DNA of 62,364 nt, filler included, from Basidioascus undulatus (GCA_000826855.1; 17 parts of 17 records of this genome joined end to end with filler, not necessarily neighbours in it), one strand, 5' to 3'. Shown: positions 1-62,364, counted from the whole stretch's first letter. Notes: generated from the letters alone by a model not told the origin. A program made the numbers and translations.

Positions 1-851
1 CTGCTCGCCCCCCACCCTCCGCGCCTTCTCCTTCTCCTTCTCCTTCTCCTTCTCCTTCTCCTTCTCCTTGCGCGCCTTCTCCCGCATCGCCGCCAGCGCC
101 GCCTTGATCCCGGGGCTCGCGCTCGCCGCGGCCGTCGCAGGCGTGCCGGTCTTCTTGGGGCTTGAAGGAGGGAGGGATGCAGGGTCAACGCGCGCGCGGG
201 CGGTGGAGGGCGTGGTGCTCCGCGTGGCTGAGCGCTGCGAGGCGGTCGAGGAGTGTGTGGAGAGGGTGCGGGTGCGCGCGGCGGGGGTCGGCGCGCGCGC
301 GGAGGAGGCCGCTGAGATGGTCCGCGTGCGAGCGGGCGAGGAGGGAACGGGTCTGGGTGTTGTTGGTGTCGGCGTCTTGCGGAGCCGGTCGGAGGAGGGC
401 GGGCGAGAGAGGGTGGAGGGGACGCGCTGGCGGGTTGGGAGGTGGGCGGGGCTGGGAGAGTGACAGGAAGATGAAAAAGTTGGGGACGCGGAAGGCAAGG
501 AGGAGGGTGCGCACCTTGGAGATCCAGATCTCCCGTTCGCAGGGCTACCCCGCAGGTGCTCGATGCTCTTCACCCTCGCAAGGCCGCCTTCCTTCGTGCT
601 GGGGCTGTCCCACCGCCCATGCCCAACCGTCAGTCTCCTCCCATCAATCTAGAGCCATCAAGAAAAGGTAGACAGCAGATGCACCTCCCCGGCCTCAACG
701 ACTCCGAGCTCTTCACGCGCGCGAGCCCGCGGGAGGGCGACGGTGGGGCGAGGAACGAGGCGAGGCTCGAGTTTGATTTCTGCCTTTCGAGGGTGCGCGA
801 GGGGGACGCGCCCGGCGTGAGGGGCGCGCGGATGCGTGGCGGGGGGTCCAT
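1..851 (-). CDS. Hypothetical protein, 5' part (disordered Ser/Pro/Arg-rich N-terminus with a KE repeat), runs off the contig
   Basis: ATG at 851 (MDPPPRIRAPLTPGASP...). Two GT-AG introns splice to ...PPSSPKKTGTPATAAASASPGIKAALAAMREKARKEKEKEKEKE. No family motif recognised. Confidence 0.6.
24..69. repeat. (CCTTCT)n hexanucleotide microsatellite encoding a KE repeat on the minus strand
   Basis: Seven full copies plus a partial copy, read directly. Confidence 0.9.
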
Positions 852-1573
852 GGGCCGGGAAAGTGGTGGATTAGGGATAGAGTGTAGGACGAGGAGATGG
901 GTATCCTGCTTGGTTCTGAGAAGGTAGACGCAAAGACCGTCAGCCAGAGGCTAGCCTTCACGCCGGTAGATGGACACTCACTCAACCGCTCCGGTCACTG
1001 TTAATTAATCGCAAATGTACAAGTCCAATCGAACGAATCTGCGGGTGCCTCAGCCGACAAACGGCATTCGAGGGATGATGGGTTTGGTCGAGGATTAGTT
1101 GGGGATGGAGCGAGTGGGTGAAGTGGGAAAGGCAAAGAAAGCAAGGGAAAGCAAGGGAAGCGGAGCAAGAAGGCAAAGGCAGACGCGCTCGAGACGCTCG
1201 GGCGCACGACGCGCTGCGAGGCGGCCTCGTTTCGGCCAATTTCGGCGAGGTTTTCTTTTTTTTACTTTCAATGTGCATGAAAGTATTTAAGCAATCAATT
1301 TTGGAGTACTGATCATTGTAGGCTGTTCGTTATACGATGTCCCCAAAGGGGCGTCGTTGTTTCGGTTTCTTTGCCTCCCGGGGAGTTACCGGACAGTCCG
1401 TGGATTCCGTGGACTCACCGTTGAAACCTCTCGGATTGCCTCGGACAAAAAAGCGGTTCCCGGCTCGCAATAACCGGTCCCGCCCACGCCGCCTTCCTTA
1501 CGGCATCCATCCATCTCATTTGCTCTGCTCCTCTCCAAACGCCAGCCCAAATCCACAGAACCAACCAAGCCCA

Positions 1574-2389
1574 ATGCCCGTTCCCACCTCCCCACCCACC
1601 AGCTCTCCTACCCCATCCGAAACACCCCTCAAACCCATCTCCGCCGCACCACCCTCCCCCTCCTCCTCCCCCGATCTCTCCGAGTCCACCGACCTGATCC
1701 AATCCACCAACGACCTTCTATCCGGCTCAGCAATCTCCTCCATCCCCCCCACCCACCTTCGCAACCTCCGCACTGCTCTCTCCACCTCCACGCGTCTCCT
1801 CCTCTCGCACTCTCCCTCCGTCGCACTCTCCCACCTCTCCCCGGCGCTCTCCTCGCTCACCCCTCCCTCACCCACTTCCCCCGAATCTTCCTCCCTCGCT
1901 GCCCTCCGCGCGCGCCTCGTCGCCCTCCAAACTACCGCGCTCTTCTCCCTCGCCTCCCCTTCCCCCACCCATATCCTCCAGTCCATCCACGCTCAGTACC
2001 CGGAGAACATCCCGGCAAGGGTAGTACTTCCGTTCTTGCTGGGTTGTTTGAAGGTGGGGGACAGCGAGAAGGCACGGGAGGTCGCGGAGGAGTGGTTTGC
2101 GGATGATACTGGTGGGGAAGAGGATGGGGAGGGGAGGGAGAAGGTCAGGGAGGTTTATGTGCTTCATGTGTTGCCCAGGTTGGGCGAGTGGGGTGTTGCG
2201 AGGGATTGGGTGGAGTTTGCGGGGCTGGAGGGGGGGAAGAAGGAGGTGTGTTTCATCTACTCTTGTCTTCAATCTTCATCTACCGTACTAACCCACCCCC
2301 CTCCCCCCCAACAGGCTTATCTCGCCTCCCTCACCGCCTCCGAAGCCGCTGCGATGCGACCCCCTTCCCCTCCTTTCCCCTCCCAGCCC
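1574..2389 (+). CDS. PEX26: Peroxin 26-like protein, 5' partial
   Basis: REVYVLHVLPRLGEWGVARDWV resembles the fungal Pex26 motif (ELYxLHVLPRxxEWxYARxF). Intron begins near 2246; gene truncated by the contig end. Confidence 0.65.
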
Positions 2390-2489
2390 NNNNNNNNNNN
2401 NNNNNNNNNNNNNNNNNNNNNNNNNNNNNNNNNTTAATTAATTAANNNNNNNNNNNNNNNNNNNNNNNNNNNNNNNNNNNNNNNNNNNN
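2390..2489. other. Artificial contig-joining linker N44-TTAATTAATTAA-N44 (first of 16)
   Basis: Identical 100-nt spacers with six-frame stops at 2390, 4877, 7360, 9804, 12284, 14764, 17241, 19714, 42712, 45176, 47639, 50102, 52563, 55016, 57469 and 59918. Sequences on either side are not genomic neighbours. Confidence 0.99.
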
Positions 2490-2553
2490 GATACTCTACC
2501 ATTGAGCCAGCCGGCCATGACCGACGCAGGGATCGAACCTGCAACCCCCTGAT
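2490..2553 (-). tRNA. Candidate circularly permuted tRNA-Trp gene (3' half 2553-2518, 1-nt spacer 2517, 5' half 2516-2490 cut by the contig end)
   Basis: Minus strand reads ATCAGG-GGGTT-GCAGG-TTCGATC-CCTGC-GTCGGTC-A, then T, then GGCCGGC-TG-GCTC-AATGGTA-GAGT-A-TC. The acceptor strands GGCCGGC/GTCGGTC pair at all 7 positions (two G-U). The D arm and GGTTGCAGGTTC resemble fungal tRNA-Trp and the discriminator is A. The anticodon itself is not in the window. Confidence 0.75.
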
Positions 2554-3052
2554 CTCGACTGCCACTTGCTTATTCCTATGGTGCTAATTGTTCTGCTTTT
2601 ATTCTTTTCTTGCCGCCCTGCTCTCACCAGCGGGTCGATCTTGGTCCTCTGCCCCTGCCATACGATGATTCATAATCGACGATACAGAGCACCAGTCAAA
2701 GGTCTTCCAACTTGGAGCACCGAGAACCTGGCTACGTTCAGTCCCTGGCAATGTCCCCACTGTTGAGCCGTCAGGCTGTCCGGCACAACGTCCTCCAACC
2801 TCAAGCAGACTTTGCTGCCGTCCCGCATGCAAGGCGCACACATGCCAGACACAAGCCAGCGAACAAAAAATGGAATATCATAAGAGTATATAATCGCACA
2901 TGTCATCAAACAAAGCTTCGGAGACCTCTCGTCACCCTCCTTCGTCCACCATACAAAGCACACGAACGCAAACCCTCGAACCGAAGAAAAGCGGAGACAG
3001 AAGGGCGAATGGAAGCGCAGGGAGAAAAGCGAGAAAGCAGCGGCGCTTGGCG

Positions 3053-4876
3053 CTAAGTGCTGATCCCCAGCCCGGCAGCGTACGACCCGTCCTCGTGCCG
3101 GAGCTGGGGCGCGCCGTTTAGCGCCGGCATCTGCTGCGGGGGCGGGGCGTGGTGGTGGTGTGGTGGTGGGGCGGCATGGTGTGATTGTGGGGGTGCGGAA
3201 GAGGAGGTGGAGGAGGCTGTGGGCGCGGGGGTCGATTCCCAATGCATTGGCTGGCCCTCCGCTTCGAGATTCTGTGGATCCCACGGGAGTCAGTAAAAGG
3301 AACAAAGGAAGAAGGCTGGATGGTGCAGAGGGAAGCAACGCACCTCCAGCAGCATATCAAGCACCTGGTCCACATCCCCCGGCGCAAGGCCCGCAGCATT
3401 CGCGATAAGCCTGCGGTAGTCCTGCATCCTCCTCCCAGTACCCTGCTCCCTCTGGAGCCTGACAAGCTCCCCAAACGCGGCCCTCCTGCGCTCGCGCATC
3501 TCCGCCAGTCGCTCCCGGAGCGTCTCGGCCGCCTGCGCGCGCGTCTCGGGCGCGGCGGGCGGGCAGAGGAGCGCGAGGAGGTCGGAGTTGTCCTGCGGAG
3601 AGGAGGATTGGGCGTCGGACGAAGAGAAGGCAGTGGGGTTCTTGAACCGTTTCTCGCGCTCGTCCTCGTCGTGCGCGTACTTCTCCCAACCGGCTCGGTA
3701 GCGGCGTGTCATCTTGTCCTCGAGCTGGCGTTCCAGTCCAGCAAGCGCAGCCTTCGCGTCGTTGAGCCCCTCGGCGCGGTCCTTGAGCGCCTGGATGTGC
3801 TTGCGGGACTCGAGGATGTCCGTCTGGATGTTCCTGAGCAGGCTGTGCGCCTGCGCCAGGTCGCGCTCCTTGCCCTGTAGCTCGGCGTCGAAGCTCGCCG
3901 CCAGCGAGTCCATCAGGCCGGCCATGTCGCCCATGCAGCGCCCCGCCGCGCGCTGGGCCGTCTCGGACGCGTATAGGTTCGCGGGCGGGGCGTAGACGGA
4001 CGTGTCGGGCGGGTGGAGGCGGAGGTGCTGGCTGTGGAGTACGGGGGAGGACCGGAAACGCTCGTCCTCGAGGATGTAGTCCTCTGCAGTCTTGCCGTCC
4101 TTGTTCGCGATCTTCGGGTCCGCGCCGTGGTCGAGCAGGAGCTTGACGAGGCGCTTCGAGCGCGCACGCGCGGCGAGCGTCAAAGCAGTCTCTCCCTCCT
4201 CGTCCTGGAAGTTGATCACGTCCGCGAGCTCGTCCGGGTACTGCACGAGCTTGGCGAGAATCGTCTCCATGTAGTAACGCGCCGCGTGCGTCTTGCCCTT
4301 CGTTAGCGCGAGGTCGACGACGTGATGGAAGACGGTGCGGTCTTGCCGGTCGAGGTTGAGCGTCGACCGGTGCAGGAGCTCGTACAGCTCTGGGAACTTG
4401 CGGATGTCGTAGTTGTTGGAGAACATGACCGCGCGCATGAGCGCCGTCTGCTCCGCGCCATTCACGCGGTAGATGTCCGCCCCCGCGGAGAGGAGCAGCT
4501 TGACGACGCGCACGCGGCCCATCGCGCACGCCCAGTGCAGCGCCGTGTGCCCCTCGTCGTCGATCGACATGTTCGGGTCAAAGTCGGCGGGTGGGTTCAC
4601 GAGCAGGTCGGGCACCTGCGTCGACTCGGAGATGAAGTAGTCGAGGATGATGTCCTCGTAGCTCGGCCCCTCGCTCGACGCAGGCAGGACGGGCCCGCCC
4701 GCGCCGCGCAATGACGGCGCAGGCCGGTACGCATTAAGATGGTACCCGTTCGGCTCGGCCTTGCGCTTGCGCAATGGTGTGCCCGGCGCGCCCTCGGTAT
4801 CGCTGTCGCCCGCCTCGCTCGCGCTCGCAATGGGCGAGGGCGTGCGCGATGCGGACGACTGTACCGACGGCGAGGG
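3053..4876 (-). CDS. Mbp1/Swi4/Res1/Cdc10-family cell-cycle transcription factor, 3' partial (ankyrin repeats and coiled coil)
   Basis: IDDEGHTALHWACAMG, QTALMRAVMFSNNYD, AARYYMETIL and QDEEGETALTLAARARSKRLVKLLL are typical of the family. The last intron (~3343-3272) leads to NLEAEGQPMHW...GIST-stop. Confidence 0.9.
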
Positions 4877-5148
4877 NNNNNNNNNNNNNNNNNNNNNNNN
4901 NNNNNNNNNNNNNNNNNNNNTTAATTAATTAANNNNNNNNNNNNNNNNNNNNNNNNNNNNNNNNNNNNNNNNNNNNCCTGGAGCGTGACAGTCCAACAAG
5001 TCCGACAGAGTACGAAAGACAAAGCGGGAGAAACATCGAAAAGCCCTGAAGTTGCGTGAAAGTAAACGAAAGAGTAGTGAGAAGAAACAAAAGATGTGCG
5101 GTGGGAAAAGGAGAACGTCCCCTATCAATCAACGCAGTCCGCCCGCCT

Positions 5149-7359
5149 CTATGCGCCCGCCGTAGTCGCCGCGACAGACGGACCGCGCTCGACGCTGACG
5201 CTCGCGTGCCTCGGCCTGCTCATGCTCGCGAGCCTGCTCTCCCACGGCACCATGATCCTCCCTCTCCCCCTCTCCGTCTCTATCCCAGGCATGTCCAGGG
5301 CTCTCGACCCCCGCCGCTGCGGCTCAGAGCCGGGCGCCCTCGAGCGACTGCGGCTGTTGCTGACCGCGCGCTCGGAGATGCGGACGGCCTCGTCGTAGCT
5401 GGGCGGGACCTCGCCGGACGGGCCAAGCGCACCCTCGGTGAGGAGTGCGTAGTGGATGTTGCGGTCGAGCGGGGAGTCTTCGATCGCCGTCCCGTCCGGC
5501 ATGGCGGACGCGGCGGCGAAGTACGCCGCCGAGGGCGTGGGCGTCGCGAGCGGCGGGGTCGTCGCTGAGTTCGAGCTGGATGTGGAGTTGAAGGAGGAGG
5601 AGGTAGGCATGCGGATAAACGACGGGGAGGAGAGGCGCGGCCCGCGCGAGATTAAGGAACCCAGCGCGGATTGGCCGTCGGCGGGCCGGCCGGAGGGGGT
5701 CGTGGGAGGTGGGGAAGGTGCGAAAGAGTAGGTAGGGAGGGAGGTCCAGTTCGTTATGCAGTATTCCTGCGAGAAAGCGAGGATGGTGAGCGTGCGTGGT
5801 GCAGATAACGCATGCTTAAATGGCAAACCGAAAGAATGTTGATGGGCGTGCTGTGAATCGGATGCATGTCGTCAGCGTCCGGCCCATTTCCCGCAGAAAG
5901 AAGTATATACGCACTCCACAATAATATCAAACAGACGTCGCTTGCCCTTCGTGTCGAGCGCCTCGTCGTCGCCCCTCTCCACGCGCATGATGATCTTCAA
6001 CCAATGCGCAACGACGACCTCGCTCTTGGCATGCTTCACGCTGAACTGGAGCTTGCTGCCCTGGCTGTTAGGAAGCTGTAGCTCGCCCTGGAGCTCCCAC
6101 GGCCCGGTGGGGTTGAGGAGCGCAGCCGCGACGTCGGAAAGCTCGCGGTCCGCGGACGGCGTCACGACGTACTTGGCCAGCGGCGACGCAAGCGCGACGT
6201 CCGCGCTATCGGACAGGAGCGGGAGGAGCGGAGTCGAGTTGGTCGGCTCGGTCGAGGACGTGGGGGGCTTGTAGGACACTTTGAGGAGAAGGTAAACGCG
6301 CGTCGCTTCGTGTCGCGCGACTTTGCGTTCGTGCGCGAAGTAGTCGACTTTCTCTGCACGCGGATAAAAACACGAAGAATGATAAGGGTGTTTTCGCTTA
6401 TTGGCTGTTGATCATGGGAAGAAGAAGACGCACCTTCTAACACAGCGGATAATCGATGTAACTTGCATTTCGACAGCGGCATGAGCGTCAGGCTGAACGG
6501 AATCTGCCCACCAACGGGGAAGCTCTTCCCGCTCAGCGCAATGAGGTATCTGCGGCACCGCATTCCCATTCGTCCAAATCAGCCCCAACCCACCTCAGCG
6601 CCCCCATAGAGGAAAGGACGAACCGCAGCTGCTCCTCCCACTGCCGCTCCACGATCACGTTCTCGCTCTCCTCCATATCGTCCTCGCCGGGGCACGAGAT
6701 CAAGATCGCCTCGGTCTCGGCCGTAAGGTTGGGAGTGAGCGTCCCCGCGCGGTAGACCGTCGCGCGGATGATGTACTTCACGGAGCCGAAATCGCAGTGG
6801 AGGGTGGGCGGCGAGTTGGAGGGTATGGAGAAGTGAAGGGGGTAGGTGTATGTGCCTGTGACAGACACAAAGCGAGTAAGCACCAACCGCTGCACTACAG
6901 CAAACTCCAGAGGCACCCTTCCGGAACTCCCGCCACACCGTCTTCCTCGTCATGCCCTCCTCGCGTCTCTCGGGCAGGCCATCAGGTGCGCCCGACGTGA
7001 GTGCTTTCCTGCCCGTATGCCTCCCGCGACTCTGGCCCCTCTCCCCTCCGACGCTCTCGTCCCTCAGCCGCACAGGGGGCGGGTCCCGGCTTCGGCTGCC
7101 CGCCCCGCCGCGCCCAAACGAGCTGTGGTCCCTCGCGCGCCCGCGTGACTCCTCTGGCGCAGTGGACTGTGAGCGCCCGCGGGCGATGCGGTCCACTACG
7201 TCTGTAGAGGCGGCACGGAGCGCGGAGGACACGGCGGAGAGGGAGAAGCGGGAGGCGCGCACGGGCTCTTTGACTGAGCGGCGGTGCGGGGAGGGGCGGC
7301 GGGCTGCGGCGGGCAGTGCGGAGGGGAGGGGAGGAGGAGGAGGGATAGGGGATGGGGAG
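5149..7359 (-). CDS. Alpha-arrestin / arrestin-related trafficking adaptor (Aly1/CreD-like), 3' partial
   Basis: Arrestin-fold motifs EFRKGTYTYPLHFSIP...PPTLHCDFGSVKY and VERQWEEQLRYLI, plus HWLKIIMRVERG and a C-terminal PPSYDEAV (PPxY). Several GT-AG introns. Confidence 0.85.
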
Positions 7360-7459
7360 NNNNNNNNNNNNNNNNNNNNNNNNNNNNNNNNNNNNNNNNN
7401 NNNTTAATTAATTAANNNNNNNNNNNNNNNNNNNNNNNNNNNNNNNNNNNNNNNNNNNN

Positions 7460-7732
7460 TCCCACCCCTCACCCTCCTCCTCCTCCTCCGCCGCCGCGGC
7501 ACCGCCCTTCATCAAAATCAAGATCTTCCACAAGCCGACGGGCGACCTCATTGCGATCCGCGTCGCCCCGCGCGTCACCTACGCCGGGTTGCTCGAAAAG
7601 ATCCGCGATCGCTTCGGCGCGGACGTGAGCCGCATCTGGGCGGCGGGCGCGGGCGGGGAGGAGATTGGCGGGGATGAGGAGCTGGAACGGTGGTTGGGAA
7701 GGGCGGAGAAGTTGGCGCTTTCGGCTGCGTGA
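7460..7732 (+). CDS. BEM1: Bem1/Scd2 polarity scaffold, C-terminal PB1 domain
   Basis: FIKIKIFHKPTGDLIAIRVAPRVTYAGLLEKIRDRFG...LERWLGRAEKLAL then TGA matches the basidiomycete Bem1 PB1 pattern. Confidence 0.75.
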   Translation, partial: SHPSPSSSSSAAAAPPFIKIKIFHKPTGDLIAIRVAPRVTYAGLLEKIRDRFGADVSRIWAAGAGGEEIGGDEELERWLGRAEKLALSAA

Positions 7733-8379
7733 GTGGGAGTGCCGGGTGGGGATGACGGTTCTTGTTCTTTTTTGTTTTCCTTTTATGTTTGGCTCCTTCC
7801 TCTGCTTGTTTGAGTTGACGATATCCTACTACTCTATTGGGCTTGCGCGGCGTCTTGACTTTCATTTCAACCTTTCATATTCCACTCTCCCAAGTTCTTA
7901 CCCACATTTCTGATCTTCGCTTACCACGCATCATTTCATATCCTTCATCTTTACCCTACCCTTCTTTCTCTCGTCGCGTGGAACCACTTTTCTTTTTCAA
8001 CCGCATTTCTTTACCTTTTTTTTTTGCGCCATCTTGTTTTCGTATGTGATCGTGCGTTCGCTTAGTCCTTGTTTCTACTGTGCTTGTACGAGATTGAGAG
8101 GTAATTGAAATCGTGATTCTGAGATTTGATCTTCGGTAAATCCAAGATTCTTTGGATAACAATGTCACTTGAAGTTCTTGAACATGTCCAGGGAAGGTGG
8201 CAATCCAGCGTGTAGTGCGCGCCATCCCTGCTCTTCTCCATTCGAACGCACTCGCGGGCCACTCGTCGCGCCTCTTTCCCCCCCTCGCCCTTTCGATCCT
8301 CTTCTAATGCTCACCACCATCTAGTCCAATTGCATATTTCCTACCTTCCCCGAGATTATCCATACACGTCATCTCAACG

Positions 8380-8945
8380 CCCGGTGCCTCTGCGCACTAC
8401 CGTTCTTCTTTCTCCCGAGTGCGGCCTCTGCGCACTCCGTTTTATTTTCCTTCGACGGCGGTGCCTCTGCGCACTTGGCTTCTTGGCCTGCTGGATGCAG
8501 TTGAGCACTACAGCTGTTAGTTTTCTGGGATGCCTCGGTGCACTCCGTTCTGCATGTATTTCTTTTACAATGCCTCTGCGCACTAAGTTGGTCGAGCTTC
8601 TCCCTAGTGGCTCTGCGCATCTTTCCAGCCTGGTGCCTTCGTGCACCTTAGCTTCGTTACTATTTTCAGTTGTCTCTTTCGGTGGGCCTCAGCTCACTAG
8701 TCTTCACTCCGAGTGCTGCGACGCACTCCGCCCTGAGGCCCCCCCAGGTACTACCCCGCTGCGAGCGGCCGTCAAGACTTCCGACTATCGCCATTAGCCA
8801 TCCCTGGCCAGGTGGCAAGATTTCCAGAGTTCCCCTCAACGGCACAACGCACGCCTGCTGTTTCAGTTCTCTGCGCACTCGACACTTAACGTTCTGCTGC
8901 TGCTAGCTTCGTCGATCGTTTCTCATCCCCGGTGCCCAGTGCACA
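8380..8945. repeat. Degenerate ~37-nt-period array with palindromic core GTGC-N6-GCAC (consensus RTGCCTCTGCGCACT)
   Basis: Cores at about 8386, 8424, 8463, 8497, 8532, 8572, 8609, 8635, 8686 and 8715, with weaker copies near 8868 and 8932. They are separated by diverged T-rich spacers. Confidence 0.75.
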
Positions 8946-9434
8946 CGATTCTCTTTCTCGGAGCCTTTTCTTCCATCTCCTACAAAGTTTCGTATAATAT
9001 TGTTAAACTACCCTACCTCTTCCCCTCTGAGGATCTTTTCAGCCGCTCGTATACACCGCCCCCAGGTCCCTCGGTGCTGCGAGCGCCCGTCTATGTCATT
9101 TCGGTCGTCCGAGCATGGTCAGTCGCAATCTAAGTCCACATTAATTCCCGCTTCTTGGATTAACTAACCGTCTTGGAATAGAAGTTTGGCAGACTGGTGC
9201 AGTCCAGGTATATCGGCGGACTTCTGCAGCACGAGAAAGCCCCGGCTGCTACACTGCTTTCGCGGAGCATGTTGCATATGGCCAGCTCCGATGTTGGCTC
9301 AAAGTTTAATTGGGAATAACCGGAAAGTTTCAATTTCAGAGTCTCAGAGGAAGCAGCGTTGTCCAGGTCCAGGACTGAGCAATGAGCTCGATAGTCAGAC
9401 GCGCTCCTTCGTCCTCGACCATCACCATGGAAAG

Positions 9435-9803
9435 ATGCCGCCCGGCCCTTCCTCCACCTCATCCTCCTCTTCCTTCCACTCCCCTCCCCACCCCTCCCCG
9501 CCCCGCAAACCGCCCTGGCAGCGTATCCTCTACGCCCCACAGCCCTACCCAGACAACCACGTCCCCCCCTCCTTCGCGCCCTCCATCCGCCCGGCCTCAT
9601 CCACGTCCTTCCCCTTCCGCCCCCCCTCCTCCTCCTCCTCGAATGACTTTCCTCCTCGGCCACGAACCAAGCTGGACCCCGACCCGCTGAACGCGCACCT
9701 CGCGCTCGTCGTTGCGTTCTTAGGCGTGTTTGTCTGGGTGCGTGAGGGATGGTTGGGCGGGCGGGTCGTCGCCGAAGTCCTGATAGAGACATTTTCTTAT
9801 CAG
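9435..9803 (+). CDS. GPI2: GPI-GlcNAc transferase subunit PIG-C/Gpi2, 5' partial
   Basis: PWQRILYAPQPYPDNHVPPSF matches the Gpi2 N-terminal signature (W+K/R.LY..Q.YPDN), followed by a first transmembrane segment. Confidence 0.8.
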
Positions 9804-10762
9804 NNNNNNNNNNNNNNNNNNNNNNNNNNNNNNNNNNNNNNNNNNNNTTAATTAATTAANNNNNNNNNNNNNNNNNNNNNNNNNNNNNNNNNNNNNNNNN
9901 NNNTGGGAGGGCCATGGCCTTTATTCGAGAGCAGTGTTATGGTTCGTACTCCCTCTTTCAGAGAAGCATAACATGCAGCCAGCACTTGGAGCCACAGCGT
10001 GCTTCTGAGAGTGTTTTCCCTGCCTGCAGGGGCGGCGTAGCGTCGACCCGCACAAACCGCGAAGTCACTTCCCACAACGGTCGATCGGGGCCGGATTGCA
10101 GTTCTGAGCCTTCAGGATCCTTCGAATGGATCGGAAGCAGGGGTAAATATTGAAATTGGAAGACTATGCAGGCTTCCTTCTCACGTGTATGCAGGGGGTT
10201 GCCGATAGAGAAGCCGCCTTGTCGAACTGCTGTAAGCTGCAGGGAGCCGCGTTCTGACTATTCGGCTGCTACCGCCTCTGGGCCAGAAGATTTCCATATT
10301 AACTGACTTAACCATTGTCAAGTGACTGTGTGCTGGTGGGGAGCGCTGTGGCACTGCCCTACATCCGTCGTAGCCACGCCGGTCTGATGCGCTTTTCTGC
10401 ACCTAGATTAAGCCGTTTTGCATGGCATTTCGAGTTTGATCAAATATAGCAATTTTCAAGCACACTTCGTGGAACGTCCAGGCGAGAACGCGAACAGTCA
10501 ATGCATGCTTGCGTCGGTGCAATGAGCATTCACGCAGCAGCGAGTGTCGCGCTGCTGCACGTCGGGCACTCGAACAGTCCTCCCGCGGCTACTACGTTAT
10601 GCTTGGAGACCGTGCTCGAGCAGAAACCATGGGTGAATAAGCAAAGGCGGGGAGAAGCGGACGCGACGCGACGCGATGTCCCAAGACACACAGGCGGGGC
10701 AGTGTAGGTGTGCAGATACATGAGCAGCACCGGGCGGTAGCCGAACGCCTCCCCCAAGCCAG

Positions 10763-12283
10763 TCAATCATAAAGCGCGCAAACCCCCTCGAGCTCCTCCA
10801 AATCGATGTCCTCCCCAAAGCTCAAATCCGCCCCGTCCGAGCTGGGCATCTTTTGCGGCGTCGGATGCGAGCGCACGGGCGCGGGTGCGGGCGTGCGCGG
10901 GGACGGCTGGGGCAGCGGAGGTGGTAGGTGTGGGTGCGGGACAGCGGGCGACTTGAACGGCTTCGACAGCGCTGCGGGCTGGGAGGGCCGCCGCGCGCGC
11001 ATGCCGAGCGCGCGGTTCTGCTTCTGGGAGGCGGTGGGGGAGAGGGAGAGGGAGGAGGAAGAGATGGTTGTTGAGAGTGCGGTAGCTACGGATGATAAGG
11101 AGGTGGTTTCAGAGAGGGCTGGGGGTGCGCGAGTGGGTGCGGGTGCGGGGGGAGGTAGGAGGGTGGGTACGGAGGTAAGTGCAGGGGACGGGGCGGGGGT
11201 AGGCTGTTCCTCCATAGCGGGCACAGGGACGTCCTTCTTCTTGCAGAGCATCTCGAGTGCCATCGCCCTAACTCGCCACTTCTCCCTCTCCGCCTCAACG
11301 TGCCGCACCGTGCCTCGCATGGCACCGAGCTCGTCGTCCTTCTCCCGCTCGCGCTCCTCCGCCTCGGCCTGCGCGCGCCGCGCGTCCGCAACCATCTTGT
11401 TAGCCTGCTCGAAGAGTGCCTGGCTGAGGCTCTCGAGCTCGTCCTCGAGCTCGCTCTTCTCCTTCTTAAGCTGCGCGCACAGTCCCTCGCTCGACGCCAG
11501 GCTCGAGCGCAGCTGCGCCAGCTCCGCGTGCAACTTCGGGTCCGGCGCGGGCGAGGGCGCGGGGCTCGCAGGCCGGCTCCCCGACTCTGACAAACTCGTC
11601 ACGCTCGCCTGGGGAGACTTCGCGGCCGCGGCGGAGGTGGTGGTGCCACGCCCGAACCACCCACGGGAAACGGGCTCCGGGGAACGCACGCCAGCGCCCA
11701 GGTCGTTCGAGCTCCGCGCGGCGGGAGAGCTCGTGGAGACTGAGACAGGCCGGCGCACGCCAGGCGTGAACTCCGCGCCCCGACGGAGCGCTTCTTCGAG
11801 CATCTCGGCGTTCGCTTCGGTTAGGGCGAGGTTGGAACGCGCGATCTTGATGTCATGCTCAAGCGTGGATTGGCGGTCCAAGGAGGAGGAAAGCCGCTTG
11901 GACTGCGTGAGGGAGGTGGAAGCGTCAGCAGGCGTTGATGAGAGGGTTTTTTAATGCTTAAGAATGTCCAGATTCATGATGTGTCGGTAGCTCATCATGG
12001 CGGATTGCAAAGCCGAGCGCCGCACGCGAGCTCACCCCAGCATCCGAGCGGCGTCACACGCGAGCCGCACGAAGCCGCAGGCGACTCACCATATTCTCCA
12101 GCTGCGTAACCAGCCCGACCATCGCCAGCCTCATCTCCTCCCTCCCCACAAGCGCATCCTCTCCCTCCGCGCCCACGCCATCGTCCGCCACGAGGCGCTT
12201 GATCTTGGCAAGGTCGAACGTCGGCGAGTTGGCGGTGGGGCGACAAGTACGGACACGGCTCACGCAGGCCTGGCAGCTTGCGC
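10763..12283 (-). CDS. Sec2-domain (Rab GEF-type coiled coil) protein, 3' partial
   Basis: KKEKSELEDELESLSQALFEQANKMVADARR is the Sec2p domain signature. Upstream exon near 12090-12283. Confidence 0.8.
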
Positions 12284-12383
12284 NNNNNNNNNNNNNNNNN
12301 NNNNNNNNNNNNNNNNNNNNNNNNNNNTTAATTAATTAANNNNNNNNNNNNNNNNNNNNNNNNNNNNNNNNNNNNNNNNNNNN

Positions 12384-12491
12384 CGGGAAGGATGCGTGTG
12401 CTGAGGGGACGCGGTGTAAGGCGGCCGGGGGAGGGGGGGGCGTCGACGTGCCCTGCCGGGAGAGAGGCGTGTGCAGTGGCGGGCGGGACAT
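12384..12491 (-). CDS. Start of a hypothetical protein divergent from SDS22
   Basis: ATG at 12491 (MSRPPLHTPLSRQGTSTPPPPP...) running off the contig; too short to assign. Confidence 0.35.
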
Positions 12492-12666
12492 GTGCGTGAG
12501 GGCGTGAGTGAGTGTGAGGGGATGTCGAAAGAAAGACGCGCGGAGGGCGCGTCGGGGAGCAGCTGGGTGGGCGCTCACGTACAACCGCTTACGAGCGCGT
12601 CTGCCCAGTAGCCCACACGAGAACAGTCGCCTTGTCTTGCATTCGATCTCCTCATTGACCATCATC

Positions 12667-14763
12667 ATGATGACCTTCTCGCAGCCGACCGAAAACACCC
12701 CATCGGCACCGGGAACGGAAACCTCAACGGCGACCTCCTCCCCCGTCCTCGTGACCGCATCCGACGCCGCCCCGACCCCCTCCCCGCCCGCGGTCGACCT
12801 CGTCCCCCCCGCACGCACCGCGCGCGTCCAAGTCGTCCGCCAGCCCGAGACGGACGAGTCCGGCGCAGACGAGGATGGCGAGGGCGCGGAGGAGGAGGAC
12901 CCCGCTGCGGGGCTGCTGGACGGGGTTGCAGAAGACGCAGAGGTAGGCCTTGCCTCCCCCTGCGCTCTCTTCCTCTCCCTCTTTTTGTTTCCCCCTCGTA
13001 GTCGTTGCTTACTCTCAAGGATATGCAGGACATTGACCTCATCCACCTCCGCCTAACCAACTCCACCCTGTCCTCCCTCGACCTCCCGCGGTTCGCAAAC
13101 CTCAAGCGCCTCTCGCTCAGGCAGAACACGCTCTCCAAGCTCCCCTTCGAGACGTTCTCCCGCCTTGGCGCGGGGAGGCTCGAAGAGCTGGACTTGTACG
13201 ATAATGGGGTGGGGGATGGGGAGCTGGAGGGTCTGCGGGGGCTGGGGGAGCTTGAGTGCGTTTTCTGGCCTTCCCTCCCTACTTCCGCGTCCTTGCTGCC
13301 TTCCTGTTGCTCTGACACCCCACCCCGCAGGACCCTCGACCTATCCTTCAACAAGATCCGCTCCCTCACGCCCTCCTCGCGCGCACACAAGCACAAGCAC
13401 AAGCACCACCATCACCACGACCATCCTCCCCGTCCTGCTTCCCCCTCCGCTGCTTCCCCTCCTCCTTCCTCCGACGCTGCTGCTCCCACATCTTCCTCCG
13501 ACCCTCTTCCTCCTTCCGACGCCCCTGCGCCCCTAACCTCCGAGCCTCCTGTCCAACTCACCCTGGCACAACAACAACAAGTCGAACGAGAAGACAAGAC
13601 CGCCCCCGTCCCCACCGAGGCGCAGGCGCAGGCGCAGGCCGAGCCCCTCGCCCCCCTCCGCTCGCTCAAGACGCTCTACCTCGTGCAGAACAAGATCACG
13701 CACATCACTGGGCTGTCCCACCTGGGCGGGACGCTGCGGAGCTTGGAGCTGGGGGGGAACCGGATTCGGGTGTGTTCTTCCTTCTTTCTTCCACAACCTG
13801 CCATCTCCCCGCCACCTCTTCTCCTCTTTCCTTCCGCCCTTCAAATTTCGCTTTTCGACCTTCGATTCCCGACCGCGGACGCCGACCTCGTCCGACAACC
13901 GAGAATTTTGGAGCTGGTCTTGGTACTGATTGTATTACCTGGGCGGGGACGATAGAAAATCGAAGGCCTCGAGAACCTCGTCAACTTGGAGGAGCTGTGG
14001 TTGGGGAAGAATAAGATTACGCGGCTCGAAGTACTTCCCCCTCCTCTCTTCACCTCTCTCACCTCCCTCTTCTTCCTTCCTTTCTCCTTTGCTCCTTCCT
14101 ATCTTCCCACCTCCCACCTCCCTCCCCCCTTCGTCCCTCTCTACTCTTTTCTCCTTCCCCCCTTACCTCCCTCCCTTCCTATTTCCCGTCCCTTCCCCCG
14201 TCTCCCATACCCTTCCCCTCCCCCTTCCTCCGCCGACTTCCCGCGCCCGAGTGATGAAGCCGGGCTGAAGCTGACGATAATGTTCGCTCCCACGCACCCA
14301 GGGCCTCGCAACCCTGCGCTCCCTCCGCATCCTCTCCATGCAGTCCAACCGCGTCACAAAGCTCGAGAACCTCTCGTCGCTCAAGAATCTCCGGGAGCTA
14401 TACCTTAGCCATAATGGTCTTGAGCGCTTAGAGGGGCTGGAGGGGGTGGTGCGTGCTTCCCGTTCCCCGGTTCCCTACTGCCCTGCTTTCCTTCCTCCAT
14501 TCCCCTTCCTTCCGAGTTTCCGAGCTTCGAGCTTCCTTCGTTCCTTCCTTTCTTCCTTCCTGCCTTCCTGAAAGGGTGTTCGTGAGGGGAGAAGCTTATG
14601 AGCTACGGGGTGGGGAAACAGACGGAGCTTACAACGCTCGACGTGGGGAGCAACAAGATCGCCAAGATCGAGGGGATAGCGCACTTGAAGAAGTTACAGG
14701 AGTTCTGGGTCTGTCTCCGCCTTCCTGCCTCCCTACCCTCTTCCCCTCCCACCATCCGCATCC
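12667..14763 (+). CDS. SDS22: PP1 regulatory subunit Sds22 (leucine-rich repeat), 3' end missing
   Basis: DIDLIHLRL, LKRLSLRQN, LEELDLYDN, LDLSFNKIR, LYLVQNKI, LELGGNRIR, LEELWLGKNKI, LSMQSNRV and LYLSHNGL are Sds22-type LRRs in the expected order. Confidence 0.92.
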
Positions 14764-14863
14764 NNNNNNNNNNNNNNNNNNNNNNNNNNNNNNNNNNNNN
14801 NNNNNNNTTAATTAATTAANNNNNNNNNNNNNNNNNNNNNNNNNNNNNNNNNNNNNNNNNNNN

Positions 14864-15244
14864 TGGTCTGATCGAAAGAAGACCGGAGTGTAAATTAACT
14901 AAGTCGTTCAAGAGCTTCGGGGCAAGGTAAAGGGATGGAAAGGGAGGACGTCAGGATGAAATGGGATGTGGAACAGCAGTGGGAGAGAGCGACGCACCCT
15001 GCTTGAGCACCTTGGACGCAATCTCCGGGTTCACCTCCTTCTCCACCGCAGCCTCCTCCGCCTGCCAATCCCATCCACCACCATGCCCATGCCCATTCCA
15101 GAGTCAGTCGCTGGCCCGTAATCCCAATAGCGGTAGTGGTGGTCGGACCTTGGGCGCGGCGGGGGCAGCAGCGTCCGCCATCTGGACATCGGCGGCGGGC
15201 GCGGCGGCGGCGTCCTCGACCTTGATCTGCTGCTCAGACGGCAT
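14864..15244 (-). CDS. LHP1: Probable La protein (Lhp1), 5' partial
   Basis: MPSEQQIKVED...AEEAAVEKEVNPEIASKVLKQ then an intron. This fits the start of a La motif (K+LKQVEFYF), but EFYF lies beyond the contig. Confidence 0.5.
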
Positions 15245-15594
15245 CGTCGGTATGTGTGGGAGGCAGAACGGTGTTTTGGGGAGAAAAGAACGGAGGATGA
15301 AACGGAGGTTGTGGGCGTGGCGAGTCAAGCGGTGTGCAAGTGCCGGAATATCAGTCGAGTCGGAAATTCTCAGGTGCAGGCGGGCCTGCTACTATGCTTC
15401 ACTGGTAAATTCCAGCTACAAAAATACCAGTGTGCAGCGACTTTCCACCCCGCCTTCAAAAGTCGTTCGCGTGCATCTGACTGTGACCGCCGGGAAGCGG
15501 ATGCGACTGCAGGATTGCCATCAGATGATCTTGGACACCTACCATTACCAACCCCGCGCTCTTTCGCTTTACATACCCTGCGCTGGAACTGACC

Positions 15595-17240
15595 ATGGCT
15601 CACTCAAATCATGGAGGTTCGCTCACGGACTCGGAGAGCAGAGTCCTCGTCCTCTACACTGGCGGGGTCCGTCTTCGACTTCGATCGCTCGCGAACGCAC
15701 ACTCGAACCTCAGAGACTGACAATGATGTCGCTTTCGCTGTTCAAAAGACAATCGGGATGATTGCCCACCCCTCGTCAGGATACCTTCCCGAGCCTCGAC
15801 TCCTCACCGTTCGTTTCCTTTTCCTCCTCGTCCTGTCCACATCAAGTCCACATTCTCAGACGAAACTGCCGCACATGGCACATCCCACCCACAGGAGACC
15901 CTCCGCGCCCAATCGCGCTTCCACGACCCAACAGGCAGCACCCTCTTCTCGAACCTGTCCTCGATTGAGGCCTTCCGCTCTTGGTCCACGTCCGGGCGCT
16001 CGACGCCGACCTCCAAGCCCTCCCCGACGGCCGCCACGCACGACGACAACGCCGGCCCGACCCTGCGTGTGCGGAGCTCAACGCCCGTCAAGGGCGGGGA
16101 GAAGCCGGAGGAGGAGGACGCGTGGGTCGTCGACCTGCCGTGCCTCGTCACGCCCAAGAGCTACACCAAGGGCGGCGCGGGAGGCGCGAGGAGCGTCAGA
16201 TACGTCGTGCTCGAGTATGAACCGCTGTTGGACTCGAGCGAGATGGGGCCGAGCGGTCTGTAGTTCCTCCTGCATGCGTAACATTTCTCTTGCGCTGACT
16301 TTTTTTTGGTCGACGGACCCTGGCATACGCAGACTGGCTCCGCATAGCCCGTGACATCGAGCTCAACTACACGCACTTCGACTCGTTCGTCGTCCTCCAC
16401 GGCACAGACACCATGTCTTACACTGCCTCCGCGCTCTCTTTCCTCCTCGAAGATCTCGGCAAGACGGTCGTATGTCCACTTCTCCCTTCCTCTCTATTCT
16501 TCTCTCCCCTCTCCCCTCTTCCTCCCTCCAACCCCTGTTCTCCAACCCTTCTTCCTTCTTCCTTCATTTTCTTCCTTTCGACATACCCTTCATCCACCCG
16601 ACCCAGTGACTGACCATCCCCTCCCTAGATCGTGACCGGCGCCCAAATCCCGCTCTCCCAGCTGCGCAACGACGCCGTCGACAACCTGCTCGGCGCGCTC
16701 GTCCTCGCCGGTTCATACGTGATCCCGGAAGTCTCGCTCTACTTCGACCACCTCCTCCTGCGCGGGAACCGCGCGAGCAAGGTCAGCACGGCCAGCTTTG
16801 ACGCGTTCCAGAGCTTGGACTGCGAGCCGCTTGTTAAAGGTGCGGAAAGGCTCTCCACGGCCGGAGATGTGAAGGTGTGAAAGTGCTACTGAGTTGAGGG
16901 TGGATTAGTTGGAATCAATATCGAGGTGAACTGGCCACTCGTTCTGAGGCCCGAGACGCTCCGTCCGTTCCGAGCTCACAAATGTGCGTTCTCCCATCTC
17001 CCCCACTTTCCCACCTCGCTCTCTCCTCTTTCCCCACTAACTCAACAAATTCTGATCCCCACACTCAAGCTCTCTGCCCAAACGTCGCGACCCTCCGCCT
17101 CTTCCCGGGCATCACGCCCGCCTCCGTCCGTGCGATCCTCGCGGCGCCCCTCCAAGGGCTCGTGCTCGAGTCTTTCGGAGCCGGTAAGCCGTTTCTTCCC
17201 TCCCCTTCCCCGCTGCTTTCTCTTCATCTGAGCAACCCCC
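15595..17240 (+). CDS. Type I L-asparaginase / lysophospholipase-type protein, 5' partial
   Basis: Spliced RVLVLYTGG|TIGM, PLLDSSEM, FVVLHGTDTMSYTASALSF, TGAQIPL, RGNRASKV and GLVLESFGAG are the catalytic motifs of type I asparaginase. Confidence 0.93.
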
Positions 17241-17340
17241 NNNNNNNNNNNNNNNNNNNNNNNNNNNNNNNNNNNNNNNNNNNNTTAATTAATTAANNNN
17301 NNNNNNNNNNNNNNNNNNNNNNNNNNNNNNNNNNNNNNNN

Positions 17341-17589
17341 AAATCCTCCCTTCGCCCGTTCGTGCTCTCCCCCGCCCCACCCAAGCGCAAGCCCGCCCCG
17401 CCCCGCCCCGTCTCGCCGCCCGAGGAGGAGCAGGTCGGCTTCGCGATCATGCCTCCCGACTCGCGCTTCAGCTGGACGACCGCCGGCGGGGCCGCCCCGT
17501 CTGCGCCACGAGCGGAGGACAGGCCGATGCCTAAGTCGGATAGGGTCAAGAAGTACCTGTCCTCGAATCCGTTTCTTAAATGGATATGA
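17341..17589 (+). CDS. C-terminal fragment of a hypothetical protein
   Basis: Coding-like GC-rich frame ending ...DRVKKYLSSNPFLKWI-stop, followed by a 3'UTR-like T-rich tract. Confidence 0.5.
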   Translation, partial: KSSLRPFVLSPAPPKRKPAPPRPVSPPEEEQVGFAIMPPDSRFSWTTAGGAAPSAPRAEDRPMPKSDRVKKYLSSNPFLKWI

Positions 17590-19485
17590 TTATTGGTGGA
17601 AGGGGTTTGGGACTCGACATGGACGTTCTTCGATCTTCATTCATTCGCATTGCGCTGCTCGCTAGCGACCTTCACTCCTTTTGTATTACATATTCGGACT
17701 GGTGCCTTCACTCGTTAAACTTTTATTAATTTGATTTCTGCACTTTGCGCTTCATACAGAGCTTGCAGAAGCTGGCTTCCTGTCAAGAGTTCAGGTCATC
17801 CTGCAAGTATGATCAAGGCTTTAGGTCTCTGGCAATGCAGCAGAGGGAGTAAGTTCGTGCCAAGAATGTCTCACGACTGGCTGAGCTCGTGCCGAGATCG
17901 ATGTATCAAGATCAAGAATGATCAACGGTCAGCTTCGGGCTGGGCCTGGATGACACACAATGTTGGGCCGCCGACGCAATTGTGTACTTCCTACACTTCT
18001 CCCATTAATATTTCCCGGCTGCCCTCGCCCTGTTTGGGCTATGAAATCAGACATGAGCTTCTTTGTAATATTCCACAGACCTGCATTTTCCGAGGTTATC
18101 CTTCGAGCTTCAGCTTCCTACAGGATGCCAGTGCTTAGCGACGTTGGACACAAAAGGATGTCCCGGCACGTGCGTCGGAAACATGAATGGCAAGAGCCAA
18201 CCTGAAAGAGTGCCTGCCCCAGCCGAATTCAAAGCCAAAGGGGAGTTATCAAACTGTGCCGACCATGAAACGCTAGTCCGCAGTACTCACCATGCGGCGG
18301 CAGTCTTGGTGGAATGCGCTTTGCGCTCGCTGCCGGCTCCAGTACAGCCCGCGGCTTGCGCTGCCTTGGAAGGCCAAATGAGGCTCCCGAGTGTAGTAGC
18401 GATGCGGCGGTAGAGAGATGTAGACGCGCCCGGCGTCGCTGAGTTTTCGGTTTCGAACGGTGGCGGAGGTGTTGCCGCAACGTGGTATGCCGGCGGCGGT
18501 GAGGCAGCCCTCTGAGGACGGTCCGCTTCCTAGAGCAATCAACCCTTCCGACTATGTCCGTGACATGGAGCCCGTGAAAGTCAGACGCGGAGGGTAAATA
18601 ACTGATGTCGAATAATCTTGCTCGTATTGCATTCTCCTGCTCAGCGAGATGCCACAGACGAACCTAAGTCCTGTTTGCAGGAGGACTACGCAGCTGCTCA
18701 CGGACCATCAGCGCATCTAACCCGGAGGGATTCAAGCAGCGTTCCGGAAAACATATATGTCTTTCAGTGACGTGTGGTACAACGTAGGATGTTCTCGAAC
18801 GTCGAACATCGCAACTCGGTGTACTGAAGAGTCATAAATACCCAGTGGGTGCCTCTGCTACGTTGATGGAAGAGCCACAGCTGGTCCAATTTCTGAAAAA
18901 AGGGTGGTCAAATAAATTTGAAGCACCGTACTGCGTTCTAACAGCGAAGCATGAAATGGAACAATGTCAGCTCGTCCATCTAGTTAGCGGGTGCGAGTCG
19001 GAGCGAAACTTTGGACCGTCTAATACACTACCATTGATGTTTAGCTGAGTTCGGGTCTCTACACAAAGAATGGGAAGCGAGGTGCCAGAAAGTCATGGAG
19101 CAAAAAATGGTTGGGCTGCAACAGTCGACACCCGAGCTTCACCTTGTGCCACGCAGCGTTGAATCCTTTTCTCGCTTACTTCGACACGCGGAATACAGAG
19201 AGCCCAGGATCAGGATCGTGACCTGTCAAGCACTGGACTTATTTTTGGCGAACATGATATTAGACGAGTGGCGGTTGGGTAAAAGCAAGAGCTCTCACGC
19301 ATCCTGATAGCCAAACGTGTGGGAGCAAAAGATCTATATTCCGTTGAACGTCGGCCAGCCAGTTGCGAGCCGGCGCCCAAAGGCAATCATCGTGCGTAAC
19401 GATAACTTTATACTCATGCGACAACGTAGAATCGACAGTCTAAGCCCATGCGCGAGCGTCTCCCTTCTCCCCGCCCTCGCCCGGA

Positions 19486-19675
19486 TCAAGTGATCGCCTC
19501 CGACGGGTCCTCCGATATGGACGACGCCGGCGTCGGCGGGCCGCCGTGCCCCTGCGCGGCCTTCGCCGCGCGCTTGACGTGGACCTGCTGGTGCCGGCCC
19601 ACTTGGTCGGGGCGCGAGAAGCGCTTGCCGCATCCCGGGTGCGGGCACTCGAACGGCCGGTCACCGGTGTGCGTG
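19486..19675 (-). CDS. C2H2 zinc-finger transcription factor, last exon (Nrg1/Mig1-like finger)
   Basis: After a CAG acceptor: THTGDRPFECPHPGCGKRFSRPDQVGRHQQVH...EAIT-stop. Confidence 0.85.
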
Positions 19676-19813
19676 CTGCGTCCGCGATGAGCGCGATATC
19701 GGGGAGACAGGTCNNNNNNNNNNNNNNNNNNNNNNNNNNNNNNNNNNNNNNNNNNNNTTAATTAATTAANNNNNNNNNNNNNNNNNNNNNNNNNNNNNNN
19801 NNNNNNNNNNNNN

Positions 19814-20079
19814 GGCGATTTCGCCATCCTTCCAAAGCCATGCGGCACCCCCCCTTCCATCCGCAACCGCTCCAACACCCTCTCCAGCGCCTCCCCCCCG
19901 CCTACCGCGAGCGCACAAGCCAGTGCGAACCCCCCGAGCGCGCGGAGCGCGATGCGCGACGCCCCCCGTCGCCGGCGCAGGAGCAGGCGCAGGAGAGCGG
20001 GGGAGACGTCGAGCGTGTAGCCGAGGACGAAGGCGCGCAGGGCGGGGGCCCAGTGCGCGAGGGAGCCAGAGGGGAGCAT
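19814..20079 (-). CDS. Integral membrane protein (possibly TMEM135-like), 5' partial
   Basis: MLPSGSLAHWAPALRAFVLGYTLDVSPALL resembles the fungal PxLRAYxLGY start. Confidence 0.45.
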
Positions 20080-20323
20080 GGCGGTGGGGAGAGGAAGAGA
20101 ACACGAGAGCGGCCAGAGAATGCAAATGAAAGTCAACGCGTACCGGCGCGGGGTTGCCGGTTCAGGCACGCAGAAGCACGTGAAATATCAAATGGACTGG
20201 GAGAGAAGACGATCGGAGAAGACGCTCTGTATGCAAGATGTGCATTGTCGATGTGCATAGAAAAGTCTAGGAAATATAGCGAATAAATACCCCAGAAAAT
20301 ATGCGAATCGTGATCTCCACTCC

Positions 20324-21401
20324 TCAATCTTTCACCGCCGTCCCCTCCTTCATCCTCCCCAGCTCCTCCTCCTCTCCATTCAACCACCTCATCACCTTCT
20401 CCCCGACGCCCCCCAAGCTCTCCACCACAGCCGGGTCATGCACCAACCATACGCCCACGTTGCTCTCCATCGCTATGCGCGCGAGCTTCGCCTATCGTAC
20501 GCGCGCTCGAGGTCGCCGTAGAACGATTGAGCCGCGCGGCGTCCGCCTTGCTCGGGAAGAGCGCAATGGGCGGCGGGGAGGTAGGGTGCAGGAGAAGCGG
20601 CGTGTGGGAGGCGTCGGAGGAGGTGGTATGTTGGTTGTGGGGTAGTGGACGTCCGACAGAGCAGCGCGACATGCCCGGTTTGGTGCTGTGTGAAAAGTCA
20701 GAGAGGGAGCCAGGGAGGAAGAAGACAGAGAAAGCATACGCACCCCCGGCGAATCGAGCACCCACACGCTCCCGTCCCTCCACAAATCCACGCCCCTAAA
20801 GCACCCGACGCTCTCCCACCTCTCCTCTTCGCCCAGCACCCTCACGCTCCGCCGCGTAACCTCTTCCACCGCCACATCCAGCTCCCCCGCGCGCTCTTTC
20901 CCCGCTTCGAGCCCGGCCCAAGCACCAGCTCCGTCCCTCTTGGGAACGTGGCGACATCCCCGATATGGTCGAAATGCGTGTGGGAGAGCACGAGCGTGCC
21001 GATCGACTCCGCGGGGATGCCGTGCGCCGCGAGCGTGCGCGCTACGCCTGACTTCGAACGCAGTGGAACTTTCGACTCGACTGGATATACGCCTCCTTCG
21101 CGTGTGCGCCCTCCTTGGCAAAATGCTCCCACAGCCCGAGGTCGAACACCGCGCGCCGCTGGCCGTCCGAGTGCTCGATCACCCACGCCCAGTCTGGGAG
21201 GTCCCACTCCTCTTCGGGGACTGCGCGGGTGTCGACGAACAGCGAGGACGGCATGCGGAGCGAGCCGGCGTGGATGACGCCTAGGCGGACGGTGGCGGAC
21301 GGGGAGGGGGAAGGGGGGAGGGGCGTGAAAGGCTGGGAGGAGGCGCAGGGGCGGCGCAGAGTGCGTATGTGCGCGTTGTGTGACTCTGGGGAGGAAGACA
21401 T
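20324..21401 (-). pseudogene. Metallo-beta-lactamase-fold hydrolase (AHL-lactonase-like), frameshifted
   Basis: VFDLG, SHTHFDHIGD (HxHxDH), DSPG|HQTGH, SDASH and LVHD fall in different frames. Shifts near 21085, 20890 and ~20620-20500 have no intron to explain them. Confidence 0.75.
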
Positions 21402-22230
21402 GCTGCGGTGGGGGGGATGGTGGTGAGACGGAAAATGGGATGAATGGAGAACGCCAGAGGAGACATGATAAAGGTGGACGACGGAGAATGCGTCGTCTGC
21501 GATGGAGAACGTCGTCGACGTCGATCACAGCAGTTGATCAGAGTAGTCGATCAGAGGCAGTAGGTGGAGGTTTGCAGTGCCGCGTGCCAGCGTTGTATTT
21601 TCACTTTCTCGACTCGCAAGCACTTGGATAGCAGAGAATCCGCTAATAGTTTGAAGGCCTCTGAACCCGTCGCTCTGCCCTGTTCTTCAATATCTGCGGA
21701 GCACGTACAACTCTGTTGATGTTCCAACACCGGTACGGGGCGGAGATTTGTATGGACATCAATGCATGTTGGTAGCCTGATCTAAGAGAAAGAATACCAA
21801 GGTACACTCAATTAAGTAGAGAATGAGATGTACATCTCGCAGGAGGCTTTGGCTTTATTGCCAAGTCGGCGGCTCTTGCGAGATGCGATGTGCATCGATG
21901 TTTCTATATCGGGAAATATGGACTATATTTGGGAGCATCAGGTGCCAGTAAGGATATTTCAGGTGTCGCCGGCGTTACATGAGGTGGGATAGCTACCTAG
22001 TGCGTGCCTTTCGCAGCGTCAAAGGCGGTTTTTGCGAATTCCCTCAACGGCTGCGCAACTATTACACAAGAGCCAAAGTGTCTTGATATGAAAAGTACCT
22101 ACAGGTAAAGTCTGAATGGCAGAGGCTGCGGCAAGCTCGGTGAGCTCGAGCAACACGATCGCGTGGAGCTATCAACGCGTCGGGTTCTTGCGATTGAGTG
22201 CTAACCCCCGCTCGCTTTCGCACCAACATC

Positions 22231-23503
22231 ATGTCTTTCCACTCACCTTCTCCCTCACACGCGCGGCCACTTTTCACGCCTCTCACACTAACCTTCCCGC
22301 TCCTCTCGCTCCTCGGATTCAGGCTCCTCCACACCCTCGCGTCCTCCAACGGGCTCTTCGACGTCCTCTCTCGAGCTGCCGCATCAGGCGTCCTTCCGGA
22401 CGGCATCCCTCTGAGACAGGCATACACGGGAATTGAGCCTATCGATCAGCTTCTGCGCATTTTAGTCGCTTTCTTTACGCCGCTCGCTGGCGGGATGGAC
22501 GAGGGCTACGGGTGCTTCGGGGGCGCCTTCGCGGGACAGCTCGGCGTGCTTGCGGGGATCATGATGCTCGAGGGCGAGCGCGCTGGGGTGAAGAACATCG
22601 TGGGATAGTACGTCGCTGGGTCTCCTTCCTGCTCTTCTTGAGTAGCGTGCTGATCCGCCCGACAGTCCCGCGCTATTCGGCATCGCATATCAACTTATCG
22701 GCCTAGGCGTGATCTTCCCCCTCTGGAGCTTCCTCCATCTCACGACGTCCCCCTCAAAGCACCTTACGCTCGCATCCACCCGGACGCTCATCCCCGCCCT
22801 CGCACTTGGATACTACCTCCCGACGTACCTCATCTCGCGCGCGTCCGACACGCTCGAAGCGCGCCAAGGCTTTCTCGCGCTCTGGCAGCCCTTCCCGCTC
22901 TACCTCTCCCTCGCGCACTTCTTTCTCACCGCTCTATTCAAACACCACTTTGGCGCGCCCGACGCATCGATGCCCGCGCCGGCATCGTCCGTGCATTGGG
23001 TGCTCCTTCCTTCGGCCCTCCTGGCTTTCTACACCCACGCCCGGGCCTTCTACCCCTCCCTCGCCACCCGCAACCCCAGCACAACCTTCCCACGCATCTT
23101 CGTCCCCGACCGCGCGGTCGCAGCCGCGGGCGACTACCGCGCCGCAGCGCACTTGTTCCTCCAGTACGACTACCTTGTCTCGCTTGGTGCGGCGCTTCTC
23201 TGGGCGTGGCAGACGCTCGCAGCGCTCCCGCGCGAGACGCGCGGCGGGCGCAGCATGGCTTTCGTCGCTGGTGGACTGGTCTCGCTCTCTGTTGTGTTTG
23301 GCCCAGGCGCGGCACTTTTCTGGGCGTATACTACACGCGAGGAGGCGGTCAACCCGCCGAAGACCGGGGGGCGCACGAAGAGGAGGAGGGTCGCGAGGAG
23401 GAGGACTTCAGGATTCGAGGTGTGCATGGGGTCTATGGCTCGGTTTCACAATAGCAAGACGAATATTGCGGTGCTTGTGGGTTGCAGGATCAGAAGTTAT
23501 TAA
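22231..23503 (+). CDS. Multi-TM protein of the CtvD/AurD-like fungal membrane hydrolase family
   Basis: YTGIEPIDQLLRILVAFF, EGERAG, YQLIGLGVIFPLW, LALWQPFP and HLFLQYD motifs; one intron near 22608-22665. Confidence 0.6.
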
Positions 23504-23523
23504 TTGCACATCCAGAGCAACAA

Positions 23524-23590
23524 GCCTCGCTATCGGTAGAGCGTGAGACTCTTAATCTCAAGGCTGCGGGTTCGGCCCCCGCATGGGGCT
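23524..23590 (+). pseudogene. tRNA-Lys(CTT) pseudogene lacking the 5' D-stem strand
   Basis: GCCTCGC-TA-[GCTCAA missing]-TCGGTAGAGCG-TGAGA-CTCTTAA-TCTCA-AGGCT-GCGGG-TTCGGCC-CCCGC-ATGGGGC-T, then TTTT. Also A58 replaced by G and a C7-A66 mismatch. Confidence 0.85.
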
Positions 23591-23980
23591 TCCTTTTGCT
23601 TCCTTCCTTGTGCTCCAAATCAGTCCGTGCAAGGCCGCAAACAACTGCAGATCATGAAACACTTCCCTTTTATCCGCTGAACAACGCAGAACCTGGTCAC
23701 TGCAACACTGCATGCCAGATATCAGAGCTCTAACCGCCGATGCCTTTGGCGTTAGAGCTTGTTTTCCAGCGAAGGACCTGCCCAGCACTGACCACTATAC
23801 CGGCAGTCTCTGTGGTGCACTTGCCAACCTCGGCCATGGGACTATTGAGAGTTTGATCCAGCAGCCTGTTCTCAGTTTGTTGCAGTCTACAGCTGTTCGG
23901 CGCGCGCAGGCAGGGCAGACAGAAGGGACATCCTCCGACTTTCAAAAGCCATTTACGGGCAGGGCTGACCGTCGTAATCG

Positions 23981-25700
23981 CTATGCAAATTCCTCTTTCT
24001 GGAGCGCGAACAGCTCGACGTACCGCCGGTTGAGCTGCAGCAGCTCTACATGTGTCCCGTACTCCACGATCGTCTAGGATGTTCTGAGCGGCGGTCTTCA
24101 GGATAAGGAGGCGGGTTAGTACCGTCCTGTCCAGGCGTGGGGTGAACCTCTCTTACCCAAGGCCAGAAGCCGCTGTATTCCTGAAAAATGGTTGTGGTGC
24201 CTTTGTGGCTGACGAAGGAAAAAAATCAGCATTCACCGAAGAGAGCGTGGATATGAGGGCTCATAACACGCACAGGTCAAAGGAAGCGTACTGCCTGGCA
24301 TCGACGCCGTTGATGAAGAGTTCTCCATCACCATGATCCCCGCTGCGATGTGCAAGTCTTCAGTTCGAAACCCTCGCTGAAACCCTGGCCGAAAGGGGAA
24401 TCTCGCAGCGCACACTCTCACGAGCGAGAATTGCGAGAGACTCTCCCGGTGCGATAGACAGGTTGACGCCGTGAAGAGCGTGCTTCTCAGAGCCTGTATG
24501 TTCTTAAGCAGTCAGCTTTCGGTTCCCGGAGACGAGGTATGCCAACTTGCCGGGATACGTGAACGAAAGGTTCCTTCGCCATGCATCAGTTCCAAGTCGC
24601 GCATAGGCTACAGCGAGCGGCACACCTTGCTTCGAGACTCATGCCCTTGCGTCCGTCGGAACCGCTAGCCGTGGCGTAGGCCGTTTTGTCGGCTGGTCCG
24701 CGCATGACTCCATCCCTTCTGAGGGCGGCTTCCAAGAAAGCCTTCGCTTCAAGACAGCCCGCAGCGCGGTGACAAAGTCCCTCTGCGCGCTATTGGCGAG
24801 GTTGACAAGAACCAATGCGGTTGATTGAAAGAGACCGATTGAGCCCCAAGGGAAGTCCGTTCAGCTCTGTGAACAATCTTCAGGTCACAGGAGCGCCATA
24901 CTTACCGAACGAGACGGTCGAGGAGAACGTATGGGATGTCAGGAGGATGTAGAACAGCATGTTCATCGCCGAGGAGACAGTGGGAGCCCCGAGAACCGGG
25001 AGATCGAAGCCGTTGAGAAGCTTAAGCGTAGTACCGGTCTTCTTCCTGCCTTCCCGATACTGTCTGACAGTTTTGGGGACACAACCGTTGCATGTTCAAG
25101 GAGAACGATGCAGACCAGTGTCTCCGAACAGCACGATTCGAGTAGGCTGCAACGGTGGTAAGTCCCGAGCGATCTGATTGCACGAGCTCCTGTTAGCTTT
25201 ACGGGCCGCAATCACTTACGTTGCAGAGAACCGACGGCGCCTGGTATTCGGACACCCAGAGGTCAGGTATGAAGGGCAGTTTGAATTGACAGCGGAGAGA
25301 GAGAGATAGTTACCAGTTCTGCGTCAGGGTTGCGTGAGCGAATCCGAGTTATTGTGCGAGGTTTGGGGAAACGTCGTTCCGCTGTTGATCGCACAGACAC
25401 GACCCAGGGCGGCAAGCACGAAAGATTTGAGACGTTTATAGTTCTGCGGGAAGGATACTCACTCATTCAGCACATGCGCTAGGCGCACCACTGAAAGCAG
25501 GCTGTCCGAGCGACTGCCCGCACTGCCTTCCTTGCATACGTGCTGAACTGTCTGGTCGGGACGCGAGACCAATTGACGGTGGTTCGACACGACTGGGCTA
25601 CATGTGAAAACTTATGACTCACGCACTAGCTCTTGGACTGACAGATGAGCCTAACTCGAACGAAGAATAATGAAGACGCGGCGAAATTCAAGCTCGTCGG
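23981..25700 (-). pseudogene. ABC transporter (MsbA/HlyB-like half transporter) relic
   Basis: Spliced fragments GMSLEAR|NLSFTYP|GSEKHALHGVNLSIAPGESLAIL, GELFINGVDARQY and IVEYGTHVELLQLNRRYVELFALQKEEFA-stop. Walker A, signature and Walker B are not found. The 5' limit is approximate. Confidence 0.7.
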
Positions 25701-26412
25701 ATTGTTGAAACTCATCCCCGTTTGACTGCACTCGTGTACTCAGTCTGGCCTCGGGTCAACTTGAAGGTTACTACTGCGATGTGTGAGGGTCCGACGTGCC
25801 AAAATATGCATACCGCTCTCTGAACGATGCCAATGGGAACGAAAACTGACAACATTGGACCTCGTTGGACTTGGATGGACCTCGAGCTTGAGGAGGAGGA
25901 ACGGCGGCCGCGATGATCTGCAGCATGGCCAGAAACACTGCCCACATCCCCACATCAAGATGTCGCTTCCAATTGAGATGTTGAAGTTCAGCGACCCGAG
26001 GTGCCCGTCTTGCATGCTCTTCGCGGCACTTTGAGCGATCTGGCCTGATCCAACGGCGCACACCTTGACAGAATCACATGCAAATTCTCCTCCAGAACCA
26101 AGAGCTCCTTCAGAACCAAGTGGCCGGCATCTGCCCTCGCCGTTTTTAAGACACGTGCGATGGGATGGCGCCCAAAGCGCGAGACGCGCGAAAAAGTCGT
26201 TGGCGGTCGCGGCGCGCCCTGTGCTGGCGGCCGCTGCTCGGCTGACACTCTGCTGGCCTTCTCTCCTCCTGCGTCCGGACCACCACGACCAGCCCCATCG
26301 CACTACTTTTTCACCCTTCACACTCTCTTTGGACACTCACTATCGGCCCCAGTTCCATCTTATATTTACTTTCTCCTTTCCTATTCTGCCGTTCGACGTA
26401 CCTTTAATCATC

Positions 26413-27990
26413 ATGGCCCCGACGCCCATCTACAACCTCGTCGCCTCCCTCGGCGACGTCCTCCCGCCCGCGCTGCACCCCTCCAAGTACCTGCTTCAGT
26501 ACACGTCTGGCGAGACCCCCCTGTCGACCCTCCCCGAGGTCGCCATCGCCATCGCGACGTACCTCGCCATCATCTTCTCCGGCCGCGAGCTCATGAAGGG
26601 CCGCCAGCCCATCAAGCTCAACACGCTCTTCCAGATCCACAACATCATCCTCACCCTCGGCTCGGGCCTCCTGCTCGCGCTCATGCTTGAGGAGATTGTT
26701 CCCATTGTCTGGGAGCACGGCTTCTTCTACGGCATCTGCAACACCGGCGCGTGGACTTCTGTGAGTCGTTTCCGGTGCCAGGCAGTCAGAGCGCGTTTGG
26801 GAGATGGGATAGGTGGCCGAAGATGGGGGGAGCTGCGGCAATCGCGGACCTGGAGCTGCTTCGTGTTCCTTTGTTCCGTGATCAACGTGGTTAACAGAGC
26901 ATCCGGTCGCATGCTCACCGTTCCCTTTCGCTTCGCAGCACCTCGAAACCTACTACATTGTCAACTACTACTTCAAGTACTTGGAGCTTCTCGACACCGT
27001 TTTCCTTGTTCTCAAGAAGAAGCCGCTCGGTGCGTGTTGGTACGACTCCATCGGCGACGCGTAATTGACCCGCCTGCTACGCCAGCCTTCCTGCACGTCT
27101 TCCACCACGCCGCGACCGCCGCGCTCTGCTTCACCCAGCTCGAGGGCCGGACGTCGGTTTCGTGGGTCGTGATTGTGCTCAACCTTGGTGTGCACGTTTG
27201 CATGTGTAAGCGCACCCTTCGAACCTCTTCTCTTCCCTGTTCCCCTCATTCAAGCCTTCCTGTCCCGCAGACTACTACTACTATGCCACTGCTGGCGGCC
27301 GCAAGATCTGGGTCAGCTTTCGTGATTTTGCCCAGGATGTGCTCAAGTGCTGACGGGAGAGGCACGGGCGAACAGTGGAAGCGCTACCTTACCACCATGC
27401 AGATCACCCAGTTCATTATCGACCTCTTCGTCGTTTACTTCGCAAGCACGTTCCTTCTCCTTTCGCGCTATTACCCCCGCCCTCGTCCGAGCCCATTCCC
27501 TTATGTGTCCTCGTGGCGGGGAGCCAAGGCTCCGGCCTTACTGACCCACACCCGTTTCTTGCCTTGCCCTCACACAGCCTACTCGCACGTCGCGTTCGTC
27601 TACTTCCCCGAGCTTCCCCACATCGACGATTGCGCCGGCACTGAGGGCGCCGCCGCTGCTGGCTGCGCGCTCCTCACGAGCTACCTCTTCCTGTTTATTG
27701 CGTAAGTTGTTCAGCGCGTCTACCAAAACCGAGAATGTTGCTGACACGCTCGGCGTGCAATCGCAGGTTCTACATCAAGACTGTACGTACCGCTTGTCTT
27801 GGGAGCAGCTGGGGACTATTGCTGATGCCAGAAATCGGACGTGGGACAGTACAAGAACCCCAGCACCAAGGGCGCTGCCAAGGTTACCAAGGCCGTCACC
27901 ACCGCCGCGACGGTCGGTGTCAAGCCGGACGCGAACAAGCTCACGTCGACCGCCAACAACGGCTCGGTCAACCCCGTCAAGGGCGAGTAA
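26413..27990 (+). CDS. Fatty-acid elongase (GNS1/SUR4/ELO family), complete, multi-exon
   Basis: NYYFKYLELLDTVFLVLKKKPL, FLHVFHH (HxxHH), LNLGVHVCM|YYY, TTMQITQFIIDL and SYLFLFI; stop at 27988-27990. Confidence 0.96.
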
Positions 27991-28968
27991 GCGTCTTCCG
28001 CTGCTCCGCACGGCGATGGAATGGAGGTGGGTTGGGGGTCGTGTTGAGGGGGGGGTCGGAAGGGGGGTCAGCTGGCGGGACGATGTGAAGATAGAGGGTT
28101 GGGCAAGGGTTGGGACTTCCAGGGGATATACAACTTTTTCGCTTTTCATTTTCACCTTCAGTCCCTGGCGCGTATTCGTCTTCGTGCACAATCTTATCAG
28201 CGCAAGCCTGCGCTAGTCGTTTTAACACTCGCATTTTCGCTTCGCGCCGCGCTCGCTATGGTTGCGTCGGCTTGTGTTCAAGTGTTCTTTCTACTTTTCC
28301 TTCAACTCACACGCGCTTAATCACAGTTTCTCTTCTACTTTTCACTTCATTGCACATTCATTATCTGCTGCATTGCTTCGATGATGTGGGTCTTGGGCTT
28401 GATGGATATCCAGGATGAAGCGCACTCGTTTGAATGATCTGTGTTGGACGACCAGGCGCCTGTTTGCATACTGGGATAACATTCGAAGAGCATGTGCACA
28501 TCGACACTGCTCTCCATCATTGACGCAGAGGAGAGGTGCCAACCAAGTGCCGACCGCGGCGCCGCTGCTCGCGACTGTACCGACTGTACCGAAGTCCAAT
28601 GGCAGCTTCATTTTCTTGTGCTCCAGCCCGACATCGATGTCTCTGTATTTCTGTTGGTGTGATGTAGAGAATCTTTATGTGGGCAAATTATCTGATGCAA
28701 CAGCAAAAGCATGGCTGAGGGTTCTGACTTTGGAGAGGCACGCCGACTTGCCGCAGCGAAATGACGTTTTCATCATGGAGCAGCGCAGCGCGCGAGCGCG
28801 TTGAACGCAGTTCAGGGCGGGCCGGCTTGATCGACCACGGCAACAATCTCCTCTGCCACTTTCGCCTGCACCGAGGTGCATACACCCAATTCTACGCCCA
28901 ACTGCTTACGTTCTATACGAAACAACGCCCCCAAATTCGAGATCGCTGCCCGTCGACGCTAGCCCGCT

Positions 28969-31900
28969 ATGCTCGAGTCGGTGGTAGCGGGCGTGAGTCG
29001 TCTGCCCTCCAGCCATGCCGCCCCATCTCCCGCTCATTTCGGGCGTACCCTTCACAGCTGCTCAACCGCTTCCTAGCGGCGTACGTCGACAACCTAAACA
29101 CCTCGCAGCTCAATATCGGCATCTGGTCCGGCGACGTCAAGCTCAAAAACCTCCGCCTCAAGAAGGAGGCCCTCGACAAGTTCCGGCTCCCGATAGACGT
29201 CGCCGAGGGCTACCTCGGCGACCTCACACTGAGCATACCCTGGAGCAACCTCAAGGGCAGACCTTGCCGGGTGCTGGTGGAGAATGTGTATCTTCTCGCC
29301 AAGCCGGCGGGTTCGAGCAAGGTGCGTCGTCTCGGACAGTCTGGAGGAGGAGGCAGTGTGCCCTAGTAGACTGATGCTGGACTGGGAACGGGCCACAGTT
29401 CGACCCGGAGGAGGACGCTCGGAGGGCGCAGCAGGTCAAGCGGGAGAAACTGGAGAACTCGGAGCTCTTGCTGTCGGCTAAGGGTGCGGCGGGCATGTCG
29501 GCTGGTATGTCAATCTGCCGTTCAGCTAGGAGCGGAGGCAACACTCACCAGGGAACTGCGGAACGCAGAGGAGGAGCGGAAGAACCAGTCGTTCGCGACC
29601 TCGCTCGTCACCAAGATCCTCGACAACCTCCAGGTCACCGTCCGCAACATCCATGTTCGCTATGAGGACAACCTCTCCTGCCCCGAGGCACGCCGCTTCA
29701 TCAATCTCCGATGTTCAGCCGTCGAGCTGACGGTTTATTGCCCTTTCCCAGCGCCCCTTCTCGGCCGGTATCACTCTCGCTGAGTTCTCCGCCGTCTCCA
29801 CCGACGGCAACTGGGTCCCCACCTTCATCAACGACTCGGTCGACGGGATCCACAAGCTCGCGAAGCTCGAGAGCCTCGCGGTCTACTGGGACACGGAATC
29901 GGAGAGCCTGGAGGGATATGGGATCGACGAGGCTATTAGGAAGTTTACTGAGCTGGTGAGTATCTTCTGCCTGGGTGCGATGTTCTGAACTACGCTGAAG
30001 ACTGGCTTCGTCCTACAGATCGCGAAGAAGGACAACATCCCGAAACATCAATTTATTCTGAAACCTGTCACCGGAGAGGGCAGGGCAAGTTGTCTCAGCG
30101 GCGGTATGGCATCCCGTACTGACGAAAGTGTCCACACAGCTCGTGATGAACCACCAAGCTTCGGCTTCCACGCCCAAGCTCGACCTCGAGCTGCTCTTTG
30201 ACGAGATTGGCTTCGCCGTCGACGGCGAGCAGTACAGCGACGCTCTCCTCATGCTCGACCTCTTCCACTTCTACATCCGCCAGTCCCAATATCGCGCGCT
30301 TCGCCCGCCGCCGGAGGAGATCGCCGAGAACAAGCCACGCGCGCTGCTCAAGTTCGCGGGCAAGGCGATCCTGAACGAGGTGCACGAGCGGGCGCGGAGA
30401 TGGAGCTGGGCGTACTTTGCCGAGCGCAGGGACGACCGCAAGCGCTACGTCGAGCTGTACAAGACCAAGAAGCACGCCGAGGAAGCTTCAACTCAGTCCG
30501 CGCCGCAGGTAAGAAGGCTCAATGCTGGTCTATGGGGAAGAATCAAGCTCTGACTTGCCGCCGTCCAGGACGCCGAGGATCTCGCCGCGCTCGAGCGCAA
30601 GCTCTCGTACGAGGACATCCGATTCTACCGCTCTATTGCGCGGTCCGAGCTGCGCAAGGAGCGTGCGGCGCGCAAGGAGACGAGCGCGCCCGAGAAGGCG
30701 CCTACGAGCTCGGGCGGATGGCTCAGCTGGATTTGGGGCAACGGCGGCAACGCGAACGCGGACTCGCCCTCGGCCGAAGACCAGTCGACGGTGCTCAACG
30801 AGGAGCAGCTCAAGGAGCTCTACGACGCGATCGAGTGGGACGAGAAGACGGCGGTCGCCAGCGCGATCGACCTCCCGCGGGACGCGCTCAAGATGCGCGT
30901 CGCCGCCAAGCTGAACACGGGCTCGTTCGCGCTCCGCAGCGACCGGCAGGGCCGAGACGTCGTCTCGCTCGTCTTCGACGCCTTCGCCGCGGACATCCTC
31001 CAGCGGCCGGATAACCTCGAGGCGGCCCTCACGCTGGGCGGCTTGCGCGTGTATGACGGCACGACGCCCGGCACGCTCTACCCGCAAATCGTCCGCGTCA
31101 AGGGCGCGTCGGACGACGGCCAGGCCGCCGTCGACCCCGACAACCCGTTCTTCTACCTGAAGTTTGAGAACAACCCGCTCGACGAGCGCGCAGACAACGC
31201 CGTCACGCTCAGGATGCGTCACGTCGAGGTCTTCTACCATCGCGGCTATGTCGAGGAGATCGTCCGCTTCTTCAAGCCGCCCGAGAGCCGCCTCGAGTCG
31301 ATCAACGCCCTCATCGTGAGTGTCTGTGCGCTCCCAACCATCTTCCATGAAGCTGATCTCCTGCATTCGCTCTACAGGACGTCGCGAGCGAGTCGCTCGA
31401 CGCGATCCGCAAGCAGACCCGGGCCGGGTTCGAGTACGCGCTCGCGCAGCATCGCACGGTCGACCTCCGCGTCGACATGAACGCGCCCATCATCATCCTC
31501 CCCGAGGACGTCACGACCCGAACGTGCCAGCATATGGTGCTCGATGCCGGTCACATCGCCGTCGAAAGCGACCTCGTCGACAAGGACGCGCTGCAGGAGG
31601 TCCGCGCGAAACAGAACCAGCAGTACAGCGAGGACGACTGGAAGCGGCTCGAGAGTCTGATGTACGACAAGTTCTTCTTGAAGCTCAAGGCTGCCCAGGT
31701 AAGGTGAAAATGCATTGCTCTTTATCGGTTCCCGCTGAATCCGCGACGTTCCCTCCTCAGCTGCTCATCGGCAACGACCTGGACACGTGTCTCCGCGCAC
31801 TCGAACGCAACTCGCACGACGCCGACCTCCCTGAGCTCCACCTCGTCGAGAAGATCAACATCGACCTCTCGGTGCATAACTCGATCCTCGCGAGCGCGCC

Positions 31901-34900
31901 GAACCTCGCGCGCTTCAAGGTCGCCGGGCAGCTGCCGACGCTCAAGGTTAACATCTCCGACCGCAAGTACCAGAGCATGATGCGCATCATCGACGTCGCG
32001 ATCCCGCACTTCGACGACGGCGGCGACAGCAGCGGCGCGGCCAAGGGCGAGCAGCTAATGCGGCCTGAGCTGCAATCCACGCGCTCCGGCCGTCTCTTCG
32101 GCGCTGTCGACGAGGAGTACGGTGTCGATCTCGACGAGAGCCGGGCGGGAAGCGTCATCGGCGGCGGCGACGAGGAGGACGACGCAGAGGACGATACGGC
32201 GGACACGTTCTTCGAGGCGCCCGAAGCTGAGGTCACCGACGATGGGGTCAGTCCAAAGTTCGTACTTTCTGCGGTGGATATTTAGCTCAATTTGGTGTGT
32301 TCAGCACGTCAACTACCGCCAGCGGATATTCCAGCTCGACTTCCGCGTCGACAAGCTGCAAGCCAGCCTCTTCCGCACCGGGCCGGATGGCTCGGAGCGC
32401 TCGCTCGCCGACGCCGTCGTCGAGGGCTTCTCGCTCGGCTTCGCTCTGCGTCAATTCGACATGAGCGCCGACGTGCTTCTTCGGTGAGTGATGCTCAGTC
32501 GCCGACCCGGTGGATCCGGCTGACACTCGACGCCATCAGGTCGCTTTCCGTCGCCATGGTCGAGAATGGCGTGCAACAACCGCCGCTGATCACGTCCGAG
32601 AAGGTCGATCCGCGCAGCTCCTCCCCGCACAGCGAGGAGCTCGTACGCGTCAAGTACGCGCGCGTTCAGCCCGAGTCGCCCGAGTACATGACCGTCCACG
32701 AGGGCATCGACCAGAGCGTCGAGACCGAGCTGTCGACCATCAACATCCACGCGACGCCAGGGCCGATCCTCGAGCTCTACGCCTTCATCATGGAGACGTT
32801 CGTGCCCAAGACGCCGCCGCCGACGCCGCCGAAGTCGCCCGACGAGTCGGACCAGCCGGTCGAAGTCGCGGAGCCGGAGCCCAGCTCGGGCAAGATCAGG
32901 GTCAAAGTGAAGCTGACGAGTATCGTCTGTAAGTTTTCGCGGCGATTGGGGGCCCCACGAATTCCGGACAGTGGCTGACACATGTTCACTACAGTGATCC
33001 TCGACGACGGCGGAACACGCTTGGCTACGCTGGTCCTGTCCGCTGGCGATGTCGCGCTCCTCCTCCGCGGTCCCACCCTCCGCTTGGGCGCGCACATCGG
33101 AGGTCTCTCGATCTCCGATGACTCCGACGAGCGCTACGAGGACCCATCCTTCAAGCAGATTCTCTCCATCGAGGGGGACGAGCTCGCCGACTTCCGCTAC
33201 GAGACGTTCGATCCGCACGACGCAGAGACCTACCCCGGCTACAACTCGTCCGTCTTTCTCCGCACGGCGTCGCTCAAGTTTACCTTCAACGAGCGTCCCG
33301 TCCGCGACCTGTACCGCTTCCTCATCAAGTTCGCGCGCCTGAAGGCGCTGTACGACGCAGCCAGCCAGGCCGCTGTCGGCGCGGCGTCCGAGGTCCAGCG
33401 CATGCAGTATGACATCGTCGTGCGCAGTCCGATCCTCGTAGTGCCCATGGACGGCGCGAACAGGCGCGACTCGCTCGTACTGCGCCTCGGCGAGGGTATC
33501 GCCAAGAACTCCTTCTCCGGCAAGGGGCCCGGCGACATCCAGAAGATCAGCGCCGGCTTGCACGGCGCGAGGCTGACGTCGAAGACGGAGGATGAGGGCG
33601 CGCTCGAGGACCTGCCCATCCTCGACAACGTCAACTTCGACTTCGACATCACGCAGCTGGACGAAGTGGACAACGACGAGAACAAGCGGCACGCCAGCAT
33701 GGAGGTATGTGGTTCGCATTGCCAAGTTATGGAATCCAGCTCACCTTTTTGTGTTACTTCAGATTCACGGCATCATGTCGGATGTCAAGGTCGCGCTCAC
33801 CCAAACGCAATACGTCTCGCTGTACAACCTCTCGCAGTCGATACCCCGCGTACTCGCGAGCGAGGAGGGTGCGCAAGGCGAAGCCGACGAAGCCGTCCCG
33901 CCGATCCCAGTAGTCCGTTCGCCGGGCTCTGCTGAGGGCGGAGACGTGGTGCAGCGCGTGTCGGTCGACCTTAATCCCGAGCTCGGCGAGCCGGTCGCGG
34001 CGGACGGGCGAGCAGTGGACGTCTGGACGACGCTCGAGTTCACCTTCGGCGTCCAAACGGTCTCGATGGACCTCTACACGGCGGACGCGACTTCGCCGCG
34101 CAAGTTCAAGTCGAGCAGCATCGCGCAGTTCTCGCTCAACGACACGCGCGTCAAGTTCAAGCAGCTCTCCGACGCGGCGATGGAGGCCGAGGTGACGCTC
34201 AAGTCGCTGCGCATGGACGACACGCGGCCGAACAAGGCAACGAAGTTCCGCCAGCTCATCCCCCCGGCGGCGCACGACGGGCACCAGCTCATGATCCACT
34301 ACACGGCCGATCCCGACCGTTCGGCTCTTGCGCTCGTCTCCGTCGACAGCCCGAAGATCATCTTCTCCATCGACCCGCTCTTCGCTCTCGTCGAGTTCTT
34401 CCTCGCCGCGTTTCCGCCTCCGCCGCCCGGAGAGGCGCCCGAACCCGCGCCCGAGACGGACGTGTCGGAGGAGCTCGAGCAGGCCAAGGAGCCGCAGTCC
34501 GGCGCTCTCGCGTACCGCGTCAACGTCGTCAACGCTAGCATCATCATCCTCGCTTCGGAGACGGACGCGTCTTCCGAGGCGATTGAGCTGTCCGTGAAGC
34601 AAGTCCTCATGTCTCAGCAGGTACATGTCACACTTCCCAAGCTCGTTGATCAGTTTTATGCTCACACTATGCGTTCCGCAGGGGATCGTGGCGCTCAAAG
34701 TCGATCGCCTCGGCATGTTCCTGTCCCGCATGGACCGTCCCAAGGACAAAGTCCGCTTCCTCGACAACTTCGACCTCACGCTCTCGCTCGACAGCCGCCA
34801 AGCCGCGGCAAAGCAGAAGACCAACATCGAGCTTCAAGTCGACCCGATCATCTTCCGCGCCTCGTACCGCGACATCATGCTCATCACGACCATCGTCAAC

Positions 34901-37900
34901 AAGGCGATCGAGCTCTCCACCAAGTCTCGAGGGCAGCCTCTGCCGGAGACCGAACCGGATCAAGCGAAGGACCTCATCGCGTCGACCAAGCCGAAAAGCG
35001 AGGCGACCTCCGCTCGGCGTCCTTCGCAAGTTTCGGGCAAGCCAAAGATCACGATCAGCCAGGAGCATGCACGCATTTTGCCGCCCATGGGTCATGGTCT
35101 CTGCTGACGAACGCCCGACCCTCGTATAGCTCAAGGCGACGATCGACAGCTTCCAAGTCATCCTCATCGGCGACGTGCACGAGATTCCCTTCCTGCACCT
35201 AACGTCGCGCAAGTTCTCTGTCGAGGTGGACGACTGGTCGGGCGAGGTGCGTATCGAGTATCTGGCATAGGAGTCACAGCCGCTCACATCCTCGCGACCG
35301 AACTTTTAGTTGAAGGCGCGCACGGCCATTCTGTCGTCCATCAACTACTTCAACCCGACCAACTCGCACTGGGAGCCCCTCATGGACCCCTGGGACTTCA
35401 CCGTCCGCGTGCGTGCATTTCCTCTGCCTGGTTCCTCGCTGTTGGGCGTCGCTTGCTGACTCTTGCGTTCACACAGGCCGAACGACTACCCGCGCCCGCC
35501 GGGATGAGCATCGCGCTCACATCCCGCAAGCGGCTCGAGTTCAACCTGACGTCGGCCTTCATCGAGCTCGCGCTGTTCACGTCGGCGATCCTGGGCAAGG
35601 AGGGCGAGCGCCTTCTTGAGAAGCCGCGCGGAGGCAGCGCGCCGTTCTTACTTCGCAACCGAACGGGCTACCCGATGCACGTATGGGCAACGCCCGAGCG
35701 GGATTCGAGCAGTAAAGCGATCAACATGCAGCGACTCGAGGACCAGAAGGAGATGCCGTGGCGCTTCGACGATCCGCGCACCCTTCGCGAGGTAAGCATC
35801 GAGCTTTCGTTGCGAAAACCACGTCTGACAGAGCCTTTCCTGAAGGACGTGCTGTCGGCGTCGGTCCACAACTCGCTCGGCGTTCAGCTGGAGGGCACCA
35901 AGTGGGAGCGGCTTTCTCGGGTCTCGGTCGATTGCGAAGGCGAGCACGTCTACGTGTTACGGCCCAAGCTCAACAAGGTCCTGCATCGCCTGGTCTGCGA
36001 CATCAAGCTTGTCGACAATGTCAAGATTGTCACCTTCCGCTCTTCTTGTGCGTCGCCATCCGCGATCCCATGTGCCCTCGGCCTCGGCTGACCAAGTGCC
36101 GATTCACAGACAAAGTCGAGAACCTCACGCTCGTTCCGATTGAACTCGTCATCATCGGGTCGAACGGAAAGCCAGCGTCGGCGGTGACCAAGATTCGTAA
36201 GCGAACTTGCGGATACACATATGGAAAGCGCTTACCGAGTTTTTGAATCAGCGCCCGGTGGCGACTGCGCACTGCCGATCGAGGCGGCCTACGAGCAAAG
36301 AGTCAAGTTCCGACCAGATCGTAAGCTTGAGCGCCTTGGTTAGGGAGCTGCCGCTGAACACCCTTGCGTTTCAGCCGGCTTCGAATATGCCTGGTCCACG
36401 GACAGCCTTTACTGGCAGGACCTCATCAAGAGACCGTCGCGCGCTATCACCTGTCGGCCGCATATCGCAGGAGACGCTCCGTTCCGCTTCCAAGCGCATA
36501 CCGATTTCGATCCGAACGATCCCGTATCGAAGTGAGTGCTTCTGCCGTTGACTTTGAGGATGTTGGCTGACGATCTCGCTGCAGGATCTACCCCAAGCTT
36601 ACGCTTCGACTCCGAGCACCGATCGAAGTGGAGAACCTGCTGCCCTACGACATCACGTATCGGTGAGTTCACAACTCATACGTCTGACCTGTTGAGAGAA
36701 GCTAAGCCGTCTCCGCAGCGTGTTCGACAAGAACACCAAGCAGGACTGTAGCTCATTCTTGCGATCTGGCGGAATCAGCCCACTTCATCTCCTCGAGCTG
36801 TCGCACCTCGTCTTGCTGAGCGTAGTCGTCCAGGACTCCGGTGCGTTACGCTCTTAGCTGGCACAAGCTAGCATTTTGCTGACGACAGTGCCCCACAGTC
36901 CTGAAGCCGAGCGAGTTCGCCATTATCAACACCGACAACCCGGACGATTTTCCGGTCGAAAATACCCTCGTCCTATCCGACCCGGAGGGCCTGAAGCTCA
37001 ACATCCGGATCCATTTATTGTGCGCTCATCTGACCGTTTCATAGAAGCACGACCGATCTGATAGTCGTCGCAAAAGCCGATACCCCAACTCGGGCGGCGC
37101 CTTCAAGGTGCAGATCTACAGCCCCTACGTCCTCTTCAACAAGACGGGCCTCGACTTTGCGCTGCGTTCGAAGGGTCTCCTCGGCGGAGGCAAAAATGTC
37201 GCAGGCCAAGATCTCTCTTCGGGTACGCGCGTCATTCGCACCGTCAGCGTGTCGTACTGACACTCAGCGGTCGTTTCGTGCAGCCAAGAGCCGACGGCGC
37301 GACACGGCGCCCTTCAGTACGTTTCCGGACCGCATTCTCCGGCGACACGGTTCTGATCCTGTGTTTGCAGTGTTCTCGCACAACAGCGACGATCGGCAGA
37401 AACGCTTCTTGCTGCGCGTGGGCGACTCTAACTGGTCACGGGTCAGTTGGTTCGGGTATCGTCGTCTACACACACCCACATAGTTGACATAACGCGAGGG
37501 TTTACAGCCGATCAGCTTCGACGTCGCTGGCGCTGATACCGAGGTCAAGATGCCGGCGCAAGGCAACGAGAACGTACACATCGGCATGAGCGTGGCGGAA
37601 GGGCTCGGCAAAGCACGCAGACGTTCTCGCTACGGTTCTCCGGACTTGGGCTGATGACTCCTCCACCTTTTTGCACCATCAGTACAAGCTCACGAAGGTC
37701 GTGGAGCTGCAACCTCGCTTCCTCATCAATAGCAAACTCGCCGAGCCGATCAACGTACGCGTCGACCGCTCCCCCGATTACCTCAACATCCGCCCTGGCG
37801 ATCGTACGGCACTGCACCGCCTGCGCGCCGTCGTGGAGGGCGAAAAGCACATGCTCAAGCTCGCGTATCCAGGATCGCAGGAATGGTACCTACAATTTAA

Positions 37901-40900
37901 CACTTGGCGCGCGTCACTGTCTATTGACATCTCTATGACCAGGTCGGCGCCGTTCGGGCTGAACGACATCGGTCCTGTTCATCTTCGCATGGGCGATCCA
38001 CAAAACGAGCACCTTGTCAAGGCGGACGTGTACCTCGAGGGTCCGACGATCTTCGTCTACCTCAAGCGCGAGACCGGACCGTGGCCGTTCAAGATCCAGA
38101 ACAACAGTGACACCCCGATAGACATCTGGCAATCGGTGCGCCCGAGTTCTGCGTCCCTTGCGCGACACGAAGTTACTGACTATCTCTTGTTGCCAGAGCG
38201 AGGAGGGCCGTGGCGACCCTCAAATTCGACGCGGTGGTCGAACACTTCTGTATCGCGTGGAACCCCATTCGGCGATCGACTACGCCTGGGATGCGCCCGC
38301 CGAGCTCGACAAGAAGCTCCGCATCCAGGCGCCCGGCGGTAGGGCGCGACTCGTCGACCTCATGGAGATCGGCACCCAAGTCCCGTACCGTTTCGGGCAC
38401 GAGGCGCTCTCCGTCGACGTCCGCGCGGACGGTCCTCGCCAAGTCCTCGTGCTAGCTCCGTACTCGCAGGAGGACAGCCTGTACCAGCCGCGCAGGCGTA
38501 GCACCAGCTCGATCTCCCGCAGCGACACCATCGACAGCTCGATCGGCGCCTTCGAGGAGAAGTCGATCGAGACGATCGTCAATCTCCAGGTCAACATCGA
38601 GTTCGAGGGCATCGGCATCTCCGTCGTCAACAAGCGCATGCAGGAACTCGTCTACGCGAGCTTCCGCGGCCTGGGGCTGCAGTATGCGGACACAAATCTA
38701 CAGCAGTCCGTCAACCTCGCGTGCAAGTGGATCCAGATCGACAATCAGCTCTTCGGCGGCTTGTTCCCCATCATCCTCTACCCGACCTCTTTGCCTCGCG
38801 ACGGCAGGGAGCTCGAGCGCCAGCCTACGCTCGACTCGTCGCTCATCATCTCCAAGGACGGCTGTCAGAAACTTCTTCTGTCTTGCACCGAAAGACATTG
38901 TGGCTCATCCCAGTCTTCACAGCCCACGGCGTTCTTCGGATCGACTACTTCTCCCTACTCTTGCAGGCGATGACCATCGAGCTCGACGAGGACTTCGTCA
39001 TGGCGCTCATCGACTTCTCCAAATTCCGTGGCGCTTCGTGGGAGCAGGAGCAAGAAGAGTGGGTCTGTGACGATGTCTTTTTGCGAGTTTACCAGGCTGA
39101 CCTTCGCTGTGCGCAGCAAACTCACCGAGCACCCGGACGACATTCCCGAACCGAAGTCGCTCCAGGGCGGCGTCGAGCTCTACTTCCAGGTCCTCCATCT
39201 CCAGCCGATCAGCTTAGATCTCTCCTTCATGCGCACGGACCGGGTCAACGTCGACAACAAGTGCGTATCTTCGCTACGCTTTCGGCCCTCAATTCACGGC
39301 TGACGGCTTTGACTCTGCAGGACAAGCACGCGGAATCCGCTCATGTTCTTCTTCAACGCGCTCACCATGGCGCTTGGCAACGTCTCCGGCGCGCCCGTCC
39401 GCCTCAACGCGCTCGTCCTGCAGAACGCGCGCTTCACTTCCGAACTCCTCACGCAGCACATCATCATCCACTACCGCGACCAATTCCTCTATCAGCTCTA
39501 CCGCGTTCTCGGATCCGCCGACTTCCTCGGCAACCCGGTCGGGCTGTTCACGAATGTCAGCTCCGGTTTCGCGGACATCTTCTACGAGCCTTATCAGGGT
39601 CTCGTCATGCATGGTAACAAGGAACTTGGCATTGGCATCGCGAGGGTATGTGCACCCTGATCACCTACTTCGGCCTACTTGGCGCCGCGAGCTGACGCGA
39701 TGCGTGCTTAGGGAGCGACCAGCTTCGTAAAGAAGACGGTCTTCGGCGTGACCGACAGTGTCTCAAAGGTGACGGGCAGCATCGGCAAAGGCGCGTCCCT
39801 GTCCTGCTCTGCATCGCCCCGTCTCGTGCTGACTTGATATCTGCGAGTCTCTGCAGGCCTCTCGGCTGCTACTCTTGACCAAGAGTACCAAAACCGCCGC
39901 AGGATGACGCAGCGCCGTAACAAGCCGAAGCACGCATTGTTCGTCCTTCGTCCTCGCACCTTACTGTTGTCCTGGTTCTTCTGCTGACGAAAAGCGAGCG
40001 TCAGATACGGCGTCGCTGCGGGAGCGAATGCCTTCGCAACCAGCGTCGCCAGCGGTTTCGAGGGTCTCGCGGTACGCTACTGAGTCATGCACGATTCCTT
40101 CTTCGCCTTGCTGATCTTACTATTTCGCAGCTCAAACCCATCGAAGGCGCTGAGCGCGACGGCGCTGCCGGCTTCTTCAAGGGCGTCGGTCGCGGTCTCG
40201 TGGGGTAAGTCACGAGTACCGGCGCGTTGCTGTCACCTCCGTGGTCTGACAAGCTGCTACGCGTCCGTGCAGAGCGGTCACCAAACCTGTTATCGGGGTA
40301 TTTGACCTCGCCAGCAACGTTACCGAAGGCATCCGCAACACGACGACCGTCTTCGACCAGAACGACATAGACCGCATCCGCTTGCCCCGCTATATTCCGA
40401 GAGATGGTGTCCTACGCGTAAGCCTTGTGCCTGCGAAGTCTGAGCGGTCTGCAGACAGTCACTCACCGCTACTGCGAACATAGCCATACTCCGAACGCGA
40501 GGCTCTTGGGCAGTCCTGGCTCAAGAATCTCGGCGACGGGCAGTTCTTCGAGGAGGACTACGTCGCTCATCTGAATATCCCGGGCAGCGATCACGTCGTC
40601 ATGCTCACGACGAAGCGAATCCTTACCATCCTGGCCCGCAACCTCCGCGTCGAGTGGGACGTCATGTTCTCGGACCTTCAGTCGATAAGTCTCGAGCCGA
40701 CGGGCATCGCGCTGAAGCTTCGCGGCGGGGTCGCGGGCCCATTCATTGCGCTGCCAGAGGCGGAGAGCCGAGCGTGGTTCTTCCAGCAGGTCCAGGTCAA
40801 TCCCGACCTTTTTCCACTCACGTCTTCTGTATCGCAAGCTGACCCACTTTTCATGTAAAAGCGCGTCGTGCTGGACTACAACCAGAGTCGCAGTGGTGTA

Positions 40901-40906
40901 GAGTAA
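28969..40906 (+). CDS. VPS13: Vacuolar protein sorting 13 (bridge-like lipid transfer protein), complete, about 40 introns
   Basis: Chorein-N start [37 protein letters not shown]. Later [62 protein letters not shown] and a PH-like C-terminus ending ...[13 protein letters not shown]. Confidence 0.98.
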
Positions 40907-41454
40907 GACGGGAGCAATGCCGTGGCACACCTTTCGAATTGTATTTTGTATTTGCATTATGACCAATTTGTTTACGCTTTCTTTGGTCTGACGGTACCAC
41001 CTGCACCGCCGGGAGCTGGGGTGTGTGCCGCCGACACAAGCCTCCATCCACTCGCGAGATTCCCTTCCTGCATCGAACATCGCGCAAGAAGTGTTCGGAA
41101 TGACCAGCATCGATTCGTCCCAGCTACATCTCCGACCTCCGAACTACTGACTTCCAACCGATTCAAGCCAGCGATGTCCGAGCGGGTACCATCAAATTAA
41201 GGTCAACTTCAACAACACGAACAGCCAACACGACAACACACGGAACTTGGCGCAGCCGCGAAAATAGAACGGAAGGCACTCTTCCTGGGAGAGGAAAAGC
41301 GCACTACACTCTGAGAGCAATGGGAAGATGAAAGGGAAGAAGGGAAAGGAAGGGAACTCAGAAAAGGAAACGACGCCTCCTGGGCATCCAGCCACCTTGG
41401 CTGCCGCCGCACTGCCAGCAGTTTCCGCAGTGACACGACCCACGACACACGCCT

Positions 41455-42450
41455 TCAATCCCCTCCTGCCTCCACCGCCGACGGCGCCGCTGCGAGGCAT
41501 GGCACGCTGATGGTCCTGTGGGAGTGGCGGTCGCGTCCGTGGGGGAGAAGATGGTGGTGGTGGTTGCGTTGTTGAACGAGGGAGAGAACGAGGGAGAGGA
41601 CGGGCCAGGCCGGGCAGGAGAGCGCCGCACAGTTCGAGGGGACACCGAAGGCTTCGTCGGCCTGTGTGCTCAGCGAGGGATAGGGGGAGGGCAGTACAGG
41701 GGCAGTAAAAAAGAGAGGAAGGCAGCGAAAGTAAGAAGGAGAAAAGGTAAGGCAGCAGAGGAGGAGGATGGAAGGCATATACTGTGTGCTGAGTCCCGTC
41801 TACGTGCGCGTTGTACTGCGCCGGGTCGGCTGGCTCGGACGTGTACTCCTGTTCCTCGTTCCGCTGAAGACCAGAAAACCGAGAAGGAGAACAGGAAGCA
41901 ACGACGACGAAAAAGAATAAGAAAGAGAAGAAGAAAGCTCACCTTGTAAGCGCACTTCGCTGTCCCCGCCTCCCTTCCCCCAATGCGCACTCCGTTCCCC
42001 GCCTTTGAAGGGGGCGCCCAGCAGGCCGGCTACGGTATAAAGGTATCCCCGCCGGAGTTTCGCACGTTCATGCAGGTGTGGTAGATCGTCAGGAGGCGGT
42101 TTGGGTTCGCGTCGGAGTCGTACGAGCCATATTGGGCCCAGAGCTGCGGGCGGTGTGTCGATTGTGAGGGGCAAAGGGTGTGATAAGAGGTGAAGGAAGG
42201 CGAAGGGATCGGGAGGGGCGAGGGAGGAAGCGGATGGAGAGGTGGAGAGAAGACGCACGAGGGTGTTTCTCCGTCGGGGGATGGTGAATGGGTTTCCTGG
42301 ACATAGGATGGGTGATGGTAGATGTGAGAGTGGTTTCCGGAGGAATATTCTAAGAATACATTGTATGTACCGTTGCAGATCTTGGTGTACCCTGGGTCGA
42401 AACCGCTCATGTCGCAGCTGCATGTCCATTATCCAGCGTGAGCTTTCAGC
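41455..42450 (-). pseudogene. Cys-containing hypothetical protein with a Ser/Thr-rich tail, apparently disabled
   Basis: Spliceable frame CDMSGFDPGYTKICN|LWAQYGSYDSDANPNRLLTIYHTCMNV...FIP*PACWAPP...KCAYK|RNEEQEY... has an in-frame TAG near 42030 and a likely frameshift at a short duplication near 41580. Confidence 0.4.
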
Positions 42451-42811
42451 CCCGTCAATAACAGGGACATGTATTCGAAGGTCACGTATAGCTGTTTGAT
42501 ACACAAAGTATAAGTGCTGAGTTTCAGGAAGCCCAGTGTCAATTGAGGCGGAATACACCAGCTCCACTGCCGTTTTGCGCGTCGAGGAACGCACCGAAGT
42601 CGGGACTGGTGTCAACGCGCTTGACCATCGACCACCTACGAACTCGCCATTGTGGTCTGCGCTCCAAAATCCCCTTACCATCTTCGGAATGTTGCTTCCC
42701 CCCCCCCCCCCNNNNNNNNNNNNNNNNNNNNNNNNNNNNNNNNNNNNNNNNNNNNTTAATTAATTAANNNNNNNNNNNNNNNNNNNNNNNNNNNNNNNNN
42801 NNNNNNNNNNN

Positions 42812-45175
42812 GATCTATATGCACACGCTGATAGCGACCGCCCCAACTATGCACATCATCCCCTCCCCTTCCTTTTCCTCTGACGCTGACGCCGTGTTTC
42901 TTCAGCGAGAAATGGAAGGTCTACCCCACTTACGACTTTGCCTGTCCGTCGCCTTCCCTTCCCTCCCACCCTTCCGCGCGCTACACAGCAAGCTGACGAA
43001 CGTCGTTACCTGGCGCACAGGCCCCATCGTCGACTCCCTCGAGGGTGTCACTCACGCGCTCCGCACGAACGAGTATCGTGACCGGAACCCGCAGGTGCGC
43101 CCTTCCGTCCACGCTTTTGAATGGAATACATGCTGACGCGCGTGCGACTCCAGTACTACTGGATGATCGACGCACTTGGCCTGCGCAAGCCTGACATCTG
43201 GGACTTCTCGTGAGTCCTTTTGCTTCTTTCTCTTGTGAGAGGCTGCGTTGACTGGGTTGGACGGCAGGCGCATGAACTTTCAGTATACTCGTACGCCCAG
43301 TGGTCATAGCGGCTCAAAAGAAAATAAGGCTCCTGACCTTTTCTGTGTCCAGTCCTCTCCAAGCGCAAGCTCTCCGCGCTCGTCGACACCGGCGCCGTCA
43401 AGGGCTGGGACGACCCGCGCTTCCCGACTGTGCGCGGTAAGTGTTATCATATCATATGCAGTTTCCCGGATGTATTTGTAGCAAAAGCTGAATCATCAGT
43501 ACTTGTTTCTTGGACAGGTATCCGTCGCCGCGGCATGACGATCGAGGCGCTCCGCGAGTACATCCTCCTCCAGGGCCCGTCGCAGTCGGTCGTGAACCTG
43601 CAGTGGGACAGGTGCGTTTTTTTGGTCGAAGCTATTTCTTGAAAAGCAGCGTTGTGACCGACTTCCATGGCGGGTGGATGCAGCATCTGGTCGCTCAACA
43701 AGCAGAAGATCGACCCCGTCGTCCCACGCTTCACCGCGCTCGCGACTGAAAACCTGTATGTTCTCGATCCCGCTCCCATGTTCCTTCCCATCTTGCTGAC
43801 ATTGGTTTCTTCTACGCCGTCCAGCGTCAAGGTTACCGTCCGCGGCGCGCCCTCGCCCGCCGAGGTCAAGGACATGCCCAAGCACAACAAGAACCCTGAC
43901 CTCGGCAAGAAGCGCACCGTCTTCGGCGCGGACATCCTGATCGAGCAGGAGGACGCCAAGTCGCTCGAGGACAAGGAGGAGGTGTGTTCGCGTTTTCACA
44001 CTCCCACAACTGGCCGCACAGCGACTAACGAGGGCGGCGCATCGCAGATCACGCTGATGGTACGCTGTGTCTTGGGGTGTGGTGTTTCCTGGGTGCGGGA
44101 CAACGTGCTGATGTGAAGTGGGTGGGGGGCACGATCAGGCCTGGGGCAACGCCATCGTCCGCAACAAGACCGTCTCGCCCGAGGGCGTCATCACCGCGAT
44201 CGAGATGGACCTGCACCTCGAGGGCGACTTCAAGTGCGTGGAATCCCTATTATTCAGCACCAACGAGATGAACGACTGCTGACTACCTTGTCCGCGCCCG
44301 CAGGCTAACCAAGAAGAAGATCACCTGGCTCGCCGCGCCGAGCGAGAGCAACCAGCTGCCGGACGTGACGCTACTTGACTACGTATGACCTGTTCGCAGC
44401 TAGCTTCGCCTTCTTCTCGGGTATTGACCGTGTTCCGACTGTTCCAGGACTACCTCATCACCAAGCCGAAGCTCGAGGAGGACGACAAGGGTATGGTTCT
44501 TCGAAGTGCTGGATAGCAGGCACTTTGGCTCATTTGGACCCTTTTTTCGTCCCCTTACAGTCGACGACTACCTCACCAAGGTCACCGAGTTCGTCGTTCC
44601 CGCCGTCGCGGACGCGAACGTCTCCAAGCTCTCGAAGGGCGACATCTTCCAGTTCGAGCGCAAGGTGCGTCTCTGCCGCCCGCTTACCTCCCTGCCTCCA
44701 AGGCGGATCCGTCTGACTTTGGATCTGCGTTTGCTGTGCGGCAGGGCTACTACATCGTTGACGCCGTGCACGACGGCGGCAAGCGCGTCGAGGCGGTCCG
44801 CATCCCCGACGGCAAGGCCGCCAACATCGCGAGCAAGGACACGAGCGGCGCGGCGGACCGCAAGCCTGCCAGTGCGTTGCCCTACACTCCAGCTCATCAC
44901 TCTTGAGGAACAGACTTGTTGATACACCCGCGCGCGCTCAGAGGGCAAGCAGCCGAAGAAAGACAAGGAGGCCAAGGTCGGCAAGGGCAAAGCGCCCGCC
45001 GACGGCGCTAAGGGCTCGTCCGCGCCCGGCCTGACGGATAAGGCCCCCGCCGAGTCGAAGAACAGCGTGCACCTCAGCGAGGGCACGAAGGGGTTCGAGA
45101 TTCCCGTACGTTACCCCCCCTCATGTTGTCAGCGAGCACCTGTCGTGCCTACCACGTTAGGTACCCAGAGGAAGC
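42812..45175 (+). CDS. GUS1: Cytosolic glutamyl-tRNA synthetase, internal to 3' partial
   Basis: [61 protein letters not shown] and [15 protein letters not shown]. Confidence 0.96.
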
Positions 45176-45275
45176 NNNNNNNNNNNNNNNNNNNNNNNNN
45201 NNNNNNNNNNNNNNNNNNNTTAATTAATTAANNNNNNNNNNNNNNNNNNNNNNNNNNNNNNNNNNNNNNNNNNNN

Positions 45276-46677
45276 AAAGCGACCGCCTCTCCCCCGCCCC
45301 CCTCCGACGACCACCCGCCCGCATCCGAGCCCGAGCCCAAGCGGCCGCGGCGCGCCTCCAATGCTTATAAGCGCTCGCCCAACACGTTCCGCGGCAAGCG
45401 CGACCGCACGCCCCTCCCCGCGCACTTCCAGTTCAACTCGGCCCAGCATCGCCCGAAGTACCGCCGTCCGCGCGCACGCAGCGAGCCCGCCCGCCCAGAG
45501 TCCCCGCCGCCCCCGCCCAACCGCCCGCCGATCCCCGGCTTCCCGCCACGCGTTCCGACCCTGTATGAGACGCTCAAGCGCGAGCGCGCGGTGAGGCAGG
45601 CGGCCGCCGTGGCGGACAAGGATGTCAAGTGGATTAAGCCCAAGCTCGTCCCGCCCATATCGCTCAAGACGCTCCGCGAGCTCGACATCTCCAACATCAT
45701 GAAGAACCCGGGGTTGCGACATGACGTGCGTATCTCCTACCCATCTCCGCCCCATACCTTCCCCGACTGACATATCTCCCCATTCGTCCCCCCAGATCAT
45801 CCACTCCCCCTCGCTCCAGTTCCGTTCCGCGACCACGCCCGCCAAGGCGCTCGAGTCTCGGCAGTACTGGGCAGTGGTCTCGCACGAGGTGACGACGCGC
45901 GGGTGCCGATGTCTGGTCTTCCACCCCTCCCCTCCGCATCTCCCGCGGACGACGCCCTGCCGGTGCGCGACGGCGCCCCAGCCGTCGCGGATCCCCCCGC
46001 TCGTGCGCGCCCTGCGCGACATCCTCGCTGATGTTCTCCCGCGCGGGCCGGGCAACAAGACGCCCGGGGAAGACGCGCGCGCGCTCGCGCAGGTGCTCGA
46101 CCACGAGCAGATCCACCACCAGATGCTCCACGGCACGCTGAACGTCGGCGAGCTCATGGCGTTCGTCGGGGAGGTGCTCAAGAAGCACTGCGCCCCGGTG
46201 AGGGACAAGATGGTTGAGGCTTTTGTGGACGATGCGAGGCAGGGGCGCTGGGCGGTCTCCCTTAAGGGTTGCTTTGAGGTCTTGGAGATCATGAAGATCG
46301 TGCGTCGTCTTGGCTTCCACTTTCTCATCTCCGCCAGCGCGTGCTGATGATGGTGTTGGGATCTCCCAGGACGTGGCGAACCACCAGCTGATCGCGTACC
46401 GGCCCGCGCTGCTCGCGTCCGCAGCCGAGTTCGAGTACCGGCACTTCGAGCAGCTGATCCGTTCGGGGACGGTAACGCTCACGCACACGCAGCGATGGCT
46501 GCAATCTTCCCTCTCCTCCCTTCCTGCGTCCGCCCCGCCCTCCCTCTACCCCGCCTTCATCCACGGTCTCTCCTCCCTCGCGCTCTCCCCTCCGGCGGCG
46601 GACCTCCCCGAGACGCTCCAGATGGACAAGGCCCGGCTCGACACGGCCCGCGCGGACCTCGAGGACGTCACCATCCA
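45276..46677 (+). CDS. SOK1: Sok1/TCP11-family protein, truncated mid-exon at the 3' side
   Basis: [66 protein letters not shown] and LPETLQMD. Confidence 0.88.
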
Positions 46678-46717
46678 CGCACCAAGAAGAAAAGGTAAAC
46701 TGAAAGCGGCGACGCAC

Positions 46718-47638
46718 CTTGTAGTCCCTCGAAAAATAGAAGAACGACCCGCTCTTCCCCGGGCTCCCCAGCTCAGAGAGGATGTACTTTGCCGTGAGGG
46801 AGAGGAGGTAGTCGGCCGGGTCGATGTGGAAGAAGTCGTCGCGGAGCGAGCGGAAGACCCAGGGCGCGTAGTCCTTGAACTTGAAGTCGTACTTGGCCGA
46901 GGGCGTGAGCTCGTTGCCGATGCTGTTTTGGGGAGAGAGAAGGGGAAGTGGTGAGAAGGACTGGAGGAAGTGAGGTGAGGAAGAAGGGAGCAGCGACGCA
47001 CATGTCGAACGAGAACTTGTGTCGCGCCGTAAAGTCCGCGTCCGTGAGCGGGCGCTTGATCTTGGCTTGACATCGCGAGACCTGTCAGACGCAGTCCAAC
47101 CAATTCCATCCATCCATCAGCAACCAGCTCGTCCTGCCACAGAACCCACAAACAGCCAAAGCCAAAGCCACCCCAACTCACTCCGATCCGAATGCCCGTA
47201 AGCATGTTGTACATCAACACGTAGTTGACGTGGTCCTCTCCAATCAGATTTCCCACAAGCGGCTTATCGGGGCCCAAGCTCTCCCTCGCACGGCCTTTAC
47301 CCTTGTCCGCCACCGCAACCCCCGAAGTGCTCGCCTCCTCTCTCGCCGCACGTGCCTGCTTCGCGCGCTCCTCGCGCTCCGCGCGCATCTGCGCTGAGCG
47401 CAGCGCGATGTCCTCGTCGACCGCGCCGTTGGGTACCGCGCCGCCCGCGCCCCCTGCAGCGGGCTGCAAAGCGAAGCTGCTCGAGCTCGCTTGTGTGAGC
47501 TGCGGGGCGACGGGCGCGGCGGCGCCCGATGCGCCGGCGCCCGACGCGCCGAAGGTGGAGCGGTGGCGGAGGGAGGAGGTAGACATGCCCATGCCCGGGT
47601 GGACGACGGTCGAGCCCGTCGTGTTTCGGCGGGAGGGG
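46718..47638 (-). CDS. MSS4: Phosphatidylinositol-4-phosphate 5-kinase Mss4, internal fragment
   Basis: [45 protein letters not shown] and [19 protein letters not shown]. The rest of the kinase domain is absent. Confidence 0.95.
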
Positions 47639-47830
47639 NNNNNNNNNNNNNNNNNNNNNNNNNNNNNNNNNNNNNNNNNNNNTTAATTAATTAANNNNNN
47701 NNNNNNNNNNNNNNNNNNNNNNNNNNNNNNNNNNNNNNCACATCCCAACTGACTTTTCCTACTCTCGAGCCCTGCGAGCACCAAACCAGATCCCGCGCCC
47801 GCCTCCTCCCAAGCACTGGGCAGCACTGAT

Positions 47831-50021
47831 CTAAGACGACATGACGCGCTGCAGGACCGCGAGCTCCTCCGGCGCGAGCTGCTGGCACACGGCGTTGAAG
47901 TCGCCCACGTTGCGCGAGTAGGTTTCACGCAGGAAGGAGAGGATGTGGTCCTGTTCCAAACAAAGCCTAAAGGTCAGTATTTTCGAGAAGAATGAATATA
48001 GAAGAAGGGAAAGGGGAAAGGAAGGCTGTGCACGGTCATGTTCAGCTGAGAAACGGTATCGTTCTTCAGGTCCTCGTCCTCGTCCTTGCCGAACGCGTCG
48101 TCGTCCTCGAACCCGCCGCCGGGGCCGAGCATGTCTACCACCACAGGAACTTTTCAGCACGCCGCTTTATTGCGGAGTACACGGCAGAGGGTGGACGCAC
48201 CAGACAGGAACCCAAATTCATTCGTCTTCGCCGCGCCCGCAAGCGGGTCGTCGTCCTCCCAGTCGTCGTCCTGTCCCCGCCAGCCCATCATATCAGCTTC
48301 CGGCCAGCGTAGGCAAACGAGAGGGAAGAGGGGAAACGTACCCCGTCGTCGGACTGTGCGTCGATATGCGGCACGCCGTTCTGCGCTGAGATGGCTGCCG
48401 AGTCCCCGCCGGAGTGGAGCTCGGCGAGAATGAGTTTGAGCGCCTTGACGGGGAAGGGGATGGTCGTGTAGGTGTGGGGCTCTGCTGCCGGGTTCCGTAC
48501 GGTCGGGTCAGTTCGCTCGCGCCGAAACGCTCTCAGGTGGGGACACGGGCCATACGGGCTTTCGTTCGGGAGCGGGTCATGATGGCTGGGTGGGAGTCGT
48601 AGGCGGGTCAGGCGAAGAGCTTTGTGAGGAGGGAATGAAGAAATGGAAACAAAAAGACTCACTGTTCCGGTTCGTCTCAGTCAGGACCTGGTCCCCGCGG
48701 ACCATGATGTTCTGGAGCCTCGCGTCCTCCGACGCGAACAGGCGGATAAGCGCCAAGGTGCTGCATCGTCCCACCACCGCACATCCTTCCCTTGTCAGCC
48801 ACTCCATTCCCTCTCCTTTCTCCCCGGCTCACCTAACCCGGATCGCCCAGAAGCCCTGGAACGTGTCGGCGTTCTCGCTCCAGAGCGAGACGAGGACGTC
48901 GAGCCCCGACGCGCCCGCGTACGCGCCGCCCGTTTCGGGCGGGATGCGGAGCGCGGAAAGGAGGTCGAGCACTGTCTCGAGCTGAGTCTGGATGAGGTAC
49001 GAGAAGGGGATGATCAGGCTCTGTTAGGGCCCCGTCCCACATGTGAGCATCCAGCTGCCGATCGGAGAAAGGCGGGGGGAAGGCAGCGCACCTGTGAGAA
49101 TGACGCCGTCTTCGCGGTTGCGAGCCGGAGAATCATCGCCTTGAGGAGGTCCGGCAAGACGGGAAGGACGGCGTCTGCGGAGGCGCGGAGAAGGTGGATG
49201 ATGAGGTCGCCGACGAAGAGCCCACCCGACTCGGACTCGTGCGGGTTCAGCAGGCGTGCAATCACGCCCAGCAGGCGGTCGAGCCCGCCCCGGCCGGACG
49301 CGTCCCGCCAGCTGAGCAGATGCGCGCTGTCCCGCCGCACGAGGAGTGTGAGGAGGCTGATACCGTTCTGGTTCCTCCCCGCCTTCATCAGCGTCCTTCC
49401 ACCTCCTTAAAGAAGAAGGGGAAAAGCAGCGCGCACCTGGATGACGTTTCGATCCTCCGTGACATCCAGCACCCCAAACAGCGTCTCCCCCAGTTCCTGC
49501 ACGACGCCCTCCGCGACCCCGTCTTTCCGCCCGCGGACAACGCTGGCGATCACGTCGATCGCGCTCTCGGGCAGCGCGCTCGTCTCGTCCGTGCGCGCGA
49601 GCGCAATCGCCGCCGTGAGCGCGGGGAGCGCCCGCTGGAGGACGGCGAGGTGCGTTTGGGGTGAGACGGCGGAGAGGGAGCGGAAGAGGTCGGAGAGCTG
49701 GGAGGCGAGGAGGGGGTCTGGGGACGTTCCCGTTCCCTGTCAGTGCTGTTTTTCCTTCCATTTCCCTTTTAAGAGAGCGAAAAGGGGGAATGGGACCACT
49801 GACCCTTCGCGCTCCGCTCCCAAACGGGGAGGATCACGTCGACGAGCTCGCCCGCGAGTTCGGGGGCGAGCGTGCTCCCCTCGAGGCCGAGCAGGCGGTC
49901 GAGCGTCTCGACGAGCAGGCCGAGCGTGGACTCGGTCGTCTGCGGCAGGAGCGGGACGAGGGCGGTGATGATCCGGAGGGAGTAGGGGTGGATGAGCCCG
50001 GGGGCGAGGTGCCGGGTGAAG
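47831..50021 (-). CDS. KAP114: Importin-9 (Kap114), 3' partial
   Basis: ESESGGLFVGDLIIHL, AKTASFSQ|SLIIPF, FQGFWAIR, YTTIPFPVKALKLILAEL, an acidic loop, then ...LQRVMSS-stop. Confidence 0.9.
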
Positions 50022-50201
50022 CTGCGCGGGAGAGCCGGTGGGAGGGGTGTCACACCTTTTAATGCCACATTTTAATGCGTATGAGGAAAGTGATGTGAGA
50101 GNNNNNNNNNNNNNNNNNNNNNNNNNNNNNNNNNNNNNNNNNNNNTTAATTAATTAANNNNNNNNNNNNNNNNNNNNNNNNNNNNNNNNNNNNNNNNNNN
50201 N

Positions 50202-52562
50202 GTGTATAAAATGGTGGGAGCTGGCACTGCTGCATCTATATCGAAGTCACTCCCCTGCACGGTTCACTCAGCTTGCATCGACAGCGAAGCGAGGAACCGA
50301 CATATCCCATTATAATCTTCAATAGGTTATGAGCCCATATCGACAATGACTTCAACCTCGACATATAACATCGAGAAGCTCGACAGTGCTAACTTCCACA
50401 CATGGAAGTATGCCATGAGGCTGGTCCTGACAGAGTGCAACCTCTGGGACATAGTCAATGGCACCGACCTGGAACCCAGCACTCCCAGCACTCCTGCGAC
50501 AGGCCAGGAGCAAATATTCCCCCGTCACTGGAACTGAGGAATGGAGAAAGCGCAATGACAAGGTGCTTGCTCAAATCAGCTTGACAATCAAGCCAATGGA
50601 GTACACCACATCTCAGACCTCACGCTCGCACGGGACACCTGGATCAAGCTACACAAGGTCTACAAGTCCAAGGCAGTCGTCAATCGCGTATTCCTACACA
50701 AGAAGCTACACACGATGAGTTAACAAGAAGGTCAATCAACTGCCGAGTACCTACTGGACATCAAGGACATTTCCGACAAGCTCAAGTCGATCAGGTCGCC
50801 AGTTCCGGATGACCAACTCGCAGTCCTCATCCTGAGCTCCCTTCCAGAGAGCTGGCACCCCATTGTACTCGCGCTCGAGGCACGGACAGACGACATATCG
50901 GTCCGACTCGTCACAGAACATCTACAAGAGGAGGTGAGGCGCTTGACGGGCGCAGACATTGGCAGGTCGAGCAACACAGCCTTCACAGCAAGCGACTCGA
51001 ACTGAGCCTTTCGTGGTTGACCCAACTGGGGTCTGACATGTTACAATTGCGGCAAGAGGGGCCACACAAAGGCCCTCTGCCGATCGAAGGGAGGTGGACG
51101 CTACCAAGGACCGACAAAGGCGAACACAGCAACGGATCATCTTTTCGCCACGAGTTCTGCGACACAACACTCGAATAGCAACTGGCTCCTCGACTCCGGA
51201 GCAACAAGCCACCTTACCCCACACAAACACTCATTCACAACATACAAATCGATACCTCCTCGCTCCATCACGTTAGGTGACAACTCGACTATCGAAGCAG
51301 TGGGAGTCGGCACAGTCAAAATCAACCTTTTTGTCCAGCGCCACTCATCTATCGGCATCTTCCAGGACGTCCTCCACGTACCAAAGCTCTCCACTGGCCT
51401 CATCTCGATCAGCAAAATCACCTTGAACGGATACCACATCGATTTCCATCAAGACGGATGCGTTATCCGCGAGCGAGGCGGCAAGGTCATCGCCAGTGCA
51501 AAGCGCAAAGACAATCTCTACACACTCCTTGGCAACACCTTCGACACTCGCCCTACTCCAAACCCACCAGATGTCACAGCACTTGCCAAACCCGCAGACC
51601 CAAAGATCGAACTCTGGCACAGACGCCTCAGACATCGCGGACAATGTAGCATGAGTGCGCTACAGCCCCTCGTACAGAACTTCGACATACAGGAGGGCGA
51701 TCTTGGCACGTGCGAAGGCTGTATCCTCGGAAAGGTGCATCACCTCAGTTTCCCAACACTCGGCAACATCCGCTCCACAGGACTACTCGACCTCATTCAC
51801 TCGGACGTCTTTGGACCAATGAAGATGCCGACACTCGCGGGATTAAGATACTTTGTCATGTTTATTGACGACAAGAGCCACAGGGTTGCAGTCTTCCTGA
51901 TGGAAGGCAAGCATGAAGTCCTCGATCGTTTCAAGACCTGGAAGGCACTCATCGAGAACGAAATAGGACGTCGCATCAAGACAATCCGAACCAACAATGG
52001 AGGAGAATATTTCTCGAAGGAGTTCAACGATTTCGTCAAGGGCCATGGCATTCGACACGAGTCAACTGTACCTCACAGCCCGGAACAGAACGGCGTCGCT
52101 GAGCACATGAATCGGACCCTCGTCCAAACTGCTCATACAATGCTTCAAGCTGAAGGGCTAGGCGACGAGTTCTGGGGCGAAGCTGTCAAGACCGCAGCAT
52201 ACCTACGGAACCGATCCCCGACACGTGGCATTCCCGACAAGACACCGGAGGAGGTCTGGACTGGCACGAGGCCATCCAGTCACTCATCTCCGCACATTTG
52301 GCTGCATGGCACTTGTTCATCGCCCAAAACATGAGTGCACGAAGTTCGATCCGAAGGCGATTAAGGGCACTTTCATTGGCTACACCGACACACAGAAGGC
52401 CTACAAGATTTTCATCCCCTCGACATGCAAGGTCATCTCAACACGAGATGTCACATTCATCGAGGAGAAGAAGGACGAGTGTCTCATCGAACTCGAGATC
52501 GACGACACCACATCAAGTTCCGAGGACATCGAACCCGAACCATTCACCGAACCAATTTCACC
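50202..52562 (+). mobile_element. Ty1/copia LTR retrotransposon, degenerate 5' part (LTR end, PBS, gag, protease, integrase)
   Basis: Gag IEKLDSANFHTWK from 50346, zinc knuckle CYNCGKRGHTKALC, protease WLLDSGATSH, LWHRRL, integrase LIHSDVFGP...FIDD...PEQNGVAE and TRDVTF. Frameshifts and stops are present. Confidence 0.96.
50325..50336 (+). promoter_or_regulatory. Primer-binding site complementary to the anticodon arm of initiator tRNA-Met (half-tRNA priming)
   Basis: GGTTATGAGCCC directly after the LTR end (TTCAATA) is the reverse complement of GGGCTCATAACC. Confidence 0.85.
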
Positions 52563-52663
52563 NNNNNNNNNNNNNNNNNNNNNNNNNNNNNNNNNNNNNN
52601 NNNNNNTTAATTAATTAANNNNNNNNNNNNNNNNNNNNNNNNNNNNNNNNNNNNNNNNNNNNC

Positions 52664-53011
52664 TGTCATGAATACCCCACCCAGTCCGATTCCTGACAAC
52701 TGTCACCCTTGTCACCTCCCCTGTCACACTCCTTTCCATTATTTTTCCTTCTTGGCAACTAGCTGCGCCTTCCACAGCCCTACTCAGCCTTGCCCCTTCG
52801 CAGCCTCTTGGCAACGCAGTCCTTCTGGTAGCTATAAGAACACCCCCTTACCCTCTACTTGCTCCCCATCTGGTCTTGCTCTCCTACTCCCGCCTTAGCC
52901 TTAGTCCTTGCCCTAGCCCTACCTCGCCGCATAATCCATCCCTGCCACCATAAAGCCCCGTCAGCTGGTAGCCCCTGCTGTGGTGTGCCCCGCCCAGTTG
53001 AATTCTTGACA
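52664..53011 (+). repeat. 5' LTR (348 bp) of the Ty3/gypsy element
   Basis: Starts TGTCATGAAT and ends ATTCTTGACA (9/10 inverted match). TATAAGAA at 52833. Confidence 0.85.
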
Positions 53012-54132
53012 TAAGACCAGATCAACCTACCGCCCCGGGCTACCTCACACCCTACCATGCCCCAGCCAACTATCGAGTCTACCGTCCCGGAACACCAGCC
53101 TGCCCCACCCTCCAACGACTTCTCAGACATCATGCAGATTATCGGCAGCCCTCCATACCCAGCCGCAGGCGCTCACTGTCCAGAACCAACACCTGCAGGA
53201 CACGGTCACACAGCTGGCTGCCCAGAACAGCGCCCTCCACACCACCGTCCCCCGTCTCCAGGCCCTGACCTCAGCCACTGCCCATACTACCCTCGAGAAC
53301 CGCTCCCCGGGCCCTCCCGTGTCCCAGGTCAAGCTCAACAACCCCCCTGAATTCGACGGTAGGGACAAGAGGACCGCCAACACCTTCCTCACACATCTCC
53401 AGCTCCACTTCCTCGCCTCCCCACACCTCTTCCCGGACGACCGCTCCAAGGTTCTCTTCGCCGCCACCTACCTCCGGGGCCCCGCCTTTGCGTGGTTCGA
53501 GCCTCACCTCTTGAGGGACGATGACCCCTCATTTGGTCCTGGGCTGCCTTCCAGGAAGCCTTCCTCAGGTCCCTCAGTGACCCCGATTGCGAACGCACCG
53601 TCACCCGCAAGCTTCAGACCCTCACCCAGACTGGTTCCGCCGCCACCTATGCCGGCGAGTTCTTCCAGCTCTCCGCTTTCCTCGAATGGAACGACCGGGC
53701 CCTCCAGGCCCAGTTCTACTCCGGCCTCAAGCCCAATGTCAAGGATGCCCTCGCGCTCTCGGACAAGACTTTTGGGACCGTTCAGGCGCTATCCGATTTC
53801 GCCATCCGTCTCGACAACAGGCTCTTCGAGCGTCGTAAGGAAGCCCAGAATGGCCCCTCTCCGATGCACCACACCCCCCGCCCTTCAATGGCCCCACGTA
53901 CCGCTGCCACTGCCCCCTCCGGCCCAATGCCCATGGACCTCGATGCCAACTGCCCGCGCTTCCAGCTCCTCTCCCCAGAGGAACGCCAACACCGCATCAA
54001 CAACAGGCTGTGCCTCTACTGCGGACACGGAGGTCACGTCGCCCGCACCTGCCCTAACCGCCTCCCTCGTCTCGGGTCCTGCACCACCGGCCCCCTACAG
54101 GCTGCATCGACTGCAGTAGCCCCCAATGAGCA

Positions 54133-54191
54133 GGGAAATGCTCTGGCTCAAGCTCCAGAGGGCACCATGGTTTGAGCCTGCCCAGGTGCCC
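54133..54191 (+). promoter_or_regulatory. -1 ribosomal frameshift signal (G GGA AAT plus H-type pseudoknot)
   Basis: Slippery heptamer in the gag frame, 5-nt spacer, stem 1 GGCTCAAG/TTTGAGCC and stem 2 GGGCACC/GGTGCCC. The -1 frame is open into the protease. Confidence 0.8.
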
Positions 54192-54950
54192 CCAACCTCC
54201 GACCCCTCTCGACCCACCCATCCCCAATTCCCCCCATACAACTCCTACACCGCTCCGACTCTCCGCCGTCCTAAATCCCGAAGCACACTTCGTCATCCCT
54301 GTCACCCTCTTCTCCAACTCCCAGCCCATACCAGCCCACGCCCTCGTAGATTCTGGGGCGAACTCGCTTTTCATCGACGACCGGTTCGCTGCCCAACACC
54401 AGCTCCACCTCGTCCCGAAACCCGTCCCTCGTCCACTCCATGTCATCGACGGCCGGCCCATCTCGTCCGGTGCAGTCACTCACTCCGTCTCTGCCAATCT
54501 CGGTATTGGCCCACACTACGAATCCACCTCCTTCGACGTCTGCCGTATCGGTCACTACCCCATCGTCCTTTTACCTTACCTGTCTGCAGACTTGTCATCT
54601 GCTCACCCCCTCCCCTTTATTTCTGTAATATTCAAATCGATAATGTTTATTATTATTGGAAGCCAGCACTCTCTTCTAAGGTGCACTCACCTTTCCCCGG
54701 CCATGGCCTCTCAGCTCTTCTCAGCTGTTGCGACATCTGTGCCATCCTGCTGCATGGCCATGGAGTTAACCAAATTGGCCCTCTGCCAGGAACGTGTTCA
54801 AGAGTGCACTCAAGGCCAGAAACCCAGTCCTTGCAATTTTCCTCTGATGCCGCAGACAAAAGTCACGCCCGTGATTGAGGGTTGGTCATTCTTCAGGAAC
54901 TGAGGACGTTTGTTCATGAGAATTTAAAAAGGTAATACAAAGTGCATAAC

Positions 54951-55015
54951 GGCCGCTTAACTCAGTTGGTAGAGTGTTTGCTTAACACGCAAAATGTCGC
55001 AGGATCGATCCCTGC
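54951..55015 (+). tRNA. tRNA-Val(AAC), intronless, 3' acceptor strand cut off by the contig end
   Basis: GGCCGCT-TA-ACTC-AGTTGGTA-GAGT-G-TTTGC-TTAACAC-GCAAA-ATGTC-GCAGG-ATCGATC-CCTGC; D, anticodon and T stems all pair. Confidence 0.92.
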
Positions 55016-55226
55016 NNNNNNNNNNNNNNNNNNNNNNNNNNNNNNNNNNNNNNNNNNNNTTAATTAATTAANNNNNNNNNNNNNNNNNNNNNNNNNNNNN
55101 NNNNNNNNNNNNNNNACCTTCAACTGTTGCCAGCATCTTCCCAATTGCAAAGTCTATTCCGAACACCCCTCCTCCCTACTTCTTCCTTCCCCAGAAGCTA
55201 ATGAATCCCGCGCGCAAACGCAACAG

Positions 55227-55984
55227 ACCATGACCCGCGGCCACATCTACCTCAACACGTCCCTTACCGAGGCCTTCGGCATCGTCCTCCTCGAGGCCGC
55301 CTCCACGGGGCTCTTCGTCGTCTCCACCCGCGTCGGAGGGATCCCCGAGGTCTTACCGCCGGACATGATCGAGTTTGCTGAGACGGACGAGGACGGTGCG
55401 TCCCCCCTCCTCCGTCTTTCCTATCCCCCACCGCCCACCCCATCTCTTCGCCTTCTCCCCCTGTCCCGGGGATCGTGAGTAGGTACTGAAACTCGGAAGT
55501 TTGCGGTAACCAGACGTAGTCTCCGCCATCTCCCGCGCCGTCTCCATCGTGCAGCGCGGCTTGCACGACCCGTGGGCCGCGCACGCGCGCGTGAAGCGCA
55601 TGTACTCGTGGGCGGACGTCGCCGAGCGGACGGAGCGCGTGTACGATCGCGTCATGGAGGAGCCGGAGCCGACGCTTTTTGAGCGGTTGGAGCGGTGCGT
55701 CTTCCCCTCTCCGCCCTCAAGTTTCTTTTTCGGGTCGGGTTCCGAGGGGAAGAGGGGAAACGCTGACGTCTGAGTGCTTTGGGCGGGGGGGGTTGGGGAA
55801 CAGGTATCACGCGACCGGCACCATAGCGGGCAAGATAATCTGCATCATCGTCATCGTCGACCTCTTCTTCGCGTGCTTGTTGGAATGGTGGCGCCCTGCG
55901 GAGGCGATCGAGAAAGCACCGAAGTGGGATTTGGAGAGGTATAGGGAGGTGGGTCTTGCTCTCAGAGGAGGAGAAGGAGAATGA
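55227..55984 (+). CDS. GPI3: GPI-GlcNAc transferase catalytic subunit PIG-A/Gpi3, 3' partial
   Basis: GHIYLNTSLTEAFGIVLLEAASTGLFVVSTRVGGIPEVLP, MYSWADVAERTERVY and a C-terminal TM segment. Confidence 0.95.
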
Positions 55985-56955
55985 GGCGGGGGCTGATGAG
56001 GTGGGACGCGTGCGGGTGGAGGATGAGATCGGGGAGGGCGGGGAGGAGCTCCTGTTCTCTCGCACACCGCGTCAGTATCCCATACCAAAAGAAACAGGGG
56101 CAAGAGGAAAGAAGAAGGCAGAGAGACGCACCTCGACAATGTCCCCCAGCAGCTCCGCCATCGTCCGCAGCGTGCCAGCCTCCTCGGGCGGCGGCAGCTC
56201 CTCGCCCTCAGGCACAGGCTCGCTCGCGACCTCCCCGCTCATCTCGCGCTGGAGGACGAAGTCGGCCTGCTCGAGCCACGTCTGGACGACGTGCGACCCG
56301 AAGCGGTGCGCGACGAGCGTCGCATAGCTGTCCAGTCGCCCCTCGCAGCTCAGCGACCCAGCGACGAGAGATAAGAGACAATAAGCAACACAAGGACGCA
56401 AACTTACCTCCCGCAGAACCGATCTCCCAACACGCGCCGCTCCCAGTCTCCCATGCGCGCAACCATGCGCTCCATAACCAGCGCGGTTTCCGGGTCCGTC
56501 CCGAGCGCGAGCTCGTGGCCGCTGATTTCGCTGAGCGCAGCAGAGAGGATGAGGGACGGGTCGTCGTCCTCATTGGACGGGTCGAGGTTGGAGAGCTGGG
56601 TGTCGATAGTGCGGAGGTAGGCTTTGAGGTCGGCCGAGGCGGCACCGAAGGGGAGGGCGGGGTCGAAGGCGGAGGTGCTGGTGGACGGGACGATCCAGGA
56701 GGGCTGTTCGGGGACAGCGGCGTCGGGCGCCTCGGGAGGAGCATGGTGGGCGGCAACGGGGGCCTCGGCGGCGGCGGCGTCGGGCTGGGACGCGTGCTTG
56801 CGCTTGCCTGGCGAAGGAGGAAGGCAGGGTCAGCGCACAGCTCCCACCGAGGAGACTACAGCGACTTACCGCGCTTGCGGGTATTCTCCTTCGGCCTGAG
56901 TCCTCACTATCAGCTTCCATTCATACCATGTTCATACCGTCAAAGACACATACAT
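55962..56955 (-). CDS. NOP9: Nucleolar pumilio-repeat protein Nop9, N-terminal part only
   Basis: Spliced M|PKENTRKR|GKRK, PFGAASADLKAY, ELALGTDPETALVMER, HRFGSHVVQT and HPHASHLI. The frame ends early inside the GPI3 3' end. Confidence 0.85.
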
Positions 56956-57237
56956 GGTATGTAAGTCGAGCGGTTCAAGATCAACCCTTGCGATACGAGG
57001 TTTGGGCTTTGGGCTTGAATTTGAGAATCGTGCGAATTCTTACGTAAGCTGTCGGGTCTTCCTTCTTCCTTCCTTCCTTCCTTCCGTCCGTCCGCCCATC
57101 CGTCGGCTCCGCCCGCCCACGTCGACATCGCCGCTCGCCTTCACGCCTTGCATCTCATCCCATCGAGGCCTCACGCTCCTTCTCTTTCTCTTTTCTTTCT
57201 GATCGCATCCGATCCTCAACCCAGAGCAGTGCACACG

Positions 57238-57468
57238 ATGGTTAACGTCCCTTCGATCACGCTCACCGAAGCATCCGTCACAGCGGGCTCCATCGCCCTC
57301 GCCCTCGCACTCTACGTCCTCACCCGGCCCCAGCCACAGGCGCAGGCGGAAGGACAGGCGCAGAGGCAGGGCAAGAGCCCAAAGAAAAACAAGAAGAAGG
57401 GCGGGAAGGGCAAGGCGTCTGCAGCGGCTGCTGTTGCTCCTCCGGCTGCAGCTGCCCCCCCCCCCCCC
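57238..57468 (+). CDS. Hypothetical signal-anchored protein, 5' partial
   Basis: MVNVPSITLTEASVTAGSIALALALYVLTRP followed by the basic stretch KSPKKNKKKGGKGK. Confidence 0.6.
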
Positions 57469-57649
57469 NNNNNNNNNNNNNNNNNNNNNNNNNNNNNNNN
57501 NNNNNNNNNNNNTTAATTAATTAANNNNNNNNNNNNNNNNNNNNNNNNNNNNNNNNNNNNNNNNNNNNACGTCCGCCACTTCTCCCCGCCAATCCCAATC
57601 CCTCCAAACCATTCCACCGCCCCAAACGCCAGGCACAGTCGCCCGCTCC

Positions 57650-58602
57650 CTCGCTCATCTTGGTCCGCGCCAGGTCCTCGATCCGCCAGCAAGGCTCGTC
57701 AGCGACTCCGCGACGGCCATTCGCGCGGAGGGGCGCAGAGAGACGCGCCAGGGGCGTCCGCTCGGCCATCGCAATCGTCTCGCCCACGACGGCGTCGAAG
57801 CCGTGCGATCTGAGAGAAAAGTTACGGTCAGTTTGAGTAAGAACACGGGACGGTGAAGAGGGGAAAGAACGCACCTTGGCAACAGGCACTTGCCACGGGC
57901 CAACCATCTGCTCGCGCGGGACGAGAGCGGTGATGCTGCGGTCGAGGAAAGACTTGGACCCGACGCAGGACAGATGCGTGACGCGGTCGACCGTGGTGGC
58001 GAAGGTGTCCGGAGCGAGGGAAAGCTGGGGAGGTTTGAGGTAAGGGTCGACTGGGCGGGTTGGCGGTCAGAGCGCCGCGGTGCATCTTGGGCGGCTTGCC
58101 GAACACCGTGGACGTGGGAAGGTCGATGGGCGTGTTGCCGAACAGGCGGTCGGTCATGACGAGGCGCTCCTCGGCGGTTGTGACGCCGACTACCGCGTAC
58201 GGCCGAGGCGGCAAGGTTCTCGGGGCCGACGGCGAGGACATAGCGCTCCTGTGATCAGGCTCATGGACTTGTCCTCAACGAGGACATCACGGACGAGGTC
58301 CAAGTCATGGATGAGCTTTGGGAGCGCGTTCGACAGGCCGCCTGCGCCGACGTCGAGCACTCTCTGGATCGGGTTGCGCTCGCCAAGGGGCACGCGTCCA
58401 ACACCTGCTGGCACCGTCGCTGCATCTCGTGGTTCTCGCGCTACACCGGCGCAAAGTCCAGCTCCGCCGACGACGCGCCCGCGGCCATCGAGGAGGCCGC
58501 CCCGCCGCTGACGCCGATGAGCATGTCGGGACCGCTGACGCCGATGAGCATGTCGGGACCGCTGACGACAATGAGGCGCGCGTCGGGCGTGAGAGCAGCG
58601 AG
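57650..58602 (-). pseudogene. ADE6: FGAM synthase (PurL/Ade6) fragment with many deletions and frameshifts
   Basis: EMQRRCQQV, DVGAGGLSNALP, QERYVLAV, FGKPPKMHR, VGSKSFL[ITIG missing]DRS, QMVGPWQVPVA and AMAERTPLA; an intron is retained near 57810-57874. Confidence 0.88.
58505..58567. repeat. 27-nt tandem duplication inside the ADE6 relic
   Basis: CCGCTGACGCCGATGAGCATGTCGGGA twice plus CCGCTGACG. Confidence 0.9.
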
Positions 58603-58999
58603 CTGAACATGTTCACAAACGGGACCGTCAGCGCAGTAAGAGGAAAGAAAGAAATGAAACCCGCACCGTGGTGCATGACGCAGACGCGACGGACGAGGCC
58701 AGCCCAGGCAAGTGGAGCGGAGCGGGGACGAGAAGGGGCGGAGAAAGACCTGCGAAGAACAAGTCAGCGCGTCGTTCGGAATCTAGAAAGCTAGTCAGAA
58801 AACGGACGCACCGACGACTGAACGTCCCACCTGCGCAAGCGGAGCAGAGGAAGGAGGCAAGGGGCAAAGAAAACGCAAGGGGAAGGGGACATCGCATGCG
58901 CTCCCGAAGCGAAGCGAGCGCGGGCGCGGCGGACGTGCTTGCGCAGACCGTGAGGTGTACACGGCACCTCGACAGTCGCGCCCTCAGCCTCCTCGAACG

Positions 59000-59810
59000 C
59001 GCCCCTGGCATCGAAGCTGAGGCTCGGAAGGAGTGGGGGTCGTCGGCGAGATGCGGCTGCTTCCGACGCTGAGCGAGCCGCCGGCAGGAGCCGCCTGGCC
59101 CTCGCCTGGCGCGGACGAGGCTGAGGAGTAGGTCGCCGATTGGTTCGAGCCGGACGTGGGTGTGGTTGTCTGCGAGGAAGTGTCGCGCGGAGGAGAGGAC
59201 AGTCGGGAGGCTGGGGAGCGTGTCGTACGAGGGAAATGAGGGCAGGAGGCGGAGATGTCGGCTGCGAAGGGGCGTGGACACATTGTCAACGACGCTGCAA
59301 CAAGGATCCAGCACCCTCCCTGCTCATTCGAAGAACCCTGCCTCGAGCGCGAGACCGAGTTGCCGTGCGGGTCGAAACGGTCTCGCCAGGCTGATGCTAC
59401 CCGAGCGTGTGCCTGCTCCCATCGCAAAATCGATCAGCACCCGTCTCAGCCATCCTCGTCCGCCTTCACTTGACGTACCTCTGCTCGCCTTGCCTGGTCA
59501 ACCAAATGCGCCATGTACGCGTCCCCGGGCGCATAGCCCGCCCAAATGCGCTTCACAAGCGTCTGCGCGTCCACCTCAACCTCCATGGTCTCCTCTCCAC
59601 ACAACCCAACCGCCCAGCGGGCGACCGACGCCCTGTGGTAGTCGACGTCGCGCCAGTACTTACGCTGGACACGCACCCTCCGTGACGGCAAGGTCGACCA
59701 GGCGCGCGTGGAGCGCGAGGAAGCGCAGGAGCTTGTCGAGGAGATGGCTGTTGAGCGCGATGAACGCGTCCGCGCTCTTGCGCGTGTTGCAGTCGCTCGA
59801 CTGGAGGGGG
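59000..59810 (-). pseudogene. Unidentified frameshifted gene fragment
   Basis: Coding-like segments DAFIALNSHLLDKLLRFLALHARLVD, KYWRDVDYHRASVARWAVG and HVRLEPIGDLLLSLV; the first two are in different frames. Intron-like boundaries present. Confidence 0.4.
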
Positions 59811-60049
59811 AGAAAGAGGAGGAGCACAGGCGCGTGTAGTAGAGCAGGCGCACTCGTGGAGGTGTGGGGGCGGGCCGAAGGGGAGGTGGGGGAATTAAGA
59901 ACGTCGCGTTCCGTACGNNNNNNNNNNNNNNNNNNNNNNNNNNNNNNNNNNNNNNNNNNNNTTAATTAATTAANNNNNNNNNNNNNNNNNNNNNNNNNNN
60001 NNNNNNNNNNNNNNNNNTCCCCGACTAACCACCCCCCCCCCACCTGCAG

Positions 60050-61363
60050 GACCTAGGAAACACCAACTACTCGATCCTCCTCCCGCGCTCCTCCTTCTCC
60101 CGCAGGACCAACGCGCTCCTCGTGTCGCGTGCGCTGGGGTCCCTAGGTGTTCCCGCGGAGGTCAACGAGCGCCACGACATCGTCGTGGATGGATTCAAGG
60201 TCTCGGGCAGCGCTTTTAAATTGGTCAATGCTAGGGCGTATCATCATGGGACGATGCTGCTGGATGCGAGATTGGGGGATCTGGGGGAGGCGTTGCGGAA
60301 CGAGAAGGTCTGTTTTGCCTCCTTCCCTGTTCTTTCTTCAAGTCCATCTTTCTGCCTTCCTTGCTTTCGCCTACCGTTTTCCCATCCCCCAACCCACCCT
60401 CTTCTCTGTCTCTTCCGTTCTGCTCGGAGTCGCGCTGATAAGTAATTTGCCGGGGTGGAACAGCACGCGATGCAAACGAAAGGCGTCCCCTCAGTGCGCT
60501 CCCCCGTGCGCAACATCGTGCACTACGTGCCGCACATCACGCACGACGCGTTTGTCGATGCGGTCGTGAGAGAGTTCGAGAAGGCTTATAGCCGGGCTCC
60601 GACCTCATCCTCCGATGACTCCACTACCGCCTCCCCTGCTACTTCTTCTTGCTCTTCCGCCTCCTCGTCCTCCTCCTCAGCCCTGTCCTCCGCCGCCTCC
60701 GAAATGAAGCCCGGCCCCCTACCCGTACGCCTTCCCGGGTTTCAGCAAATTCAAGCCTGCGAGCGCGTAGCTGACGATGAGCGAGGGGAGAAATAGGTCC
60801 GCCAGATCGACGAGCGCGAGCTAACCCACCTCCCACGCGTGCGGGAGATTTACGAGGAGCTGCAGGTACGTTATCCCTTCCCTCCCCTTCCCCCCCTCCT
60901 CCTTTCCCCTCTGACTTGAAAATGGGTTGGACGCGTGGACGGGAACAGAGCTGGGATTGGCAATACGGCCAAACCCCCGAGTTCACGTACGAGCTTGCAC
61001 ATTCCTTCTCCTGGGGCGACGTCGTGCGTCCTTCTTTCCTCCCCTTCACTTTCCCTCCCAGACTCCCTCTTCCTCCTTTCTTCCTTCCTTCCATCTTTCC
61101 TTTCTTCCTTCCTTCCATCTTTCCTTCCTTCCTTCTCTCTTCTCTTCCTTTCCTTCTTCTTACGTTCCCTACCCCAGACCGCCAACCTCACCTCCAAACA
61201 CGGCCTCATCACCTCCCTCTCCCTCTCCTCCCCGCACGACCTCACGGCCCTCGAGCACTCCCTTCTCAACGACCGGTACGCCTCCCTCGACCGCACGCGC
61301 AGCACGCTCCCCGACGGCGGGAAGGAAAGGGAGGTCGTGGAGTGGTTGTTGAGCGAGATGTGA
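60050..61363 (+). CDS. AIM22: Lipoate-protein ligase A-like / lipoyltransferase (Aim22/Lip3), 3' partial
   Basis: DLGNTNYS, VNERHDI, KVSGSAFKL, AYHHGTMLL, KGVPSVRSPV and SWDWQYGQTPEFT. Confidence 0.93.
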
Positions 61364-61382
61364 TTGCGTTGTTTGTACATTG

Positions 61383-62136
61383 TCAAGAGTCGGAAGAGGA
61401 AGAGAAGGAGGAGGAGTAAGAGCGAGGCCACTTGTACTCCACCACGGGCATCAGCGCCGCCCCGACGTTGCGCCCCTCTTCGGAGAGGAGGTTGTAGGTC
61501 GAGGCTGCGTTGCGCTGCGTCGACGCCCGCACAAACATCAGTCTCCAGAGAAAAAAGGAAGCGGAGAGGAACGAAGAGAGTGGGTGGAAGAAGGGGAAAG
61601 GGAGAAAACGCACAGTGTCCAGCACGTCCACTTGGATGCCCAGCTCGTTCAGCCGCTTGCGGAACCACGGCGGCGGGGGGAGGGCCTTGTCCCCGGTTCC
61701 AACAAGCAAGATCTCTGTTTCCCCACTCGCCCATTCAGTCGTTTCCTCTCCCTCACCAACCATATTTCAGAATACGAGACGTACCCGGCCTCGGCACAAC
61801 CACCTCCCACACATCGCACAGCTCCTTCCCCCACCGCTCCCACTCCCTCCCCCAATTGAACGGCGCCCCAGCGCAGGGCGCGTCCCACAGAAACACGCGG
61901 CCGTCGAGGAAGATACACGCCCCCGGAATTACCAGGCCGTCGGTGAGGGTGATCCCGTTCTCTGGGCTGAGGGATTGCACTTGGAGGGAGGGTGTGGTGC
62001 TGAAGAGGTTGGTCAGGCCGGGTCCGGGGGCCTCGGAGCGCGCAGAGGGGGTGGAGTGGAGGAAGCGCCGGGGGGAGGTGCGGAGGGTGGGGAGCGCCCG
62101 CGGGAGGCGGTGGAGGATGGTAGCAGGGCGGAACAT
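61383..62136 (-). CDS. NDUFAF3: Complex I assembly factor NDUFAF3 (Mth938 domain), complete
   Basis: Mitochondrial presequence-like start, then GRVFLW, PRP|EILLVGTG and LGIQVDVLDT|RNAASTYNLLSEEGRNVGAAL; two introns. Confidence 0.92.
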
Positions 62137-62364
62137 GCTGGGGAGGAGGTGGGGGTGAGGGTGAGGGCAGGAAGGCAAGGCGATCCGAAGCGAGAAGGCT
62201 GCCGGGCGATGACGCTCTTTGCCGGCGCGAGCAGGAACCGGGAATCGGCAAATTAATCCTGATCACTCGTCTTGCTGCCTCCATCCCCTCCCCGCCTTCT
62301 TCGTCCCCACCTCACCCCTACCCTCCCCTCTCCCCCACTTTCGCACCAAGTCCAACCCCACCTC

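Follow-up and report, generated by a model that had tools for sequence, protein, structure and literature searches.

Circularly permuted tRNA genes, in which the 3′ half of a tRNA is encoded upstream of its 5′ half, are placed in algae, a nucleomorph, and archaea only in the relevant part of a 2026 review (PMC13578239). As described in parts of a 2014 review, the type II genes, which are split at 37/38, are ordered as leader, 3′ half, intervening sequence, 5′ half, and trailer, with intervening sequences of 1–74 bp, the 1-nt case being that of Thermofilum pendens, and 37/38 is the commonest junction of the permuted tRNA genes of green algae (PMC3978253). Maturation is described there as splice-type cutting and ligation to a circle, followed by the action of RNase P and tRNase Z and by CCA addition; the B-then-A order of the promoter boxes suits TFIIIC badly, and the known hosts seem to use upstream TATA-like elements (PMC3978253). 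By the same partial account, most eukaryotes are without permuted tRNA genes, and splicing of the yeast type could in principle handle a 37/38 junction (PMC3978253). Two routes of origin, from tandem genes or from a reverse-transcribed circular pre-tRNA, are put forward in those parts of the review as a hypothesis and do not represent an observed class (PMC3978253).

The present analysis suggests that a unit of the same order is carried, in many copies, by a fungus. The window, which is the whole stretch of DNA that was analyzed, comprises 62,364 bases; artificial linkers (N44-TTAATTAATTAA-N44) connect the 17 contigs of which it is made, so that adjacency across linkers means nothing. Sixteen of the contigs measure 2.3–2.4 kb and stand in falling order of length, and one, at 19814–42711, measures 22.9 kb. 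The contig at 2490–4876 begins inside the tRNA-Trp-like unit, with nothing but linker to the left of 2490; it is this linker (N44, TTAATTAATTAA, N44; 2390–2489) that hides the anticodon loop and the trailer. Several contig ends elsewhere in the window (42698–42711, 57455–57468, and others) are C14 homopolymers or CT/GA-rich low-complexity runs, which suggests that the assembly breaks at hard-to-sequence stretches as well as at repeats.

Judged by the protein encoded beside the unit, the host is a fungus, basidiomycete-like, without a close relative in the database searched. The same contig (2490–4876) carries an ankyrin-repeat ORF at 3293–4774 on the minus strand, which matches Pfam Ank families and has APSES/Mbp1-type transcription factors as its best relatives; among the 120 matches listed, those that bear an organism name are all basidiomycete, at 53–61% identity. 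The fungal source assumed in the original prediction is thus upheld. Two other tRNA genes lie in the window. One, a tRNA-Val (AAC, by eye) at 54951–55015 on the plus strand, is cut after 65 nt by its contig end, with an Rfam tRNA model match at 54958–55015; the contig of the permuted unit stops 64 nt in, a parallel that had been pointed out from the start, and contigs of this assembly tend to end about 64–65 nt into repeated tRNA sequence. The other, a tRNA-like gene at 23524–23590 on the plus strand, scores 32.4 bits against the Rfam tRNA model (gathering score 29) and receives no ARAGORN call; by eye it has an anticodon loop with CTT (Lys) and an odd D arm, which would suit either a pseudogene or a tRNA of unusual form.

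The unit is read on the minus strand. It opens with a leader of about 31 nt that is common to the copies of the family (2554–2584, delimited by eye from contig loose ends against the window) and whose 3′ end at 2554 reads ...TGGCAGTCGAG, directly before A38. There follow the 36-nt tRNA 3′ half, from A38 to discriminator A73 (2553–2518), which contains the 3′ strand of the anticodon stem, a 5-nt variable region, the T arm, and the 3′ strand of the acceptor stem; a one-nucleotide intervening sequence, T, at 2517, between A73 and G1, with junction-spanning contigs in two sequencing runs (X1 and X2, see below); and the 27-nt tRNA 5′ half, from G1 to C28 with position 17 absent (2516–2490), which contains the 5′ strand of the acceptor stem, T8, a D stem GCTC/GAGT, and a D loop with GG before it is cut by the contig end. 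The order of 3′ half, one T, and 5′ half is therefore as it was originally described. A pairing script gives an acceptor stem of 7/7 pairs between the halves (two of them G-T), a T stem GCAGG/CCTGC with 5/5 pairs around the loop TTCGATC, and a D stem of 4 bp; T27–C28 are able to pair with G43–G42, and all visible invariant tRNA positions are intact in the window copy. With seven acceptor pairs, two anticodon-stem pairs, and intact D and T arms, the unit bears out, as far as its visible letters reach, the earlier claim that the two halves belong together. CCA is not encoded in the unit. By consensus, the B box falls in the 3′ half (2530–2539, minus strand) and the native A box in the 5′ half (2499–2509, minus strand). 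As far as the visible letters go, the unit encodes a tRNA whose circular permutation falls at the canonical intron position, 37/38; from the likeness of its halves to eukaryotic tRNA-Trp we regard it as a putative tRNA-Trp, the anticodon lying beyond the contig end.

Like the type II genes of Ostreococcus, Micromonas, the Bigelowiella nucleomorph, and Cyanidioschyzon merolae, as these are portrayed in parts of two reviews (PMC3978253, PMC13578239), the unit has its 3′ half first and on the same strand, a short intervening sequence, a break at the canonical intron site, no encoded CCA, and an AT-rich stretch upstream; its one T at 2517 falls within the 1–74 bp range given above for intervening sequences. 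Unlike them, it has a fungal host, a Trp-like isotype, and an intervening sequence of only 1 nt. Moreover, the algal genes are single genes, whereas this unit is dispersed in some ten copies or more that have a leader in common, and it is known here to position 28 from DNA alone. The permuted tRNA-Tyr(GTA) gene of T. pendens, as reported in the same partial source, likewise has a one-nucleotide intervening sequence, but it is archaeal and single, its junction is at 59/60, and its CCA is encoded (PMC3978253).

The original prediction located no 5′ half ahead of the 3′ half, and this was borne out. The D-arm 15-mer, with up to 2 mismatches allowed, occurs a single time in the window (0.09 expected), and the 207 nt upstream score 20 against the unit, no better than shuffles (18.2 ± 3.3, with 151 of 500 reaching 20). 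The 3′ half is thus found without the complete upstream tRNA that a dimeric or tandem arrangement would place before it. The leader may conceivably be a decayed earlier copy of the unit; these 207 nt are without significant likeness to it, and by eye the last 15 nt of the leader resemble the D loop plus TCGAG.

Three sequencing runs contain the contig and were searched as Logan contigs: X1 (2025) and X2 (2014), from two studies, and X3, from the same sample as X1. Either X1 or X2 could be the source of the window, not both. Over 2490–2890, 39 contigs from X1 and 43 from X2 were aligned, accumulating to the left of about 2575, the details below being those of the 19 pieces listed. The locus's own contigs, record 8 (20,022 nt, X1) and record 16 (2,324 nt, X2), match 2539–2890 with zero differences at word depths of 51.6 and 14, respectively; both begin at 2539, so that the continuation of this particular locus into the junction rests on the window's assembler. 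The junction itself is carried by shorter contigs, which are below the bridging rule (<31 letters each side of 2517) and each differ from the window at 1 position: record 3 in X1 (2492–2547, depth 472.7, about 9x flank) and records 11 and 12 in X2 (2492–2547, depth 175.4, about 12x flank; 2495–2547, depth 298.3, about 21x flank). Word depth is not copy number, and these ratios are taken only as “roughly ten or more”; the per-bin depth sums, which reach 9013 in X1, count overlapping contigs together with the T arms of other tRNAs and are not copy numbers either. Two contigs do bridge the junction, record 1 (18,542 nt, X1) and record 9 (4,220 nt, X2), which align over 2490–2556 with 5 differences and continue for kilobases beyond 2490. 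They therefore represent a paralogous locus that has the same join of 3′ half, T, and 5′ half inside long contigs in both runs. X3 covers 2490–2559, with no cover at 2560–2890; its contigs appear transcriptome-like, and the run is labelled “DNA?”. The runs listed for the contig included none recorded as RNA.

Beyond the junction, the contigs part company. The 12 rows of loose ends listed all lie on the leader side, at 2548–2576, and lead into at least eight different upstream flanks, several of which are T-rich on the unit's strand and several of which continue into contigs of 1–50 kb (records 2, 7, 10, 13, 14, and 15). The hint in the original prediction that the unit is itself multicopy thus proved correct, with at least eight unrelated flanks in two runs and a leader of about 31 nt common to the copies. 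As these contigs read, the family is one of dispersed permuted tRNA-Trp-like units, in roughly ten or more copies, in a fungal genome, and it shows the many dispersed copies with unrelated flanks that mark a SINE. Divergence among the aligned copies is uneven, with few changes in the tRNA parts and in the proximal leader and many in the distal leader: between the main junction contig and the window, 1 of 56 nt differs, and in the alignable copy the 19 nt of leader that adjoin A38 match apart from one inserted letter, whereas 7 of the next 13 differ. Constraint on the tRNA parts and on the leader's splice-site side would account for such a pattern better than neutral decay would. In records 2 and 10 the similarity ends at 2548, which leaves them without the leader and positions 38–43; other copies diverge at 2568 and 2576, and 13 of the 39 X1 contigs are only 90–95% alike. 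These diverged and truncated members imply that the family includes copies that are not working genes.

Within the leader, 2554–2572 is conserved between copies and 2573–2578 is variable, and the CACCA at 2579–2583 recurs (as TGGTG on the plus strand) in 4 of the 12 rows listed and as CGGTG in a fifth, with unrelated flanks beyond. The leader had been proposed to be an intron remnant on the ground that it contains TGG-C-AGTC, complementary with one bulge to the expected anticodon arm. The stretch is there, complementary to an expected anticodon loop, and the chance that this 7-mer would occur, with no more than one letter inserted, in a 14-mer of the same composition is 0.0025, a post hoc figure; an intron remnant is a plausible reading of it, but not a unique one, because the same letters also resemble an A-box or D-loop motif. 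TGGCAG (2559–2564, minus strand), within the anticodon-loop-complementary stretch, is a near-repeat of the D-loop TGGTAG (2496–2501) 63 nt downstream. An A-box-like motif on the minus strand at 2562–2572, upstream of the B box, matches 7/9 specified positions of the A-box consensus by eye. Farther out, the AT-rich stretch AATAAAAG (2596–2603, minus strand), 12–19 nt upstream of the conserved leader, is a possible TATA-like element; AT-rich sequence likewise precedes each of the window's other two tRNA genes, about 20–35 nt upstream.

At the opposite edge of the unit, an X3 contig of 45 nt (record 17) covers 2490–2525 and extends exactly 9 nt past 2490, that is, to position 37 if there is no indel. 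This edge is the length of one contig, and its end could come from copies branching or from cover stopping; it is a weak but suggestive sign that the common block runs from the intron-like leader to position 37. A block with these limits resembles what would be left by the hypothesized circularized, intron-bearing pre-tRNA opened at its 5′ splice site, as modeled in part of the 2014 review (PMC3978253), and the leader would then be the whole intron. The complete unit would probably measure ~105 nt, made up of the leader of ~31 nt, positions 38–73, T, and positions 1 to 37, at on the order of ten loci. Another X3 contig (record 18, 93 nt) begins and ends with the same 30 nt and connects the D loop at 2496 with 2558, at the TCGAG upstream of A38; its period of 63 nt may reflect a 63-bp tandem duplication between the near-repeats TGGCAG and TGGTAG in some copy, or a chimera.

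In its native order the unit goes uncalled by the usual models. ARAGORN reports 0 genes in the window, none on the unit in native order, and none on the halves rejoined with 9 N, and at gathering score Rfam finds only the tRNAs at 23524–23590 and 54958–55015 in the window. A canonical cloverleaf of 72 nt is drawn by ARAGORN once 9 filler letters are used to reconnect the halves in silico; 3 of these letters are dictated by pairing with positions 39–41 and 6 are the loop of the original prediction, so that the anticodon is present by construction. The predicted fold of 97 nt is not a cloverleaf and has an energy of −26.6 kcal/mol, against −26.8 ± 3.3 kcal/mol for shuffles (z = 0.05), a comparison that is uninformative for a cut tRNA.

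Several explanations other than a gene must be set against these observations. An artefact of assembly or of the library, in which the ends of two tRNA-Trp genes became fused at the tip of a contig, would suit a junction that is at most 27 nt away from where its contig stops, in an assembly that is very fragmented, and whose own-locus contigs in X1 and X2 begin only at 2539. A junction resting on few or chimeric reads had been named in the original prediction as a ground for rejection. The junction was found, however, in contigs of runs from two studies, of which either but not both could be the window's source, at ~9 to 21x flank depth and also inside long paralogous contigs, all of which makes an artefact very unlikely; this reading is already largely refuted, and we give it next to no credence. 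It is a long shot, too, that the unit belongs to a structured noncoding RNA with a permuted tRNA-like module, as in YrlA, and is not a tRNA precursor. The bacterial YrlA (RF02553) likewise presents a T arm, a closed acceptor-like stem, and a D arm, and its model matches 2490–2572 at 32.5 bits (E 2.3e-5, 411-nt search), cut at the 3′ end, or at 29.3 bits (E 0.029) when the whole window is searched. Both scores are nonetheless far below the gathering score of 69, the host is eukaryotic, no Ro-binding stem was seen, any T arm with a closed acceptor stem and a D arm would match in this way, and the halves, once rejoined with filler, form a perfect tRNA-Trp-like cloverleaf and not a mimic of one. 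Since YrlA is the only Rfam model with this succession of arms, its match gives statistical support to the permuted topology, not to membership. Quite unlikely, if less readily set aside, is a relic, in which the 5′ half at 2516–2490 continues into an ordinary tRNA-Trp gene and the leader and 3′ half are a truncated tandem copy that travels along with it. The contig does end before the decisive letters, an ordinary gene would account for the conservation of the 5′ half, and part of the 2014 review mentions, as likely intermediates in green algae, tandem repeats of tRNA genes with introns and a permuted gene that has an additional 5′ half next to it (PMC3978253). Yet among the rows listed no contig has a 5′ exon end before the leader or before A38, and no joints were reported, with the proviso that short overlaps may escape alignment; a useless half would be unlikely to stay pristine, with 7/7 pairing, at about ten loci; and a 1-nt spacer leaves no room for the terminator of an upstream copy or the leader of a downstream one.

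More weight attaches to the proposal that the copies are an inert short interspersed family, SINE-like or made of retro-pseudogenes, with the same anatomy and perhaps transcribed but not supplying tRNA-Trp. In this scenario an end-processed, intron-bearing pre-tRNA-Trp would have been circularized at its acceptor ends, opened at the 5′ splice site, reverse-transcribed, and inserted repeatedly. With tRNA-derived SINEs the units share their shortness, their dispersal among unrelated flanks, a possible internal Pol III promoter, and the presence of diverged or truncated members; their similarity ends sharply, T-rich sequence (on the strand of the unit) makes up several of the upstream flanks, and some members are diverged or 5′-truncated (records 1, 2, 9, and 10, with divergence at 2548, 2568, and 2576 and with records 1 and 9 different at 5/67 nt). 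Furthermore, the exact abutment of A73, T, and G1 would be hard to reach by DNA duplication and easy by RNA ligation, and precisely such a route is proposed for the origin of permuted genes in the part of the review cited above (PMC3978253). Against inertness stand the uneven divergence, at 1/56 nt in the tRNA part versus 7/13 in the distal leader, and the intactness of every visible invariant tRNA position in the window copy. So far as is known, SINE heads keep the normal 5′-to-3′ tRNA order and have decayed cloverleaves, whereas this unit is permuted and its visible arms are perfect, the region beyond 2490 lying outside the contig; we know of no described SINE with a permuted tRNA head. On balance we regard an inert family as unlikely, although it deserves serious consideration, and the inert and working readings can both hold, for different members.

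Our preferred explanation, held tentatively and a little short of probable, is that the copies are real permuted tRNA genes that mature through a circular intermediate. The perfect visible cloverleaf, the uneven conservation, and block edges that fall at the 37/38 landmark argue for working genes, as do a family size and flank pattern that resemble those of an ordinary tRNA gene family. If this is correct, RNA polymerase III transcription would start near the conserved CACCA, perhaps aided by the upstream AT-rich element and possibly by the A-box-like motif of the leader, which, lying ahead of the 3′ half and its B box, would restore the A-then-B order. In the transcript, the last 14 nt of the leader would pair with the anticodon loop in the manner of an intron. 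The splicing endonuclease would then cut before A38 and after A37, tRNA ligase would join 37 to 38 to form a circle, and RNase P and tRNase Z would remove the single U before CCA addition; positions 29–37 and the trailer, like transcription, each processing step, and function itself, are predicted parts of this scheme. Several points weigh against working genes. The ~10 to 30 copies that the depth ratio would imply exceed the expected need of a fungus for tRNA-Trp genes, some members are diverged or truncated, the native order is called by no tRNA finder, and the fold of the 97 nt is no better than that of shuffles. Fungal Pol III normally needs an A box before the B box, and what the leader offers is a motif that only resembles one. 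Even for the archaeal precedent, the account consulted here leaves unsettled by what means an acceptor loop of 1 nt is opened (PMC3978253). In its most specific form the proposal would make these loci the working, perhaps the only, tRNA-Trp genes of the fungus and the first permuted tRNA genes in an opisthokont, with processing by the Sen endonuclease and a Trl1-type ligase, opening of the circle at the single U, an A-box-like leader serving TFIIIC-dependent Pol III, and spread by reverse transcription of a circularized pre-tRNA. We consider this full version possible but doubtful.

Searches for relatives and precedents gave little. Among the papers listed by a full-text literature search, with subscription journals outside its reach, none reports a fungal permuted tRNA gene, to judge by titles and abstracts; the D-arm 15-mer led only to an unrelated paper, and on tRNA-derived SINEs and on satellites in fungi nothing specific was returned. 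A search of prokaryote genome contigs for the exact junction gave 0 matches. A search of metagenomes for a T arm followed 15–30 nt on by a Trp-type D arm returned 7 loci, which look like bacterial tRNA operons of other tRNAs and were rejected as relatives. In one of the seven (L001, 487–535, minus strand, on a contig of 33% GC), a T arm, 19 nt, and a Trp-type D arm succeed one another, and the 130 nt viewed contain no obvious complete tRNA upstream of them; the other six are plain bacterial tRNA operons.

Even if the family is inert, it would still be an unusual tRNA-derived repeat, and it would be an annotation trap, because both ARAGORN and the Rfam tRNA model miss its copies. If functional, a permuted tRNA gene in a fungus would be new, such genes having come so far from a few algae, a nucleomorph, and one archaeon. 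A true fungal case would mean that the standard opisthokont tRNA-splicing machinery tolerates permuted genes, and it would provide a genetically tractable kind of host in which to study the circular intermediate. Furthermore, its many copies with a common leader would offer a direct test of the model in which permuted tRNA genes originate from a reverse-transcribed circular pre-tRNA.
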